NCBI GenBank assembly: GCA_965224705.1
Contig: OZ245056.1
Location: 1,760,001 to 1,824,000, forward strand
Length of the DNA: 64,000 nucleotides
Source of the DNA: Spirochaetaceae bacterium
GTDB taxonomy: Bacteria > Spirochaetota > Spirochaetia > DSM-2461
Direction of reading: 5' to 3'
Part shown: one piece after another, positions 1 to 64,000 of the stretch
How positions within the stretch are numbered: the first letter of the stretch is position 1
Layout: every line of letters starts with the position of its first letter
The notes under the pieces: model-generated
Told to the model about the DNA's origin: nothing
Database searches by the model: none
Seen by the model: the letters and a program-made list of their open reading frames with translations, nothing else
Position numbers and translations under genes: made by a program

Positions 1-180
1 CAAACGCATGCACAGGGCTTTAATCATCAAACCTTCCCTGCCCACGCCGTAACAGGCAATCCGTTTTGCCTTCAGTATTTCCGCACACATGGCTTCTGCC
101 GCTTCGGTGGATATCTTTTCACAGACTTTTTTAACATCTCCCAGAGCCGAGTTCGCCATTTCTTGAAAGTTGTTTGTCAT
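1..180 (-). CDS. hxlB: 6-phospho-3-hexuloisomerase / SIS-domain sugar-phosphate isomerase, N-terminal part (runs off window edge)
   Basis: Manual translation [60 protein letters not shown] matches the PHI/SIS motif; ATG overlaps the upstream permease stop (TAATG). Confidence 0.75.
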
Positions 181-1187
181 TAGTTCTTTTTCCTCCTCTT
201 ATTTAACAGTAGCCGTGAGACAGCATCAATGGACACGGCTATTACGACCACCGAACCGCTGACTATTGTCTGCCAGTAAGAGGATACTCCCAGAAGGACG
301 ATAACATTCTGGATAACAGAAATAATCGAAACTCCAACGATAGCACCGACAGGATTGCCAATCCCTCCGGTAAGCGCCACGCCGCCGATTACCGGAGCGG
401 CTATCGAAGTCAGCAGCCAGACTTCACCGATGGAAGGCTGGGATGAACCGAGCCGCGATACCATAAGCATTCCGGCCAGAGAGCCAAGAATACCGGCGGC
501 GGCAAATGTCGCGGTACGGACAAGTTTTACCCGGACACCGACAATCTTCGCCGCTTCACGGCTGTCACCGATGGCGTAGATATAGCGTCCAAAAGTTGTA
601 TACTGGGTTAAAATGATTATGAGCACTATACTGATGAACATGACAATAAACGGTACTGGCAGCCCGAATGCCATGCCCTGGCCAAGAAACAGGATTTTCT
701 CCGGTATGTTCGTTATCGCTCTGCCGCGGGTAATAACCAGATTTATTCCCTTATATATACCAGACATGCCAATGGTAACCACCAGAGGATTCAATTCCAG
801 TGCGGAAATGATTCCTCCATTTACCGCCCCGAAAACACCGCCCAGCAGAACACAAAGAATAAAGGAAAGCACCGGGTCCATTCCTGCTTCCACCATCAGC
901 TTTCCACCGATTATCGCGGTGAGGCCGGCAATGGAGCCAATCGACAGATCAAGCTCGCCAAGAAGCAAAAGCAGCGATTGGCCAAGTGCCACCAGTCCCA
1001 CGAAGGCGATAGAACGAATAATGATGGTAATATTGTATTCAGTAAAAAAATTCCCCCGGGTTGCAGCCTGAGAGATAATCATGATAATGATCAACACCCC
1101 GATCATCCCGATAAACTGCTTTTGCCCGCCTATGTAGTTATTTCTGTTCAGGACGCTTCTTTTTATAGTGTTTAAGCTGAATTTCAT
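180..1187 (-). CDS. Monosaccharide ABC transporter permease (RbsC-like)
   Basis: Hydrophobic protein with [23 protein letters not shown] and [14 protein letters not shown] motifs. Confidence 0.93.
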
Positions 1188-2677
1188 TTCGCTGCTCCAA
1201 TTATTTCCCGCATTATTACGGATTTATCGATTTCCCCGGTGTAGAATTCAGCGGTCTTTCGACCCATGTAGAAGGTGATAATACGGCTGGTACATTTTAT
1301 TATCTCATCCATTTCCGATGATACTAGAATTATGGCGATGCGCTCCTGTTCGGCAAGATTTCTGATACGGCGGTGAATTTCTGCTTTTGCTTTAACGTCT
1401 ATTCCTTTGGTGGGTTCATCAAAAATTATCAGTTTGGGCTTTCCGAAGATAGCCCGGCCAATAATAGATTTTTGTTGATTTCCCCCGCTAAGGTACATAA
1501 TTTGCTGATTCAGGCCGCTGGTTTTTACATCAAGTTTTTCAATAAGCTGCTGAGAGATGTTTTTTTCAATGCTGCGTCGGATAAAACTCAGTTTTGAGGT
1601 TGCTTTGAATAAGGCAATGCCAAGATTATGCTGCACGCTCTGGGAAGGAAATATCCCCTGTTGTTTGCGTTCTTCAGGCAGATAGACAATCCCTGAACGC
1701 AGCGCATTAGGCGGACTTGATTTGTACTTTTTCCCCTTGAATTCAATGCTGCCGGAATCGTATTTCAAATAGCCCAGTATTGACTGCATCAGTTCACTGC
1801 GTCCGGCACCGATTAACCCGGCAAACCCGAGAACCTCCCCTTCGCGAATCTCGAAACTCACATCGGAAAACCTGATTCCGTCAAGATGCTGAACTTTCAT
1901 AACCACATCGCCACCGGGAACAGTCGGACGAAATACTTCATCAATATCAATTTCTTCCCCTGACATTTTCGTGACAATCCACTTGCTGTCCACCTGTTCA
2001 ATTGGCAGTTCCCCTACCAGGCAGCCATTGCGCAGTATGGACACATGAGTGCCGATGGCGAACATTTCTTCCAGCTTGTGGGATATAAAAATGATTGTCT
2101 TTCCTTCGCTTTGAAGCCGTTTAACGATTCTAAACAGCACCTCTATTTCTAAATTGGTGAGCGATGTGGTTGGTTCATCCATGATGAGAACTTTGTAGCC
2201 GGTTTGGGTTTCGGCTCTGGCAATTTGTAAAAGCTGCTGGTGCGCGATGGAGATATTTCGTACCATTTCCTGCGGGTTCACATTGATGTGGAATTCCGCC
2301 AGCCGTTCCTTTGCCCGCTGATTCATCATTTTCTTTGAGACAAAAGGCCCTTTCATGCCGCTTTTATTAAACGGCATGAAAAGGTTTTCCGCGACAGTCA
2401 TATTGGGAAACAGATCAATCTCCTGAGGGACGCAGGCAATCAAATCATGGACAGCCCGGTGAGCTGAAACATCCCGGCCATCAATTAGAATCCTGCCTTT
2501 GTCAGATTTGTAAAACCCGGTTAGGACTCTTACCAACGTACTCTTTCCGGCACCGTTTTCACCTATGATGCAGTGAACACTCCCCGCACGGACTTTCAGA
2601 TTTATATCATCCAGTGCGATAACTCCCGGAAAACTCTTGGTCAGATTAAAAACTTCAATTACAAATTGCTGATCCAT
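1184..2677 (-). CDS. Monosaccharide ABC transporter ATP-binding protein (RbsA-like, two ABC domains)
   Basis: GENGAGKST Walker A, MDEPT, LSGGNQQK, FDEPTKG; start trimmed to MDQQ to avoid overlap with the upstream gene. Confidence 0.93.
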   Translation of the reverse strand: MDQQFVIEVFNLTKSFPGVIALDDINLKVRAGSVHCIIGENGAGKSTLVRVLTGFYKSDKGRILIDGRDVSAHRAVHDLIACVPQEIDLFPNMTVAENLFMPFNKSGMKGPFVSKKMMNQRAKERLAEFHINVNPQEMVRNISIAHQQLLQIARAETQTGYKVLIMDEPTTSLTNLEIEVLFRIVKRLQSEGKTIIFISHKLEEMFAIGTHVSILRNGCLVGELPIEQVDSKWIVTKMSGEEIDIDEVFRPTVPGGDVVMKVQHLDGIRFSDVSFEIREGEVLGFAGLIGAGRSELMQSILGYLKYDSGSIEFKGKKYKSSPPNALRSGIVYLPEERKQQGIFPSQSVQHNLGIALFKATSKLSFIRRSIEKNISQQLIEKLDVKTSGLNQQIMYLSGGNQQKSIIGRAIFGKPKLIIFDEPTKGIDVKAKAEIHRRIRNLAEQERIAIILVSSEMDEIIKCTSRIITFYMGRKTAEFYTGEIDKSVIMREIIGAAK

Positions 2678-2736
2678 TATGCAATAATTTCTGTCCTCTG
2701 GTATGATCTCAAAGATACTGAGAGATTCTCCGCGGT

Positions 2737-3720
2737 TTAGAAGCCAACATAATTGGGATCCGCCGCCAATTCCGTTGTTAACAAACCAATACCCGTATCG
2801 ATAACTCTTGGTGAGGGCTGGCCTATTGCCTGCTGCCATAATGCGAGAACGGAATACTGCCCCTGCATGAGCGGTTTTGTACAGGCTGAAAATTGCATTA
2901 TGCCTTCATTCATCAATTGAATCATTGGCGGCAGATCTTCCAGGCCGATTAGCAGAACCTCGCCCGCTTTACCGGCTTCGCGGATAGCTGAGCCGATACC
3001 GATGGGACCGGCCGCATCACTGGTAACAAAGCCGTTAAGATCGGGATGGGCGGACAGAATGGAAGCCGCCTGCTCCTGAGCCTGCTCAATACTGTCATTT
3101 GCGATGCCTTCGGCAACAACTTCAATATCGGGATATTTCGCAAATACAGCACGGTGCGATTCGGTGCGAATCCTGTGATTCGGTGCTGTCGGCACACCCT
3201 GCATAATGGCCACTTTCCCCTTGTAATCAATCATCTCTGCGAGTCTTTCCGAAGCGTAGGCCGCCTGCTCCGCGAAGTCGTTATTCACTTCTGTAAGGTT
3301 CATGCCCGGAGGGGAAACAGAGTCAAAAATAACCACAGGGATGCCCCGCGAAATAGCTTCTTCCAGCAGCACCCGGTTTCCATCCGGATCGAGCAAATCA
3401 ATGAAGATTCCATCGGGGTTGGTTGCAATAGTTCTCTCGATAATCTCATTTTGTTGAACAACATCGGCGTTTTCCGGAGCACGATACTCTACTTCAACAA
3501 TATCACCCGTTTCTTCCGAAAGACGCTCTGCTGCGGCAATCGCACCTTTCTCCACCTGATCAAACCAGGGATGAACAACCTTCGAAATCATGACGAACCG
3601 GAAAGTTCGCTGAGTTTCGGCTGTCTGATCCGTCTTCTCTGCTTCTTCCTGAGCAGTACAGGCTGCGAAAAGGATACTGAACAGCAACAAAACGACAATG
3701 CTGGGCACAAGTTTTTTCAT
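2737..3720 (-). CDS. Sugar ABC transporter substrate-binding lipoprotein (RbsB-like)
   Basis: Signal peptide with lipobox LFAAC, HPWF motif, periplasmic binding protein pattern; GAGGAGG RBS. Confidence 0.92.
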   Translation of the reverse strand: MKKLVPSIVVLLLFSILFAACTAQEEAEKTDQTAETQRTFRFVMISKVVHPWFDQVEKGAIAAAERLSEETGDIVEVEYRAPENADVVQQNEIIERTIATNPDGIFIDLLDPDGNRVLLEEAISRGIPVVIFDSVSPPGMNLTEVNNDFAEQAAYASERLAEMIDYKGKVAIMQGVPTAPNHRIRTESHRAVFAKYPDIEVVAEGIANDSIEQAQEQAASILSAHPDLNGFVTSDAAGPIGIGSAIREAGKAGEVLLIGLEDLPPMIQLMNEGIMQFSACTKPLMQGQYSVLALWQQAIGQPSPRVIDTGIGLLTTELAADPNYVGF

Positions 3721-3779
3721 GAATTACCTCCTCAATGAAAATTAGTGCTATTGAGAAATAATCTCAAACCCATAATGGC

Positions 3780-3808
3780 TTTATAGTATACACAGTTCAT
3801 TTAGTCAA
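3780..3808 (-). promoter_or_regulatory. Putative sigma70 promoter of the ABC/hxlB operon
   Basis: TTGACT-17 nt-TATAAA on the minus strand. Confidence 0.5.
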
Positions 3809-3817
3809 GCTGTTTTG

Positions 3818-3829
3818 CCCCCCCCCCCC
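3818..3829. repeat. C12 homopolymer tract
   Basis: Directly visible run of 12 C just upstream of the -35 element. Confidence 0.9.
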
Positions 3830-4025
3830 ATCTTACAGCACCGAACTTATGTGGAATGCCTCTTTCCCGTCATTATATCGCACGTTGGACGGATTTTATG
3901 GGAACAATAATGGATACAGATTCAAAGGCAGCCCGAAGGAAAAAGAAAAATCTGGTGAGAAAATTAAAAGAGGAATCAAACAAAATACAAAAATCGGAAA
4001 AAACATCGGGAGGGCACTCGTATTG

Positions 4026-4248
4026 AGTGTCAGGAAGCTTGTAGGGATGAGTAGAGACAGCTTTTTCAAAAATAATATATTGTTAATAAAGTAATTACAA
4101 TGGGTTTTGACCGGTGCGGATTTTTAACGATCAGCATGGTTCTTTTATCAAATCATAACCATAAACATATAAGAACAATTACATCAGGTAGAAAACGCCT
4201 CCTTACCTAAGTACAATGCAAGCAGACATCTACAAGCTTTCGGACACT
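4026..4248. mobile_element. MITE-like element, family B, copy 1
   Basis: Terminal inverted repeats AGTGTCAGGAAGCTTGTAG ... CTACAAGCTTTCGGACACT (2 mismatches); a second element with the same ends lies at 56965-57182. Confidence 0.7.
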
Positions 4249-4316
4249 ACGTAAGCATAAAAAACAGCCATGATTCAAACATTAGAGGTGTTTTCTGATG
4301 GACAATATGCTAGACT

Positions 4317-5255
4317 GTGGGCGTGATCGTTACAATTATCGTTCCCTGTTTCAATGAAGAAGAAGTCATCACGGCCACATGCAGCCGATTATCCGATATG
4401 GCCAGGGGTGTAGACTGGAATGCGGAGTTCCTGTTTGTCAACGATGGGAGCCGGGATCGGACTTTAGAACTGCTTAGAGAGCAATGTGCACTAGACACAA
4501 GGTTCAAAATTGTCAGTTTCTCCCGGAATTTTGGACACCAGTCTGCGGTCAGTGCCGGATTAAAATACGCTTCGGGAGATGCGGCCGTCATTATCGATGC
4601 CGATCTTCAGGATCCGCCGGAACTTATCCCCGAGATGGTGAAAAAATGGCAGGCGGGCGAAGGCGACATTGTCTTCGGTCAGCGAACCGTTCGGAAGGGA
4701 GAGTCCGTATTCAAGAGAGTCAGCGCGAAGCTGTTTTACCGGATACTCAACCGGCTTGCCGATACATCAATTCCCAATGATACCGGGGACTTTCGCCTGG
4801 TTGACAGGAAGGTTGTCGATGCTTTCAACAATCTACCTGAGCGAAACAAATACATCAGAGGCCTGTTCCCCTGGCTCGGTTTCAAATCGGTGCCTATTGA
4901 ATATGAACGGGATCCACGGCTGGCCGGGGAAACAAAGTATCCTCTGACGAAGATGATCCGATTTGCCTCCGATGGATTCCTTTCCTTCAGCCGTAAACCT
5001 CTGAAGATGGCCACTGGATTCGGAATTGCCAATATAATTATCTCGCTTGCCCTTGTGGTTTGTGTCTTTGCCGCTTACCTTTCGGGCTTGATTGTAGCGG
5101 TTTCGGACTGGATTTTGATTCTTCTGATCGTTATTTTCTTCAGCGGTGTGCAGCTTCTCTGCATCGGAGTTCTGGGGTCATACATCGGACGGATATTTGA
5201 TGAAGTTAAGGGACGGCCGGAGTTCGTTGTCGATGAAACTCTTGGATTGGAATAG
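4317..5255 (+). CDS. GT2 polyprenol-phosphate glycosyltransferase (GtrB/YkoT-like)
   Basis: IVPCFNEEE, VNDGSRD, FSRNFGHQ, IDADLQDPP motifs and two C-terminal TM helices; true start may be GTG at 4323. Confidence 0.92.
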   Translation: MGVIVTIIVPCFNEEEVITATCSRLSDMARGVDWNAEFLFVNDGSRDRTLELLREQCALDTRFKIVSFSRNFGHQSAVSAGLKYASGDAAVIIDADLQDPPELIPEMVKKWQAGEGDIVFGQRTVRKGESVFKRVSAKLFYRILNRLADTSIPNDTGDFRLVDRKVVDAFNNLPERNKYIRGLFPWLGFKSVPIEYERDPRLAGETKYPLTKMIRFASDGFLSFSRKPLKMATGFGIANIIISLALVVCVFAAYLSGLIVAVSDWILILLIVIFFSGVQLLCIGVLGSYIGRIFDEVKGRPEFVVDETLGLE

Positions 5256-5269
5256 GAGATGGATAATAC

Positions 5270-6643
5270 ATGAAACTGCAGAGCGATCGCTGGTTCAAAC
5301 CGATCTGGATTTTTTACGCTGTCATCCTTGTGCTTCTCTATACAGTTTTCTTTGATTCATATCTGAATGAATATCTGGATAATGCCTGGACTCTCTCCTG
5401 GGCTCACGGATGGTGGACGGATGGCGAGGTCTATGATCAGGTCTTCGGACATATCAAAGGAGACGGAGGAACATCCCTTTTCAGCCGGTCATTTGTATTT
5501 GTCTACGGCGGGCTTGCACAGGTTTTCGGATGGAGCCGGGGTGTCGGAATTATTATCTCCTCACTGTTCACTATCGGAACGGCAGTACTCTGGTATCGTA
5601 TTGTCCGGAATCTGGGATATCGCAAACAGGCCGCAGTCAGTTTTGCCCTGATCTTGCTTCTTCTTGAGATTTTCTATGCCAACGGGCACAAGATCCGGGT
5701 GGATGCCATGGGATTATTCCTGGATAGTCTGGCCCTTCTTCTTTTTATCAGGCACAGGTATCTGCTCGCAGGATTGGTCCTTGGCATTGCCTTTGAGAGT
5801 CATCCCTTCGCCATGGCCGCAGGTTTCTGGATGCTGGCATATCTGTGGACTTTTCGGAAAGATGTACAGAAGGACTGGAAAATCTGGTTTAAAAGGGCCG
5901 GGTTGTTCTTTGCGGGGCTGAGCATTGGATTTTTGTACTGGTGGCTTCTGCACCATAAGTACTTAGGAAACACTGGAGTTGGTGAACGTTTGAACGGCAA
6001 CGCACTCTGGGAATACTTTTTCGTGAAGCGGTATTCCTGGAGGCACTGGCCGGAACTGGTCATGATTTTAGCGGGAACAACTGTATTTATTGTAAAAAAA
6101 TCCTGGAAGAAACATCCGTTCATCCTGCCGTTTATGATCGCTTCCCTATTGGTTACTTTCATAATACCCCGGGCGAATTTTCACTATACCGCTTATGTCT
6201 ATCTCTCTTTTGTGCTGCTTCTGATTGTTGCCGCCGAGGATTTCAAAATACTTCCATGGCTGCTGGCGGGTATTTTCCTCTTCCAGGTTCCCCAATACGG
6301 CTGGCTGTTCTGGACACAGAAGGGATATAACCAGCGTGAGTACATGGCCGAACTGCAGGCCAGAGTTCCAAAGGAACCGGAAACGATCTATGGGAATCCG
6401 GGTTCCTGGTTTGCCTTTCAGGACCGTGATTACAGAGCCTACGGATATTATGAGAGAGCCGGGATTCCGCAGGAAGAATGGCCGAAAGCGTTTCTGACAA
6501 TAGTCACCAAAGATATTGTCCGATGGGGAGGAATGAATACTTATTCGGAAATGACTCACAGGTACAGCACAACCCTCCTCGACGAATGGACCGACTGGGA
6601 GGGAAAACCCGTAAGGCTGCTGCTTCATGAGCGAATCGATTGA
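5270..6643 (+). CDS. Polytopic membrane protein, probable GT-C-fold glycosyltransferase (GtrC role)
   Basis: About 10 TM segments, acidic residues in the first external loop (YLDNAW), RVD motif; sits between gtrB- and gtrA-like genes. Confidence 0.6.
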   Translation: MKLQSDRWFKPIWIFYAVILVLLYTVFFDSYLNEYLDNAWTLSWAHGWWTDGEVYDQVFGHIKGDGGTSLFSRSFVFVYGGLAQVFGWSRGVGIIISSLFTIGTAVLWYRIVRNLGYRKQAAVSFALILLLLEIFYANGHKIRVDAMGLFLDSLALLLFIRHRYLLAGLVLGIAFESHPFAMAAGFWMLAYLWTFRKDVQKDWKIWFKRAGLFFAGLSIGFLYWWLLHHKYLGNTGVGERLNGNALWEYFFVKRYSWRHWPELVMILAGTTVFIVKKSWKKHPFILPFMIASLLVTFIIPRANFHYTAYVYLSFVLLLIVAAEDFKILPWLLAGIFLFQVPQYGWLFWTQKGYNQREYMAELQARVPKEPETIYGNPGSWFAFQDRDYRAYGYYERAGIPQEEWPKAFLTIVTKDIVRWGGMNTYSEMTHRYSTTLLDEWTDWEGKPVRLLLHERID

Positions 6644-7088
6644 TACCGCTGAGTCCCGTAAGGGGCATCATTTTTTTTTCCGCGAATTCTGGACAATGTT
6701 CCGCTACGGTCTTGTGGGCTTTGCCAATACCGGTGTGTTTGCCCTGGCCGCCTGGCTGCTTGAAAAGACCGGTTGGCATTATACGGCCTATACGGCTCTG
6801 GCCTACGCCATCGCAATTCTGTTCAGCTTCACGATGAACACGCTCTTCACATTCAGGAAATCGGGTAATCCTCTGCTTCCTATGTTCACAAAGTTCATCA
6901 TTACGACCCTGAGTCTGCTGGGCCTGGTACAGTTAATACAGCTGGTTCTAATAGAAAAGGCGGGTTGGCAGGAACTGGCCGGCATCATCGCCGGGATGGT
7001 GTTCTACACAGGAGTCGGGTACACTATCAATCGGATCTGGGTCTTCCGGATCGCAGGACCGAAGGACCAGGAGTCTGTCGGAGCTTAA
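6627..7088 (+). CDS. GtrA-family flippase
   Basis: FRYGLVGFANT, SFTMNTLFTFR and INRIWVF motifs; 4 TM. Confidence 0.85.
   Translation: MSESIDTAESRKGHHFFFREFWTMFRYGLVGFANTGVFALAAWLLEKTGWHYTAYTALAYAIAILFSFTMNTLFTFRKSGNPLLPMFTKFIITTLSLLGLVQLIQLVLIEKAGWQELAGIIAGMVFYTGVGYTINRIWVFRIAGPKDQESVGA
7068..7086 (+). repeat. Family A repeat end (CAGGAGTCTGTCGGA), overlapping the last codons of gtrA
   Basis: Matches copies at 18027, 33623, 38377, 49416 and 56884. Confidence 0.65.
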
Positions 7089-7304
7089 GTCAGAACTCGT
7101 CTTTGACCCTTAATACGGCACCTAAAAAGCCGCTTAAAATGCTCATGGAGTGCGCTATGAAAACTCGTAGGGAGGGGAGGTCAGAAAAATAGAATTTTAG
7201 TTACAGAAACTTCTTTTACAACCTGATGGATATCAATCCCATCTGTTAGGAGTACTGGCAATGCAGGCAGAAGCAGTCCTGCATGTGTTATCGTAAAATA
7301 CTAC

Positions 7305-7352
7305 TGGACAAATCGCCCAGGTAGATTTAATATGCTTATAGACATCTAGAAG
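7305..7352 (+). promoter_or_regulatory. Putative promoter and palindromic GntR operator
   Basis: TGGACA-17-TAATAT followed by the imperfect palindrome CTTATAGACATCTAGAAG (7335-7352). Confidence 0.5.
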
Positions 7353-7377
7353 ACTATATTTCTATAAGAGGTGCGGG

Positions 7378-8181
7378 ATGGGAAGGCAGTTACGATATCT
7401 GGAGATTGCGCAAACTCTGAAGGACAGGATCCGAACGGGGAGGTATCCGCATGGGGAATGCCTTCCCAGCCAGAGAGAGCTGGCGAAAATTTTTACAACT
7501 TCCCTCATGACTGCCCGACAGGCTTTGGCGGTTCTCGAAGAAGAGGGAATTATCAAAGTGGTGCATGGCTTAGGTACCTTTGTTTCCGCCCCGGAGATAC
7601 ACTCTGATGATATCAGCCTCCAGGGGTTCCAGAACGAAATGGACCAGCACAGGACAAAAATCATCAATAAGACCATTGGCAAGGAGTACGGTCTTTCCGA
7701 TCCTCTCCTTGATGCCGTTTTTAGGGGCACAGACATGCGGTTCTCTCGTCTCTCCTGTCTCCGCATGCTGGACGATACTCCTGTTATCCTCCAGCGTTCC
7801 TATGTGGAGGGGGATGAATACAAGCGGGTGATTGAGGAATACCAGGAGGATCAGTCCCTCTATCAACTGTTCATTGAGAGAACCGCGGTTATGATCACAC
7901 TGGGCAGGGAGATTGTCAGTTCCGTACTGCTGGAGGGTGAGGAGCTGAAGCTGCTTGGACTTAATACCCCCTGTACCGCTTTTAGATCGAGAAGAATCAG
8001 CATCAGTCTGGATGCCCGGGTGGTCCTCTACGATGAGGCGTATCTTCCCGGTCAGTACATCATTATGGCCTCAAGCAGGCAGGGTAAAAATAATAGATTC
8101 AAGTACATCATCAACAGGGATGGAATCTCAAACTCCACGAGAAGCTTCAACGATCCGGATTTATGGGAAGATTTGATTTAG
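7378..8181 (+). CDS. GntR family regulator, HutC/UTRA subfamily
   Basis: N-terminal wHTH (LPSQRELAKIFTTSLMTARQAL..EEG...GLGTFV) plus UTRA-like C-terminus. Confidence 0.9.
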   Translation: MGRQLRYLEIAQTLKDRIRTGRYPHGECLPSQRELAKIFTTSLMTARQALAVLEEEGIIKVVHGLGTFVSAPEIHSDDISLQGFQNEMDQHRTKIINKTIGKEYGLSDPLLDAVFRGTDMRFSRLSCLRMLDDTPVILQRSYVEGDEYKRVIEEYQEDQSLYQLFIERTAVMITLGREIVSSVLLEGEELKLLGLNTPCTAFRSRRISISLDARVVLYDEAYLPGQYIIMASSRQGKNNRFKYIINRDGISNSTRSFNDPDLWEDLI

Positions 8182-8182
8182 T

Positions 8183-9691
8183 ATGCAGAATGCGAGTGCA
8201 CTGAAGGTTACCAATCTCAAGAAGGGATACCCGGGAGTTCAGGCCCTGAAAGGAGTGGATCTTTCTTTTCTGAAAGGGGAAGTGCATGGCCTCATCGGGG
8301 AGAACGGTGCAGGAAAATCGACCCTTATCAAAATTTTGGCGGGGATTGTCGAATCCGATTCGGGAACGGTCCATGTAGACGGAAAGATCGTGGAGATTAA
8401 GAATAGCAAGGATGCCTCCCGGGCGGAGCTCTGCTTCATACACCAGGAGCTTAACCTGGTTACCTACTTTAACGCCGTGGAGAACATCTTCTTAGGGCAT
8501 GACTACCCCCGCCGCATCGGCCCCCTGGTAGACTGGAAGAGATTGAATAAGAAAACCAGAGCAATCCTGAAACAGCTGCAAATGGAGATTCCCCTAAACC
8601 TTCCGGTGAGTTATCTCTCCGCAGTGGACAGAGCAATGGTGGCCATTGCCCGGGCATTCGCCGTTTCTGGCGAGGTCTACTTCATGGACGAACCGGCCAC
8701 CGCCCTGACGGACGTCGAGAAGGAGAAACTCTTTGCGGTGATCAAAAATCTAAAAAATCAGGGAAAGACGGTGGTTTATGTCTCCCATAATCTGGACGAT
8801 GTGCTTTGCATAACCGATCGTATCACGGTGATGCGGGACGGCACCGTGGTGGAGTGCAAATCCACATCGGAAATGACTAAAGACAGTCTGATCTCAGCGA
8901 TGATCGGAAGGAATCTGGAATCTGCCTTCCCGGAAAAAGATTACAAAACCGGCGAGGTTGTCTTTCGGGCCGATGGTATCTGCAGCTCTGCCGTTGAAGA
9001 GGTCAGTTTTGAAATCCGTTCTGGTGAAATTCTGGGAATCGGAGGTCTTGTCGGTTCGGGCCGGACCGAACTTCTGGAACTGCTCTTTGGTGTAACTCCT
9101 CTAAGCAAAGGAAGAATGTGGCTGGACGGAAGGAAGTACAAACCCGTCGCCCCCGGAAAGGCTATCGACAGGGGAGTCAGCCTGGTTCCGGAGGAGAGGA
9201 GAAAGCAGGGCTTGGTGTTACGCCGATCGATCTACGAGAACATCTCCCTCATGTTCCTGAATCAGTTGGCAAGGGGTGGATTTCTGAACCACCGTGAGCT
9301 AAAGACGGTTTCGAAAGAGGCGGGCAGGCAGGTACGGCTTAAAACGGCGAACTACAGCAACCATGTGGGAACTCTCTCGGGAGGGAATCAGCAGAAGGTG
9401 GTCTTCGCCAAAACGCTGCTTAAACCACCGCGGCTTCTTCTTTTAGATGAACCTTCCAAAGGTGTGGATGTGGGGGCGCGATTCGAGATTTATTCGATTA
9501 TCAGGGATCTGGCCGCACGGGGAACCGCCGTCATAGTGGTGAGTTCCGACTCCAATGAAATCCTCGGTCTGGCGGATAGAATTCTCTTTCTTAGAGAGGG
9601 AAAACAGAGCCGGATAATGAGGAACAGAGGCATGGATCAGGAGTACTATTTGAATTACTGCTATGGGAAAGAGAAGAATGACCAGAAATAA
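8183..9691 (+). CDS. Monosaccharide ABC transporter ATP-binding protein
   Basis: GENGAGKST, MDEPA, LSGGNQQK, LDEPSKG. Confidence 0.94.
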   Translation: MQNASALKVTNLKKGYPGVQALKGVDLSFLKGEVHGLIGENGAGKSTLIKILAGIVESDSGTVHVDGKIVEIKNSKDASRAELCFIHQELNLVTYFNAVENIFLGHDYPRRIGPLVDWKRLNKKTRAILKQLQMEIPLNLPVSYLSAVDRAMVAIARAFAVSGEVYFMDEPATALTDVEKEKLFAVIKNLKNQGKTVVYVSHNLDDVLCITDRITVMRDGTVVECKSTSEMTKDSLISAMIGRNLESAFPEKDYKTGEVVFRADGICSSAVEEVSFEIRSGEILGIGGLVGSGRTELLELLFGVTPLSKGRMWLDGRKYKPVAPGKAIDRGVSLVPEERRKQGLVLRRSIYENISLMFLNQLARGGFLNHRELKTVSKEAGRQVRLKTANYSNHVGTLSGGNQQKVVFAKTLLKPPRLLLLDEPSKGVDVGARFEIYSIIRDLAARGTAVIVVSSDSNEILGLADRILFLREGKQSRIMRNRGMDQEYYLNYCYGKEKNDQK

Positions 9692-10652
9692 CGTAGAAAA
9701 GACCCCTGGCCGTGAGGATGTGATCGGGCGGTTCATAAGGATCTGGGGAACCCTTCTGGGATTCGTTCTTTTACTCTTTGTTTTCACCATTATCAGGCCC
9801 GATGTGTTTCCTTCTTTGAAAAACATCAAAAACATTGTAGAGCAGGTGGCTACCCTGACCATAGTCGCTTCGGGAGTGACGGTGGTTATGGTGACCGGTG
9901 ATTTTGATCTCTCCGCAGGGGCCATTGCCAGCCTGGTGGGAATTGTATGCGCCATGCTCATGAAGGCGGGGACCGGAACTTTCCTGAGTATTCTTGCCGC
10001 CCTTGCTCTGGGCACCGGGGCGGGACTGGTCAACGGCCTCTTCATTGCCTATGGCGGACTTTCAGCCTTCGTGGGAACCCTGGCCACCATGACTGCTTTC
10101 GGTGGAACGGCCCTGCTCATATCAGGGGGAACGACCCTCTTCGGATTATCCGAGAATTTCAAGTTTCTGGGGCAGGGGAGTGTTGGATTCGTTCCCTTCC
10201 CGGTACTGGTAATGGTGGTAACGCTGGTGGTGATTTATCTTCTGCTGGAGCAGACCACCTATGGAAGACGGCTCTACGCTATAGGGGGAAACACCGAAGC
10301 CTCCTTTCTTTCGGGAATTGATACTAAGAAGGTGCGTCTGGCAGCCTTCGGGATATCCGGATTTTTCGCCGCCCTCGGAGGGGTGGTTCTGACCAGCAGA
10401 CTCAACTCCGCCCACCCGCAGGCGGGATCTCCCTTCATGTTGAACGCCGCCGCCGCAGTTTTTCTTGGAATGACCGCTTTTAGAGAGGGAGAGGCTAACA
10501 TTCAGGGAACCCTGCTGGGAGTTTTTATCATGGGTGTGATGGGCAACGGCTTGAATATCCTGGGGATCAACTCCTATGTTCAGTCCATTTTAACTGGAAT
10601 TATCATCATTTTAGCGGTGCTGCTTTCCAGTCTGTCGAAGAAGAGAGGATGA
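9678..10652 (+). CDS. Monosaccharide ABC transporter permease
   Basis: GDFDLSAG, GRRLYAIGGNTEAS, AAVFLG motifs. Confidence 0.93.
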   Translation: MTRNNVEKTPGREDVIGRFIRIWGTLLGFVLLLFVFTIIRPDVFPSLKNIKNIVEQVATLTIVASGVTVVMVTGDFDLSAGAIASLVGIVCAMLMKAGTGTFLSILAALALGTGAGLVNGLFIAYGGLSAFVGTLATMTAFGGTALLISGGTTLFGLSENFKFLGQGSVGFVPFPVLVMVVTLVVIYLLLEQTTYGRRLYAIGGNTEASFLSGIDTKKVRLAAFGISGFFAALGGVVLTSRLNSAHPQAGSPFMLNAAAAVFLGMTAFREGEANIQGTLLGVFIMGVMGNGLNILGINSYVQSILTGIIIILAVLLSSLSKKRG

Positions 10653-11452
10653 TGAAACAGGAAATTCTGTCATTCAAAGACAGGGAGAGACATCCTCCCC
10701 TCATCGGATATCTCCCGGCTTTCTATCCCGATACGGCAGCTTATCAAGAGATGATGGGGCTCTGTTCCCTCCTGGGCCTTAGATTTATCGAGGTAGGGAT
10801 TCCCTGCGAAAACCCCTATCTCGACGGTCCGCTGATACAGCAGGCTCTGACGGCCGTTTTGAAGAGTGCACCCGACCCCTTTCGTGTCCTGGAAGACTCG
10901 GGTCGAATCATACGTACTTCGGGATTGCGGGGAGTGGCCATGATGTACAATGAAACATTGGAAACCCTATGTGTGGATTTGGTGATAGATCACTGCGGCG
11001 TAACCGGATTCGAGACGGTGCTTGTTCCCAATGTGAAGGAGAAGAACAGGAGCCGTCTCTATGATGCGTCTTTGAGAAACGGGGTGGAGATTGCAAACTT
11101 CATCAGCTTACACCAGGGAGAAGGGGAGATCCGAGAAATCGCCGCCGAAACAACGGGTTTTCTCTACCTCCAATCCACCGAGGGAAGCACGGGTGGTCAA
11201 TTCACCGGTGGTAGTGAAATGGCCGAGCGTGTCAGAATGGTGAAGGAAATTGCCGAACCCCTGGGGCTTCCGGTTGCTTTAGGATTCGGCATCAATTCTC
11301 CCTGCGATGCGGAAGAGGCAGCCGCCATCGGCGCCGATGCGGTTATTGTGGGCACTTCTTTTCTAAGGGCTGCCCAGGCAGGAAGAGATTCTCTCTCTGT
11401 TTATCTTAAGGATTTCTCCCTACACATGGAGGATGCACGATGTCCAGAATAA
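10649..11452 (+). CDS. Tryptophan synthase alpha-subunit-like lyase (stand-alone TrpA paralogue)
   Basis: IEVGIP (catalytic Glu), PYLDGPLIQ (catalytic Asp), YLQSTEGSTG loop, GFGI and IVGT phosphate-binding motifs; no adjacent trpB. Confidence 0.85.
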   Translation: MMKQEILSFKDRERHPPLIGYLPAFYPDTAAYQEMMGLCSLLGLRFIEVGIPCENPYLDGPLIQQALTAVLKSAPDPFRVLEDSGRIIRTSGLRGVAMMYNETLETLCVDLVIDHCGVTGFETVLVPNVKEKNRSRLYDASLRNGVEIANFISLHQGEGEIREIAAETTGFLYLQSTEGSTGGQFTGGSEMAERVRMVKEIAEPLGLPVALGFGINSPCDAEEAAAIGADAVIVGTSFLRAAQAGRDSLSVYLKDFSLHMEDARCPE

Positions 11453-12951
11453 TCTCCGCCGATATCGGCACAACCGCCGCTAAGGTCGCTCTGGTGGAAC
11501 TCTCGGGAAACATTGTAGACACGACGGCCCGCTCCTACCCTTTGAAAGTGAAAGGTTCATGGGCGGAGCAGAATCCGCAAGACTGGTGGACGGCCTTTTG
11601 CGGGGGAGTGAAGGAACTGATGGACCGGAATGGAGATTCTTCCCTTCAGGCATTGGTCTTGAGCGGGCAGATGCAGGACTTGATTCGCATCTCCCAGGGC
11701 GAACCGAAGGGAGACGCCATTCTATACTCGGACACCAGGGCGCGAAAAGAGTGGACCCAGCTGGCACAGGAACTGGGGGAGGATCTCTTAATCGAGAAAA
11801 CCCGAAACCTGGGGGATCCTGCCGGACTTCCTGGTAAGCTTCTCTGGCTGAAGAGTCGGAGAGAACAAATCTCCGGAGAGAGAACCATGGTTCTCCTGGG
11901 GGCTGCCGATTTTATCTGTTGGAAGCTTACGAATCGCTTTGTCACCGACTATACAAACGGTTCCACCACCGGGCTGATGAATTTCGACGACAACCGCTGG
12001 GATCCAGATATCCTTCAATATCTTGGCATATCCGAACTCAACCTGCCTGAACTTGTTTCGGCGGATGAGATTGTCGGTACTGTATCTGGAGGAGCAGCGG
12101 TAGAAACCGGACTGCCCAATGGGATTCCTGTGATCCACGGCACCGGCGATGCTGGTTCGGTCACCATCGGGGCGGGGGCCGGCATCCAGGGAATAATCTC
12201 CTGCTACCTTGGTACCTCCGGCTGGGTCGCCGTCACTGGAGAAAGTCCCGTTGATCCTACAACGGGGATTTTCAACTTAAGACATCCCGATGGAGATAAG
12301 GTTCTCAACATCGGGCCCATGCTCATGGCAGGCGGCAACGTGGAGTGGGCTTTGAGGACCTTCCTGGGGGATCACGAGGGCGACCTTTCCGAGAACGCCT
12401 TTGAACTCTACACCCGCCTGGCAGCGAAAGCGGTTCCAGGTTCAGGGGGGATTTTCTACCTCCCCTATCTCATGGGAGAGCGTTCACCCTTCCGGGATCC
12501 CGATGCCCGGGGAGCATTCATCGGAATGGGGAGAGAAACCGGTCGGGCGGAGATGTTTCGGGCGGTTCTTGAAGGGATTTCCTACTCTATGAATTCCATT
12601 TTGGGGATACTTACACCGTCGTCGCAATCGGAACGAATGATCTATCTCTCAGGCGGTGGGGCGGAGAACCCGGTATGGGCGGAAATTCTTGCTTCGGTTA
12701 CCGAAAGCATAGTCGTTACCGCCTCAAGTGCCAGGGAAACCGGAATCCTTGGAAACACCGTGATCGCCGGAAGGGCGTTGGGGCTTTTTGATTCCTATGG
12801 ACTGCCTCCCGGTTTTTTGCAGGTTGAGGAAGAGTTCTACCCAGAGAAGGAACTGGTGGATTTTTACCGGGGGGGGATGGAGATCTTTAATGGGGTCTAT
12901 CCTGCACTTAAGGAAACCTTCAGGACTGTCCCCCTCTGGTTAAATAAGTAA
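11440..12951 (+). CDS. FGGY-family carbohydrate kinase (xylulokinase-like)
   Basis: DIGTT, SGQMQ, YSDTR, GTGD, LGTS, LPYLMGERSP, RAVLEG, SGGGA motifs. Confidence 0.92.
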   Translation: MSRIISADIGTTAAKVALVELSGNIVDTTARSYPLKVKGSWAEQNPQDWWTAFCGGVKELMDRNGDSSLQALVLSGQMQDLIRISQGEPKGDAILYSDTRARKEWTQLAQELGEDLLIEKTRNLGDPAGLPGKLLWLKSRREQISGERTMVLLGAADFICWKLTNRFVTDYTNGSTTGLMNFDDNRWDPDILQYLGISELNLPELVSADEIVGTVSGGAAVETGLPNGIPVIHGTGDAGSVTIGAGAGIQGIISCYLGTSGWVAVTGESPVDPTTGIFNLRHPDGDKVLNIGPMLMAGGNVEWALRTFLGDHEGDLSENAFELYTRLAAKAVPGSGGIFYLPYLMGERSPFRDPDARGAFIGMGRETGRAEMFRAVLEGISYSMNSILGILTPSSQSERMIYLSGGGAENPVWAEILASVTESIVVTASSARETGILGNTVIAGRALGLFDSYGLPPGFLQVEEEFYPEKELVDFYRGGMEIFNGVYPALKETFRTVPLWLNK

Positions 12952-12991
12952 TAATGCCTGCGGGCATAATTATAATAATATGGAGGAGCAG

Positions 12992-13915
12992 ATGAGAAAA
13001 CTTAGTTTACTGCTTGTTGCGTTGATCCTGGCTGCTGTATTGGCAGTACCGGTTTTTGCCGGAGGGGCTCAGGAAGGAGGTGAGGCTTCAAAGACCGTAG
13101 CGGTGGTTACACCCTATATGGCCAATGCCACCACCGCCTATGTGATCGAACAGTTCAAGAAAAACGCCTCGGCGGAGGGGTGGAAGGTTAATGTCTCCGA
13201 TACCGCCGGTGATTTCGGTCTTCTGGTAAGCCGGATCGAAGACGCCGTGGCCCAGAATGTGGATGCCATCGTTCTTGGAATGGGGGATCCAGCCCAGATG
13301 ACCAGGGGGTTGAAATCCGCCACGGAGGCGGGGATCCCTGTTTTCGGTCTTGATGCGGGTCTTGCCGAAGGGGTTTTGTTAAACATTACCTCCGATAACG
13401 CCGACCTGGGAAAACAGACTGCAACTCTCCTGGCTGAGGCTATCGGCGGAGAAGGAATGGTCATTATGTACACCCATGATCCTCACCCGGGTGTAAGGGC
13501 CCGAGCGGTAGGAGCCCAGGAGGTTTTCGACAGCTATCCCGGAATTACAGTGGTCAATAAATTCCACATAGAGGTTCCCGGACCGGTGGATAACGCTCGA
13601 AAGATCACCGAAGATGTTCTTACTGCCGATAGTGCCGATGGTACCGTGGCCGGTATTTGGGCCGGATGGGATGAACCAGCCTACGGAACAACCCAGGCTT
13701 TAGAGGCGGCGGGCCGCACCGATGTAAAGGTCGTTGGTATCGACGGAACCGACTTTGCAAAGGCGGAGATTGATAAAGGCGGTCCCTTCGTGGGAACCAT
13801 TGAACAGAACTTCGATACAATGGCGGCTCAGCTGGTTGAACTGATTGGCAGCTATTTTAACGGAATCGCCCCGGAAAGTGACTGGTACCAGATTCCCGGA
13901 AAGCTGTATAAGTAA
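12992..13915 (+). CDS. Sugar ABC transporter substrate-binding protein
   Basis: Signal peptide, RbsB-like fold motifs (VVGIDG, TIEQ); GGAGG RBS before MRKL. Confidence 0.9.
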   Translation: MRKLSLLLVALILAAVLAVPVFAGGAQEGGEASKTVAVVTPYMANATTAYVIEQFKKNASAEGWKVNVSDTAGDFGLLVSRIEDAVAQNVDAIVLGMGDPAQMTRGLKSATEAGIPVFGLDAGLAEGVLLNITSDNADLGKQTATLLAEAIGGEGMVIMYTHDPHPGVRARAVGAQEVFDSYPGITVVNKFHIEVPGPVDNARKITEDVLTADSADGTVAGIWAGWDEPAYGTTQALEAAGRTDVKVVGIDGTDFAKAEIDKGGPFVGTIEQNFDTMAAQLVELIGSYFNGIAPESDWYQIPGKLYK

Positions 13916-13934
13916 ATCCCTGCGGGAAACCGCG

Positions 13935-13980
13935 ACAACAAAAGGATAGTTTTCTTAAGAGGACTGTCCTTTTGTTGTTT
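13935..13980 (+). terminator. Rho-independent terminator
   Basis: ACAACAAAAGGATAGT ... ACTGTCCTTTTGTTGT inverted repeat directly after the operon. Confidence 0.7.
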
Positions 13981-14134
13981 CAAACACCATCCATGTCGAC
14001 ACCCATGAATGCTCGTGATTTCGATGCCCGTGGGTTATTTCTTATGTACCTCTTTTCAGGAGTAGTTTCTCCGACAAAGAAATTCCCCACGAAGAAAATG
14101 TCTCAAATCCCCTTCCCATACTCTAAATTTAGCC

Positions 14135-14270
14135 CAGGAGTCTGTCTATTCTATTCACACAGTTTTTCTACTCAAAACATGGTCAGCTCTGACACAACAG
14201 TTTTGAGAAATTTCCGTTGACTGTCAGTCAGAGAGAATCGAAGATCTCTATGGACAAAACTGTTCAACTG
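14135..14270 (+). pseudogene. Possible IS5-family remnant (degenerate family A end plus N-terminal transposase-like peptide)
   Basis: CAGGAGTCTGTC end-like sequence and the peptide ERIEDLYGQN resembling IS5 transposase N-termini. Confidence 0.3.
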
Positions 14271-14365
14271 AATTCTTCTTATTTAACTATTGCGGATATC
14301 AGAAAATAAAGTGAATTGTTTCTCTCTAAAAAGATGGTAGATGGGAAATTTCTATCAGAAAATGG

Positions 14366-14393
14366 TTGACATTTACGGTAAAAAGTTTATCAT
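14366..14393 (+). promoter_or_regulatory. Putative sigma70 promoter of the R-M operon
   Basis: TTGACA-16-TATCAT. Confidence 0.55.
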
Positions 14394-14423
14394 TCATACG
14401 ATTAAACTAAGGAGAACATAACC

Positions 14424-15305
14424 CTGGAAGTCAAAACCAACTGTTATCTCGGTGATTGTGCAGAAGTATTGAAAGAGATGCCCGAAAACAGTATTGACCT
14501 TATTTTTACCTCACCTCCCTATGCCGACCAGAGAAAAAACACCTACGGTGGTATTCACCCGAAAAAATATGTTCAATGGTTCTTACCAAAATCAGAGCAA
14601 TTTTTACGAGTTCTCAAACCAAACGGGACATTTGTTTTAAACATCAAAGAAAAAGTAACTGACGGGGAGCGCAGCACCTATGTCATGGAACTGATACTTG
14701 AGATGAAAAAACAGGGATGGTTCTGGACGGAAGAATTTATCTGGCATAAGAAGAATTGTTACCCCGGAAAATGGCCCAATCGTTTTCGGGATGCCTGGGA
14801 GAGACTTCTTCAATTCAATAAAACGAAAAAATTCAAAATGTATCAGGAAGAGGTCATGGTTCCTATGGGGAATTGGGCAAAAAGCCGTCTAAAGAAATTG
14901 AGTGATACGGATAGAATTCGCGATGAATCCAATGTCGGCAGCGGATTCGGAAAAAATATCTCCAACTGGCTGGAAAGAAGTAAAGCCTATCCCACAAACG
15001 TACTTCATCTTGCCACAGAGTGCACTAATAAAAAGCACAGTGCTGCTTTTCCTGAAGAACTACCCCGATGGTTTATCAAACTCTTTACAAAAGAATGCGA
15101 CACTGTTCTGGATCCGTTTATGGGAAGTGGAACAACAAATATTGTTGCAAGCAAAATGCTAAGACATTCAATTGGAATTGATATTGTACCGGAGTACTAT
15201 GAAATGGCAAAAAAACAGATTAAACCTGTAGAGTTTTATCTTTGCGAGAAACCACCGGAGGATTATGGCAGCGCTAAAAATCGCCGACGTAGTGCAGTAC
15301 GTTGA
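14424..15305 (+). CDS. Beta-class amino DNA methyltransferase (probably N4-cytosine)
   Basis: TSPPY motif IV precedes DPFMGSGTT motif I; the frame extends upstream through YLGDCAEVL to a CTG preceded by AAGGAG. Confidence 0.92.
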   Translation: MEVKTNCYLGDCAEVLKEMPENSIDLIFTSPPYADQRKNTYGGIHPKKYVQWFLPKSEQFLRVLKPNGTFVLNIKEKVTDGERSTYVMELILEMKKQGWFWTEEFIWHKKNCYPGKWPNRFRDAWERLLQFNKTKKFKMYQEEVMVPMGNWAKSRLKKLSDTDRIRDESNVGSGFGKNISNWLERSKAYPTNVLHLATECTNKKHSAAFPEELPRWFIKLFTKECDTVLDPFMGSGTTNIVASKMLRHSIGIDIVPEYYEMAKKQIKPVEFYLCEKPPEDYGSAKNRRRSAVR

Positions 15306-16020
15306 AAAGAATATAGATGTTTTTCATGAGAAACGAATTGACAGGCTTAAATCCTTAAAGCTTAAAACTGTACTCAGCAAAAAGAACCCCTACCTTTTCA
15401 AAGCTAAATATTTTCTAACTGCAGAAGAAGTAATACGAGGTATCACAGATGCTTTTATCTCGTCAAATGAAGAGACTGTTTTTGGTGACTGGCTGGAAGG
15501 ACTTGCTATTTTCATCAATGAAAAAGTGTATAAAGGCCGAAAATCAGGAATTACCGGAATTGACATAGAATTTGATAGGGATAAAATCCGCTACATAGTT
15601 GCCATAAAATCAGGACCGAACTGGGGAAACAGCAGTCAGGTGGCAAAGATGAAATCAGATTTCAAAACAGCAATTAAAGCATTGCGCACAAGTAATTCAG
15701 GATTACACGTAACACCAATCAATGGTTGTTGTTACGGGAAAGATAGTAATCCTGACAAGGGAGATTATTTCAAATACTGTGGACAGCAGTTCTGGGAATT
15801 CATATCAGGAGATAAGAATCTATTCACTGACATAATTGACCCGCTGGGGCATAAAGCAAAAGAAAGAAATGATGATTTTCAAAAGTCCTATTCTCAAATG
15901 CTCAATGTGTTTACAAGAGAGTTTACAAATGATTTCTGTTCAAGCGATGGAGCAATTGACTGGAAGAAACTGGTCGAATTTAATTCTGCAAAAAATGAAA
16001 AAACGCCCCATAACGGTTAA
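15265..16020 (+). CDS. Type II restriction endonuclease (EcoO109I/PmeII-like family)
   Basis: KKNPYLFKAK, SSNEETVFGDWLE, GIDIEF, IKSGPNWGNSSQ; overlaps the methyltransferase gene. Confidence 0.8.
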   Translation: MAALKIADVVQYVEKNIDVFHEKRIDRLKSLKLKTVLSKKNPYLFKAKYFLTAEEVIRGITDAFISSNEETVFGDWLEGLAIFINEKVYKGRKSGITGIDIEFDRDKIRYIVAIKSGPNWGNSSQVAKMKSDFKTAIKALRTSNSGLHVTPINGCCYGKDSNPDKGDYFKYCGQQFWEFISGDKNLFTDIIDPLGHKAKERNDDFQKSYSQMLNVFTREFTNDFCSSDGAIDWKKLVEFNSAKNEKTPHNG

Positions 16021-16142
16021 TAAGTTCCTGTTGCCATTGGTCGCTCCGTTCAACAGGGAATTGCCTTTGCCATGATTTCGAGATGGAAAAATCACACCAG
16101 ATCTGCGAACAGGAAACGACACTTATTGTCAGAACGTTGTAA
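16008..16142 (+). other. attC-like imperfect palindrome
   Basis: Begins CCATAAC, ends GTTGTAA; internal arms AATAAGT/ACTTATT and TCCTGTT/AACAGGA; lies exactly between two co-oriented genes. Confidence 0.5.
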
Positions 16143-16168
16143 GCTATAAAAGGAATCTAAGATAAAGT

Positions 16169-16744
16169 ATGAAAGAAGTTGAAAACTATAGTCCTATTGA
16201 CAAAGAAGACTGGAGGAAATGGCTTGAATTAAACCATGGGAAGAAAGATGGAGTTTGGGTGGTTTTTTACAAGAAGAAATCACCGAAGTATAACCTGAGT
16301 TGGAGTGAGTCGGTTGATGAAGCACTTTGTTTCGGCTGGATTGATAGCACCAAAAAAACGATAGACAGTGAAAAATACAAACAGTATTTTTGTAAGCGTA
16401 AATCAAAGAGTAATTGGTCAAAGATAAATAAGGACAAAGTGAAAACCCTGATCGAGCAAGGACTTATGAAAGAAGAGGGCTACAAAAGCATTGAAACGGC
16501 AAAAAAGAATGGTTCCTGGACAATTCTGGATGAGGTTGAAGATCTGATAATTCCAGAGGATTTAAAAGAAGAATTAGAGAATTACAAAGGATCAACAGAG
16601 TACTTTGAAAGTCTGGGCAAGTCTGTTAAAAAAGCTTTGCTGTATTGGGTTGTTTCTGCTAGAAGAAAAGAAACAAGACAGAAAAGAATTGTAGAAATCG
16701 CAGAAAATGCAAGTGAGAATTTAAACCCCAGGCAATTTAGATAG
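16169..16744 (+). CDS. YdeI/OmpD-associated family protein
   Basis: WRKWLELNH, EALCFGWIDS, SNWSKINK, ARRKETRQKRI motifs. Confidence 0.88.
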   Translation: MKEVENYSPIDKEDWRKWLELNHGKKDGVWVVFYKKKSPKYNLSWSESVDEALCFGWIDSTKKTIDSEKYKQYFCKRKSKSNWSKINKDKVKTLIEQGLMKEEGYKSIETAKKNGSWTILDEVEDLIIPEDLKEELENYKGSTEYFESLGKSVKKALLYWVVSARRKETRQKRIVEIAENASENLNPRQFR

Positions 16745-16895
16745 GCCCAAATTCGAGTTGAGTTATAACAAAAAAATGTGGATGGGATGGCTTGCAATCG
16801 CGAAGAAAAATAATCGAAAATTTGTTATGCCGTCAAGGGATTTAAGTGAATTTAAAGTGTTCTCAGGCGTAAAGAAAAACTCGAAATCTCCCAGG

Positions 16896-17012
16896 GAGCA
16901 GATTGTCAGTGTCTCACAGCCGCATGTGAGAGTGATGGTCAGAGGAGGACTGGTAGAAAGTATGAGTTTGGAGCCAGGGTATCACTGAGTCTGAGAGGCG
17001 GTTTCAGTTCAT
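16896..17012 (+). pseudogene. IS5-family transposase fragment (frameshifted)
   Basis: QIVSVSQPHVRVMVRG then, in a shifted frame, TGRKYEFGARVSLS: the conserved IS5 core segment. Confidence 0.7.
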
Positions 17013-17054
17013 TCTGACAGGGCTGATCAGAGCCGGGAAAGCAGGAAGTTTTGC

Positions 17055-17070
17055 CAGGAGCCTATCGGAT
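17055..17070 (+). repeat. Degenerate family A repeat end
   Basis: CAGGAGCCTATCGGAT. Confidence 0.45.
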
Positions 17071-17238
17071 GTACGCCTCACGGCTCGATTTTTGCTCTTC
17101 TCTCCAGAAGTAAGCCTCCTGGGAAGTATGGATTGCAAGGAAACGTTAAGTGTTTGCGAAAATTACAGACAGGGTTCATAGATAATTCATACAGCACAGG
17201 CATATTTTGTATTCAGAATAAATAACAAGGAGTTAACT

Positions 17239-17751
17239 ATGTTAAGAATTAAGAAATCATTTATTGCTGTTCTGGTTTTATTGATTTTTGGCCGTTTCGC
17301 TGTCTTTGCTGATGCTTCGGCTTATGGAGCAAAAGGTGTTGATTCAGCCGATGGTTTGACATTGGAAGAAATGCTAAATTATGCAATTCAGGACGAGTAT
17401 TTGGCCCGGGCTGAGTATGAACTGATTATGAAGAAATATGGGGTTATACGACCATTCAGTAACATAATCCGGGCAGAACAATCCCATATTTCCTGGGTAT
17501 CCGCTATGCTTGAAAAATATGGGTTTAGCGTTCCCAAAGACACATCACAGGACCATGTTGCCACACCATCCAGTATGAAAGTGGCATTGGAAACGGGTGT
17601 TCAAGCCGAAATAGACAACATAGCAATGTATGAAAAATTTCTGACTCAGTCCGATCTTCCTATCGATATACGGGATCTTTTCCAGAGATTACAGAGAGGT
17701 TCACGGAATCATTTAAGGGCGTTTCAGAATAATTTAAGGCGTGCTGAATAA
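17239..17751 (+). CDS. Exported ferritin-like protein (DUF2202-like)
   Basis: Signal peptide; QDEYLARAEY, AEQSH, AEIDNIAMY, SRNHLRAF four-helix carboxylate motifs. Confidence 0.8.
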   Translation: MLRIKKSFIAVLVLLIFGRFAVFADASAYGAKGVDSADGLTLEEMLNYAIQDEYLARAEYELIMKKYGVIRPFSNIIRAEQSHISWVSAMLEKYGFSVPKDTSQDHVATPSSMKVALETGVQAEIDNIAMYEKFLTQSDLPIDIRDLFQRLQRGSRNHLRAFQNNLRRAE

Positions 17752-17856
17752 AAAGACTGAGATTCTGCTTCTAAAAGCTTGAGTGTATCTAAAACGTCCT
17801 TCTGGAAGATTCTGGATTGGCATTTGACGGTCGTTTGTGTGAAGTCGCTCTGGGGT

Positions 17857-17966
17857 GGTAACGAAAGTATGGAATGGGATTGGTAAAATCCGATTTGAAA
17901 GAAAAAGTGAGTGTGATACGTCTCTTTCAGTCATTATGCTGAACCTTGACAAAATCTATGATGAGA
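17857..17966 (+). pseudogene. IS5-family transposase C-terminal fragment
   Basis: RKYGMGLVK and, in a shifted frame, SECDTSLSVIMLNLDKI resemble the IS5 C-terminus. Confidence 0.55.
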
Positions 17967-18026
17967 TAATACGCAGACCCTCTTCTCCTGTCCCTGCCGC
18001 CGCGAACGCTTCCCGTGCACTGTTCA

Positions 18027-18057
18027 AGGAGCCTGTCGGACTCTCCGATGGGCATCC
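18027..18057. repeat. Family A repeat forming a degenerate hairpin
   Basis: AGGAGCCTGTCGGA-CTC-TCCGATGGGCATCC. Confidence 0.6.
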
Positions 18058-18085
18058 AGGATTTTTCCGGCGAAGGTCATTATAA

Positions 18086-18125
18086 TCTGACAATTGTTGA
18101 CAGTCGACAGTTCTGCGAGTATAAT
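18086..18125 (+). promoter_or_regulatory. Consensus sigma70 promoter with overlapping GACA repeats (likely operator)
   Basis: TTGACA(18097)-17-TATAAT(18120); TGACA, TTGACA and TCGACA repeats overlap the -35 element. Confidence 0.7.
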
Positions 18126-18215
18126 GATTCTGATTTATCCGACATCACATCATCTGCTCCTAAGACATTTCTTTAAGAGCGAAAATACCGGACATTCGTC
18201 AGACTTTCCGATATA

Positions 18216-18857
18216 ATGGCAGGATGGACATTCATACAAGGAGCCTCAATTTTGGTACGATCAGTTTATCGCACGATTCCCCATCAAATCGCAGAGGGGG
18301 TTCGCACCGACATCTACACCGGGAGATATAAGGAAAATGCGGAACTCAAGGAGCAGGATCTGGCCGATCAATTCATGGTCAGCCGCGGAACAATCAGGAG
18401 CGCCCTCATGATTCTCGTGTCCGAAGGGGTGGTCAAATCTGTACCGAATAAGGGGATGCGGGTTGCCAATCATCCATCCGGAGAAGCCCTGACTCTCATC
18501 ATCGAGCTGCGAAATCGAATTGAAGAATTCGTATTACAAGATGTTTTTCAAGTTCTTCGGGATAATCATCTTGAAGAGTGGAAGCAGATACTTATGGACA
18601 TCCAGCAGGCAAGTCAATTAGACGACCTTGAGACCTTCATTGATGCCGACATTCGGTTCCATGGCTTCCTTATCAGCCTACACCCGGACCAGCACATCCG
18701 TGACCTGTGGGAGGCGACCCGGACCCGAATGATGATGCGCTATTCCCGGCTTGAGAACCTGAAAAGTGGCTATGAGGAGCACGAACGGATATTTCAGGCC
18801 GTGCAGGCCGGGAACCTGGAGAAGGCCATCGAAAGTCTGCATCGGAATATCCTTTGA
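18216..18857 (+). CDS. GntR family regulator, FadR/FCD subfamily
   Basis: LKEQDLADQFMVSRGTIRSAL wHTH; DIRFH and EHERI FCD motifs; start could be TTG at 18252. Confidence 0.9.
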   Translation: MAGWTFIQGASILVRSVYRTIPHQIAEGVRTDIYTGRYKENAELKEQDLADQFMVSRGTIRSALMILVSEGVVKSVPNKGMRVANHPSGEALTLIIELRNRIEEFVLQDVFQVLRDNHLEEWKQILMDIQQASQLDDLETFIDADIRFHGFLISLHPDQHIRDLWEATRTRMMMRYSRLENLKSGYEEHERIFQAVQAGNLEKAIESLHRNIL

Positions 18858-18938
18858 AACATTTTGCTTAAAAGATCAGAATCAGGGCCTGCCGTTACCG
18901 AGGGTATGCATTATAAACTCTGTCAGGCACAGATTTTG

Positions 18939-19427
18939 TTAGTCTATTTTTCTTTGCTGCTCGTCGTAAAGTCCTATTAATAAGCTATTTCCGTTCTTAT
19001 CTATTTTCACTCCCCCGTATTTTGCACTTTCATATTTTTCCGCTTGTCCTTCCTGAAAAAAGAAGGATTCCGCTCCGATGCTAACGTTCCGTTCGTCTGA
19101 CGATGCGTATTTGATAAGATGCTCACCCTCATTTAGAGGAGTTAGGTCTTTCTGAAATCTAATTTTAGCAGCTATGTTATTGGTGTTAAGCCTGATAACA
19201 CAATATCCTCGTCTGGGCATATTATCAAAATCCATGTTTTCCGAAATCTCATATCGGAGAGCCATATAGTCGCCCTGCATTAAAGAACGAGGGTCAACTG
19301 GAGCAAGCTCCAACAAAACTAATAGTCCATCTTTCAATAATGCCTCTTTCTTCACTATGGAATGGTTAAAGTATATTAGCAAAAAAACGAGGTTCAGAAG
19401 TATGATTATACTCTTATACTTCTTCAT
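18939..19427 (-). CDS. GDYXXLXY domain protein
   Basis: PVDPRSLMQGDYMALRY. Confidence 0.9.
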   Translation of the reverse strand: MKKYKSIIILLNLVFLLIYFNHSIVKKEALLKDGLLVLLELAPVDPRSLMQGDYMALRYEISENMDFDNMPRRGYCVIRLNTNNIAAKIRFQKDLTPLNEGEHLIKYASSDERNVSIGAESFFFQEGQAEKYESAKYGGVKIDKNGNSLLIGLYDEQQRKID

Positions 19428-20475
19428 TTGCAGTCAACTTTTTATTGGTGAACAAATAAAGCAGTATAAAAACTACACCTGTAGAAAATAAAAGTATGGA
19501 TTTGGTAAGTAAAGTAAAATTCAAATCGTAATAATACTGGGAAATAAAGTAGATAAATGAGATAATTCCCAACACAAACCCTGTTTTGTAGTTTACCAAA
19601 AAACTCAATAGAATAATGAGAATAGCACCGGATATTGCAGGAGATAATGCTGTTAATGATAATGCAAGAACGGTGAAAATGTAAATACCGATTCTATGCT
19701 TCGGTTCGGTTATATTCAGGATATTGAATAGTTTGGAAACCAAAAAAACTATTGCAGCAATTATAACAATAGAGGACAACCAGACATATCCGGGTGATAC
19801 AGGAAAAAGTCCTCTTTTTCCAAGAAATACCAATCCTGGCAGAAATGAGAAAATCAATCCTATTCTGACAGGATTGTAAAGTTTCGATAAGGATTTTCTG
19901 GCCTTAATTAGCATGGCTTCTTTCAGAAAAATATAAGTCATAGCTAATGCAATTAAAATAACATAGGCATGAATAGCATCATAAGCTTCGTTCCATGTAA
20001 TCAGCATTAGAATATTTCCGTTAATAACTAGAACAGAAACAAAAGACAGTATGTAGTTCTGAACAATACTTAGCGATCCACAAGCAATAATGATGAGTGT
20101 AATATTTATAATTATTGCGTCTATGCCCAACTCTTCAAAACCAAGGCCAATAAGTATAAAACCAATGATGAAGCAGGAGATACTTACTGTGTCCATGATA
20201 AATTTATCAAATTTTTTGTTTATCCAAATTGAAGCTGCAATAAAAATTCCTCCAAATATTAATGATACATAATCGTAAAATATTGAAAGATAACTCAAAA
20301 ATACTGAACTTGCCAGTATTCCTCCGAAGACAGATAGTATTTTTACTGACAAAGATTGGTTTCCACTATCGTTCCGATAAGCCGAAACAATAGCATCTTC
20401 ATCAAATAGTAGTGGTTTGTCTTCCATTTTTTGGAAATAATCCAACATGGTTTTAATGTCGTCTTTATTACTCAT
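19414..20475 (-). CDS. DUF4401-like membrane protein
   Basis: Polytopic; C-terminal YYYDLNFTLLTKS motif; typical position in the cluster. Confidence 0.8.
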   Translation of the reverse strand: MSNKDDIKTMLDYFQKMEDKPLLFDEDAIVSAYRNDSGNQSLSVKILSVFGGILASSVFLSYLSIFYDYVSLIFGGIFIAASIWINKKFDKFIMDTVSISCFIIGFILIGLGFEELGIDAIIINITLIIIACGSLSIVQNYILSFVSVLVINGNILMLITWNEAYDAIHAYVILIALAMTYIFLKEAMLIKARKSLSKLYNPVRIGLIFSFLPGLVFLGKRGLFPVSPGYVWLSSIVIIAAIVFLVSKLFNILNITEPKHRIGIYIFTVLALSLTALSPAISGAILIILLSFLVNYKTGFVLGIISFIYFISQYYYDLNFTLLTKSILLFSTGVVFILLYLFTNKKLTANEEV

Positions 20476-21421
20476 TTGCCCATCTCTTTTGAAAGTTAAT
20501 CAGGTTTTTAATTGTTAGTGTAACGCCGGCTATGATAAGCAAACTCACCACGAACACCATCATTTCTCCTTCTGATATTTCAATGAGTAAAGCCGACATG
20601 ATGATGATAAGGCTAAATGGTATAACTGAAAGGTAAAAACCGCTTTTTGTTTTCAGTCCGGTCCAAATTCCCAGGGCGAATGTTATGGCAGTGGTTAAAA
20701 TTAATATGGACATGGATAAGGCCGACTGATTCTCGCCAAAAATACCGATGACTATACCGATAGTTGCATAGATCACAGAAGCTAAAGCGACTGTATATAC
20801 AAACCAATTGGAGGTTCTTTTCCTGATAAAAAGAAAGATGAAAATAAGTACAGCCGTATTGGTGATAAAAAGGAAGGTGCAAACAAAAACTCCCGACCGA
20901 TTTTTGGCAACTTGTTGTGAATATAAAATGAATGTCGTATTAATCAGAATGAGATACAGCAACCATAAAGGAGTGAAATTTGAAACCAGAACCCATAGTG
21001 TTACAAAAACAGTCCAGGTTAAAAATAAGTCGTAGGCATCAGCTCCTGTTTGGTAAATCTGTCCGAACACGGCAAACAAAACGCCAATTATAACCGATGC
21101 TCCTGTAAGGATAATATTTCTGACACTATTGTTTATTCTTGTATGAAAAACTAAAATAGTTGTCGCAATCAGCACTCCCTCCGCCAGCCCGATTTTGGCG
21201 AATTTGTGCAGGTCTGCCCAATTGTAGGCAAAAAAGAAAACAATCCCCGACACAGTAAAACCAACACCAAGACTGATGAAAAACAGTCGGGAAAATTTTT
21301 TCCAGGCCTCTTTATCATTATAAACATTTTCTTCCAAAGCTCTGGCAATCTCTTTTTCTGTCAGGTTTGAATGCCTGCCAATTATGTGGATGTCATTTCG
21401 CTCCATACTCTTTACTCGCAT
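20468..21421 (-). CDS. DUF2157-like membrane protein
   Basis: FFFAYNWADL and GQIYQTGAD motifs. Confidence 0.85.
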   Translation of the reverse strand: MRVKSMERNDIHIIGRHSNLTEKEIARALEENVYNDKEAWKKFSRLFFISLGVGFTVSGIVFFFAYNWADLHKFAKIGLAEGVLIATTILVFHTRINNSVRNIILTGASVIIGVLFAVFGQIYQTGADAYDLFLTWTVFVTLWVLVSNFTPLWLLYLILINTTFILYSQQVAKNRSGVFVCTFLFITNTAVLIFIFLFIRKRTSNWFVYTVALASVIYATIGIVIGIFGENQSALSMSILILTTAITFALGIWTGLKTKSGFYLSVIPFSLIIIMSALLIEISEGEMMVFVVSLLIIAGVTLTIKNLINFQKRWANE

Positions 21422-21443
21422 TTGTTCTTATACTACCACATTG

Positions 21444-21468
21444 GAGGGGTAAGAACATTTTACCCCTC
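21444..21468. terminator. Stem-loop between the PfkB kinase gene and the DUF2157 cluster
   Basis: GAGGGGTAA-7 nt-TTACCCCTC. Confidence 0.4.
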
Positions 21469-21591
21469 TACTCAACAAGCTCATTCATTGGGCCTGTTAT
21501 TCAGATCTGTCTTCAAAATTTGTAAGTAGTATAACAGAAGTTTTCACCAGAAGGAATAGAAAAAGCATCTGAAATACACCACGGATTCAGG

Positions 21592-22662
21592 TTAGCGTTT
21601 AACTCTGGCATTTCCCTGCCAGATGCTCCAGATCTGTTCCTCATCAGCAGGAATTCCGTAATCCGTGTGCATGGTTGCGGCGAGGACACCTGATGCCCAA
21701 CCAAACTGAATCCATTTCTCATCCTTCCAGCCCTTCAAAATACCGTAAAGCATTCCTCCCACAAACCCATCACCTCCGCCGATGCGGTCAAGAACTTCAA
21801 TAGGCCTTGGTTCAACAACATGCCACTGATCACTGTTAAGCATGATTGCTCCCCAATGGTGACGGTTTGCATGTTCAACTTCACGCAGAGTCGTGGCAAA
21901 CGTGTGTGCGTTACTGTATGTCTGACGAACCCGCTCAATCATTTCCTTAAAACCATCGATTTTTGCGTCAAGGTCCTCACCTCCGGCTTCGGGGCCCTGC
22001 ACTCCGAGACAGAGTTGAAAATCCTCTTCATTTCCGACGAGTATGTCAGAGAGAGAGGCAAGCTCATGAAAGACCTTTCTCAGCTCTGGTTCCCGATCCT
22101 TCCAGAAGGTGGCTCTGTAGTTCAGATCAAATGATATCTTAGACCCTGCGGCTTTTGCTGCCCTGGCAATATCCACACAAAATACAGCTGTTTCAGGAGA
22201 GAGACCCGCAATCAGGCCGGAAAGGTGAACTATTCCAACACCTTCTTCTTCAAATATCCTCTTAATGTCAAAATCCTTCAGGTTTAGAAACCGGCCAACC
22301 TCACCTGCTCTATCATTGTGGACACGGGGACCACGGCTGCCAAATCCGCTGTCCGCAATATTGAACTGATGACGGAATCCCCATGGTCCACCCTGTGGGA
22401 TATCCGGACCTTCATATGAAAACCCCCGGCTGCGAAAGTTAGCCTTTATAAGTGTCGATATCGGACTGTTTTCAACAAAATTCGTTAGAACCTTTACCGG
22501 AAGCCCCAGATACGATGCAACAGAGGCCACATTCGTTTCAGCGCTGGTGACCTGAATCCGAAAAATATCTGAGCTGTGTACCGGTTGAGCTCCAACCGGA
22601 TCAATTCGAACACCTATGCTTGTGGGAACAAGCAAGGACCATTTACAATCTTTTTTCATCAC
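21592..22662 (-). CDS. PfkB-family sugar kinase (KdgK-like)
   Basis: AETNVAS, SFDLNYR, GNEED, DRIGGGDGF. Confidence 0.88.
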   Translation of the reverse strand: MMKKDCKWSLLVPTSIGVRIDPVGAQPVHSSDIFRIQVTSAETNVASVASYLGLPVKVLTNFVENSPISTLIKANFRSRGFSYEGPDIPQGGPWGFRHQFNIADSGFGSRGPRVHNDRAGEVGRFLNLKDFDIKRIFEEEGVGIVHLSGLIAGLSPETAVFCVDIARAAKAAGSKISFDLNYRATFWKDREPELRKVFHELASLSDILVGNEEDFQLCLGVQGPEAGGEDLDAKIDGFKEMIERVRQTYSNAHTFATTLREVEHANRHHWGAIMLNSDQWHVVEPRPIEVLDRIGGGDGFVGGMLYGILKGWKDEKWIQFGWASGVLAATMHTDYGIPADEEQIWSIWQGNARVKR

Positions 22663-22679
22663 TGTGATTTTTTCCTTTC

Positions 22680-24140
22680 CTACACTTCGTAAGTTGTTGA
22701 AGAAACGTTACCGCCGGTACCCGTCCAGTTTGTGTGAAAAAACTCACCCCGGGTCCTGTCGATACGCTCATACGTATGGGCCCCGAAATAGTCTCGTTGA
22801 GCCTGAATCATGTTTGCGGGAAGTTCGGCACTGCGGTATCCATCAAAAAATGAAAGAGATGTACTTAAGGCAGGTACAGGAACTCCAAGTTGGGTTGCTG
22901 CAACCAATATCCTGCGCACACTGGCCTGGGATTTCACAAGAATATCCCTAAAATACTCATCCAGCATCAACGAGGGTTGAGACGGGTTTCGGTCAAAAGC
23001 TTCCTTGATTTTGCCCAGAAAAGCCGAACGAATAATACATCCTCCCCGCCACATGAGAGCAACTGATCCGAAATTAAGATCCCACTCATTTTCCTTCGAG
23101 GCTTCCTTCATGAGCATAAATCCCTGAGTATAGGAAATGATTTTAGCAAAAAGCAGTGCTGCTTCAAGATCCTTAATAAACTGTGCCCTGTCACCTTCAA
23201 GCTCATAATCCGGACCAGGAAGCACTTCTGACGCCTCAATACGCTCGCTTTTCAATGAAGAGAGGCAACGGGCAAACACCGCTTCACCAATAAGAGTAAC
23301 AGGCACTCCCATTTCAAGGGCTGCAATTCCTGTCCATTTTCCTGTTCCCTTCTGGCCGGCAGAATCAAGAATTCTTTCCACAAGGGCAGTTCCATCCTCA
23401 TCCTTATAAGCCAGGATATCCCTGGTTATTTCAATGAGATAAGAATCAAGGGGGCCTTTGTTCCATTCAGCAAAAACTTCATGCATTTCCTGAGAAGTAA
23501 GTCCCGCACCATTTTTTAAAAGCTGATACGCCTCGGCTATGAGCTGCATATCTCCATATTCAATGCCGTTATGCACCATTTTTACATAATGACCTGCCCC
23601 TGCATTCCCAACCCAGTCGCAGCATACTTCATCTGTTTCTGTTTTCGCAGCAATAGCCTGAAAAACAGGTTTCACCGCCTCCCATGCATCTGTGTTTCCG
23701 CCGGGCATAATGGACGGCCCTGTACGAGCTCCTTCTTCCCCTCCCGATACTCCGGTACCGATAAAAAGGATTCCTTTTTCAGCCAGTTCTTTCGTACGGC
23801 GGTTTGAATCGTTAAAGCGGCTGTTTCCACCATCGATAATTATATCACCCGGTTCAATCAGTGGTAGAAGACTGTCAATCACCTTATCAACTACCTCACC
23901 AGCCTTTACCATAAGCATGATTTTTCGGGGAGTTGAAAGTCGGTTAACCAGCTCTTCAAAACTGTATGAACCGATAATGCTTTCCCGGTCTTTCGCACCG
24001 GTAGTAAGAAAATTTCTGGTTATGTTTTCAGATCTGTTGTAAACCGCAACAGTATATCCATGATCATTCATGTTCAGAACAAGGTTCTGTCCCATGACCG
24101 CCAATCCAATAAATCCTATATCAGCTTTCAACACAGTCAC
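22680..24140 (-). CDS. gnd: 6-phosphogluconate dehydrogenase, NADP-dependent, decarboxylating
   Basis: GLAVMG, GVSGGEEGA, KMVHNGIEY, GQKGTG, QAQRDYFGAH. Confidence 0.97.
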   Translation of the reverse strand: MTVLKADIGFIGLAVMGQNLVLNMNDHGYTVAVYNRSENITRNFLTTGAKDRESIIGSYSFEELVNRLSTPRKIMLMVKAGEVVDKVIDSLLPLIEPGDIIIDGGNSRFNDSNRRTKELAEKGILFIGTGVSGGEEGARTGPSIMPGGNTDAWEAVKPVFQAIAAKTETDEVCCDWVGNAGAGHYVKMVHNGIEYGDMQLIAEAYQLLKNGAGLTSQEMHEVFAEWNKGPLDSYLIEITRDILAYKDEDGTALVERILDSAGQKGTGKWTGIAALEMGVPVTLIGEAVFARCLSSLKSERIEASEVLPGPDYELEGDRAQFIKDLEAALLFAKIISYTQGFMLMKEASKENEWDLNFGSVALMWRGGCIIRSAFLGKIKEAFDRNPSQPSLMLDEYFRDILVKSQASVRRILVAATQLGVPVPALSTSLSFFDGYRSAELPANMIQAQRDYFGAHTYERIDRTRGEFFHTNWTGTGGNVSSTTYEV

Positions 24141-24314
24141 TCCTCTAATTGTTATGCATTTCTAAAAGAGCTGCGGCGGCGGGAAAAAGCCGCATCCCGC
24201 TTGTAGTCATAATGAATCAAATTATGACCTACATTCAGTCTATCGCAATATAAATCGCTTCAATCGCATAATAGTGCGGCGAATCGCCATATGGAAAATT
24301 GAAGCACTTTCACT

Positions 24315-24344
24315 TACAGTTCAGCACACTCTTTGACCGTTTAT
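24315..24344 (+). promoter_or_regulatory. Putative LytTR-binding direct repeats
   Basis: TACAGTTCAG and GACCGTTTAT with 20-bp periodicity. Confidence 0.45.
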
Positions 24345-24371
24345 GCGAAATACCTTATCCTGGAGAATACT

Positions 24372-25403
24372 ATGAAAGCACTATTAATGGAAGCGTATCA
24401 GCAGTTGAGTATTGTCGAGCTTGATATACCCCGGCCCAACGATGATGAGGTGCTCATCCGCATTCATTCCACCGGTATCTGCGGGAGCGATGTTCATGGA
24501 GTTGACGGCAGTACCGGTCGGCGCATTCCCCCTATTGTTATGGGTCATGAGGCAGCAGGTATCATAGAAGCCGCCGGTGCAAAGGTATGGCACTACAAAG
24601 CCGGAGACCGGGTCACTTTCGATTCCACCATCTTCTGCGGTGAATGTTTACACTGCAAAGCCGGGAATGTAAACTTCTGCGAGAAGAGGAAGGTTCTTGG
24701 CGTGGGTTGTGATGAATATCATCAAGCAGGAACCTTTACGGAATATATTTCAGTCCCGGAAAGAATCCTTCACCGCCTGCCGGAGAATGTGAACTTTGAT
24801 CAGGGAGCCATGGTTGAACCCTTATCAATTGCGGTTCATGCTGTGTCCATTACTCCGATAAAACCTGAAGACAGGGCATTGGTTATCGGTGCCGGGGTAA
24901 TTGGGCTGTTGACCCTTCAGGTACTGATCGCTCAGGGATGTTCAGAGGTGCATGTGACCGATCTTAATGATAGCAGATTGCAGGCGGCCAAAAAACTTGG
25001 TGCACATGCGGTTTTCAATTCCCGGGCAGAAAACCCGGTGGATGCAGTTATGAAGCATACATCCAACACGGGGGTCGACTGTGTGTTTGATGCCGTCGGC
25101 CTTCAGACAACTGTCAATGCCGGTATTAGATCACTGCGAAAAGGGGGTACATTAACAGCAATCGGCAATTTCGCCCCTGAGATTCAAATTCCCCTCCAGT
25201 ATATTGTCTCACGCCAGATTCGGGTACAGGGATCAAATGCTTCAGCAGGTGAATTCCCCGAATGTATTCGAATGATTTCACAGGAGGAAGTTGATGTGAA
25301 CAGCCTTATATCCAGAACAGTTCAACTCAGCGAAGGCGCACACTGGATGAAAATTCTGCATAAGGGAGAAAGCGACCTGCTCAAGGTAATCCTTCATCCA
25401 TAG
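24372..25403 (+). CDS. Zinc-dependent polyol/sugar-acid dehydrogenase (IdnD/GatD-like MDR)
   Basis: GICGSD, GHE, CGECLHC...C, GAGVIG; GGAG RBS before MKALL. Confidence 0.9.
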   Translation: MKALLMEAYQQLSIVELDIPRPNDDEVLIRIHSTGICGSDVHGVDGSTGRRIPPIVMGHEAAGIIEAAGAKVWHYKAGDRVTFDSTIFCGECLHCKAGNVNFCEKRKVLGVGCDEYHQAGTFTEYISVPERILHRLPENVNFDQGAMVEPLSIAVHAVSITPIKPEDRALVIGAGVIGLLTLQVLIAQGCSEVHVTDLNDSRLQAAKKLGAHAVFNSRAENPVDAVMKHTSNTGVDCVFDAVGLQTTVNAGIRSLRKGGTLTAIGNFAPEIQIPLQYIVSRQIRVQGSNASAGEFPECIRMISQEEVDVNSLISRTVQLSEGAHWMKILHKGESDLLKVILHP

Positions 25404-25472
25404 TTCTAAAGCGGCACATGGTCCATGAGTATATAGCTCGCCCCTGCCGATTGACTCTGTATAGGAGAATTC

Positions 25473-26255
25473 ATGAACAATACAGTTTTTGACTTACACG
25501 GGAAGATAGCCCTTGTCACCGGAGCAAGCCGGGGTCTGGGGCAGTATATGGCACGGGCTCTAGCCGGAGCCGGCGCAGACCTCATTATTACCAGCAGGAG
25601 ATTAAGCAGTCTGGAACCCTTCAGGAAAGAACTTGAAGACATGAACCGTAGAGTACTTCCTCTTGAACTGGATGTCCGCAGCGAACAGAGTATAAAAACA
25701 ATGGTTGAATCGGCTGTCAGCCATTTCGGCCGTATTGATATTCTTGTAAACAATGCTGGCTGCAATATCCGAAAACCTGCATTGGAAGTTGAATGGGAAG
25801 ATTGGAACACAATTCTTGAAACAAATCTCCGCGGCCCCTTCTTTGTTGCCCAGGCTGTTGCAAAGGGTATGGTAGAGAAGAAATCCGGCAGAATTATAAA
25901 TATTGGATCTGTTACCAGTGTATTTGGATATGCAGGCATTACCCCCTACTGTGCCAGCCGCGGCGGTATCAAACAGATGACAATGAGTCTGGCAGATGAG
26001 TGGGGCAATGATGGTATTACAGTTAACTGCCTTGCGCCGGGATGGTTCAAAACCGAGCAGAATAAGGTTCTCTATGAGAATGCCGGCTGGCTTGAATACA
26101 TCAAGGACCGGATTCCTCTTAACCGTCCTGGACAGCCAGGAGATCTTGACGGAGCAGTTGTTTTTCTCGCATCCGATGCATCAGCCTACATCAGCGGACA
26201 ATGCCTACTTGTAGACGGAGGCATTAGCACCGGGGCAACAAAAGCTACCGTTTAG
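25473..26255 (+). CDS. SDR oxidoreductase, gluconate 5-dehydrogenase (IdnO/KduD)-like
   Basis: TGASRGLG, NNAG, YCASR (Arg replaces the usual Lys of YxxxK), APGWFKT. Confidence 0.85.
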   Translation: MNNTVFDLHGKIALVTGASRGLGQYMARALAGAGADLIITSRRLSSLEPFRKELEDMNRRVLPLELDVRSEQSIKTMVESAVSHFGRIDILVNNAGCNIRKPALEVEWEDWNTILETNLRGPFFVAQAVAKGMVEKKSGRIINIGSVTSVFGYAGITPYCASRGGIKQMTMSLADEWGNDGITVNCLAPGWFKTEQNKVLYENAGWLEYIKDRIPLNRPGQPGDLDGAVVFLASDASAYISGQCLLVDGGISTGATKATV

Positions 26256-26256
26256 A

Positions 26257-27009
26257 CTATACCCGAAGACCGATTCTGGTTTTAAACTCTTTCATGCGAT
26301 CCCTACTCACCTGCAGGGACTCATTTGAGTCTATAACAACAGCAAGCTTCCCCTGTCCCCACGGCATCACTTTCGTGATGCGCTCCAGATTCACAATTGC
26401 CGTCCTGTGTATTCTCATAAACTTCTGAGGATCCAGATTCCCTTCAAACTGTCCCAGGGATGTATCAGTCTGATACTCATCTCCACCTGAAGAAATAAAC
26501 ACCAGACCAGATGAAGTCTTTATGGAGCTAATTTCATCCACGGGAATTATCTTGAAAGAAAATTTGTTTCTCACTGTCACTCTGCGGAGATAGTCCTTCC
26601 GGTCATTCATTAGTTTTGAAACAAGCTGGGTTCGCTCTAAATAACCCTCTGGCTGAACCGTAAGTTTGCGGATAAGGTCCATGGATTCTTTAAACCGTTC
26701 CTTGCTGAAAGGCTTTAACAGATAATCCAGAGCATGCTTGTTGAAAGCCTGAATTGCATATTCATCAAAAGCCGTTGCAAAAATGATTATCGGCACATGA
26801 TTCAGGCTGTCAATTACTGTAAAACCATCACCCCGGGGCATTTCAATGTCGAGGAAGAGAACATCGGGCTTCAGATCATTTACAATGCGGACTGTTTCCT
26901 CACCGTTCTGTGCCTGTCCTTCAATTGTAAAATCAGGATACTCGGAGAGGAATGAACACAACCGTTCTCTTGCCAGCGATTCATCATCAGCAACTACCAC
27001 TCTTATCAT
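26257..27009 (-). CDS. LytTR-family response regulator
   Basis: REC domain (ADDE, FLDIEMP, TAFD, KP) plus FMRIHRTAIVN LytTR domain. Confidence 0.95.
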   Translation of the reverse strand: MIRVVVADDESLARERLCSFLSEYPDFTIEGQAQNGEETVRIVNDLKPDVLFLDIEMPRGDGFTVIDSLNHVPIIIFATAFDEYAIQAFNKHALDYLLKPFSKERFKESMDLIRKLTVQPEGYLERTQLVSKLMNDRKDYLRRVTVRNKFSFKIIPVDEISSIKTSSGLVFISSGGDEYQTDTSLGQFEGNLDPQKFMRIHRTAIVNLERITKVMPWGQGKLAVVIDSNESLQVSRDRMKEFKTRIGLRV

Positions 27010-29052
27010 TTACACTCCTCCTTCACATGGAATATTGATGCAAACTTCCAGTCCCCCTTCAGCGGGGAGGTTAAAATCAAGCCTCCTGCGGTATAAGGTC
27101 ATCAGTCTCTGATTTATATTATTCAGACCTGTCCGGTCGTTATTGAGAAGCTTTTCAAAAGAAACTTCATCCATGCCCCTGTCACAGACCGATACCTTGA
27201 GCTGATCCCCCTTAATCCGGGCACTTACAGAAATATCAATATTTCCGTCTATGTCCGCACCGTATTTTATCGCATTTTCAACAATGGGCTGCATCAGCAT
27301 TGGCGGAATCTCTATGAGCCGGGCGGATTCATCGAGGTCAATATGGAAGAAAAGTCTTTCATCGTGGCGGATTGCTTCAATATCAAGATACTCTCTGATG
27401 TGAAGAATTTCGTCTTCCAGGGGAACGGTGCTTCGTTTTGTAGAAAGTAACGAATAGCGGAACAAATCGGCAAGTTTTTCAACAACCCTCACGGCGGTAC
27501 GGCTGTCTTTTTCAATGAGCTGGGCGATACTATTCAATGTATTAAAAAAGAAATGAGGATTAATCTGGGCTCTTAATGCCCTTAGTTCTGCCTCAACAGC
27601 CTGAGCGCTGAGTTTTTCCTGCTCCCTTCTCATCCTGATTTTCAGCGATTCATTGGAAACGAGTGTCATAACACCCTTGATACTTCCCGACTGATCTGTG
27701 AGGGGACGGATATTCATTTTTACCGGAATACGCTCTCCTGTACAGGGCAGGAGATAACAATACTTATCCTTCACTATCTTCCCGTACTTCAATCCGCCAA
27801 GCAGTTCCTCGTCTTCCATGCCTATGCGTGAAATAAAATCGCAGTTCTGCAGCTCATTCTGACTTTCTACAGCCATGAGATTCATAAAATGTTGGTTCGC
27901 CACCATGACAGTGCCATTCATATCCGTAAGAAAAACACCTTCTTCAATGGTCTCAAACATATTGGTGAGTGTGCTGAGTTTTTCAGCAATTTCCTTAGAC
28001 ATGATATTGAAACTTCGGGCAAGAACATCATGGGGCGATTTCTCCCTTACCTGAAGCCCATATTTTCCTTCGCGGATCCAGTCGGCAGCAGTAGCCAGCT
28101 CTTTGAGATAGGCCGCAATTTCCTTCATGGCATTTCCCACAACCCCCTCTCTCGGCAAATCAAGCAGGGAGGTTTCGATACGGCCGTCGGACAGACGCAG
28201 TGCAAGTTTTGATAAATTGGTATAATGCAGTATCAAATCATCAACAGAATCCTCCAGCAGATCCAGTTCATCACTGAAAGTTTTTTTACGGGGCGCCATA
28301 CTTTTTCCAATGAAACTATTCAGCTTCTTGCTGACAGTAATGATTGGACGGGCGAGAGAATTGGTAAAATGTCCTGTTGCATATATCAGACCGGTTATGA
28401 ACAATGCAAAGAACACAATACCCACAACATTCTGGGTCATTTGTAATTGCTCATAACCCCGCTCTATCTTTTCAAAAATAATATCAAAAAGCTGGTTCAT
28501 TGAAACACTGTAAATTGGAAAAAACTCCACGGCGTCAATGTATTCTTTAACAGCCAGAGCCTGGTCGTTGTTGGCAGAATCTTCATCGAAAATAAGCTTC
28601 ATATAGATTGAGTAAAGCCGCTGAAGCCCCAGTTCTGTTTCAAGTTTTTTTTCAGCCGCAAGAAATGCAGGACTTTCTCTTGTTTGAGATAATTGTTTAT
28701 TACTGACCTGCGCAAGCTGCCAGACATTATTCAGATTATCAATATAAGAAAAAACATCTTTCCTATACCAGAGCAATTTACTGTCTGCATTAATCAATTC
28801 TGAAAGCCGGTCACTGAATGTTCTTGTATGAACCAGATACTGTTCATATGCATCCCCGTCATCCCAGTCACTCACAGATTCATGGAGGTACATTAGAAGG
28901 TTTCCCCAGTCAATATTGACTTCCAGCAATGTGTTTCTATCCCTTTCCATGGTGAGTCTGAAGCTGCTCAGGGCAAAACTGAACGCAATATAGAACAAAG
29001 CAAGTAGTATAAGAATCAGGTAGGATTTTAACAGTCGTTTTCGCACACTCAT
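27010..29052 (-). CDS. LytS-type sensor histidine kinase with HAMP- and PAS-like regions
   Basis: LRAQINPHFFFNTLNSI, QPIVENAIKYG; two TM helices. Confidence 0.93.
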   Translation of the reverse strand: MSVRKRLLKSYLILILLALFYIAFSFALSSFRLTMERDRNTLLEVNIDWGNLLMYLHESVSDWDDGDAYEQYLVHTRTFSDRLSELINADSKLLWYRKDVFSYIDNLNNVWQLAQVSNKQLSQTRESPAFLAAEKKLETELGLQRLYSIYMKLIFDEDSANNDQALAVKEYIDAVEFFPIYSVSMNQLFDIIFEKIERGYEQLQMTQNVVGIVFFALFITGLIYATGHFTNSLARPIITVSKKLNSFIGKSMAPRKKTFSDELDLLEDSVDDLILHYTNLSKLALRLSDGRIETSLLDLPREGVVGNAMKEIAAYLKELATAADWIREGKYGLQVREKSPHDVLARSFNIMSKEIAEKLSTLTNMFETIEEGVFLTDMNGTVMVANQHFMNLMAVESQNELQNCDFISRIGMEDEELLGGLKYGKIVKDKYCYLLPCTGERIPVKMNIRPLTDQSGSIKGVMTLVSNESLKIRMRREQEKLSAQAVEAELRALRAQINPHFFFNTLNSIAQLIEKDSRTAVRVVEKLADLFRYSLLSTKRSTVPLEDEILHIREYLDIEAIRHDERLFFHIDLDESARLIEIPPMLMQPIVENAIKYGADIDGNIDISVSARIKGDQLKVSVCDRGMDEVSFEKLLNNDRTGLNNINQRLMTLYRRRLDFNLPAEGGLEVCINIPCEGGV

Positions 29053-30389
29053 GGAAGATCTTCCTTTTCCCGATCCATGAGCTCACTCATGAGAAAATCG
29101 GACATTCGGGCATAATCCTCCACACCGGTACTGAATATTGCAGAAGTAATTACGAGACTCGCAATTTCACGTCCTGCACTGACGTCCGTAACCGGAGGAT
29201 TCCAGTTTGCCACCCCCCTATTGTAGCTTTCAAGAGAAGATTCTATCCATTCAAGAAATCCGCCTTCCGCATTGACATGAAGCCTGTCCCAGGTGCTTTT
29301 ACGGGCAGCGGGTATTCCTTTTTGAAGCCCCTCCCAGGACATGGCCTTTCCAGTAGCCCATTCCATGAAAAGCCAGGCCGCTTCTTTTTGCTCTGAACCG
29401 GGATACATTGCCAGCCCCCAGACAGCTACATGGGGAACTGACCCTGCTGGTCCCATCGGTATGGGCAGATACCCGACTTTACCGGCCACAACTGAGGAGG
29501 AGGAATGTTCAAAGAATGAATAGAAAACATTGGCATCGTATATCATGGCTGCTTCACCCCGGCTAAAAACCCAGGTATTTTCATACCACCCATTTGATGC
29601 AGCTTCCGGTGGTCCGTAATTGCTCAGTAAATCCCCGTAATAGCGGGAGGCAGAAACAGCTTCATCTGATGACAGAGCAGGCTTTCCATTCCTGTCAATC
29701 CATTCTCCGCCGAAGGAGTGAACGAAATCTATCCACTGACTGGTGGCTGCTATACGCTTTCCACGGAGTGTAATGCCATAGATTTCTCCATCACTTCGCT
29801 TGAAGATTTCGGCTGCCGCTTTTTCAAGCGCATCCATAGTTTCCGGAGGTTTGAGACCATACGTGTGGAAAACTTCCTTGTTATAGGCAAGCAGGCTGGT
29901 TTCAAAGGCGATCGGAACAATGTAATTCGAGTCATTAAAAGATCCTGTTTCCATAGCAGCGGGAATGATATCATCCACTTCGTATATGGAAAATGTATCT
30001 GTAGGGTTATTGAAAAACGGCGATAGACTTTCAATCCAACCTTCTTTGATGTATCGCTTTAAACTATTCCCGGGCATGATCATATAGACATCAATGTCTG
30101 AAATACCGGAAACCATCTCTACATCCCGTTTCATCCGGAACTGTTCCTCAGGATATATTTCGAGAGACACGTTTATACCAGTGACTTCGGTAAACTCACT
30201 GATAAACGGTTGAATAAGATCGGTCCAGGGATGCTTATTAGCCATAACCTGAATTTCAGTACCATCGTAAAGGTCGGGAGGATTTGCTTCTGATCTATTA
30301 GAATTAGTTTTAATGCTGTTACTGCCGCTGTAGTTGAACACTGCAAAAAGCAATAAAAGCATGCACGGCAGATAGAATATTCGTTTCAT
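29049..30389 (-). CDS. Extracellular solute-binding protein (CUT1 type), likely co-sensor
   Basis: Signal peptide, LAYNK, PPETMD, EAAWLFMEW; stop overlaps the kinase start; no ABC permease nearby. Confidence 0.85.
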   Translation of the reverse strand: MKRIFYLPCMLLLLFAVFNYSGSNSIKTNSNRSEANPPDLYDGTEIQVMANKHPWTDLIQPFISEFTEVTGINVSLEIYPEEQFRMKRDVEMVSGISDIDVYMIMPGNSLKRYIKEGWIESLSPFFNNPTDTFSIYEVDDIIPAAMETGSFNDSNYIVPIAFETSLLAYNKEVFHTYGLKPPETMDALEKAAAEIFKRSDGEIYGITLRGKRIAATSQWIDFVHSFGGEWIDRNGKPALSSDEAVSASRYYGDLLSNYGPPEAASNGWYENTWVFSRGEAAMIYDANVFYSFFEHSSSSVVAGKVGYLPIPMGPAGSVPHVAVWGLAMYPGSEQKEAAWLFMEWATGKAMSWEGLQKGIPAARKSTWDRLHVNAEGGFLEWIESSLESYNRGVANWNPPVTDVSAGREIASLVITSAIFSTGVEDYARMSDFLMSELMDREKEDLP

Positions 30390-30404
30390 GAAATAGCCCT
30401 ATAT

Positions 30405-30429
30405 GGGGATTGGAACCTGTCCAATCCCC
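30405..30429. terminator. Stem-loop downstream of dctM
   Basis: GGGGATTGGA-5 nt-TCCAATCCCC. Confidence 0.55.
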
Positions 30430-30444
30430 CCGCAAGAGACAGGG

Positions 30445-31731
30445 CTAATTTCCATAAACCAGATTAGGAATAAACATAACCAGGTCAGGAAAGAAAATAA
30501 GCAGGACAAGAACCAACAATAGTGTTGCAAGAAACGGGAGGAGCGAACGAACAAGCTCTTCCAATTTCACATTGGCAACACCACTTGCAACATACAGAAC
30601 AGTACCTACCGGTGGTGTCACCAGTCCAATTCCAAGATTGATGCTCATTATAACACCAAAATATACCGGATCAACTCCAACTGCATCCATGACCGGAGTA
30701 AGGATCGGTGCAAGAATAAGAATTGCCGGAGTCAGATCCATTACAAAGCCAATGAGAAAAAGCATCAGATTACTGATAAGCAGAATAACAAGCTTTGACT
30801 GTGTTAGATTTGTCAGCATATCTGCCAGCGACGCAGGAACCCGAGCTCGGGTCAACAGCCATGCCGAAACCATGGCCATACCGCAAAGAAAAAGAACAAT
30901 CGCCGTTGTTTTAGCCGTTGCCAGAAGGATCCTGGGTAGATCCCGAATTGTGATTTCCTTGTAATAGAAAAGTCCAATTAGAAGAGCAGCAACGGCGGCC
31001 ACCGCACCAGCTTCAGTAGCTGTAAAAATACCGCCAAGAATACCACCGACAATGATTATGGGAAGCGTTAGTGCCGGCCACACCTCTACAAGTGCCTGTC
31101 CAACAGCCTTCCAACTGAACGTATGCCCTTCCTGACGCTTTCCATAGCCGTATTTCCTGCTTGTAAAATAAGTGGTAAGCATAAGAAAAATCCCAACTAT
31201 AATTCCGGGAATGATTCCGCCAAGAAACAGGCGGGCAATGGATGTACTCGTAACAATACCGAATAGAATAAAGGGAATACTTGGAGGAATAATAATCCCG
31301 ATAACTGCTGAACTGGCTGTTACTGCAGCAGAGTAGGGGGGGGAATACTTCTGCTCCACCATCGGCGGAACCATCAATCCCCCGATTGCCGCAGTATCGG
31401 CAATTGCCGAACCGCTAATCCCTCCAAAGAACATACTGGCAAGAATATTGACATGACCAAGACCGCCGGTAATATGACCGACAAAAGCATCGGCGAGCTT
31501 AACCAGTCTTTTGGCGATACCGCCATGGTTCATAACTTCACCAACGAACATGAAGAAGGGAATTGCCAGCAGAGGAAAACTGTTCATCCCTGAAATCATC
31601 CGGCTTGGAAGAATTGTAAAGGGCAGATCCAGCACAAGCATCAAAACAACATTGGCAAGACCAAGAGAAAATACCACCGGAATCCCAATAAGAACGGAGG
31701 TAAATAAAACTAAAAGAAAAATCCAGAGCAT
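30445..31731 (-). CDS. dctM: TRAP transporter large permease
   Basis: LAIPFF, FGGISGSAIAD, IIPPSIP, TPPVG. Confidence 0.95.
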   Translation of the reverse strand: MLWIFLLVLFTSVLIGIPVVFSLGLANVVLMLVLDLPFTILPSRMISGMNSFPLLAIPFFMFVGEVMNHGGIAKRLVKLADAFVGHITGGLGHVNILASMFFGGISGSAIADTAAIGGLMVPPMVEQKYSPPYSAAVTASSAVIGIIIPPSIPFILFGIVTSTSIARLFLGGIIPGIIVGIFLMLTTYFTSRKYGYGKRQEGHTFSWKAVGQALVEVWPALTLPIIIVGGILGGIFTATEAGAVAAVAALLIGLFYYKEITIRDLPRILLATAKTTAIVLFLCGMAMVSAWLLTRARVPASLADMLTNLTQSKLVILLISNLMLFLIGFVMDLTPAILILAPILTPVMDAVGVDPVYFGVIMSINLGIGLVTPPVGTVLYVASGVANVKLEELVRSLLPFLATLLLVLVLLIFFPDLVMFIPNLVYGN

Positions 31732-31737
31732 AACAAT

Positions 31738-32241
31738 TTACTCCACTGAAACTCGAGATTCATGCTGCTCTTCTTTACCAGAAATCAGAGCAATTACTTT
31801 GCCGCTTCCGATCAGCACCATGAGGGCACCGCAAAATGGCACGATGAGGTAGATCAACGACATTGGAATAGATAATGCCGGAGATACATTCATAACTGTT
31901 GTTGAAGCGGTATACCCGAACCATGTCAGGAGTCCTAAAAGCATGACAATCAGCAATTGCCGAATGATCGCAATACCCTGCTGCAGTTTTTTGGATTTAA
32001 TCTTATCAACCATAAAGCTCAGCCCGACATGCTCATCTTTTTTGTAAGCACTTACAGCTCCAATAAAAGAGGTCCAGATAAACAAAAAGCGAGATAACTC
32101 ATCAGCCCATCCGACAGATTTGTTGATAACAAAACGCATAAAGACATTGTAGGTAACAGCGATAAACATTGAGACAGTCAAAGTAATAAGAAGAACATTG
32201 TACGCCTTCCCAAAGAATGCAAAAGAACTTTTTTTATTCAT
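31738..32241 (-). CDS. dctQ: TRAP transporter small permease
   Basis: WADELSRFLFIW; 4 TM. Confidence 0.92.
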   Translation of the reverse strand: MNKKSSFAFFGKAYNVLLITLTVSMFIAVTYNVFMRFVINKSVGWADELSRFLFIWTSFIGAVSAYKKDEHVGLSFMVDKIKSKKLQQGIAIIRQLLIVMLLGLLTWFGYTASTTVMNVSPALSIPMSLIYLIVPFCGALMVLIGSGKVIALISGKEEQHESRVSVE

Positions 32242-32327
32242 CCTTTCAATACTCCTGTAAAAAACAAAACCGGCCGGAAATACCCAAACTGACTCCCGGT
32301 CGGTTCAAAGCCTGAGAACAATTACTA

Positions 32328-33332
32328 TTAAAACTCAGTTAGTTTTTCTAGTACACTATTGATGAGATCTTCACCAATTATTTCAGAATATTTTTCATAG
32401 ACTGGAGATACAGCACTCTGGAATGCAGCTTTCTGTCCAGCAGTCAGCTCTGTAACATTCATAACATCTTTGAGCTTTTCAAGATATTCAGTATTGTAGC
32501 GGCGGTTCAGTTCACGGTTATGACCCCTGGACTTAATCGCTGCTTCCATTACGACGTCCTGAAGGTCAGAGGGGAGGCCGTCCCAGAAGCTCTGAGCAAT
32601 CATAAGAACGAAAGGAGAGTATACGTGTCCTGTGTCAGTGGTGTACTGCTGTACTTCAGGGAAGTTCTGGAGATAGATAGTTCCCCAAGGATTTTCCTGA
32701 CCATCTACAACACCCTGCTGCATTGCAGAGAAAAGCTCACCAAAAGCCATGGGAGTGGGGTTTGCACCCATGGAACGCCATGCGTCAAGATGCATGGGGT
32801 TTTCCATTGTTCGCACTTTCATTCCATTTACATCAGCGGGAGTAACAACAGGACGTACACTGTTAGTCAGGTTTCGGTAACCATTTTCCCAGTAAACAAG
32901 TCCCTTGATTCCGATTGAAGAAAGATCATCAAGCAGTTCCTGACCGATTTCACTGTCAAGAACATAGTCTGCAGCTTCATGGTTAGGGAAAAGGAAGGGA
33001 AGATCGAATACTCCATACTGGGGAAGGAAGGGGGCAATAGGAGCAGTGGAGGGACAGGTCATTTCTTGCTCACCACGCTGAAGCGCTTCCATCATCTCAC
33101 GGTCATCGCCAAGCTGACTGGAATGGTACAACTCAACAACGATACGGCCGTCACTGTTTGCTTCAACCAGTTCCTTGAAGTATACGAGAGACTCGTACTG
33201 AGCTGATTTGTCATTAAGACCAATACCAGCTGTAATTGTGAAAATTTCCTGATCTTTGTCAGCAGTACCTTCAGCAAAAACGCCAGAGCTCAGCAGAGAA
33301 AGAACAATAAGGGTTAATAGAATCTTTTTCAT
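32328..33332 (-). CDS. dctP: TRAP transporter substrate-binding protein
   Basis: SSQLGDDRE, DLPFLF, ENGYR, KVRTM, VDGQENP; AGGAGG RBS before MKKIL. Confidence 0.95.
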   Translation of the reverse strand: MKKILLTLIVLSLLSSGVFAEGTADKDQEIFTITAGIGLNDKSAQYESLVYFKELVEANSDGRIVVELYHSSQLGDDREMMEALQRGEQEMTCPSTAPIAPFLPQYGVFDLPFLFPNHEAADYVLDSEIGQELLDDLSSIGIKGLVYWENGYRNLTNSVRPVVTPADVNGMKVRTMENPMHLDAWRSMGANPTPMAFGELFSAMQQGVVDGQENPWGTIYLQNFPEVQQYTTDTGHVYSPFVLMIAQSFWDGLPSDLQDVVMEAAIKSRGHNRELNRRYNTEYLEKLKDVMNVTELTAGQKAAFQSAVSPVYEKYSEIIGEDLINSVLEKLTEF

Positions 33333-33396
33333 AAATCCTCCTAAATGATAGTACTGACTATAAAAAAGTAAGAAAAAACATGCATCAAAAATCATC

Positions 33397-33446
33397 CCAA
33401 CGGCAAAATAGCAGATTGAACGGTAACAATGGTCTATAAACGGCCA
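33397..33446 (-). promoter_or_regulatory. Three putative LytTR-binding direct repeats upstream of dctP
   Basis: Minus-strand GCCGTTTA, ACCGTTCA and GCCGTTGG at exact 20-bp periodicity. Confidence 0.55.
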
Positions 33447-33622
33447 TTAAACTAATTCCGGGTAGGAATTACAGTGTCTTTATTTTCAAAGATACGGGCT
33501 GGTCCACCGAAACTCCAGGCATTTTCGGGAATCGCAGAAGGTTAGTTACAGTTCCCTCAGGTGGGAGATTATCCTTTAGAGCCGCATTAGAGCTTGAAGT
33601 TCCGGTGGTTTGTAGGGCTTTC

Positions 33623-33760
33623 CAGGAGTCTGTCGGACTCCAAGACTTCGAGGCGATTTTTGGTGATTTTTTCCTGATGCAAGGCGACAAAACGGAGCGT
33701 AGTTTGGCTATGTGAGTATTTTGGCAACGCAGCAGCAGGGTATGAGAGTCCAGGACTCGC
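33623..33760 (+). mobile_element. Family A MITE-like element (long copy)
   Basis: CAGGAGTCTGTCGGACT left end; first 64 bp nearly identical to 38377-38440; degenerate right end GAGAGTCC. Confidence 0.6.
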
Positions 33761-33925
33761 CCTCTGTACCAAAGCCCCCTGCACCTGAGCCCCCGCCTCC
33801 GTACCTCCGTAAGAAAACTCCCTTCCAGCTAAGCGAAAAGGGGGATTCTCAAGGGTCCCCCCTGGGCAATCGCATCTAAAATCCACTAGCCAGAGTGTTT
33901 TTCAAAGCCTTATTCATGGGTTTTT

Positions 33926-34143
33926 AACCGCAGAGGACGCAGAGAGCGCAGAGTGTTCAAGATAAATGTTGACCAATCTGTTTATGCTATAGAGACGAAA
34001 AAACCCGGACTAAAGTAAGACTTTTTCTCCATTTTTGGGCGTTTTGCCCAAAATGTGGGTGCGTCCATGCGCCCACGGGCAGCTCTAAGCGGTTTTAAGA
34101 GCTACCCTATATCTCTCTGCGTACCTCTGCGTTCTCTGCGGTT
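33926..34143. repeat. Inverted-repeat-bounded structured element ((CGCAGAG)n arms)
   Basis: AACCGCAGAGGACGCAGAGAGCGCAGAG ... CTCTGCGTACCTCTGCGTTCTCTGCGGTT, with several small internal hairpins. Confidence 0.75.
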
Positions 34144-34367
34144 TAATGCCGCTTTGAGGAGATTCCACATTCTTTGAGACACTGGATAAAAATTTCCATT
34201 GATCCCGAAAATCAGTGTTTTTCATTCTATTTGGGACAGAATTAGATGCAATTACCCTGAGGGTCCTCCCTTGAGTCGTATTTTTCTTTGTTAAACTTTC
34301 TTTTTGTCGAAAAAAAGAAAGTTTAGGCCCCGGATGCATGGCCGAGCAGGAAGCGGAGCTTCCGACC

Positions 34368-34411
34368 AGGCCCAGCGGCCCGAGCGACCTTTAGGCCCAG
34401 CGGCCCGAGCG
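34368..34411. repeat. 19-bp direct repeat x2
   Basis: AGGCCCAGCGGCCCGAGCG at 34368 and 34393. Confidence 0.8.
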
Positions 34412-34449
34412 TAGATAAAGCAGCAAAACTATGCTAAGTTTAATACGGC

Positions 34450-36213
34450 ATGGAAAAGAATCTGACTCAGGGTATCACCGATTTTAAGGAATTCATCGAT
34501 AATGATTGCTACTTTGTCGATAAAACCCGTCTTATAGCGCATTTTATTAATGACCTCAGCAAGGTACATCTCATCACCCGGCCCCGGCGCTTCGGTAAAA
34601 CCTTGAATTTAAGCATGATCCGCTACTTCCTGGAGGCCCCCCTACCCATCCGCAAACAGCAGGATTCCCACTCATCGGTTACAACGCCCAATGCCTACCT
34701 TTTTGAAGATCTTGCAATCGCCTCCCACCCGTGCTGTGCCGAGTTCATGGGGCAGTATCCGGTCATTCATTTGAGCTTCAAGGATGTGAAAAACAACGCA
34801 TACAGCAAAACAATCAACCTTGTCCGAGAAGTCATTGCCATTGAGTTCAACAGGCATGGATATCTAACAGAGCAAGGATTCTTAAACAGCCGGGAAGAAA
34901 TTTTCTTCACAAGCATAGTCAATCAGGAAGGTACAGACGAGGACTATGCAAAATCCATCAAGTGGCTTTCCACATGGCTCCACCGCGCCTACGGCAAACC
35001 CCCATACATCCTTCTGGACGAGTATGATACCCCCCTGCATTCGGCCCATGTAGATAAGTACTACGATCAGATGATCACCTTCATCCGCAGCTTCATGGTG
35101 CAGACCTTCAAAGACAACCCCCACCTGAAACAGGCCGTGGTGATCGGCATATTGAAAGTTGCCCAGGAAAGCATATTCAGCGACTTTAACAATCCCAGGG
35201 TCAGTACATTGCTGGATCCGGAAATAGAGGATAGCTTCGGATTCACCGAGTCCGAGGTAGAAGCCATGGCCGCCTACTTTGGACTGGAAGACGAAATGGA
35301 GGGCATAAAAGAATGGTACAACGGCTACCTCTTCGGCGAGAATACCATTATCTACAACCCATGGAGCATTGTCAGCTTTCTTAGCCGCCCCAGAGCCGGA
35401 CTGAAACCCCACTGGATAGGCACCAGCGACAATAGGCTGATCAAGGATGTCATCCAATTAGACCGCCGGGAAGCCAAGATGACCATAGAAAAACTCCTGC
35501 GGAAGGAAGAAGTCCGCAAACCCCTGCTGACCAACATTCCCTACCCTCAGGTGGAAAGCGACCCGGACGTAGTATGGAGCTTTTTACTCCACAGCGGCTA
35601 TCTGAAGGCCTCCGAGAGGCGGCAGGAACACAGGGACATAACATGGCGGCTTTCCATTCCCAACCTGGAGGTGGAAACCGCCTGGATTACCGTTATTTCC
35701 CGCTGGCTTAAGGAAGATATCAGGATAAACGAACACTTCACGGACTTCGTCATCGGCATCCAGGAAGCCAGTCCCCGGCACATAGAACGGGGACTGTCCC
35801 GAATTCTTCGCGGTTTGGCCAGCTACCATGATACGGCCAGGAGCAAAGAGGATTGGGAAGACGAGGAATCGAGACGGGAGAACTTCTACCACGGCCTGGT
35901 ACTGGGTCTTCTGGCCTGCCTGAGCCCGGCGTATGCCGTTGAGAGCAACCGGGAATACGGAGAAGGCCGGCCGGACATCGTCGTTGTCAAGAAGGGAAGC
36001 AATCCAGTCCAGGCCGAGGAAGCCGTCCTTTTGGAGTTCAAACATGGGAACGCAAAGGACGGCAAAGCCCTGGAAGATTTAGCCCGTGAAGCCCATACCC
36101 AGGCAGTAACGAAGTACATGGATGGAGTAAGGGAAAAATGGCATCCTGGGCGCCTACTTGTTCTGGGGGCAGGATTCAAGGGCAGGGAACTGGCGGTTTT
36201 TTATGATTCATAA
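34450..36213 (+). CDS. AAA-ATPase-like protein with C-terminal PD-(D/E)XK nuclease domain
   Basis: YFVDKT, ITRPRRFGKT, LLDEYD, WYNGY, ENFYHG, SNREYGEGRPD, EFK. Confidence 0.93.
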   Translation: MEKNLTQGITDFKEFIDNDCYFVDKTRLIAHFINDLSKVHLITRPRRFGKTLNLSMIRYFLEAPLPIRKQQDSHSSVTTPNAYLFEDLAIASHPCCAEFMGQYPVIHLSFKDVKNNAYSKTINLVREVIAIEFNRHGYLTEQGFLNSREEIFFTSIVNQEGTDEDYAKSIKWLSTWLHRAYGKPPYILLDEYDTPLHSAHVDKYYDQMITFIRSFMVQTFKDNPHLKQAVVIGILKVAQESIFSDFNNPRVSTLLDPEIEDSFGFTESEVEAMAAYFGLEDEMEGIKEWYNGYLFGENTIIYNPWSIVSFLSRPRAGLKPHWIGTSDNRLIKDVIQLDRREAKMTIEKLLRKEEVRKPLLTNIPYPQVESDPDVVWSFLLHSGYLKASERRQEHRDITWRLSIPNLEVETAWITVISRWLKEDIRINEHFTDFVIGIQEASPRHIERGLSRILRGLASYHDTARSKEDWEDEESRRENFYHGLVLGLLACLSPAYAVESNREYGEGRPDIVVVKKGSNPVQAEEAVLLEFKHGNAKDGKALEDLAREAHTQAVTKYMDGVREKWHPGRLLVLGAGFKGRELAVFYDS

Positions 36214-36318
36214 CTCCCTTAGCATGGGCCGTGTCAGCCCCATGGTGGAATAAAACGGAGTCGAAAGCCCGGCGCAAGCACGATGCACCCGCCCGGAGGC
36301 GAAATTCTCTAAGCGTAC

Positions 36319-36347
36319 TTGACGACGATTTTATCCTGTCGTACAAT
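36319..36347 (+). promoter_or_regulatory. Putative sigma70 promoter of aldB-DUF779
   Basis: TTGACG-17-TACAAT. Confidence 0.6.
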
Positions 36348-36409
36348 GCATTTATGCAGGAATTGTGTTTGGATTGCATAAAAGAAGATAGCGATAGAGG
36401 AGGCTATAT

Positions 36410-37957
36410 ATGAGTGCATTATCAGAGGCGAAAACAGGCGGAGCATTAAACTCAGATCATTTAGGAGTATCGTATCCGTTCAAGGAGAGGTATGGGAATT
36501 ACATAAACGGTAAATTTGTAGAACCCTTGAACGGGGAGTATTTTGACAACCCTACTCCAGTGACAGGTCAGACATTATGCCAGATAGGCCGTTCGGGAGC
36601 ATCAGACATAGCGGCAGCATTAGATGCAGCCCATGGGGCATTTCCGTTGTGGGGTAATACGTCGGTGACAGAACGTTCAAAAATATTACTCAAGATAGCC
36701 GACATAATGGAGGAGAATTTACAGACTCTCGCAGTAGCGGAGACATTAGATAATGGGAAGCCAATTCGTGAGACATTGAATGCGGATTTATTGTTAGCTA
36801 TCGATCATTATCGTTATTTCGGGGGGGTAATCCGTGGGGAGGAAGGAAGCATAAGTGAGATAGATTCGCAGACCTATGCGTATCATATAAAAGAGCCGCT
36901 CGGAGTAGTAGGGCAGATAATTCCGTGGAATTTTCCATTGCTGATGGCGGCATGGAAGCTAGCCCCGGCTTTAGCGGCGGGGAACTGTGTCGTTTTAAAG
37001 CCAGCGGAGCAGACTCCAGCGTCGATAATGGTATGGCTTGAGATGATAGGAGACCTATTACCGCCTGGCGTATTAAATGTAGTAAGCGGATATGGTTTGG
37101 AGGCGGGAAAGCCGTTGGCATCATCAGACAGGATATCGAAGGTAGCGTTTACGGGAGAGACAACGACAGGACGATTAATAATGCAATATGCGAGTGAGAA
37201 TCTGATACCAGTGACACTGGAGTTAGGCGGCAAGTCTCCGAACATATTTTTTGCAGACGTAATGGACGCAGACGACGACTACTTTGACAAATGTTTAGAG
37301 GGATTCACGATGTTTGCATTAAACCAGGGGGAGGTATGCACGTGTCCGAGTCGTGTGCTGATAGAGGAGTCGATATACGAAAGATTTATTGATCGTGCGT
37401 TATCGCGCGTGGGAAAGATAAAGCAGGGAAATCCGCTTGATCCAGGCACGATGATAGGGGCGCAGGTATCGATGGAGCAGATGGAGAAGATAAGTTCCTA
37501 TTTATCATTAGGAGTGGAAGAAGGAGCAAAGTTATTAGCGGGCGGTTCGGTATCGGAGTTAGGAGGGGATTTGTCTGACGGGTACTATATTCAGCCGACG
37601 GTCTTCAAAGGACACAATAAGATGCGAATATTTCAGGAGGAGATATTCGGCCCGGTGGTATCAGTGACGACATTCAAAGACGAGGCGGAGGCGATAGAGA
37701 TAGCGAATGATACGTTATATGGATTGGGAGCCGGAGTATGGTCTCGTAATGGTAACATAGCGTTTCGTGTAGGGAAGGCGATACAGGCGGGCCGTGTATG
37801 GACGAATTGCTATCATGCATATCCTGCGCATGCGGCGTTTGGAGGCTACAAGCAATCTGGCATAGGCAGAGAGACACATAAGATGATGTTAAATCACTAT
37901 CGTCAGACGAAGAATCTATTGGTATCATATGATGAGAAGGCATTAGGTTTCTTTTAA
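36410..37957 (+). CDS. aldB: NAD-dependent aldehyde dehydrogenase (AldB/ExaC type)
   Basis: [38 protein letters not shown]. Confidence 0.93.
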
Positions 37958-37961
37958 TATA

Positions 37962-38357
37962 ATGCGTGAGTCAAAAGAGATAGTAGCGGATCGGGAAGAA
38001 GTAGCGGAAATATCACATGTAAGAGCGACATCGGCGGCGTTATCATTGATAGAGGAGATCAAGTCAAGACATGGTTCATCACTGATATTTCATCAGTCTG
38101 GTGGATGTTGTGATGGTTCGTCGCCGATGTGTTATTTAGCGGGGGAGTTTCGTATAGGCGAGCGAGACATAAAGTTAGGAGAGGTAGGTGGCGTTCCATT
38201 TTACATAGGTGGCCGTCAATACGAATACTGGAAGCACACCGACTTATTACTCGATGCGATATCAGGAATAGGAGGGATGTTTTCATTAGACAATGGTACG
38301 GGCAGACGTTTTCTAATTCGTTCAAACGTGTGTACGGTAGACAACAAATCTAATTGA
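37962..38357 (+). CDS. DUF779 family protein
   Basis: FHQSGGCCDGSSPMCY; usual partner of aldB. Confidence 0.9.
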   Translation: MRESKEIVADREEVAEISHVRATSAALSLIEEIKSRHGSSLIFHQSGGCCDGSSPMCYLAGEFRIGERDIKLGEVGGVPFYIGGRQYEYWKHTDLLLDAISGIGGMFSLDNGTGRRFLIRSNVCTVDNKSN

Positions 38358-38376
38358 GGCAGACAACCCTGTATCC

Positions 38377-38440
38377 CAGGAGTCTGTCGGACTTTAAGAC
38401 TTCGAGGCGATTTTTGATGATTTCTTCCTGATGCAAGGCG
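38377..38440 (+). repeat. Family A repeat (64 bp, direct repeat of 33623-33686)
   Basis: 4 mismatches over 64 bp by manual alignment. Confidence 0.85.
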
Positions 38441-38465
38441 CCTTTAAGATTTTCTCCCCATTTTC

Positions 38466-38494
38466 TTGATTCTGAGAATCACTATTGCTATAAT
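38466..38494 (+). promoter_or_regulatory. Sigma70 promoter, probably leaderless
   Basis: TTGATT-17-TATAAT with extended -10 TG; ATG 6 nt downstream; no SD. Confidence 0.65.
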
Positions 38495-38500
38495 ACCAGT

Positions 38501-39343
38501 ATGAATACAAAAAAGATTAGTTTTATAGCTGTCATTCTATTTATTGTCGGAATTCCTCTCCTGTATGTCGCATGCCCCGGCACGGGGGGCGATGACCCCA
38601 ACACGGGGGGCGATGACCCCAGCACGGGGAGCAGTACAGCACCCGCATGGAGTACCGAACCCACGGTGGTAGCGGAAGCGGGCGGCTACACAATAACAGC
38701 AGGAACCGTAACAGGCGACCCGGAACCAGTTGTTTCATACTACGTTGCTCCTGATAAGACGTCGGTCCCCGCTGATGAAGCAAGTGAATCCGCCTGGACA
38801 AACGAGGGATTTTCTGTGGTCCAAGCCGGACCCAATGCAACTGTGGCAAGTGACGGAACAAAGGGAGGAGTTGCAGGTGATCTGGATCTTTACGCTGTCG
38901 CTGTTAATTCAGCAGGACATAAAAAAACTGGGAGTATAGATTTCTCTGTCACCGCGGCTGCTGTTGCACCAGGTTTTGGTGGGAACAACTACCCTGATGT
39001 AAGTACGCCCGACGCTGGGGCGTTCACTTTGGCTGGGAGTCTTGGAGGAGATGTGACCGGAGACCCATATCCGGCAATCGAGTTCTACTATACACTGAGA
39101 AGTAATGAAGACACAGCTCCTGATGATGCTCCCTGGCCCGGTAATGACTGGCCGGAAACCTGGACAAGAATTGACGTTAATGACGGGGGGAAAATCAGTG
39201 ATACCAGTAAGTGGCAGACAGGTCCCTTTGATGCTCCTGCGGGTGAGTACAGCCTGTATTCTGTTCTTACCAATTATGCTGGATCCACAAAATGGGGTTC
39301 TGGTACCGATGGCAAAGATCCTATACGAATCACAGTGAAGTAA
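38501..39343 (+). CDS. Surface lipoprotein with two Ig-like repeats
   Basis: Signal peptide ending LYVAC, TGGDDP linker, two repeats AP...VTGDPxP...Y...N.AG...V. Confidence 0.65.
   Translation: MNTKKISFIAVILFIVGIPLLYVACPGTGGDDPNTGGDDPSTGSSTAPAWSTEPTVVAEAGGYTITAGTVTGDPEPVVSYYVAPDKTSVPADEASESAWTNEGFSVVQAGPNATVASDGTKGGVAGDLDLYAVAVNSAGHKKTGSIDFSVTAAAVAPGFGGNNYPDVSTPDAGAFTLAGSLGGDVTGDPYPAIEFYYTLRSNEDTAPDDAPWPGNDWPETWTRIDVNDGGKISDTSKWQTGPFDAPAGEYSLYSVLTNYAGSTKWGSGTDGKDPIRITVK
38581..38629. repeat. 21-bp tandem repeat x2.3 in the lipoprotein linker
   Basis: CACGGGGGGCGATGACCCCAR. Confidence 0.85.
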
Positions 39344-39452
39344 TGCTGCTGTCAGCCGTCTCATCCGGATAGCAATTGGTCCGATTCCACGAATCAGGGG
39401 AGGACAATCCATCAGCCCGATTGAGCTAAATTCATCCCGGTGGCTGCTAATC

Positions 39453-41639
39453 ATGGGCCGGGTGGGTATGCTGGCTGCTGCTGCCTATGCCTGCACACAC
39501 ATGATTCGGGCGGAGGACACCTGGATTGCCATGGCCTCCGGGCGGCACATTGTTAATTATGGAGTTGACACAGCGGATCCGTTCAGCACCAACTCAAAAA
39601 AATCGGGCCCCACTGCTGAAGAAATAAAGTCATGGCCCGATTGGGCACAGTCTCTGGTGGAGCGGGTTGGAATGGATGCCGTGCTTTACTGGCATCCTAT
39701 CGGCTGGATTAATCAAAACTGGCTGGCTCATGTTTTCATTTACAAGCTTGCCACAGCCTTTGGTTCTGACAGGGAACCCCATCTCAATGCCCTGGTTTAT
39801 TGGAAGTTTCTGCTTTATACCCTAACGGTTTTTTGTCTCTATGCGATAGGCAGGACGGTGGGTGTTCGTCCAGCTTTCTCCGCTGCGGGAGCCTGCCTGG
39901 CCTTGTTTGTAAGCCGATCTTTTCTTACCATGCGGCCGGCTGATTTCTCCAATTTTCTCGTTCCGGTTTTCATCCTGATCCTGACTCTGGCTACCTGTTG
40001 GAAGATCTGGACTATCTGGCTGATTGTTCCCCTTGCTGTGTTCTGGAGCAATGTCCACGGGGGCTTCATTTATATGTTTATAATGCTCATCCCCTTTGCG
40101 GCATTCAGTATTCTGGGGCTTTGTTTTCAGCGATTCTTCACCGTTATCAGCCTCAAGGGTGTGTATCATGCGGCGGGAGCCGGGTTTACAGCTTTAATGG
40201 CAGCAATTCTATTCAGTCCATTCCGTCTCTCCAATATGACACACCCATTTGTCATCAGCCTTGGCAGGAATGCGGAACACTGGCGTATGATAGAGGAATG
40301 GCAGCCGGCCTTCGACTGGAGCAGTCCGCATGGAACGGCTGTGCCGTTCTTAATTCTGTGTATTCTTGCTGGAACGACGGTGCTGACATGGTTTGCCCTC
40401 CAGAAATATTTATCCTTCTCCATGGTAAAAGCACGGCCCAAAGCGGAGAACTATCAGTGGCCGAGAATTCCATTGGCCATGCTGCTCATCGGGGGCCTGA
40501 CCGTTTATATGGCCATAAGGTCTCGGCGGTTTATTCCCATCGCCGCCTATGCTGTCTGCCCCTTTCTGTTCCTGCTCATTCAAAATATCACGGACGCTTT
40601 ACTTTCCCCAACATCCAGAGCGAAGAAGACTATTCAGGGTATTTTTAGTGGATTACTCCTTGTTTTCATTTCCTGGGCGGGAATAAAATTTTACAATATA
40701 TATGCTGGACCCTGGCCCTTTGATGCACAGAATAATTCTCTCTTCATGCGTATGACGGGTTCCTGGAAGGAGCCCTCTTTAGTTGGTGAGTTCATCAATC
40801 TGAACAGTATTCGGGGGAAGGTATTAAATTTCTGGACCGACGGAGGAAGCCTTGTCTGGGAGCAGAGATCCCGCATGAGGGTGGGGAGGCCCAATGTTCA
40901 GCTATTTATCGATGGACGGGCGCAAGCGGCTTATGATTTATATTACTACGATTTATGGAAGGAAATCTGGGGGGGCGGCGGCTACCGGGCTTCGGGTATT
41001 GATGACGACGAAAAAATGGGTATCTGGATGGATAGAACTTTGAAACGCGAGAAGGTGGAATTGGTGATAGTACCGATAGCCGAGTCTGATAGTCCTATTT
41101 ACCGGGCTCTCACCCATAGCCAGTCCTGGCGTGTTGTATTGACGAGTAACACACACATGCTGTTTGTTGATCTGGATACAGAACAGGGTAAGCGTTTATT
41201 TCTCGGCATGAGAAATGGTCAGACATTGTATCCGGATGACTTTACCCGCAATTTAAACCAGGGACATTTTCATCTGGTCTACAACTTGATGCCGGGAAGC
41301 CGTGTCAAAGGATTGAATCAGGTTATCAAAGCTTATTTCAACCAACCCTCTGTTTTGCCGATGACTGAGATCACCGAAATCGCGGCAATTTACCCAGAGT
41401 TGATTCCAGAAATCATCAAGTTCTGCGAAACCATTTTTGAGGATTTTCAAATTCATGGGCCTATGTATGCCGCGCAGGACGGTTATGCCTCGCGTTTAGG
41501 GGCGATGGTTATGCTGTGTGAATACCTGCGGGAGAATTCAATGCTCCAAAACGACACTCAAAAAGCTGCAATGTACGCGAACAAGTCCGACGCATACAGC
41601 AAAGAACTGGATACAATAATGCAAACCGGAATCTGGTAG
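39453..41639 (+). CDS. Polytopic membrane protein, GT-C-like glycosyltransferase candidate
   Basis: DTW...SGR, W.NQNWL, RP, WSNVHGGF, IEEW, FIDGR motifs; many TM helices plus a soluble C-terminus. Confidence 0.55.
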   Translation: MGRVGMLAAAAYACTHMIRAEDTWIAMASGRHIVNYGVDTADPFSTNSKKSGPTAEEIKSWPDWAQSLVERVGMDAVLYWHPIGWINQNWLAHVFIYKLATAFGSDREPHLNALVYWKFLLYTLTVFCLYAIGRTVGVRPAFSAAGACLALFVSRSFLTMRPADFSNFLVPVFILILTLATCWKIWTIWLIVPLAVFWSNVHGGFIYMFIMLIPFAAFSILGLCFQRFFTVISLKGVYHAAGAGFTALMAAILFSPFRLSNMTHPFVISLGRNAEHWRMIEEWQPAFDWSSPHGTAVPFLILCILAGTTVLTWFALQKYLSFSMVKARPKAENYQWPRIPLAMLLIGGLTVYMAIRSRRFIPIAAYAVCPFLFLLIQNITDALLSPTSRAKKTIQGIFSGLLLVFISWAGIKFYNIYAGPWPFDAQNNSLFMRMTGSWKEPSLVGEFINLNSIRGKVLNFWTDGGSLVWEQRSRMRVGRPNVQLFIDGRAQAAYDLYYYDLWKEIWGGGGYRASGIDDDEKMGIWMDRTLKREKVELVIVPIAESDSPIYRALTHSQSWRVVLTSNTHMLFVDLDTEQGKRLFLGMRNGQTLYPDDFTRNLNQGHFHLVYNLMPGSRVKGLNQVIKAYFNQPSVLPMTEITEIAAIYPELIPEIIKFCETIFEDFQIHGPMYAAQDGYASRLGAMVMLCEYLRENSMLQNDTQKAAMYANKSDAYSKELDTIMQTGIW

Positions 41640-41681
41640 ATTGCTTCACAGGAAGGGGAATCTGTATGGATTCAGTTTTCG

Positions 41682-41921
41682 CTAAAATGCGGTATTTTCG
41701 AGTTCGTTGACATGTGCCTTCATTCCTTCAACGATTGATTCTCTCATACCCGGAATTGACATGAGGTAAAGAGTTTCTTCTATGCTTTTCCAGTCGCCTT
41801 CCCCTACTAAAACTGCAGAGCTGTTTTTTCCTGTGATATGTATTGGCTCATGTGATAGGTTGACTGATTCTACGATTTTGTATAAATCTTTTCTTGCATT
41901 AGTAATATTTATGGCACTCAT
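41682..41921 (-). CDS. Phd/YefM-family antitoxin (no intact toxin)
   Basis: INITNARKDLYKIVESV..SHEPIHI, DWKSIEETLYL.SIPGMRESI; GGAGG RBS. Confidence 0.9.
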   Translation of the reverse strand: MSAINITNARKDLYKIVESVNLSHEPIHITGKNSSAVLVGEGDWKSIEETLYLMSIPGMRESIVEGMKAHVNELENTAF

Positions 41922-42273
41922 ACAACCTCCGTACACCCATTCTAACAGTGAAACATACCCTTGTCTACAGGGGAAAATTTTGTGCTGTAATAGCCTGAGA
42001 GTAGTAATCCGTGCATCATGCACCCTTAAGGATTGCCGTTTTTTATCATCTTACCGGTTTTTTCACAGGTTGTGGGGGGTAGTATTTTCGGCGTGAATGG
42101 TCGATAGGGAATTGCTGCCTGTCCCTTGTTGAGGCGGGGAGTATGATTCCGGCGAAGATTGACGGGGGGAAATGTCCTTTTGGCCCCCGGGTAGGGAGAG
42201 TGATTTAGGGGTACGAACAAACGGCTTCCGGCGGGACATCCGGAGGCCTTCCCGGACAAGGCTCTGGGGGCGG

Positions 42274-45258
42274 TTACTGTTTTCTTTTTGCTCTGAATTG
42301 CTTTACCCGTTCTTTGAATAGTGCTACCCTTTTATTGAACCGTGCGGTGAAGGCTTTGGGGGAAAAATCGATTATGTCAAGATTCAGGTTGTCCATGTGT
42401 TTCCCTAGCTGACGCGCGAGGTTGCCGGGCCAGTAGTCTTCTCTCTGTACTGCCGCATAGTCGGCATCGTTCCAGCCTTCTATGTCCAGATTGATGCGTT
42501 CATTGTTCTCTTTGAGAAGTAGCCTTATTTCTTCCTTCCATGGGCGTTTATTCAAACACAGGTCCTCTTTTTTATATGATGGTAAGTCCTTTTTTCCAAG
42601 CAGGCAGTAGGCGGTCATATAGAAAACAGCAGAAACGCAGAGTGCATTGCCTTCCCGAACCAGATCCCGATCCAGAGTCCGAGTCCGAGCCAGATCCAAA
42701 TCCAAATCCAGAGCCAGAGCCAGATCCCGATCCAGAGTCCGAGTCCGAGCCAGATCCAAATCCAAATCCAGAGCCAGAGCCAGAGCCAGATCCCGATCCA
42801 GAGCCAGATCCAGAGCCCGAGCCTGAGCCTGAGCCCGAGCCCGAACCAGAGTCAGAGCCAGAGCCTGATCCAGATCCAGAGCCCGAGCTATAGCCTGAGA
42901 CAGATCCCGACCCCGATCCAGAGCCCGAGCCCGACCCAGAGCCAGGACCAGATCCAGATCCAGAGCCAGAGCCAGCTTCCGATCCCGGTCCAGATCCAGA
43001 TCCAGAGCCAGATCCAGAGCCAGAGCCCGAGCCCGATCCAGAGCCCGAGCCCGAGCCTCCGTGAATATTTCGCCTAAGAAAAGGAGTTGGAATGCCCGAA
43101 TCTTCTTCAGCCAACCGTATTGTTTCAGCGCGAAGATATTTCGGGGTAAGAGGAGAAAGATGTCTCTCCAGAAGAGAGAAACCGGGGGAAGGGGCAGGCT
43201 TCTGTAATAAAACGTTGTCTGGATTGTCAGAGAAAGCGTTTCGAAGGCTTTCTCCGTATACAGCAGTGCCCGATCAAGTTTATTCAATCGCTTCTCCACG
43301 TCCTCGTCAGTCGTCTTTTCCGGACCGTATTCGTGCAGGGAAGCCTTTATTGTCCAGCTTCTAAGGTAGAAGTCCACATCTTCAGGCCATTCCACATCCT
43401 TCACAAAAAAAGCCTCTTTCGGATCTTCCGAATTGTCGGCTAATGGATCATCCTCAGGGGTGCTCTGATTCCAGTCCACGCCAAGATAAGTAACCTGGTT
43501 AACATTGCTCCAACGGACTTTCATCGCATTCTTAATTGTCGTATCCTCTTCTCTGAGCCATGTATTGATAAGGTCATGTGCTTTTTCCGCGTTCTCTTTT
43601 CTTTTGAGGAGTGCGTTCCATGGAGCCTTGTCCGGTGTTCCGTTCATCTCTGCAAGAAGGAGGACTTCCATCCACCGTTTCCGTTCTTCTTCCGAAAAGG
43701 CCACTTCTTCGCTCCCCAGAATTTCCGCCAGGAAAAGCCGTTGTTCCGCCTCATTGAGATTAAGCTCCCGCAGAAGGGAGCGGTAGGCGATATTCTGGGA
43801 ATCCTTTTGCCTCAGGGAGAGGAAGAGATGGCCGCTTTCCCTCCAGAATTCCGAGTCGGCCCGCTCCAGAAGGAATGGAAAGCTCCTGCGGCCTTCTTGA
43901 TGGCGGACGTTGAGGTAATAGGCCGTTAGGTATTCCTGGAACGAGTTGTGGGCAAAGCGGATGGTTCCGGCCTCCGGTTCCGAGAGGATGCCGGTCCGTG
44001 CCAGATAGAAGGGGAGGAGCTTTTCGGCATCCTCTTCGCGGATGGAGTGGAAGCGGTTTTGTTCTTTGAGATATTTGGAAAATCTCTGCGTCACTTCTTC
44101 CCAGGATTCGCTCATGATTCGTTCTTTGGAATTTTTGCTGTTCCCCCGCTGCCAGTCGAAGGCCAGCCGACTCAGGAGAAAGAGGAGATCCAACTTTTCC
44201 CATGGGGGGATGCTGATATTCCGGACTCTCTCAAGCTGAAGGATGTAGGCATCCATAATCTTCTCATAGAGGGTGGCGCGGCTGTGGGGAAGTTCCCCAA
44301 GGGTGTTGTGCACAAAGCAGATGAGGGCCATAAAACTTGGCCGCCGGGCCATGGAGCTTAGATACTTTCTGCCCGCCAGGGCTTCAATCAAGCTGTCCTT
44401 CTTCGCTTTCTTTTCTGCTTCCCTTGGAGCGGGCCGCAATTCATGCCACTTCCCGATGTAGTCCTCCTTCTGTTTATCCGTAAACGGAAGAAGATGCAGC
44501 ATCACCGTTTCCCCGGAGAAGCGGGGGGAGCCGTCAGTTCTTAAGTCTTCAAAACCGGCCGGGCGCCCGGTAATGATGTAATGGTTATGAATCTCTTCCT
44601 GTGAAAAAGCCTCCAGAGTCCATTTCATAATTCTGATTCGTTTTTCAGGCCCAACTTCGTCAATACCGTCAAGCAGGATGAGGAACTGTCCCTGGCGGCG
44701 GTATTTTTCCAGATTCCTCCTTGGGTTGAAGTAAATTAGGGGATCGTCCTTTAGTACATTTTTTCGTACATCTTCCAAAAAAACGCGCATAAGACCATCA
44801 AGGGAGTCTATCCCCTTAAGATCATGTTCTCTCAGCACCAGGGGAATGGGGATAATCCAGGGATAGGTGTTATTGAAGGGAGTTCCTTTTCTTATGCCTG
44901 TCTCAAGAGCGAGCTCATGCACAAGCCATGTCTTACCCGCACCGGGGAGTCCGGCGATCATGAGGAAGGGCTTTTGTTTAAGCCAGTAGAGGATGTCCCG
45001 TTTTAGTCCTTTATCCTGATCCTCTCCCGCCCTTTTTATGCGATGATCGTCCTTTTCTTCGGGAATGTTTTCTTCGGAGAAACAGCGGGGGATGTACATC
45101 TTCTCCACCTGGACGGGGCTGCCATCATCAACCAATCCAGCCATGTCTGTTAGACCGAATTTCCTGTAGAGCCAGTTGACGTAAATATCCCGGGTCCGGA
45201 CTTCCGCGTCGGTCAAACCAAGCTTCCTGCCTAAATCCTGTATTTTCTTAATCGTCAT
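42274..45258 (-). CDS. NACHT-family STAND NTPase (NLR-like) with C-terminal (A/D)(R/L) repeat
   Basis: GLPGAGKT Walker [11 protein letters not shown]alker [18 protein letters not shown]. Confidence 0.9.
42655..43056 (-). repeat. In-frame hexamer repeat array G(C/A)TC(T/G)G, about 65 units, with a perfect 60-bp tandem duplication
   Basis: Directly visible; 42661-42720 is identical to 42721-42780. Confidence 0.95.
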
Positions 45259-45259
45259 G

Positions 45260-46854
45260 CTATTGTCGGCCCGCCTTGGTCGTAAAGAAGAGCTTTACAC
45301 TGTCCGGCTGGACTCCGCGGAAATCACTTCGGATTCTCTCGAATAAACGGCGATCATAGCGGTATTCAAACAAGCGATCTCTGTACGCCTCCAATGACAG
45401 CTTAACGGATTTATCCTGAGAGAAGATAATGGATAACTCCTCAATGTATCGCCGCCTTAACCCTTCATCGGATTGTTCCTCGGGTTGTTCCTCCGCACCA
45501 GATTGTTCCCAGGATTGTTCCTCTTCACTTTCCGAAGATTGGGGCTGTTTGCCATGAGATGTATCCCTTAATTCATGCTGTATCACATAGTCCAATGCCC
45601 TAAGAAAATTCTCGAAGTCTTCAGGGTGGAAGGCAATGCTTTTATAGATTGCCGGAAATCGGAGCTGCAGCGACAGGAGAAGGGCTGTCTGATCCAAATT
45701 CAGTTTTTCTCCATCCGCATTTTTTTCAGCCGTATTACCAGCCGCATTGATAGCCTTCCAACGGGCCAGAAGGGTGTTGAGGAAATTTTTAACCTTTCTG
45801 GGGTTGTGCTCCCATATCTCGTTTATGATTCTCGCCAATGTATCGCGGCTTGATTTGTCTTGTAGCTCCTCGGGCCATGTCTCAATGATTTTGCCAATAA
45901 ACGGTCGAAAGTCGCGGCATACCGGGACATGAACGCTACCCTGAACCAGCTTCGCCATATACTGCCGCGCTTCAGCCTTACCACAATCTTCTCTGGAGCG
46001 AATAATCGCCCTTTCCACCGCATCAGGATCAATTCCAAGAATGAAAACGCAGGAACGGGTGTTGAGGTAGAGTTTTATCGCTTCCAGAATCTCAAGAATC
46101 TTCATGTCTTCACATCGGTCAAGATCGTCAATGAAGATGACGAGATTATCGGCCATGCGATTGTCTTTTTTGGGGAGCATTTTTTTGATTGAATCGCGCA
46201 CCTGGCACACCGCTCCATTGAAGGCAAGGAAGAATTGTTGCGCGTCGGTCAATTCGCGGTAAGGTATTGCCGGGCGGGCCCCCTTGTATAGTTCCTTTCC
46301 TTTTTCGTATAGGTAGGCTGCCGGTTTGATGCCAATGTTTTTTTCGGTAACGGTATCGATGACTTCCGTTAACTTTTTATGCCGAGATCCAGTAATCCCC
46401 AGGCGGGATTCTCTCCAGGCTTTTTTGGCAGCAGCCCCCTGCCCTCGGCCCATTTGGGTATCTGTTTTCGGATTTCGTGGAGCAGGGGAATCATCGGGTT
46501 CGGTTCATTTTGATACTGCCACGGGTTGAACCAGACGGTTAAGGCCTGAGTGTCTTTTTTCAAGCCTTCCCACGTCTTGGCAACGGATTCTGAGATTTCC
46601 TTCTCTTCGGAGATGCCCATCCCTTCCTTGAAACTGAGGGGGAGGCCGCCGAGAGAGGCCATACAGTGACGGAGCAAACTGGTCTTTCCGCTGCCCCAGC
46701 TTCCGTAAACCCCAATGACAAAGGGGGCGGGAGCCTCGACGGCCATTTTATAGAGTTCCGCACCGGCATGTTCAAAGCCCAGCGTTTCAAACTCGATAGT
46801 CCAGTCATCGTTTGTATAGCCTTTGTTGTTTTTGCCGTCTTCAGGGTTTGCCAT
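45260..46854 (-). CDS. KAP-family P-loop NTPase, split over two frames (46854-46369 and 46453-45260)
   Basis: GVYGSWGSGKTSLL and WFNPWQY in the first frame; VIFIDDLDRC and NPRKVKNFLN in the -1 frame. Confidence 0.85.
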
Positions 46855-47111
46855 CTTTCTTTCTGCCGGATAGTTCTTCGGTGCTTGGTGATTATGATAG
46901 TAAGAGTTAAACCGGTTGTCAATGAGTTGGATTTTATCGATCAGGGCAATCGCGGCTAATTCTACTCCTTTGCATCCCTCGTTCTTTAAGTATGAGCGCC
47001 ATCGCCTCAAAGGCGGTGAAAGGCTTTCCCCAAATTCCTCCAGCTAGGAGCCTCAATGTAATGGATCACCAGATCACCAGATCAGCACGTATTCGGGATT
47101 CTTCCTGTCCA

Positions 47112-48305
47112 TCAGCATGACACCATATTCTCATGGGAGTCAAAATGCATTACCCTGGTATTCGATACAGCCGCATCCATCAATTCTTCCAAATCAGGAA
47201 TGGATTCAAATTCACTCTGCTGAACATCGGCTACAGGTCGGGTCAATGGTCTTTCCGGGCTGAAGAGAGTACAGCAGTCGTCAAAAGGTTCCACGGATGT
47301 TTCATACGTTCCAATCTTGACAGCAAGCTGGATAATTTCCTCCTTATCCATGCCGATGAGGGGTCTGAAAATCGGCAGATCTGTGGCCCGGTTTGTATAC
47401 GCAATACTTTCCAGAGTTTGACTTGCCACCTGACCCAGAGACTCCCCTGTAACCAGAGCCCCGCAGTGACGTCTGGCAGCCCATTTTTCGGCAATCCGCA
47501 TCATACAGGCTCGTGAGTGCAGTGTAGTGGTAGAAGGTTCTACAGAATGACCTATCTTTATCTGACAGTCGGTGAATGGCACTGAAAGAAAGGTAAGGCC
47601 GCCGCACCAGGGAGCAATGGTGGATGCCAGGCGCACAACTTTGTCATGAGCCTCATCGCTTGTATACGGCGGCGTATGAAAATATATGGCCGACAGTTTC
47701 AAGCCCCGCCTGGTCATTAAAAACCCGGCAACTGGAGAATCAATGCCTCCTGACAGAAGGAGCATGCCCATCCCCCCGGTTCCGACAGGCAACCCCCCGG
47801 GACCTGGCTGTTGATGCTGATATACATAGGCCCATTCCCTCAGTTCAACCCGGATGATGAAATCCGGTTGATGAACATCGACCCTGAGTTCAGGCATGGA
47901 TTCGTGCATCAAATTGCCGAGTTCCCGGGCATAGCCGTAACTGTCCAGAGGCAGGCTCTTGTCCACCCGGCGCACCTCAAATTTATAACTCATTCCAACC
48001 TTCTGGGACAGGCATTCTTCAGCGATGAGCAGTGAGGCCTCGAAAACATCGTTCAGGTTTTTTCGAACTCTTTTTACCCGGCTGAAAGCAACGATACCCG
48101 GGGTACTGGCCAGAATTCTGGCCGTTTTGTCATCGTCAAGTATTGTTTCAAGGTAGTAGCGGCCTGGTTTTACACTGATGTGTACTCTGGCATCAATTTC
48201 ATTGAATTTTCGCCTGATGTTTTCTTTTAGAATTCGTTCAAAATATCTTCGATTACCCTTCTTCAGTGAGATCTCTCCAATCTTAACCAGCCATAAATTC
48301 GTCAT
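47112..48305 (-). CDS. thiI: tRNA 4-thiouridine synthase
   Basis: GEISLKKGNR, THUMP domain, LLSGGIDSPVA, GESLGQVASQT, DCC. Confidence 0.95.
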   Translation of the reverse strand: MTNLWLVKIGEISLKKGNRRYFERILKENIRRKFNEIDARVHISVKPGRYYLETILDDDKTARILASTPGIVAFSRVKRVRKNLNDVFEASLLIAEECLSQKVGMSYKFEVRRVDKSLPLDSYGYARELGNLMHESMPELRVDVHQPDFIIRVELREWAYVYQHQQPGPGGLPVGTGGMGMLLLSGGIDSPVAGFLMTRRGLKLSAIYFHTPPYTSDEAHDKVVRLASTIAPWCGGLTFLSVPFTDCQIKIGHSVEPSTTTLHSRACMMRIAEKWAARRHCGALVTGESLGQVASQTLESIAYTNRATDLPIFRPLIGMDKEEIIQLAVKIGTYETSVEPFDDCCTLFSPERPLTRPVADVQQSEFESIPDLEELMDAAVSNTRVMHFDSHENMVSC

Positions 48306-48406
48306 ATCTCCCAAGAATAGTAAAAAAAATCTGTTAAGTCAGTAATAATCCAGAGTGCCTGCAGCAGAACCCTTTTGCACCTCGTCTTATCGGACAGGGG
48401 TGTGCT

Positions 48407-49435
48407 GTGAATAGAATGCTGTCAATCTCAATGCTGGTTTTTGTTTCATGTCTGTTTCCCGGGGAGAACGGGGAATGGACTGTGATGACCTGGAATGTGC
48501 AGAACCTGTTTGATGAGGTGGACGATGGAAACGAGTACACGGAATTCGATCCGGGTAGGGGAATATGGAATGAACGGCTCCTGCAGCGGCGTCTGGACAG
48601 AGTTGCCGAAGTTGTCGTAAAAACAGTTCCTGGCGGTGCTGATCTCATCGTATTTCAGGAATTGGAGAACCAGAACGTTCTTGACCTGTTATTGGAGGAA
48701 TCCCTCAAAGGACGGGGGTATGATTACTCATTGACCATACCCGGTTTTAGCATAATCCGTTGTGGAGTCATCAGTCGGTATCCCATTTCTGATGTCAATG
48801 TTGTGGATTGCGGTCAGTGGGAAAATCGTTCACTGCGGCCTGCCCTGGGTTTCAGTGTGGATATGCCCGGGAGCAAGGTCTATGTTATTGCTCTCCACTG
48901 GAAGTCCCCAAGAGGGAATAGATCGGCCACCGAAGAGCCCAGACGGCTGGAAGCATCCATTGTACGGGACATGGTGAGACAGAAACTGGACGTTGATCAG
49001 GATGCGAAGATCATTGTTTTAGGAGACCTCAACACTCCCGGAGATGGACTGGTTCTTCCGGCAGCCCTTGCTCCGTATGGGTCACTGGTAGACGAGGCTG
49101 TTCTCTGGCGGACAGATGTTCCCGTATTTCCCCCCTATGATCCGCAGGAAATAATTCTCTATGATCCCGAACCAACGGCCGGACCGCCCGGAACATATAA
49201 CTACCTCGGTCAGTGGGACAGACCGGATCGGGCACTGCTTTCCAGAGGGTTCACGGAAGGATCAGGCCTTGTCTTTCATGACTCTCGAATCGGTGATCTG
49301 GATGTAATGCTGAACAGTCAGGGCCACCCCGAACGGTGGCGGACAGATCTGGAAGAAGGTTACAGCGATCATTTGCCGTTAATCCTTGAGTTCAACAACA
49401 TCCCGGAATCCCGTGAGGAGTCTGCCGGACTTTAG
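48407..49435 (+). CDS. Exported endonuclease/exonuclease/phosphatase family protein
   Basis: TWNVQNLFD, QE, HWKS, GDLN, SDHLP. Confidence 0.9.
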   Translation: MNRMLSISMLVFVSCLFPGENGEWTVMTWNVQNLFDEVDDGNEYTEFDPGRGIWNERLLQRRLDRVAEVVVKTVPGGADLIVFQELENQNVLDLLLEESLKGRGYDYSLTIPGFSIIRCGVISRYPISDVNVVDCGQWENRSLRPALGFSVDMPGSKVYVIALHWKSPRGNRSATEEPRRLEASIVRDMVRQKLDVDQDAKIIVLGDLNTPGDGLVLPAALAPYGSLVDEAVLWRTDVPVFPPYDPQEIILYDPEPTAGPPGTYNYLGQWDRPDRALLSRGFTEGSGLVFHDSRIGDLDVMLNSQGHPERWRTDLEEGYSDHLPLILEFNNIPESREESAGL

Positions 49436-49472
49436 GACTTCGAGCCGTGAGGCATAAGTCCGACAGAGTCTG
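49416..49472. mobile_element. Family A mini-element with both inverted ends
   Basis: GGAGTCTGCCGGACTT ... AAGTCCGACAGAGTCT between convergent genes; supplies the stop codon of the EEP gene. Confidence 0.7.
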
Positions 49473-49476
49473 AGGA

Positions 49477-50250
49477 TTATGAATCAGAATGATAACTGAC
49501 CAGATTCTCAACGAAGGCCTGAACTGTCTGACCTGCCCTGTCCGAATCGACGCGAGCAATAGCTTTTACCAGAGCCGAACCGACAACGACGGCATCCGCT
49601 GCCGTTACGGATTGGATCTGCTCTGACCGCTGGATTCCGAATCCTGCCATCACTTTCGGGGTGCTTCCTTTTCTCAGCCTGCGGATACTTTCAAGAAATT
49701 CCGTTTGCCTGTTTCCGATTTCTGTGTATGTGCCGGTGATGCCGCTCCTGAGGGCAGCGTAAACCCATTCAATGGGTTCGGCAAGAATCTGTTTCAACCG
49801 TTTCATACTGATCCATGGAACGATAACGGGAACTGCGGGGCATTGAGCTTCTGCGGCACTCTGGAAAAGGCCCTCGTCAGCCCCTGGAGTAAGGTCAGGA
49901 ACAATAAGTCCACTGGCACCGGATTTCTTTGCCTGATGGATGAAGTTCTCCACACCGGGAGTAAAAACCAGACTGGCATAACTCATAACGAAAACAGGTA
50001 TGTTTGATTCGGAACGAATGGTTTCAAGGAGTTGAAAAGCATCTCTGGTTGTGAATCCGGCAGACAGGGCATCCCGGCAGGCCCCTTCAATAACAGGACC
50101 ATCAGCACTGGGATCTGAAAAGGGTATCTGCATTTCAAGAGCAAAGGCGCCCCCGGCAATCAAACCTCGAGCCACATCCAGTGAAATGTCATACGAAGGA
50201 TAGCCAGCTATGAAATGAGTAATAACTCCGGGTTGGCTCTCAGAGATCAT
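49477..50250 (-). CDS. trpA: Tryptophan synthase alpha subunit
   Basis: LEMQIPFSDPSADGPVI, GITG, GFGI, VVGS; follows trpB; start trimmed to MISES. Confidence 0.95.
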   Translation of the reverse strand: MISESQPGVITHFIAGYPSYDISLDVARGLIAGGAFALEMQIPFSDPSADGPVIEGACRDALSAGFTTRDAFQLLETIRSESNIPVFVMSYASLVFTPGVENFIHQAKKSGASGLIVPDLTPGADEGLFQSAAEAQCPAVPVIVPWISMKRLKQILAEPIEWVYAALRSGITGTYTEIGNRQTEFLESIRRLRKGSTPKVMAGFGIQRSEQIQSVTAADAVVVGSALVKAIARVDSDRAGQTVQAFVENLVSYHSDS

Positions 50251-51475
50251 GGTGCTCCTCCCGCTGGCTTTCGTCCTTAAGGAACAATCTCCAGGCCTCA
50301 CCATCAATGGCAGCGGCCGATATGAAAATATCCTTGTCTCCACGGCCGGACATGTTGACAACTATGTTTTTTCCCGGTCCCAGACTTCGTGCCAGATCCA
50401 GAGCGGCAGCTCCGGCATGAGCGGATTCCATGGCGAAAATCAATGCTTCTTCACGGGCAAAAAATTTCAGGGCTTCCAGGGCTTTCTTATCCGTGACACT
50501 GACGAATTGAATGCGTCCGGTTTCACCAAGTGCGGCTAACTGGGGGCCTATCCCTGCATAGTCCAGTCCGGCAGAAATTGAGTGAGTGGACAGAACCTGC
50601 CCATCGTCGTCGGTGAGAAAACGGCTCTTGTAACCCTGGACAATGCCCGGTTTTCCTTCCCTGGACATGCGAACGGCATTATTGCCCTTCCCGGGACCGC
50701 GTCCCCCTGCTTCGACTCCAAGAAGTATGGGTTTCTCCATATCGAGATAGGGTTCAAAGAATCCAATGGCATTGGATCCGCCGCCCACACAGGCTGCCAG
50801 GGCATCGGGAACTATATCTCCCATATCGGCAAGCTGGGCCCTGGTTTCCCTACCGATAATGGACTGAAACTCCCGTACCATATCGGGAAATGGAGATGGT
50901 CCAAGGGCAGAGCCCAGAAGGTAGTGGGTATCCTCCCAACTGGAGGCCCAGTCCCTGAGCGCTTCATTAACAGCATCTTTAAGAGTGCGGCTCCCCGATT
51001 TCACCGGACAGACTCTGGCCCCGAACAGTTCCATCCAGTAGACATTGGGCTGCTGCCTTCTGATGTCTTCTTCCCCCATGTAAACAACACATTCCAGTCC
51101 TGTACGGGCGCAGGAGGCTGCAACAGCCACGCCATGCTGACCAGCTCCTGTTTCCGCAATTATCCTTGTTTTTCCCATTCGCTTAGCCAGCAGGGCCTGA
51201 CCGGCGGCATTATTGATTTTATGAGCTCCTGTATTGGCCAAACCTTCCAGCTTGATATAGATATCCGCACCGCCAATGGCCGCCGAAGCATTTCTTGCCG
51301 GGAGAAGCGGGGTAGGACGGCCAATGTACTCCTTCTGAAAGACTTCATACTCAGCGATGAATTTTTCATCCCTCATAGCCGTCATGAATTCCTCTTCCAG
51401 CTGCTCAAGCGGCTGGCGCAGAACTTCGGCTGTATACCGTCCTCCATAGTGCCCAAAGAAACCTCTTTCACTCAT
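50240..51475 (-). CDS. trpB: Tryptophan synthase beta subunit
   Basis: TGAHKINN, ETGAGQHG, GGGSNA, SAGLDY, SGRGDKD. Confidence 0.97.
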   Translation of the reverse strand: MSERGFFGHYGGRYTAEVLRQPLEQLEEEFMTAMRDEKFIAEYEVFQKEYIGRPTPLLPARNASAAIGGADIYIKLEGLANTGAHKINNAAGQALLAKRMGKTRIIAETGAGQHGVAVAASCARTGLECVVYMGEEDIRRQQPNVYWMELFGARVCPVKSGSRTLKDAVNEALRDWASSWEDTHYLLGSALGPSPFPDMVREFQSIIGRETRAQLADMGDIVPDALAACVGGGSNAIGFFEPYLDMEKPILLGVEAGGRGPGKGNNAVRMSREGKPGIVQGYKSRFLTDDDGQVLSTHSISAGLDYAGIGPQLAALGETGRIQFVSVTDKKALEALKFFAREEALIFAMESAHAGAAALDLARSLGPGKNIVVNMSGRGDKDIFISAAAIDGEAWRLFLKDESQREEHHDL

Positions 51476-52928
51476 ATCCTGCTCTCCTGACGGCTTCCAT
51501 GAATCGGTATATTTTTTTCTCATCCTTCCATGCCTTTTTCTCATCGTTTCCTGTGACGCCAGTGGATACATCCACCAGAGCTGGATGGAATTCTCTGATA
51601 ATACCAGCCACATTCTCCGGGGTCAGTCCCCCAGCAAGCCATAAATGCCTCTGATTTGCTGCAGCTCTGACGATTTCAGGATTGAGCCGCCTGCCGCTGC
51701 CTCCCCTGATATCAGGAGAAAAGGCATCCACCAGAACAGCAGGACTTCCAGAGAAACCAATCTGCAGGGCATCTTCAGGCGATTGCAAATTGAGGGCCTT
51801 GTATGAAGGCCATGATTGAACTGTCGCCGGTGTTTCATCGCCATGGAACTGAATGAAGTCAAGAATTCCCTCTTCCAGGAGCCTGACAACATCGGCTGGC
51901 AATTCCTCTCCCGGAGAAAGAACAACCACACCCACTTTGAGCACCGGTAAATCCGCACAGGTGCGGATGAAATCCGTATCTATCTGGCGGGGAGATTCTG
52001 CCAGTACGAAACCCAGAAGATCGGCCCCTGCATCCATGGCCGTCCGGGCATCGTCCTTCCTTGTCAATCCGCAGATTTTTACCAGCGGTCTGCTTGAAGT
52101 GTATCGGGCATAAAGACGTGACCAGACGCCGTAACATCTTTCGGCTTCTCCTTTCTGTGACCATGCCTGAACAATCTTTGAAGTCAGATCCGGCTTCCGG
52201 GACACTGATTCTCCGACAAGGAAACCTGAAAAACCAGTGCCTCGTATGAAAAGAACATCGGAAGGCGTGGAAATTCCTGATTCATAAACAATATCACAGG
52301 GCCAGTCGATGAATGTCCGGATTTCCAGAGGTAGAAGTGGTTCCAGGCGAAAAAGCCTCAAATCCCGGCTGTTGATACCTACCAGAGGAGGGTGCAGGGG
52401 GCGTACTTTGTTAACATCGTCCCGGGTGTGGACCTCGACCAGACAGGTGAGACCAAGACTGTCGGCATATTCATACAAACGGCACAGTTCAGACTCATCC
52501 AGCAGGGCAGCGATGAGGAGAATGGCATCTGCTCCAGCCCTCCAGCTAACTTCCACGTCCTCCTCTGTTAGGAGAAAATCCTTCCTGAGAATGGATGCAT
52601 TCGGATGAGCCTTTTTTACAGCAATCAAATCCCCAAGGGTACCGCCGAAATGAGATTCTTCCGTAAGAACACTCATTCGATGGAATCCGGCTTTGATGTA
52701 TAATTCGGCTGAGGCTGCCGGTTCAGGAATGTCTGCAATACTTCCCTTTGAGGGACTTTTTCGCTTAATTTCGGCGATGAGAATTCCGGTATCAGTCGGG
52801 CGGTGGAAATTGATCAGCGGGGAGGTACGGGAAACAGGCAGTTTCAGCCCCTGGGAGGCTCCATATTTTTGTACACGCTGCATCCTGTCCCTGGTAATCT
52901 CCATCAGAATGTCTGGGATTTCATTCAT
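51468..52928 (-). CDS. trpCF: Bifunctional indole-3-glycerol-phosphate synthase / PRA isomerase
   Basis: IAEIKRKSPSKG, LRKDF, GINSRDL, then VKICGLT, QFHGDE, LAGGL. Confidence 0.93.
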   Translation of the reverse strand: MNEIPDILMEITRDRMQRVQKYGASQGLKLPVSRTSPLINFHRPTDTGILIAEIKRKSPSKGSIADIPEPAASAELYIKAGFHRMSVLTEESHFGGTLGDLIAVKKAHPNASILRKDFLLTEEDVEVSWRAGADAILLIAALLDESELCRLYEYADSLGLTCLVEVHTRDDVNKVRPLHPPLVGINSRDLRLFRLEPLLPLEIRTFIDWPCDIVYESGISTPSDVLFIRGTGFSGFLVGESVSRKPDLTSKIVQAWSQKGEAERCYGVWSRLYARYTSSRPLVKICGLTRKDDARTAMDAGADLLGFVLAESPRQIDTDFIRTCADLPVLKVGVVVLSPGEELPADVVRLLEEGILDFIQFHGDETPATVQSWPSYKALNLQSPEDALQIGFSGSPAVLVDAFSPDIRGGSGRRLNPEIVRAAANQRHLWLAGGLTPENVAGIIREFHPALVDVSTGVTGNDEKKAWKDEKKIYRFMEAVRRAGYE

Positions 52929-54543
52929 GTCTTCTCTGCAAAGCCTCAACTTTTTCCGCTACAAGTCCCCCTTCAAGGGCTTCCCTGGCTTTCTTGTAAC
53001 CATCTTGAATATCCAGGGCCAGTTCCGCAATGTAAAGAGCGGCCCCGGCGTTCAGACAAACTGCTTCGCGTATGGTTTCCGGTCCCCCTCCACGGAGAAT
53101 ATCCCTGGCGATACGAGCATTTTCAGCAGCATCCCCACCGACAAGATCATCCAGCGTACAGTCCGAAATCCCCAGAGATGCGGGATTGAATTGCGACTCG
53201 GATTCCGCTCCAGATTCATCAACCATGAACAGATCCGTTGGTGCTGCCGGAGAAATTTCATCCAGACCATCAACGGAGTGGACACAAAGAATCCTTTTGA
53301 CACCCAATGCCCTTGCCGCCCTGGCCATTATGGGCAGAAGCGACTTATGATAGACTCCGATGATCTGGTAATCTGCTCCCACCGGATTTGCCAGGGGGCC
53401 AAGGCAGTTCATAATAGTTTTTATGCCCAGTGTCTGGCGAACTGGCCCGGCATAACGCATGGCTCCATGATAAAGAGGGGCGGCCATGTAAGCAAATCCG
53501 TCCCGAGTAATGCTTGAGGCGGCATCCTGGGGGGGTAAATCCGTTGGAATACCAAGGGCATTAAAGAAATCGGTGCTCCCGGACCGGGAACTTACCGAAC
53601 GGTTACCGTGTTTGGCCACTACAGCTCCACACGCTGCTGCAATCAAGGCTGAAAATGAGGAGATATTGAACGTATTCTTCCCATCGCCTCCGGTGCCGCA
53701 GGTATCCAGCACGCCCTTTATATCAAGATCGACGGAACGGCATTTGTCAACGAGAACTGAAACGAATCCAGCCAGTTCATTGTGGGTGAATCCCTTGGTG
53801 GAAAGGGCTGTAAGCATGCCGGCAATGATGATTTCATTGATGCTTCCCTCCGTGAGTTCATCCATAAATGCCGCTGCTTCATCCTGGCTGAGATCTGTTC
53901 CCTCGATGACCCGGGTCAACAAAGTCTGGCAATTCAGGGGGTTGCGCCGCCAGTGCAGAAAGTTTCTAAACAGGGATTCACCGTTTTCAGATCCAATGGA
54001 TTCCGGATGAAACTGAACGCCTTCAACAGGCCACTTGCAATGCCGGAGACCCATAATCTCGCCATCTTTTGTTCTGGCACTGATTTCCAACTCAGGGGGG
54101 ATGGAGGAAGGATTGACCGCCAGGGAATGGTAGCGAGTAAATTGAGAGGGATTGGGCAGGTTTCGCAGCACTCCTTTCCCGTCAACGAAAATCGGATCCA
54201 CCTTACCATGTACGATGGATTTTGCCTGTACGATTTCGCCCCCGAAAGCCTCGGCAATGGCCTGATGACCAAGGCAGATTCCCAGTATGGGTACCTTGCC
54301 TGCAAATTTCTTGATGACTTCTACCGAAATACCGGCCTCTGACGGTATGCCGGGTCCTGCGGAAATGATTATTCGATCCACAGGCAGTTTCCCAAGTTCA
54401 TCGACTGTAATCTGATCGTTTCGAAACACCCGAACCTCAGAGTCGGGTTCATTCTCAATCAAGCAGCTGACCATCTGGTAGATATTGTAGGTGAAGGAAT
54501 CATAATTATCGATGAGAGCTATACAGCGTTGAGAATTGCTCAT
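52921..54543 (-). CDS. trpGD: Bifunctional anthranilate synthase component II / anthranilate phosphoribosyltransferase
   Basis: IDNYDSFTYN, GICLGHQ, QFHPES, then DTCGTGGDG, KHGNRSVSS. Confidence 0.95.
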   Translation of the reverse strand: MSNSQRCIALIDNYDSFTYNIYQMVSCLIENEPDSEVRVFRNDQITVDELGKLPVDRIIISAGPGIPSEAGISVEVIKKFAGKVPILGICLGHQAIAEAFGGEIVQAKSIVHGKVDPIFVDGKGVLRNLPNPSQFTRYHSLAVNPSSIPPELEISARTKDGEIMGLRHCKWPVEGVQFHPESIGSENGESLFRNFLHWRRNPLNCQTLLTRVIEGTDLSQDEAAAFMDELTEGSINEIIIAGMLTALSTKGFTHNELAGFVSVLVDKCRSVDLDIKGVLDTCGTGGDGKNTFNISSFSALIAAACGAVVAKHGNRSVSSRSGSTDFFNALGIPTDLPPQDAASSITRDGFAYMAAPLYHGAMRYAGPVRQTLGIKTIMNCLGPLANPVGADYQIIGVYHKSLLPIMARAARALGVKRILCVHSVDGLDEISPAAPTDLFMVDESGAESESQFNPASLGISDCTLDDLVGGDAAENARIARDILRGGGPETIREAVCLNAGAALYIAELALDIQDGYKKAREALEGGLVAEKVEALQRRHE

Positions 54544-54544
54544 A

Positions 54545-55954
54545 CTACACCACCACTCCAGCCGCCAGGGCCAGAGCTCTTAATTTCTCATTGGTTTCTT
54601 CGAGTTCCCTCTCAGGATCTGAATCATAGACAATGCCCCCCCCGGCTTGAAGGAACAGGCGGTTCTCCTTCTTCAAGGCCGTGCGAATTGAAATACAGGT
54701 ATCCAGTGTTCCCCCCGGCTCAAGGTATCCCACCAGACCTGCATAGAAGGAACGGGGCATCTTCTCAATGGCCGTCACTGTTTTCACGGCCTGTATCTTC
54801 GGGGCCCCGGACACTGTTCCGGCGGGGAAGGTGGCCCTGATAATATCAGCGGCTGTTTTCCCTTCTGCCATCCGACCCTCCACCTGACTCACAAGATGCA
54901 TCACCTTTGAATACTTTTCCACGGTCATCATTTCAGTCACCTGAATAGAACCAACGTCACAGACCCTTCCTAAATCATTGCGTCCCAGATCAACCAGCAT
55001 CAGATGCTCAGCCCGTTCCTTTTCATCCGCCAGGAGTTCGGCAGCAAGGGCCCTGTCTTCGGCTTCATTTTTTCCGCGCCTCCGGGTTCCGGCTATGGGC
55101 CGCAATATGACCCGATCCTGATTGACTTTTACATGTACCTCGGGAGATGCACCAAACAGTTGATAGTGATCATAATCCAGATAAAACTGATATGGCGAGG
55201 GATTGGAACTTCGCAATGCTCGATATGCCTCCAGTGCCGGCATTTCAGTAGCGATTTCAAGCCGACGGGATGGAACAGCCTGGAGCAGGTTCCCTTTTAT
55301 TATTTCCTGGCGGATCTGACCAACAGCTGATTTATAGGCCCTGTTCTCTTCCTTTGCAGATGCAATAATTGCAGGATAAGTGCCGGGGTTCTCCATCATG
55401 TAATTGAAGTTCATATCCTGTATCTTTGCCTCAGTCCTGTCGAGGACTTCGTCCAGGTCCATGTCATCATCCCCATAGTTGACCCCAAGAATCTGGATGA
55501 GGTCAGTATAGTGATCAAAGATGATATACACATGGCCAAAGATGAAAGCAGCCAGGGGGAGTTCCAGTGGATCGTCTCTGCTGGGAATCTCCATCCTGTC
55601 GCAGCGAGAGGCAAATTCAAACGAAAGGAACCCAATTCCGCCAGCGGGAAATGGGAACTCATACTCCTTATGAGACAACTGTGCTGCGATTTCACTCAGT
55701 ACATCCAGAATATCCTCCCCCGGCTTTCCGATTGCTCTTCGTTCTTTTCCCCGATAAAGAAATACATCATTTCCTTCCTGCCTCACCTGAAAGGCTTCTT
55801 TTATCAGAAGAACAGAATAACGCTCCCTCCCCCGGGAGAGTGATGAGGATTCAAGGATGACTCTGGCTCCAAGTTTACTTGCCAGTCCAAAGGGTGTGTG
55901 TTTTTCTCCCGGCAAAGTGCGGGTTGTGCTCGTTCCAGTGAATTGGGCAGTCAT
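54545..55954 (-). CDS. trpE: Anthranilate synthase component I
   Basis: NPSPY, PIAGTRRRG, EHLMLVDLGRND, PAGTVSGAPK. Confidence 0.96.
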   Translation of the reverse strand: MTAQFTGTSTTRTLPGEKHTPFGLASKLGARVILESSSLSRGRERYSVLLIKEAFQVRQEGNDVFLYRGKERRAIGKPGEDILDVLSEIAAQLSHKEYEFPFPAGGIGFLSFEFASRCDRMEIPSRDDPLELPLAAFIFGHVYIIFDHYTDLIQILGVNYGDDDMDLDEVLDRTEAKIQDMNFNYMMENPGTYPAIIASAKEENRAYKSAVGQIRQEIIKGNLLQAVPSRRLEIATEMPALEAYRALRSSNPSPYQFYLDYDHYQLFGASPEVHVKVNQDRVILRPIAGTRRRGKNEAEDRALAAELLADEKERAEHLMLVDLGRNDLGRVCDVGSIQVTEMMTVEKYSKVMHLVSQVEGRMAEGKTAADIIRATFPAGTVSGAPKIQAVKTVTAIEKMPRSFYAGLVGYLEPGGTLDTCISIRTALKKENRLFLQAGGGIVYDSDPERELEETNEKLRALALAAGVVV

Positions 55955-56079
55955 TGTATTCAGTCCTTTGTGTTTCTATGTATAGATACAGCAGTTTACT
56001 CAGGAGCATATGAAGTCGCTGTACTTTTGTCAACAGGAGCCAATGATTTCAGTTCCACACCTGCCATGTCAGAAAAATA

Positions 56080-56108
56080 TTGACTTTCCAGAGAGTTTTT
56101 AATATATT
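56080..56108 (+). promoter_or_regulatory. Putative sigma70 promoter of the LPP20-like gene
   Basis: TTGACT-17-TATATT. Confidence 0.5.
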
Positions 56109-56157
56109 CCTCTGAATAGTCAACAAAATGAGCCTCCCTGTGAGGTGAGGAGAAAAA

Positions 56158-56790
56158 ATGAAAAAGAGTTTTATCAGTAATCTTGTTTTAGTCAGCGGTA
56201 TTGTTGTCATGGCCCTGGCATCCTGTGCCTCGAGACCTGCTCCTGCTGCAGCTGGAGCACCACCTATGGAGAAGAAAGCGAAGTCCCCCCCGAAGGAACG
56301 ACGTGATCTGCCTGACTTCTTCCTGAGTCCACCGGCTCCTGAGGATCAGTATGTTGGCCTTGGAATGGCCAAATTCAAGGATGACAATTTATCCAGAACG
56401 ACGGCATTGGCTCGTGCCCGTGCTGATATTGCCACCCAGGTTTCAGTCGTCGTTGAGTCAATGCTGACCGACTATGCACAGGAATCAGGCACAGATACCA
56501 ATACTCAAACCCTTACCTTTGTTGAACGAATATCAAAGGAAGTTGCCAATATTGAGTTGAGTGGTGCAATAACCAAAGAGCAATATCCTGCCAGTGATGG
56601 AACATGGTACGTGATGGTGTTTTTCCCGAAAGCCATGATGCTTGACGAGGTTCAGGAAGTCTTCAATAGAAATGAAGATGCTGCTTTTGCCGAATTCAAG
56701 GCTGGACAGGCCCTTGATCGTCTGAATGCTGAGCTGGCCAATAATCCACCGAAATCAGCAGGTCTGGAGTCACCGGTTAACAAGGAATAG
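56158..56790 (+). CDS. LPP20-like lipoprotein
   Basis: Lipobox LASC; ALARARADIATQV helix pattern. Confidence 0.7.
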   Translation: MKKSFISNLVLVSGIVVMALASCASRPAPAAAGAPPMEKKAKSPPKERRDLPDFFLSPPAPEDQYVGLGMAKFKDDNLSRTTALARARADIATQVSVVVESMLTDYAQESGTDTNTQTLTFVERISKEVANIELSGAITKEQYPASDGTWYVMVFFPKAMMLDEVQEVFNRNEDAAFAEFKAGQALDRLNAELANNPPKSAGLESPVNKE

Positions 56791-56800
56791 TTGAAATCAG

Positions 56801-56831
56801 CTGGAGTCTGACAGTTTAAGACAGGCTCCAG
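56801..56831 (+). terminator. Stem-loop after the LPP20-like gene (family A-like arms)
   Basis: CTGGAGTCTG ... CAGGCTCCAG. Confidence 0.55.
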
Positions 56832-56883
56832 TCTGGTACTGCTTTCCCTGCTCTCAAAGCACCTGCTTCTTCCTGAGAGTGAG

Positions 56884-56900
56884 AGTCCGACAGATTCCTA
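56884..56900 (-). repeat. Family A repeat end
   Basis: Reverse complement reads TAGGAATCTGTCGGACT. Confidence 0.65.
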
Positions 56901-56964
56901 ACTTCCTGTGAGTTTTCTTTTCTTGCTTCCTGCCTGACTCACCAGCCGTTAAGTAAATTATTGA

Positions 56965-57182
56965 GTGTCAGGAAGCTTGTTGATGAATTCATTTCTTCCA
57001 TCAAAAGTTTAAAACCTGATAAAACAATCATTTATACCACACCTGCCGGAAAAACATCTCATAATTCCAGAGAGTGATGCTCTGAATTACAGATGCTATT
57101 CAGTAAGAAATGACTGTATCAGACGAGAAACTTCACCTGGTCGGGTTTAAATAGAATCAGACTACAACAGGCTTCCTGACAC
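56965..57182. mobile_element. MITE-like element, family B, copy 2
   Basis: GTGTCAGGAAGCTTGTTG ... CAACAGGCTTCCTGACAC (1 mismatch in 18). Confidence 0.72.
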
Positions 57183-57282
57183 AATGTACGGATTAAGAGA
57201 TAATCCTGTATACAGCATCTGTCTGGCTATTCATTTTTCTTAGAATCATCTACGATTTGAAACAGATCTTAACCTGCAAATA

Positions 57283-58734
57283 ATGGAGTCTCTCTTGTCC
57301 AATCACATACCGTCACTTCCGCTGGATCTTGCTCTTGAGAACAAAGTTCGAGACATATCGACAGCTGAACTTGGATATAAGGAAATGCAGTTATCAGAAC
57401 TTGAAATGCCGGGTTTGATGGCTGTTATACAAAAATACGGAAGAAACAAGCCACTGAAGGGGCTCAAAGTTTCCGGTTCGCTTCACATGACAATACAAAC
57501 AGCAATGCTCATAAAAACACTGTATGAATTGGGAGCGGATCTTCGATGGGCATCCTGTAATATTTTCTCCACCCAGGACCATGCTGCCGCAGCCATTGCT
57601 GATTCCGGTATGGCCAGTGTTTTTGCCTGGAAGGATGAAACTCTTGAAGAGTATTGGTGGTGCACTGAGATGGCATTGACATGGCCTGACGCTTCAGGCC
57701 CGGACCTCATCGTTGATGATGGAGGTGATGCCACTCTCTTGATTCATAGAGGCGTTGAAGTGGAAAGGAATTCCTCAATACTGGAGAAGACATATCCTGT
57801 TAAGGAGGAAGCAATCTTGATGAGCCGACTGGCATTATCCTATAGGAACAGTCCGACAAAATGGACAAAGATGGCCAGAAATGTTCGGGGTGTGTCTGAA
57901 GAAACCACCACAGGTATTCGTCGGCTCTATCAGATGGAAAAAGACGAAAAACTGCTGTTTCCTGCCTTCAACATCAACGACTCAGTAACCAAGTCAAAGT
58001 TTGATAACCTTTACGGATGCCGTGAATCGCTTGTTGATGGCATTAAACGAGCAACCGACATTATGATTGCCGGTAAAAAGGTGGTTGTTCTTGGTTATGG
58101 GGATGTGGGAAAGGGTTGTGCTCAATCAATGAGGGGAATGGGAGCACGGGTACTGATCACTGAAATTGATCCTGTTTGTGCATTGCAGGCAGCAATGGAA
58201 GGCTATGAAGTTGTTACAATGGAGGATGTCGTTGAAAACGGGGACATCTTTATAACTGCAACTGGAAATCTCAATGTAATCAGTGGAAAGATGATGGAGC
58301 GCATGAAAGACGAAGTCATTATCTGTAATATTGGTCATTTTGACAATGAAATAGAAATGTCATATCTTGAGAACAATCCCGGATGTCTGCGTGAGAATAT
58401 TAAGCCGCAGGTTGATAGATGGAAGTTAGAATCCGGCCATTCAATAATTGTACTGGCTGAAGGACGGCTGGTCAATCTTGGATGTGCGACAGGACATCCT
58501 TCATTTGTAATGTCCAATTCTTTTACAAACCAGGCTCTCGCCCAAATTGAACTGGCAACGAATTCCAGTCTACTCAAAAAGGTGTATACCCTTCCCAGAA
58601 AACTGGATGAAGAAGTGGCTCGTCTGCACCTGGATCGAATTGGTGCAAAATTAACAACCCTTACCCGGGAGCAGGCTGACTACCTGCAGATTTCAATAGA
58701 CGGACCATTTAAATCAGAGTACTATCGATATTAA
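57283..58734 (+). CDS. ahcY: Adenosylhomocysteinase
   Basis: [46 protein letters not shown]. Confidence 0.98.
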
Positions 58735-58735
58735 A

Positions 58736-60175
58736 ATGGAAAAGAATAAAGCAGCTCGGGTTTTGGAACTACTCAACACCATTCTTGACAGTCCTGAGAG
58801 TGAGAAAATGCTGAACTCCTTAGGAATAGCAATATATAATCACAATCAACAAAGCCTTCTGTCAAAAGGCATCTGGAAAAAAATTGATGATTTAGAGGAT
58901 TCATGGTTCACTCTGCTTCACCCTGATGACAGAGAACGGGTCAAATTGGATCGACAGGCATTGTTCCGAGGTCAGCATGATTACTCCAGAGCTATTTATC
59001 GAATTCTCAATGATGATGGGAAATGGTGTTGGATTTCAGAAAAAAATGGAGTTTTGCTCAGAAATGACAATGATTCCCCATGGTTAACCATTGGGATTGG
59101 TGAAGTCTTACAGGATGTTGGAGATAAGAACGAGTCTGATTTCCAGAAAGCATGGGAAGCCGATATTCTGATTTCTACGATTGAAGTCATTATGTCAAGT
59201 CTCAATTTAGATGACACTGTCCAGCGAATTCTTGAACAGGCGGAACTGCTGATACCCTATGATCGGGCGACTATTCAAATACTGCATGATGGTTTTCTGA
59301 AAGTCTTCGGCAGTATGGGTTTTCCTGAATCAGAATCCCCAGAGGGTACCAGGTTTCCTTATCCGGAAGAAGGATCTTTGAGTACAAGGGCAATACAGGA
59401 ACGTCGACCATGGCTGAGCGATGATATTACCAGAGATTTTCCCCGATACCAGCAAGATTTAAATAAAAAGAATACTTCTCGATCCATGTTGAGTGTACCG
59501 CTGATCGCTCATGGGGATGTCATAGGATTACTGGAATTCAGCAGCAACCAGGTGAGTTTCTATAAGAAAAGACATCTTGAATCAGCCCAGGCATTTGCCA
59601 GCCCGGTTGCAATAGCATTGGAAAATTCCCGAATGCACAATGAAACTTATCAGCTTGCGATGACAGACGGTCTTACAGGAATCGGCAGTCGTCATGCATT
59701 TGATTTTAACAGTAAGTATTATCTGGAAAGAGCCAGGAGGGAGGGACGAAATCTTTCTTTTGCCATGCTTGATTTAGACTGGTTTAAGAAGGTCAATGAC
59801 GATTTTGGACACCTGATGGGGGATAAGGTACTGCAAACAGTCTGTCATACCTGTCAGAAAAAACTCAGGATCACTGATTTCATTGCACGCTATGGTGGTG
59901 AAGAGATTATCATCCTTTTTCCCGATACTTCCGTAGAAACCGCAGAACAAATTGTCAAGAGGATCTGTCAGGAAGTTTCACAATTGAAAATAGAAGGTAT
60001 AAACCGCCCGATTACCCTGAGTGCCGGTATCACATCCTTTTCTCCTGCGATGGACACAGATCTGAACGATTTAATCAGGGCCGCCGATGAAGCACTCTAT
60101 CAATCGAAGGCAAACGGAAGAAACCGCATCACTGTTTATCAAAAGAAGAGAAGCACTAACCGGCGGAGAGCCTGA
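58736..60175 (+). CDS. PAS-GAF-GGDEF diguanylate cyclase
   Basis: LHPDDRE PAS; GAF region; DLDWFKKVND, RITD I-site, RYGGEEI. Confidence 0.92.
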   Translation: MEKNKAARVLELLNTILDSPESEKMLNSLGIAIYNHNQQSLLSKGIWKKIDDLEDSWFTLLHPDDRERVKLDRQALFRGQHDYSRAIYRILNDDGKWCWISEKNGVLLRNDNDSPWLTIGIGEVLQDVGDKNESDFQKAWEADILISTIEVIMSSLNLDDTVQRILEQAELLIPYDRATIQILHDGFLKVFGSMGFPESESPEGTRFPYPEEGSLSTRAIQERRPWLSDDITRDFPRYQQDLNKKNTSRSMLSVPLIAHGDVIGLLEFSSNQVSFYKKRHLESAQAFASPVAIALENSRMHNETYQLAMTDGLTGIGSRHAFDFNSKYYLERARREGRNLSFAMLDLDWFKKVNDDFGHLMGDKVLQTVCHTCQKKLRITDFIARYGGEEIIILFPDTSVETAEQIVKRICQEVSQLKIEGINRPITLSAGITSFSPAMDTDLNDLIRAADEALYQSKANGRNRITVYQKKRSTNRRRA

Positions 60176-60249
60176 AAGGTGTCCTAAAAATATGAGTTTC
60201 ATGGAGGCGCACAGTAGAGTATTCATGTGCTTTCAATTAATATGAAATT

Positions 60250-61179
60250 GTGAATCCAACCTATAATCACCTTGCTCTCTTCTTCTACATCGTTACAGTT
60301 GGATTTACCTCTGTCGTGGTTGCCCTGAGCCTTCTTTACTGGATGAGGAAAAAAAACTCCGGCCGTTTTAACACATTCATTCTTTACGCTTATCTGGCTT
60401 TTCTCTTATTGCTTGGCGGCATGAGGTTTTACTGGGAAGAGATCTTTTCCGGCGGCCGTGGAGCAATCCTTGGCACTGGACTGGCAGAATTTGCCGGATA
60501 TGCCCTGCTGCTCTACTATCTGCCAGCGACAGTCAACCATATTATCGGCCGATCCTGGACACCCCTGCGCCTGTCAGTGATGATAACTGCCAGCACAGTG
60601 TACTTCATACTGAGTACGGTTTATCTGTTTACTCGATTACTCAAACAGATTGCTCTGGCAGCCACCCTTCTGTACATCATTTCTCTTGCTGTCATTCTTG
60701 TTGACATCGTTCGAGTAATGTCATTGATAAAACAGGGGACAACCAGGAGAACTGTTCTTATGGTAACTCTTCTTACAATCGCATTTCTTCCCCTGGTTAT
60801 GGTGGGACAACTCTGGGACGGCAGTGGAGGACAATGGGAGATGACGCTCTCCCTGCGTTTCATGCTTCTTTCACTCTATTACTTCTTGATGGCGCTGTCG
60901 GGCATTGTTTTTTACATGAAGGAGATGTCCAGCGACATCGGCAGGCAGGCCGTCGAGTATACACAGGGTATTGATATCAATGTTGATCTTCCTCTTACAG
61001 TCAGGGAAAAGGATGTAGCGGATTCTGTTGTCAGGGGCTTAACCTATGAAGAAATTGCAGAAAATCTTGATATCAGCCCAAACACTGTTCGAAATCATGT
61101 GTCAAATCTATATAGAAAACTATCAGTTCGTTCAAAGATTGAGCTGATTCAAGTTCTCGGCGGTAGGCAAAACTACTGA
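60250..61179 (+). CDS. Membrane-anchored LuxR-type HTH regulator
   Basis: About 7 TM helices then LTVREKDVA...GLTYEEIAENLDISPNTVRNHVSNLYRKL. Confidence 0.88.
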   Translation: MNPTYNHLALFFYIVTVGFTSVVVALSLLYWMRKKNSGRFNTFILYAYLAFLLLLGGMRFYWEEIFSGGRGAILGTGLAEFAGYALLLYYLPATVNHIIGRSWTPLRLSVMITASTVYFILSTVYLFTRLLKQIALAATLLYIISLAVILVDIVRVMSLIKQGTTRRTVLMVTLLTIAFLPLVMVGQLWDGSGGQWEMTLSLRFMLLSLYYFLMALSGIVFYMKEMSSDIGRQAVEYTQGIDINVDLPLTVREKDVADSVVRGLTYEEIAENLDISPNTVRNHVSNLYRKLSVRSKIELIQVLGGRQNY

Positions 61180-61191
61180 CAGCAAGTCCTC

Positions 61192-61968
61192 TCACGCCAG
61201 AATAACTTCAATTTGCTGTTCTTCCAGCTGTTTGTATGTTGATTCATTCAATCCGGTATCAGTGACCAGCACATCAAACTGACTGATTTCAGCAAAGAAG
61301 TTTGAACTGATTACACCAAATTTTGATGAATCGGCCAGAAGGATACTCTTAGCCGATGTGTCTATGGCCGTTGATTTACTCCCCCTCTCATAGCTGTTAC
61401 GGCAGGTAACGCCGAGTTCAAGAGAAATACCAGCAGCCGATATAAATGCCTTGGCGGCCCTGTGTCGTTTGATCAATGTCAGGCCTTCCCGGCTTTCAAA
61501 CATCAGTGTTTTTTCATGGAAGACACCACCGGTGAAGATAGATTTCACCCGCTTCATCCCGGCTGTAATGTTCATTATATTCAGAGAAAAACCGATTACA
61601 GTCAGATCCATATCCCTGGGTAAATTCGCAGCGAGGTATTCTGTTGTTGACCCAATATCGATTATCAATGAATCCGAGTTCTCGATAAGCTTTGCCGCCT
61701 GCTTCCCTATGCGGTGCTTTGCATCGGATTGAGTGGTCTCTGCCTCACTGAGAGAGTATGGATGTTCCTCTATTCTCCTTGCAAGTCGGGGACTGAGAAT
61801 CACCCCGCCATGAATCAGTTTCACGGCATCATCGGAAACCAGTTCTTCGACATCCCGGCGTACAGTCATGTGGGAGACTCCAAGTTGACTGGCTACCAAT
61901 CGTATTGGGAGACCATTCTCTTTTTTTAAAATATTCAGAATCATTGTTTTTCGATTGGATTTATTCAA
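61192..61968 (-). CDS. DeoR/GlpR family regulator
   Basis: LGVSHMTVRRD, HGG, IDIGSTT, LADSSKF. Confidence 0.93.
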   Translation of the reverse strand: MNKSNRKTMILNILKKENGLPIRLVASQLGVSHMTVRRDVEELVSDDAVKLIHGGVILSPRLARRIEEHPYSLSEAETTQSDAKHRIGKQAAKLIENSDSLIIDIGSTTEYLAANLPRDMDLTVIGFSLNIMNITAGMKRVKSIFTGGVFHEKTLMFESREGLTLIKRHRAAKAFISAAGISLELGVTCRNSYERGSKSTAIDTSAKSILLADSSKFGVISSNFFAEISQFDVLVTDTGLNESTYKQLEEQQIEVILA

Positions 61969-62081
61969 CTTCTATCCTTTTTGCCTGTGTTTGAGGAGTT
62001 TCCTGCCATGGGGTACATGCTGATAATACTGAACTGAACTTCGTATGGGAACGGAGGTGGGGGAGGATGCGTAGAAAAAGT

Positions 62082-62110
62082 TTGCATTATGATGCCGCAG
62101 AGTGTAAACT
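62082..62110 (+). promoter_or_regulatory. Sigma70 promoter of tyrA, probably leaderless
   Basis: TTGCAT-17-TAAACT; ATG 6 nt downstream; no SD. Confidence 0.5.
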
Positions 62111-62116
62111 GACACC

Positions 62117-62851
62117 ATGATAATTGGTGTGTATGGATTAGGCCGATTTGGGGCCTGGTGGGCTTCGCAGCTTGCTGAAAGATTTGATGTCGTTGCCTGG
62201 TCCCGTAATCCGGATCGGCCCTGTCCTCCGCGCGTAAAAAGGGTAAGTGAAGACGATGTCCTTTCTGTGGATGCCCTTGTTCTCTGCGTCGCTATTTCTG
62301 CCCTGGAAGATGTTCTTGTCCGTATTGCTCCCAGACTCAAAGAATCTACCCTTGTCATGGACACTTGCTCTGTCAAAGTTTACCCGGCACAGGTAATGCT
62401 TAAATGTCTGCCCCAAGGCATTCCCCTCCTCGCCACTCATCCCATGTTTGGACCGGACTCAGGTAAAAATGGCCTGGACGGTTTACCCATTGCCTTCTGC
62501 CCTCTGCGTATGGAGGACGGTGCGGGAGATTTCTGGTACAGTACTTTCCAGTCAATGGGCTTGAGAGTTATCAGAATCAGTCCGGAGGAACATGACAGGG
62601 AAGCGGCTTACACTCAGGGTATTGCCCATTTTGTTGGGCGGGTACTTGGAGAGTTAAACCTCACCTCCAGCAGAATTGCAACAGCAGGCTATCAGAGCCT
62701 GCTGGACATTGTAACACAAACCTGTAACGATCCCTGGAAATTGTTCCTGGATCTCCAGAAATATAATCCCTACACATCCAGAATGAGAAAAGATCTCCAG
62801 TCGGCGATTGATGGAATGATGAAACAGTTTAATTCAATAGAGGCAATATAA
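62117..62851 (+). CDS. tyrA: Prephenate/arogenate dehydrogenase
   Basis: GLGRFG, DTCSVK, HPMFGP, EEHD...AYTQG. Confidence 0.9.
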   Translation: MIIGVYGLGRFGAWWASQLAERFDVVAWSRNPDRPCPPRVKRVSEDDVLSVDALVLCVAISALEDVLVRIAPRLKESTLVMDTCSVKVYPAQVMLKCLPQGIPLLATHPMFGPDSGKNGLDGLPIAFCPLRMEDGAGDFWYSTFQSMGLRVIRISPEEHDREAAYTQGIAHFVGRVLGELNLTSSRIATAGYQSLLDIVTQTCNDPWKLFLDLQKYNPYTSRMRKDLQSAIDGMMKQFNSIEAI

Positions 62852-63213
62852 TGGCAGAGATCCATGAACGTCAGGCCAATGAAAGCAAGCTTGACACCGT
62901 TTTAGCAGGTGATATTGATTTTACCGGAGAGCTATCCTTCAAAAAAGAGCTCATGATTAAAGGGCACTATAAAGGCAGCATCAATGCAGAAGGAGATCTC
63001 TACATCGGCGAAGAAGCTGAAGTGGAAGCTGATATAGTCGCCAACGCAGTGTATGTCTGGGGATATGTCAAAGGAAATATCAAAGCCAGCACCAGAGTTG
63101 AACTTCAAGGCAAAGCCGTTGTTATCGGAGACATTGTCACACCAAAAATCGTTGTAGGGATGGGTTGTCGATTCGATGGGAAGAGTCGGATGAAAAACTC
63201 AGGAGGCAAATAA
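62851..63213 (+). CDS. Bactofilin (polymer-forming cytoskeletal protein)
   Basis: Beta-helix repeats with G-x-hydrophobic pattern (FTGEL, IKGHYKGSI, VKGNI, VIGDI, FDG). Confidence 0.92.
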   Translation: MAEIHERQANESKLDTVLAGDIDFTGELSFKKELMIKGHYKGSINAEGDLYIGEEAEVEADIVANAVYVWGYVKGNIKASTRVELQGKAVVIGDIVTPKIVVGMGCRFDGKSRMKNSGGK

Positions 63214-63214
63214 T

Positions 63215-63850
63215 ATGCTGCGGTTATTGCACAGACGAACAATGTTCGTGCTGCTTTGCATTCCTGTCCTGGGAACAGGAGCACAGCAGAGAGATGCCCT
63301 GCTTCTCTATCGGGAGGGTCAATACCAGAGGGCTGTTGATCTGTGTTTGGAAGAACTCAATGAAAGAGGGCGCGATCAGGCAAAACGGCGAATGGATTCA
63401 TACACTGTCCTTGGCTGGTCTTACTTGAAGCTGGGAGAATATGAAAAGGCTCTTAATTCAGCTCTGGCAGCAAGGAAGGAAATCCGTTACGACATAAGAA
63501 TCATTGAAATTGAAGGTGAAGCAAATTATTACCTGGGCAGAAACTCCAGTGCCATGGCTTTGTTTGAGGAGTATGTCTCCCTGAACAATCAAGTTCAGGG
63601 AAGCCGGATTGATACAGTTTACTATTTGATGGGGGAAATTTTTCTTCGGTTTGCAGAATATCAGCATGCCGATATTGCCTTCACCACAGCCCTGCATTAC
63701 AGCCCTCGAATTGCCCAGTGGTGGGCCAGACTTGGGTATGCGTGCGAGCAGATACCCGATCTTGAAAAGGCAAAATCTGCTTATGGCAGGGCTCTGGAAC
63801 TTCAACCCTCTCTGGAAGATGCCCGGGCAGGGTTGGAACGATTACTGTGA
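63215..63850 (+). CDS. Tetratricopeptide-repeat protein
   Basis: Several TPR-pattern helices (LGWSYLKLGEYEKA, LGYACEQ...AYGRALELQP). Confidence 0.85.
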   Translation: MLRLLHRRTMFVLLCIPVLGTGAQQRDALLLYREGQYQRAVDLCLEELNERGRDQAKRRMDSYTVLGWSYLKLGEYEKALNSALAARKEIRYDIRIIEIEGEANYYLGRNSSAMALFEEYVSLNNQVQGSRIDTVYYLMGEIFLRFAEYQHADIAFTTALHYSPRIAQWWARLGYACEQIPDLEKAKSAYGRALELQPSLEDARAGLERLL

Positions 63851-64000
63851 TTCCAGTGCTCAGGAGTCTCTCAGGGAACTGTCAGTATGAAGTATTTCTT
63901 ACTGAGAAGAAAGCATGAGAATTACCTCAACGGCATCGGGCCGCACTTGCTGCAAAAAACATCTCAGGATTAATATATCTTGTGTCGATGGGATGATAAG

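Follow-up and report, generated by a model that had tools for sequence, protein, structure and literature searches.

Bacterial NLR-like proteins that have been tested mostly kill via a fused nuclease, NADase or peptidase. For the bNACHTs, the available part of the report by Kibby et al. (10.1101/2022.07.19.500537) describes an effector-NACHT-sensor plan, defines the NACHT signature by the Walker B motif D[GAS]hDE, and states that the effector-less bNACHT01 gives protection alone. KAP NTPases are known from other systems. In the two-gene system RADAR, the KAP-type AAA+ ATPase RdrA regulates a separate effector, RdrB, and is not the output itself (PMC9994260, in the portion available). For PifA, a KAP protein without membrane helices, depolarisation and nucleotide leakage are reported in the accessible text of PMC13001434, and the available excerpt of 10.64898/2026.10.19.760177 names a KAP-related NTPase among the variable effectors of APE systems. 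The accessible sections on Orc/Cdc6 + KAP operons (PMC10853773) and on DGR loci with STAND or KAP NTPase targets (10.1101/2023.09.22.558884; PMC8195603) name KAP and NACHT/STAND proteins in the same conflict contexts. The term KAP does not occur in the main text of 10.1101/2022.07.19.500537 or in PMC7159879, and KAP, PF07693, PifA and QatA gave no match in seven supplementary files of PMC13581612. A KAP NTPase with an effector-less NACHT protein matches no PADLOC or NCBIfam system, in agreement with the preliminary description of this locus, and the pair is not described in the literature searched, which leaves out most subscription papers; the KAP-NACHT two-NTPase module is apparently undescribed. 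KAP and effector-less NACHT form a real, strictly conserved two-NTPase module drawn from two known defence families.

The window, the whole stretch of 64,000 nucleotides of a Spirochaetaceae genome that was analysed, carries on its minus strand a KAP NTPase gene (ATG at 46854, stop at 45260) that is followed, after the single base 45259, by the ATG of a NACHT gene (45258-42274, 994 aa in the ORF list of the window). The spacing of 1 nt given in the preliminary description is therefore correct. The pair lies, as also described there, between thiI upstream and a toxin-antitoxin remnant downstream, the latter being a YefM antitoxin gene without toxin; both are local context only. The features of the locus are as follows.

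41682..41921, minus strand: orphan YefM antitoxin, context outside the module; no toxin ORF before the convergent gene
42016..42116, no strand assigned: dispersed intergenic repeat in the downstream flank, with 7 similar copies elsewhere in the genome
42274..45258, minus strand: effector-less NACHT protein, 994 aa, with Walker A at G103, Walker B D197-G-I-D-E and winged-helix H437
42660..43057, minus strand: 66-copy tandem repeat of a 6-nt unit, in frame, giving a (Leu/Arg)-(Asp/Ala) dipeptide tract at residues about 735-868
45260..46373, minus strand: KAP NTPase 3' part, KAP_NTPase 72.4 bits, with Walker B hhFhDDLDRC, NPR motif and helical tail
46369..46854, minus strand: KAP NTPase 5' part, 161 aa, with Walker A, KAP_NTPase 37.6 bits; premature end by frameshift
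46374..46378, no strand assigned: homopolymer of five T (plus strand), site of the frameshift, one base shorter than in other strains; break placed by tblastn
46894..46922, minus strand: candidate sigma-70-like promoter, 11/12 consensus, ending 40 nt upstream of the KAP start; consensus match only
46942..46964, plus strand: 23-nt end of a dispersed repeat family (40 copies) in the upstream flank
47112-48314: thiI, upstream of KAP

The candidate promoter was the best of 7 sites in 41600-47300, a region in which shuffling gave a mean of 4.6 sites. Synteny with the closest relative (G009, 92% DNA identity) stops at the end of thiI, so that the cassette occupies a variable spot. A location inside a transposon was considered and is not supported, the flanking repeats belonging to two different families. 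No paralogues were found in the genome itself. Four RNA runs contained a fraction of only 0.05-0.13 of the words, which is no evidence on expression.

The KAP gene of this strain is split over two frames, with Walker A in the first (stop at 46369) and Walker B in the second, and both parts scored above the Pfam KAP_NTPase cut-off. The position of the frameshift corresponds to the helical insert that separates the two motifs. Runs X1 and X2 showed 0 differences from the window over 44242-47300, while contigs of runs X3 and X4 carried one extra T at 46374-46378 at full depth; X3 is a run of another study labelled as a mollusc metagenome. An assembly error or a systematic homopolymer error is unlikely to have caused the frameshift, although an assembly error could still account for it, since X1 and X2 stem from one sample that may be the source of the assembly itself. 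As a control, 93 ORFs from relatives were compared with the genome, and 27 of 28 comparable places were whole, the sole split being KAP. Intact KAP orthologues exist (P0066 and P0067; full-length orthologues measure 510 and 582 aa), and dN/dS against G009 was 0.12-0.34 for both genes outside the repeat. Given the whole control places, the dN/dS values and the intact orthologues, the loss of KAP is likely recent and strain-specific. The frameshift probably leaves the system off in this strain and the copy in the window inactive, and intact orthologues of the pair are present in a congeneric genome and in prophages.

The preliminary description had proposed a search for conserved KAP-NACHT adjacency, and this search yielded strict linkage in both directions. 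A KAP alignment was used to scan species genomes, and the best 80 of 555 loci were taken; a NACHT gene was located directly downstream in 32, was absent from 41, and 7 loci ended too early. A quick IQ-TREE analysis was performed on 80 KAP rows, comprising 78 of these best 80 of 555 loci and two copies from G009, with L021 and L077 excluded for their split KAP. In this tree the paired KAPs formed one branch (SH-aLRT 97) of 33 NACHT-paired rows and 1 contig-edge row, with none of the 41 unpaired rows inside it. In the reverse direction, 80 metagenome NACHT loci were obtained, most of them generic, and among the 78 scored one had an upstream KAP; the single metagenome NACHT that falls into the paired clade, found independently, thus has its KAP. 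In a FastTree phylogeny of 118 NACHT rows (of the 80 metagenome loci, 2 that were split and 2 of insufficient length were left out), all 38 paired NACHTs occupied one branch with a support of 99, whereas the rows outside it were 59 unpaired, 17 at contig edges and 4 from fusions. This support may be overstated because paired proteins were the basis of the profile and long-branch joining can occur in FastTree. No uncoupled member of either clade, KAP or NACHT, was encountered among the best 80 of 555 KAP loci or in the 118-row NACHT tree, and chance is ruled out as the reason for the adjacency.

The two genes are also inherited together. For 32 pairs, the KAP and NACHT trees had 19 of 29 splits in common (shuffle mean 0.18, maximum 3), showed no strongly supported conflict, and gave a patristic r of 0.90. 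This agreement is joint inheritance, not binding, and transfer of the two genes as a single cassette would produce it as well. Of 34 pairs, 33 had an intergenic gap between -23 and +33 nt, with a 4-nt overlap in 12, the NACHT start being assigned to the first ATG in frame close to the KAP stop. No conserved third gene was found among 427 neighbours in 38 loci. The pair occurs in nine phyla (Pseudomonadota, Acidobacteriota, Nitrospirota, Campylobacterota, Bacillota, Bacteroidota, Abditibacteriota, Verrucomicrobiota and that of the window). Within the genus, 2 of 14 genomes have the KAP; among 401 genomes of the phylum a clade-member KAP was found only in the window's own, besides one weaker, different KAP. 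In G009, two intact copies that are 96% alike lie in different surroundings with transposase genes nearby.

The NACHT protein of the window matched Pfam NACHT with 30.0 bits (cut-off 26.7) over residues 100-273, and an effector domain was detected neither by Pfam nor by PADLOC or NCBIfam, as had been stated on first inspection. The short N-terminus noted then also held, although the count of about 95 residues before Walker A did not: there are 102, Walker A starting at G103. Across the clade, Walker A lies at residue 75-125 in all 34 paired NACHTs, compared to 6 of 69 unpaired NACHTs (median 201), and no effector Pfam was found in the 30 paired NACHTs scanned; consequently, these proteins lack the N-terminal effector or adaptor of the tripartite bNACHT/Avs plan. 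They do carry Walker A together with the D[GAS]hDE Walker B that marks NACHT-clade STAND proteins, and G106, G108, K109, D197, G198, D200 and E201 are invariant in 32 of 32. The winged-helix histidine, H437, is likewise invariant in these 32 at the sequence level. A paired-NACHT profile matched NLRC4 and NLRP3 at E about 2e-8. A single-sequence AlphaFold model of the NACHT protein reached a pLDDT of 35.7 and was discarded. In the Walker B motif and the histidine and, for the 13 of 30 scanned that end in LRRs, in the C-terminal repeats, the paired proteins resemble the bNACHTs as presented in the available part of 10.1101/2022.07.19.500537. They differ in the clade-wide absence of an N-terminal effector and in their obligate upstream KAP gene, and their long C-terminal region is unlike the effector-less clade 14 bNACHTs as described there.

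The paired KAPs belong to the KAP NTPase family, with Pfam KAP_NTPase scores above cut-off, Walker A, a DDLDR Walker B and a long helical insert between the two motifs (median 108 aa). Both Walker motifs are kept in the paired KAPs and are split in the window strain. A membrane-spanning insert, sought as a hydropathy of at least 1.6 over 19 residues, was absent from all 32 examined, and the paired KAPs are predicted to be of the soluble PifA-like type. After Walker B they extend for 230-318 residues (n=32), compared to 36 unpaired KAPs with a median of 451 (range 37-558). No recognised toxic or catalytic effector domain was found in KAP, which bears out the earlier remark that it lacks an obvious effector. 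An N-terminal extension of 387 aa in the L019 KAP was considered as an effector and set aside as a likely shadow frame, having no family match and atypical codon G+C.

A model of the G009 KAP (pLDDT 76) had as its predicted top fold match RdrA of RADAR (Z 16.6, rmsd 5.0, 317 aligned) in a comparison of monomer folds; Orc/Cdc6 scored lower (Z 14.8). RADAR, as presented in the available portion of PMC9994260, likewise consists of two genes, one of them for a KAP-type AAA+ ATPase whose Walker A and Walker B are separated by a helical insert. However, the partner here is a NACHT protein and not a deaminase, the KAP has about 500 aa without the large C-terminal domain of RdrA, identity is 12-14%, and RdrB gave no match among 96 scanned neighbours. 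PifA, QatA of QatABCD and PDC-S20 share a KAP_NTPase domain without membrane helices, and partial PADLOC/NCBIfam matches were obtained; QatA differs in that the score was 87 bits against a cut-off of 600, Qat partners are absent, and the paired KAPs form a separate clade tied to NACHT. According to the sections available, Orc/Cdc6 + KAP operons need two Orc/Cdc6 genes, and DGR loci need a reverse transcriptase and lectin tips; none of these is conserved at KAP-NACHT loci.

Among 24 viral KAP loci, three carried the pair, in its LRR subtype, between integrase and excisionase; the NACHT of the window is of the repeat subtype. The integrase of the pair-carrying prophages is 74% identical to Pseudomonas phage integrases, and the prophage KAP had no match among plasmids and named phages. 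In 80 related prophages with this integrase, the slot contained 134 ORFs in 73 clusters; 3 of the 80 carried the pair, and PADLOC-type genes were present in 22 of the other 77 (one representative per cluster was scanned and its label carried over to the cluster). These contents comprised Septu (4), PD-Lambda-5 (2), the B/methylase of PD-Lambda-5 on its own (2), sets that contain a methylase (10), and one each of AriA-like, PDC-S20, NsnA and partial PDC-M28B, which points to a defence/accessory slot. On chromosomes, the 96 neighbours scanned (95 of 127 listed and one added) were mostly housekeeping genes. A defence-like gene lay within two genes at about 5 of 35 non-viral loci, a figure with no background rate for comparison: an HNH nuclease (L038), PDC-S70 (L048), a split methylase (L008), an SNF2 helicase (L023) and VapC (L030).

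The architectures of the two proteins look complementary, a NACHT with LRRs or a repeat and no effector beside a KAP that is predicted to be soluble and RdrA-like and has no long tail. We consider it an even call that this conserved, mobile two-gene cassette works as a split NLR-type anti-phage system, in which NACHT would act as sensor and KAP as the likely output. At rest, the NACHT protein would be bound to ADP and kept in that state by the winged-helix histidine until a phage trigger is recognised by its C-terminal LRR or helical/repeat region; the protein would then oligomerise and recruit or switch on KAP, which would assemble as an RdrA-like ring and might stall the cell through ATP turnover or membrane leakage of the PifA kind, the reported depolarisation and leakage making PifA a candidate model for this output. 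With sensor/helper NLR pairs as the basis of comparison, a more specific form falls somewhat short of even and is put forward tentatively: the effector-less NACHT, a receptor like the NLRs of animals, would signal to a ring-forming KAP that is itself the executioner, in a system free of nuclease, NADase, protease and pore domains, and in one branch the LRRs would have given way to a variable recognition surface encoded by an expandable 6-nt microsatellite. KAP was assigned the output because the order KAP-NACHT-sensor repeats the effector-NACHT-sensor plan, and because KAP-NACHT fusions put KAP at the same place. In the window and at L077 a disrupted KAP gene accompanies an intact NACHT gene, which would be expected were KAP the half that carries the cost; in a coupled operon, however, a frameshift could silence NACHT as well, which weakens the argument that KAP loss is tolerated. 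Counting against KAP as output are the missing toxic domain, the missing membrane-spanning insert and the role of RdrA as regulator of a separate effector, while the few defence neighbours on chromosomes, the protection given by effector-less bNACHT01 alone and the membership of the prophage pairs in the LRR subtype, rather than the repeat subtype of the window, count against the split-system reading.

The main rival, which we regard as unlikely, keeps the defence role and reverses the division of labour. NACHT would be both sensor and executor, as in bNACHT01, and KAP would serve as its regulator, chaperone or scaffold, whether by loading, restraining or disassembling NACHT. The closest solved fold, RdrA, is a scaffold/regulator ring for RdrB in the portion of PMC9994260 available, clade-14 bNACHTs function without a fused effector according to the accessible part of 10.1101/2022.07.19.500537, and KAP has no catalytic effector domain; yet a purely restraining KAP should forbid a broken KAP beside an intact NACHT, as occurs in two genomes, and the fusions place KAP in the effector position. 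It is rather improbable that the pair is a linked signalling or conflict module against a non-phage target such as plasmids, kin discrimination, stress or host signals. The scarcity of defence neighbours on chromosomes and the patchy spread within genus and phylum would fit such a module, but the prophage slot is common to Septu, PD-Lambda-5, PARIS-like and methylase genes, and the NACHT-LRR architecture is that of tested anti-phage bNACHTs in the available text of that report. Descent from a KAP-NACHT fusion, raised in the preliminary description, or mere co-travel without joint function is very improbable. Eight fusion proteins do exist among 60 long KAP matches (1022-2915 aa), with KAP N-terminal of NACHT in all eight, but all eight KAP halves and all four placeable NACHT halves lie outside the paired clades, so that an origin of the pair from a fusion is not supported. 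A fused member of the paired clade was also not seen among these 60 matches, a weak search confined to 1022-2915 aa, and no uncoupled clade member was seen in either direction in the scans above.

For the split system favoured here, the absence of an effector throughout the clade together with a constant second NTPase indicates an output different from that of tested NLR-like proteins. The pair offers a direct test of the function of PifA, QatA and other soluble KAP ATPases. By means of the known activating histidine mutation of bNACHTs, it could be switched on without knowing the phage, and which half is toxic would become answerable with four plasmids.

A low-complexity dipeptide tract takes the place of LRRs in 13 of 34 paired NACHTs. 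That of the window had no Pfam or Atlas match, and an Atlas search with NACHT residues 520-994 gave a best score of 0.82 and no lead. The length of the tract varies between relatives, and between the two copies in G009 the difference in this region amounts to 56 aa.

The slot between the integrase and excisionase genes of the 80 prophages that share the same integrase (L197–L276) was hypervariable, with 73 protein clusters across these prophages. In 55 of the 77 prophages lacking the KAP-NACHT pair, no counted PADLOC match was obtained for the slot at 1e-15. Uncharacterised cargo recurred there: a lone gene encoding 275 aa (five loci), a gene of 518–535 aa, a two-gene set of 314 and 164 aa, and a helicase pair of 244 and 646 aa (three loci each). 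We regard this recurrent cargo as candidate defence genes.

A dispersed repeat, located at 46942–46964 in the window and at 39 further places in the genome, forms a family of 40 copies. The left end is conserved and sharp, and the family is probably a non-autonomous mobile element.

Three other genes of the window are the following:

34450–36213, AAA-ATPase-like and PD-(D/E)XK nuclease gene, 587 aa
39453–41639, hydrophobic protein, 728 aa
41682–41967, orphan YefM, which has a promoter-like site to itself

The hydrophobic protein had no Pfam match. In X3, a sequencing run labelled as mollusc metagenome, one contig misses 111 nt including the start of the orphan yefM gene.

The nearest relative of the NACHT protein, P0002 (68%), displays a frame change within its hexamer repeat and a Gly-Ser tract at its end; the frame change may be either an error or a repeat-driven switch. 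A second NACHT, unrelated to the paired one, occurs in three congeneric genomes (L010:6142–9739, L011:6322–10306, and L012:5831–9839), in each case preceded by a gene of about 495 aa that may be AlbA/Schlafen-like. In the closest relative genome, G009, this second NACHT is split.

The KAP-NACHT fusion proteins comprise two independent groups (P0332, P0345, P0347, and P0350; P0314–P0317). A pentapeptide linker is present in one group, and one fusion protein ends in an FGE-sulfatase domain.
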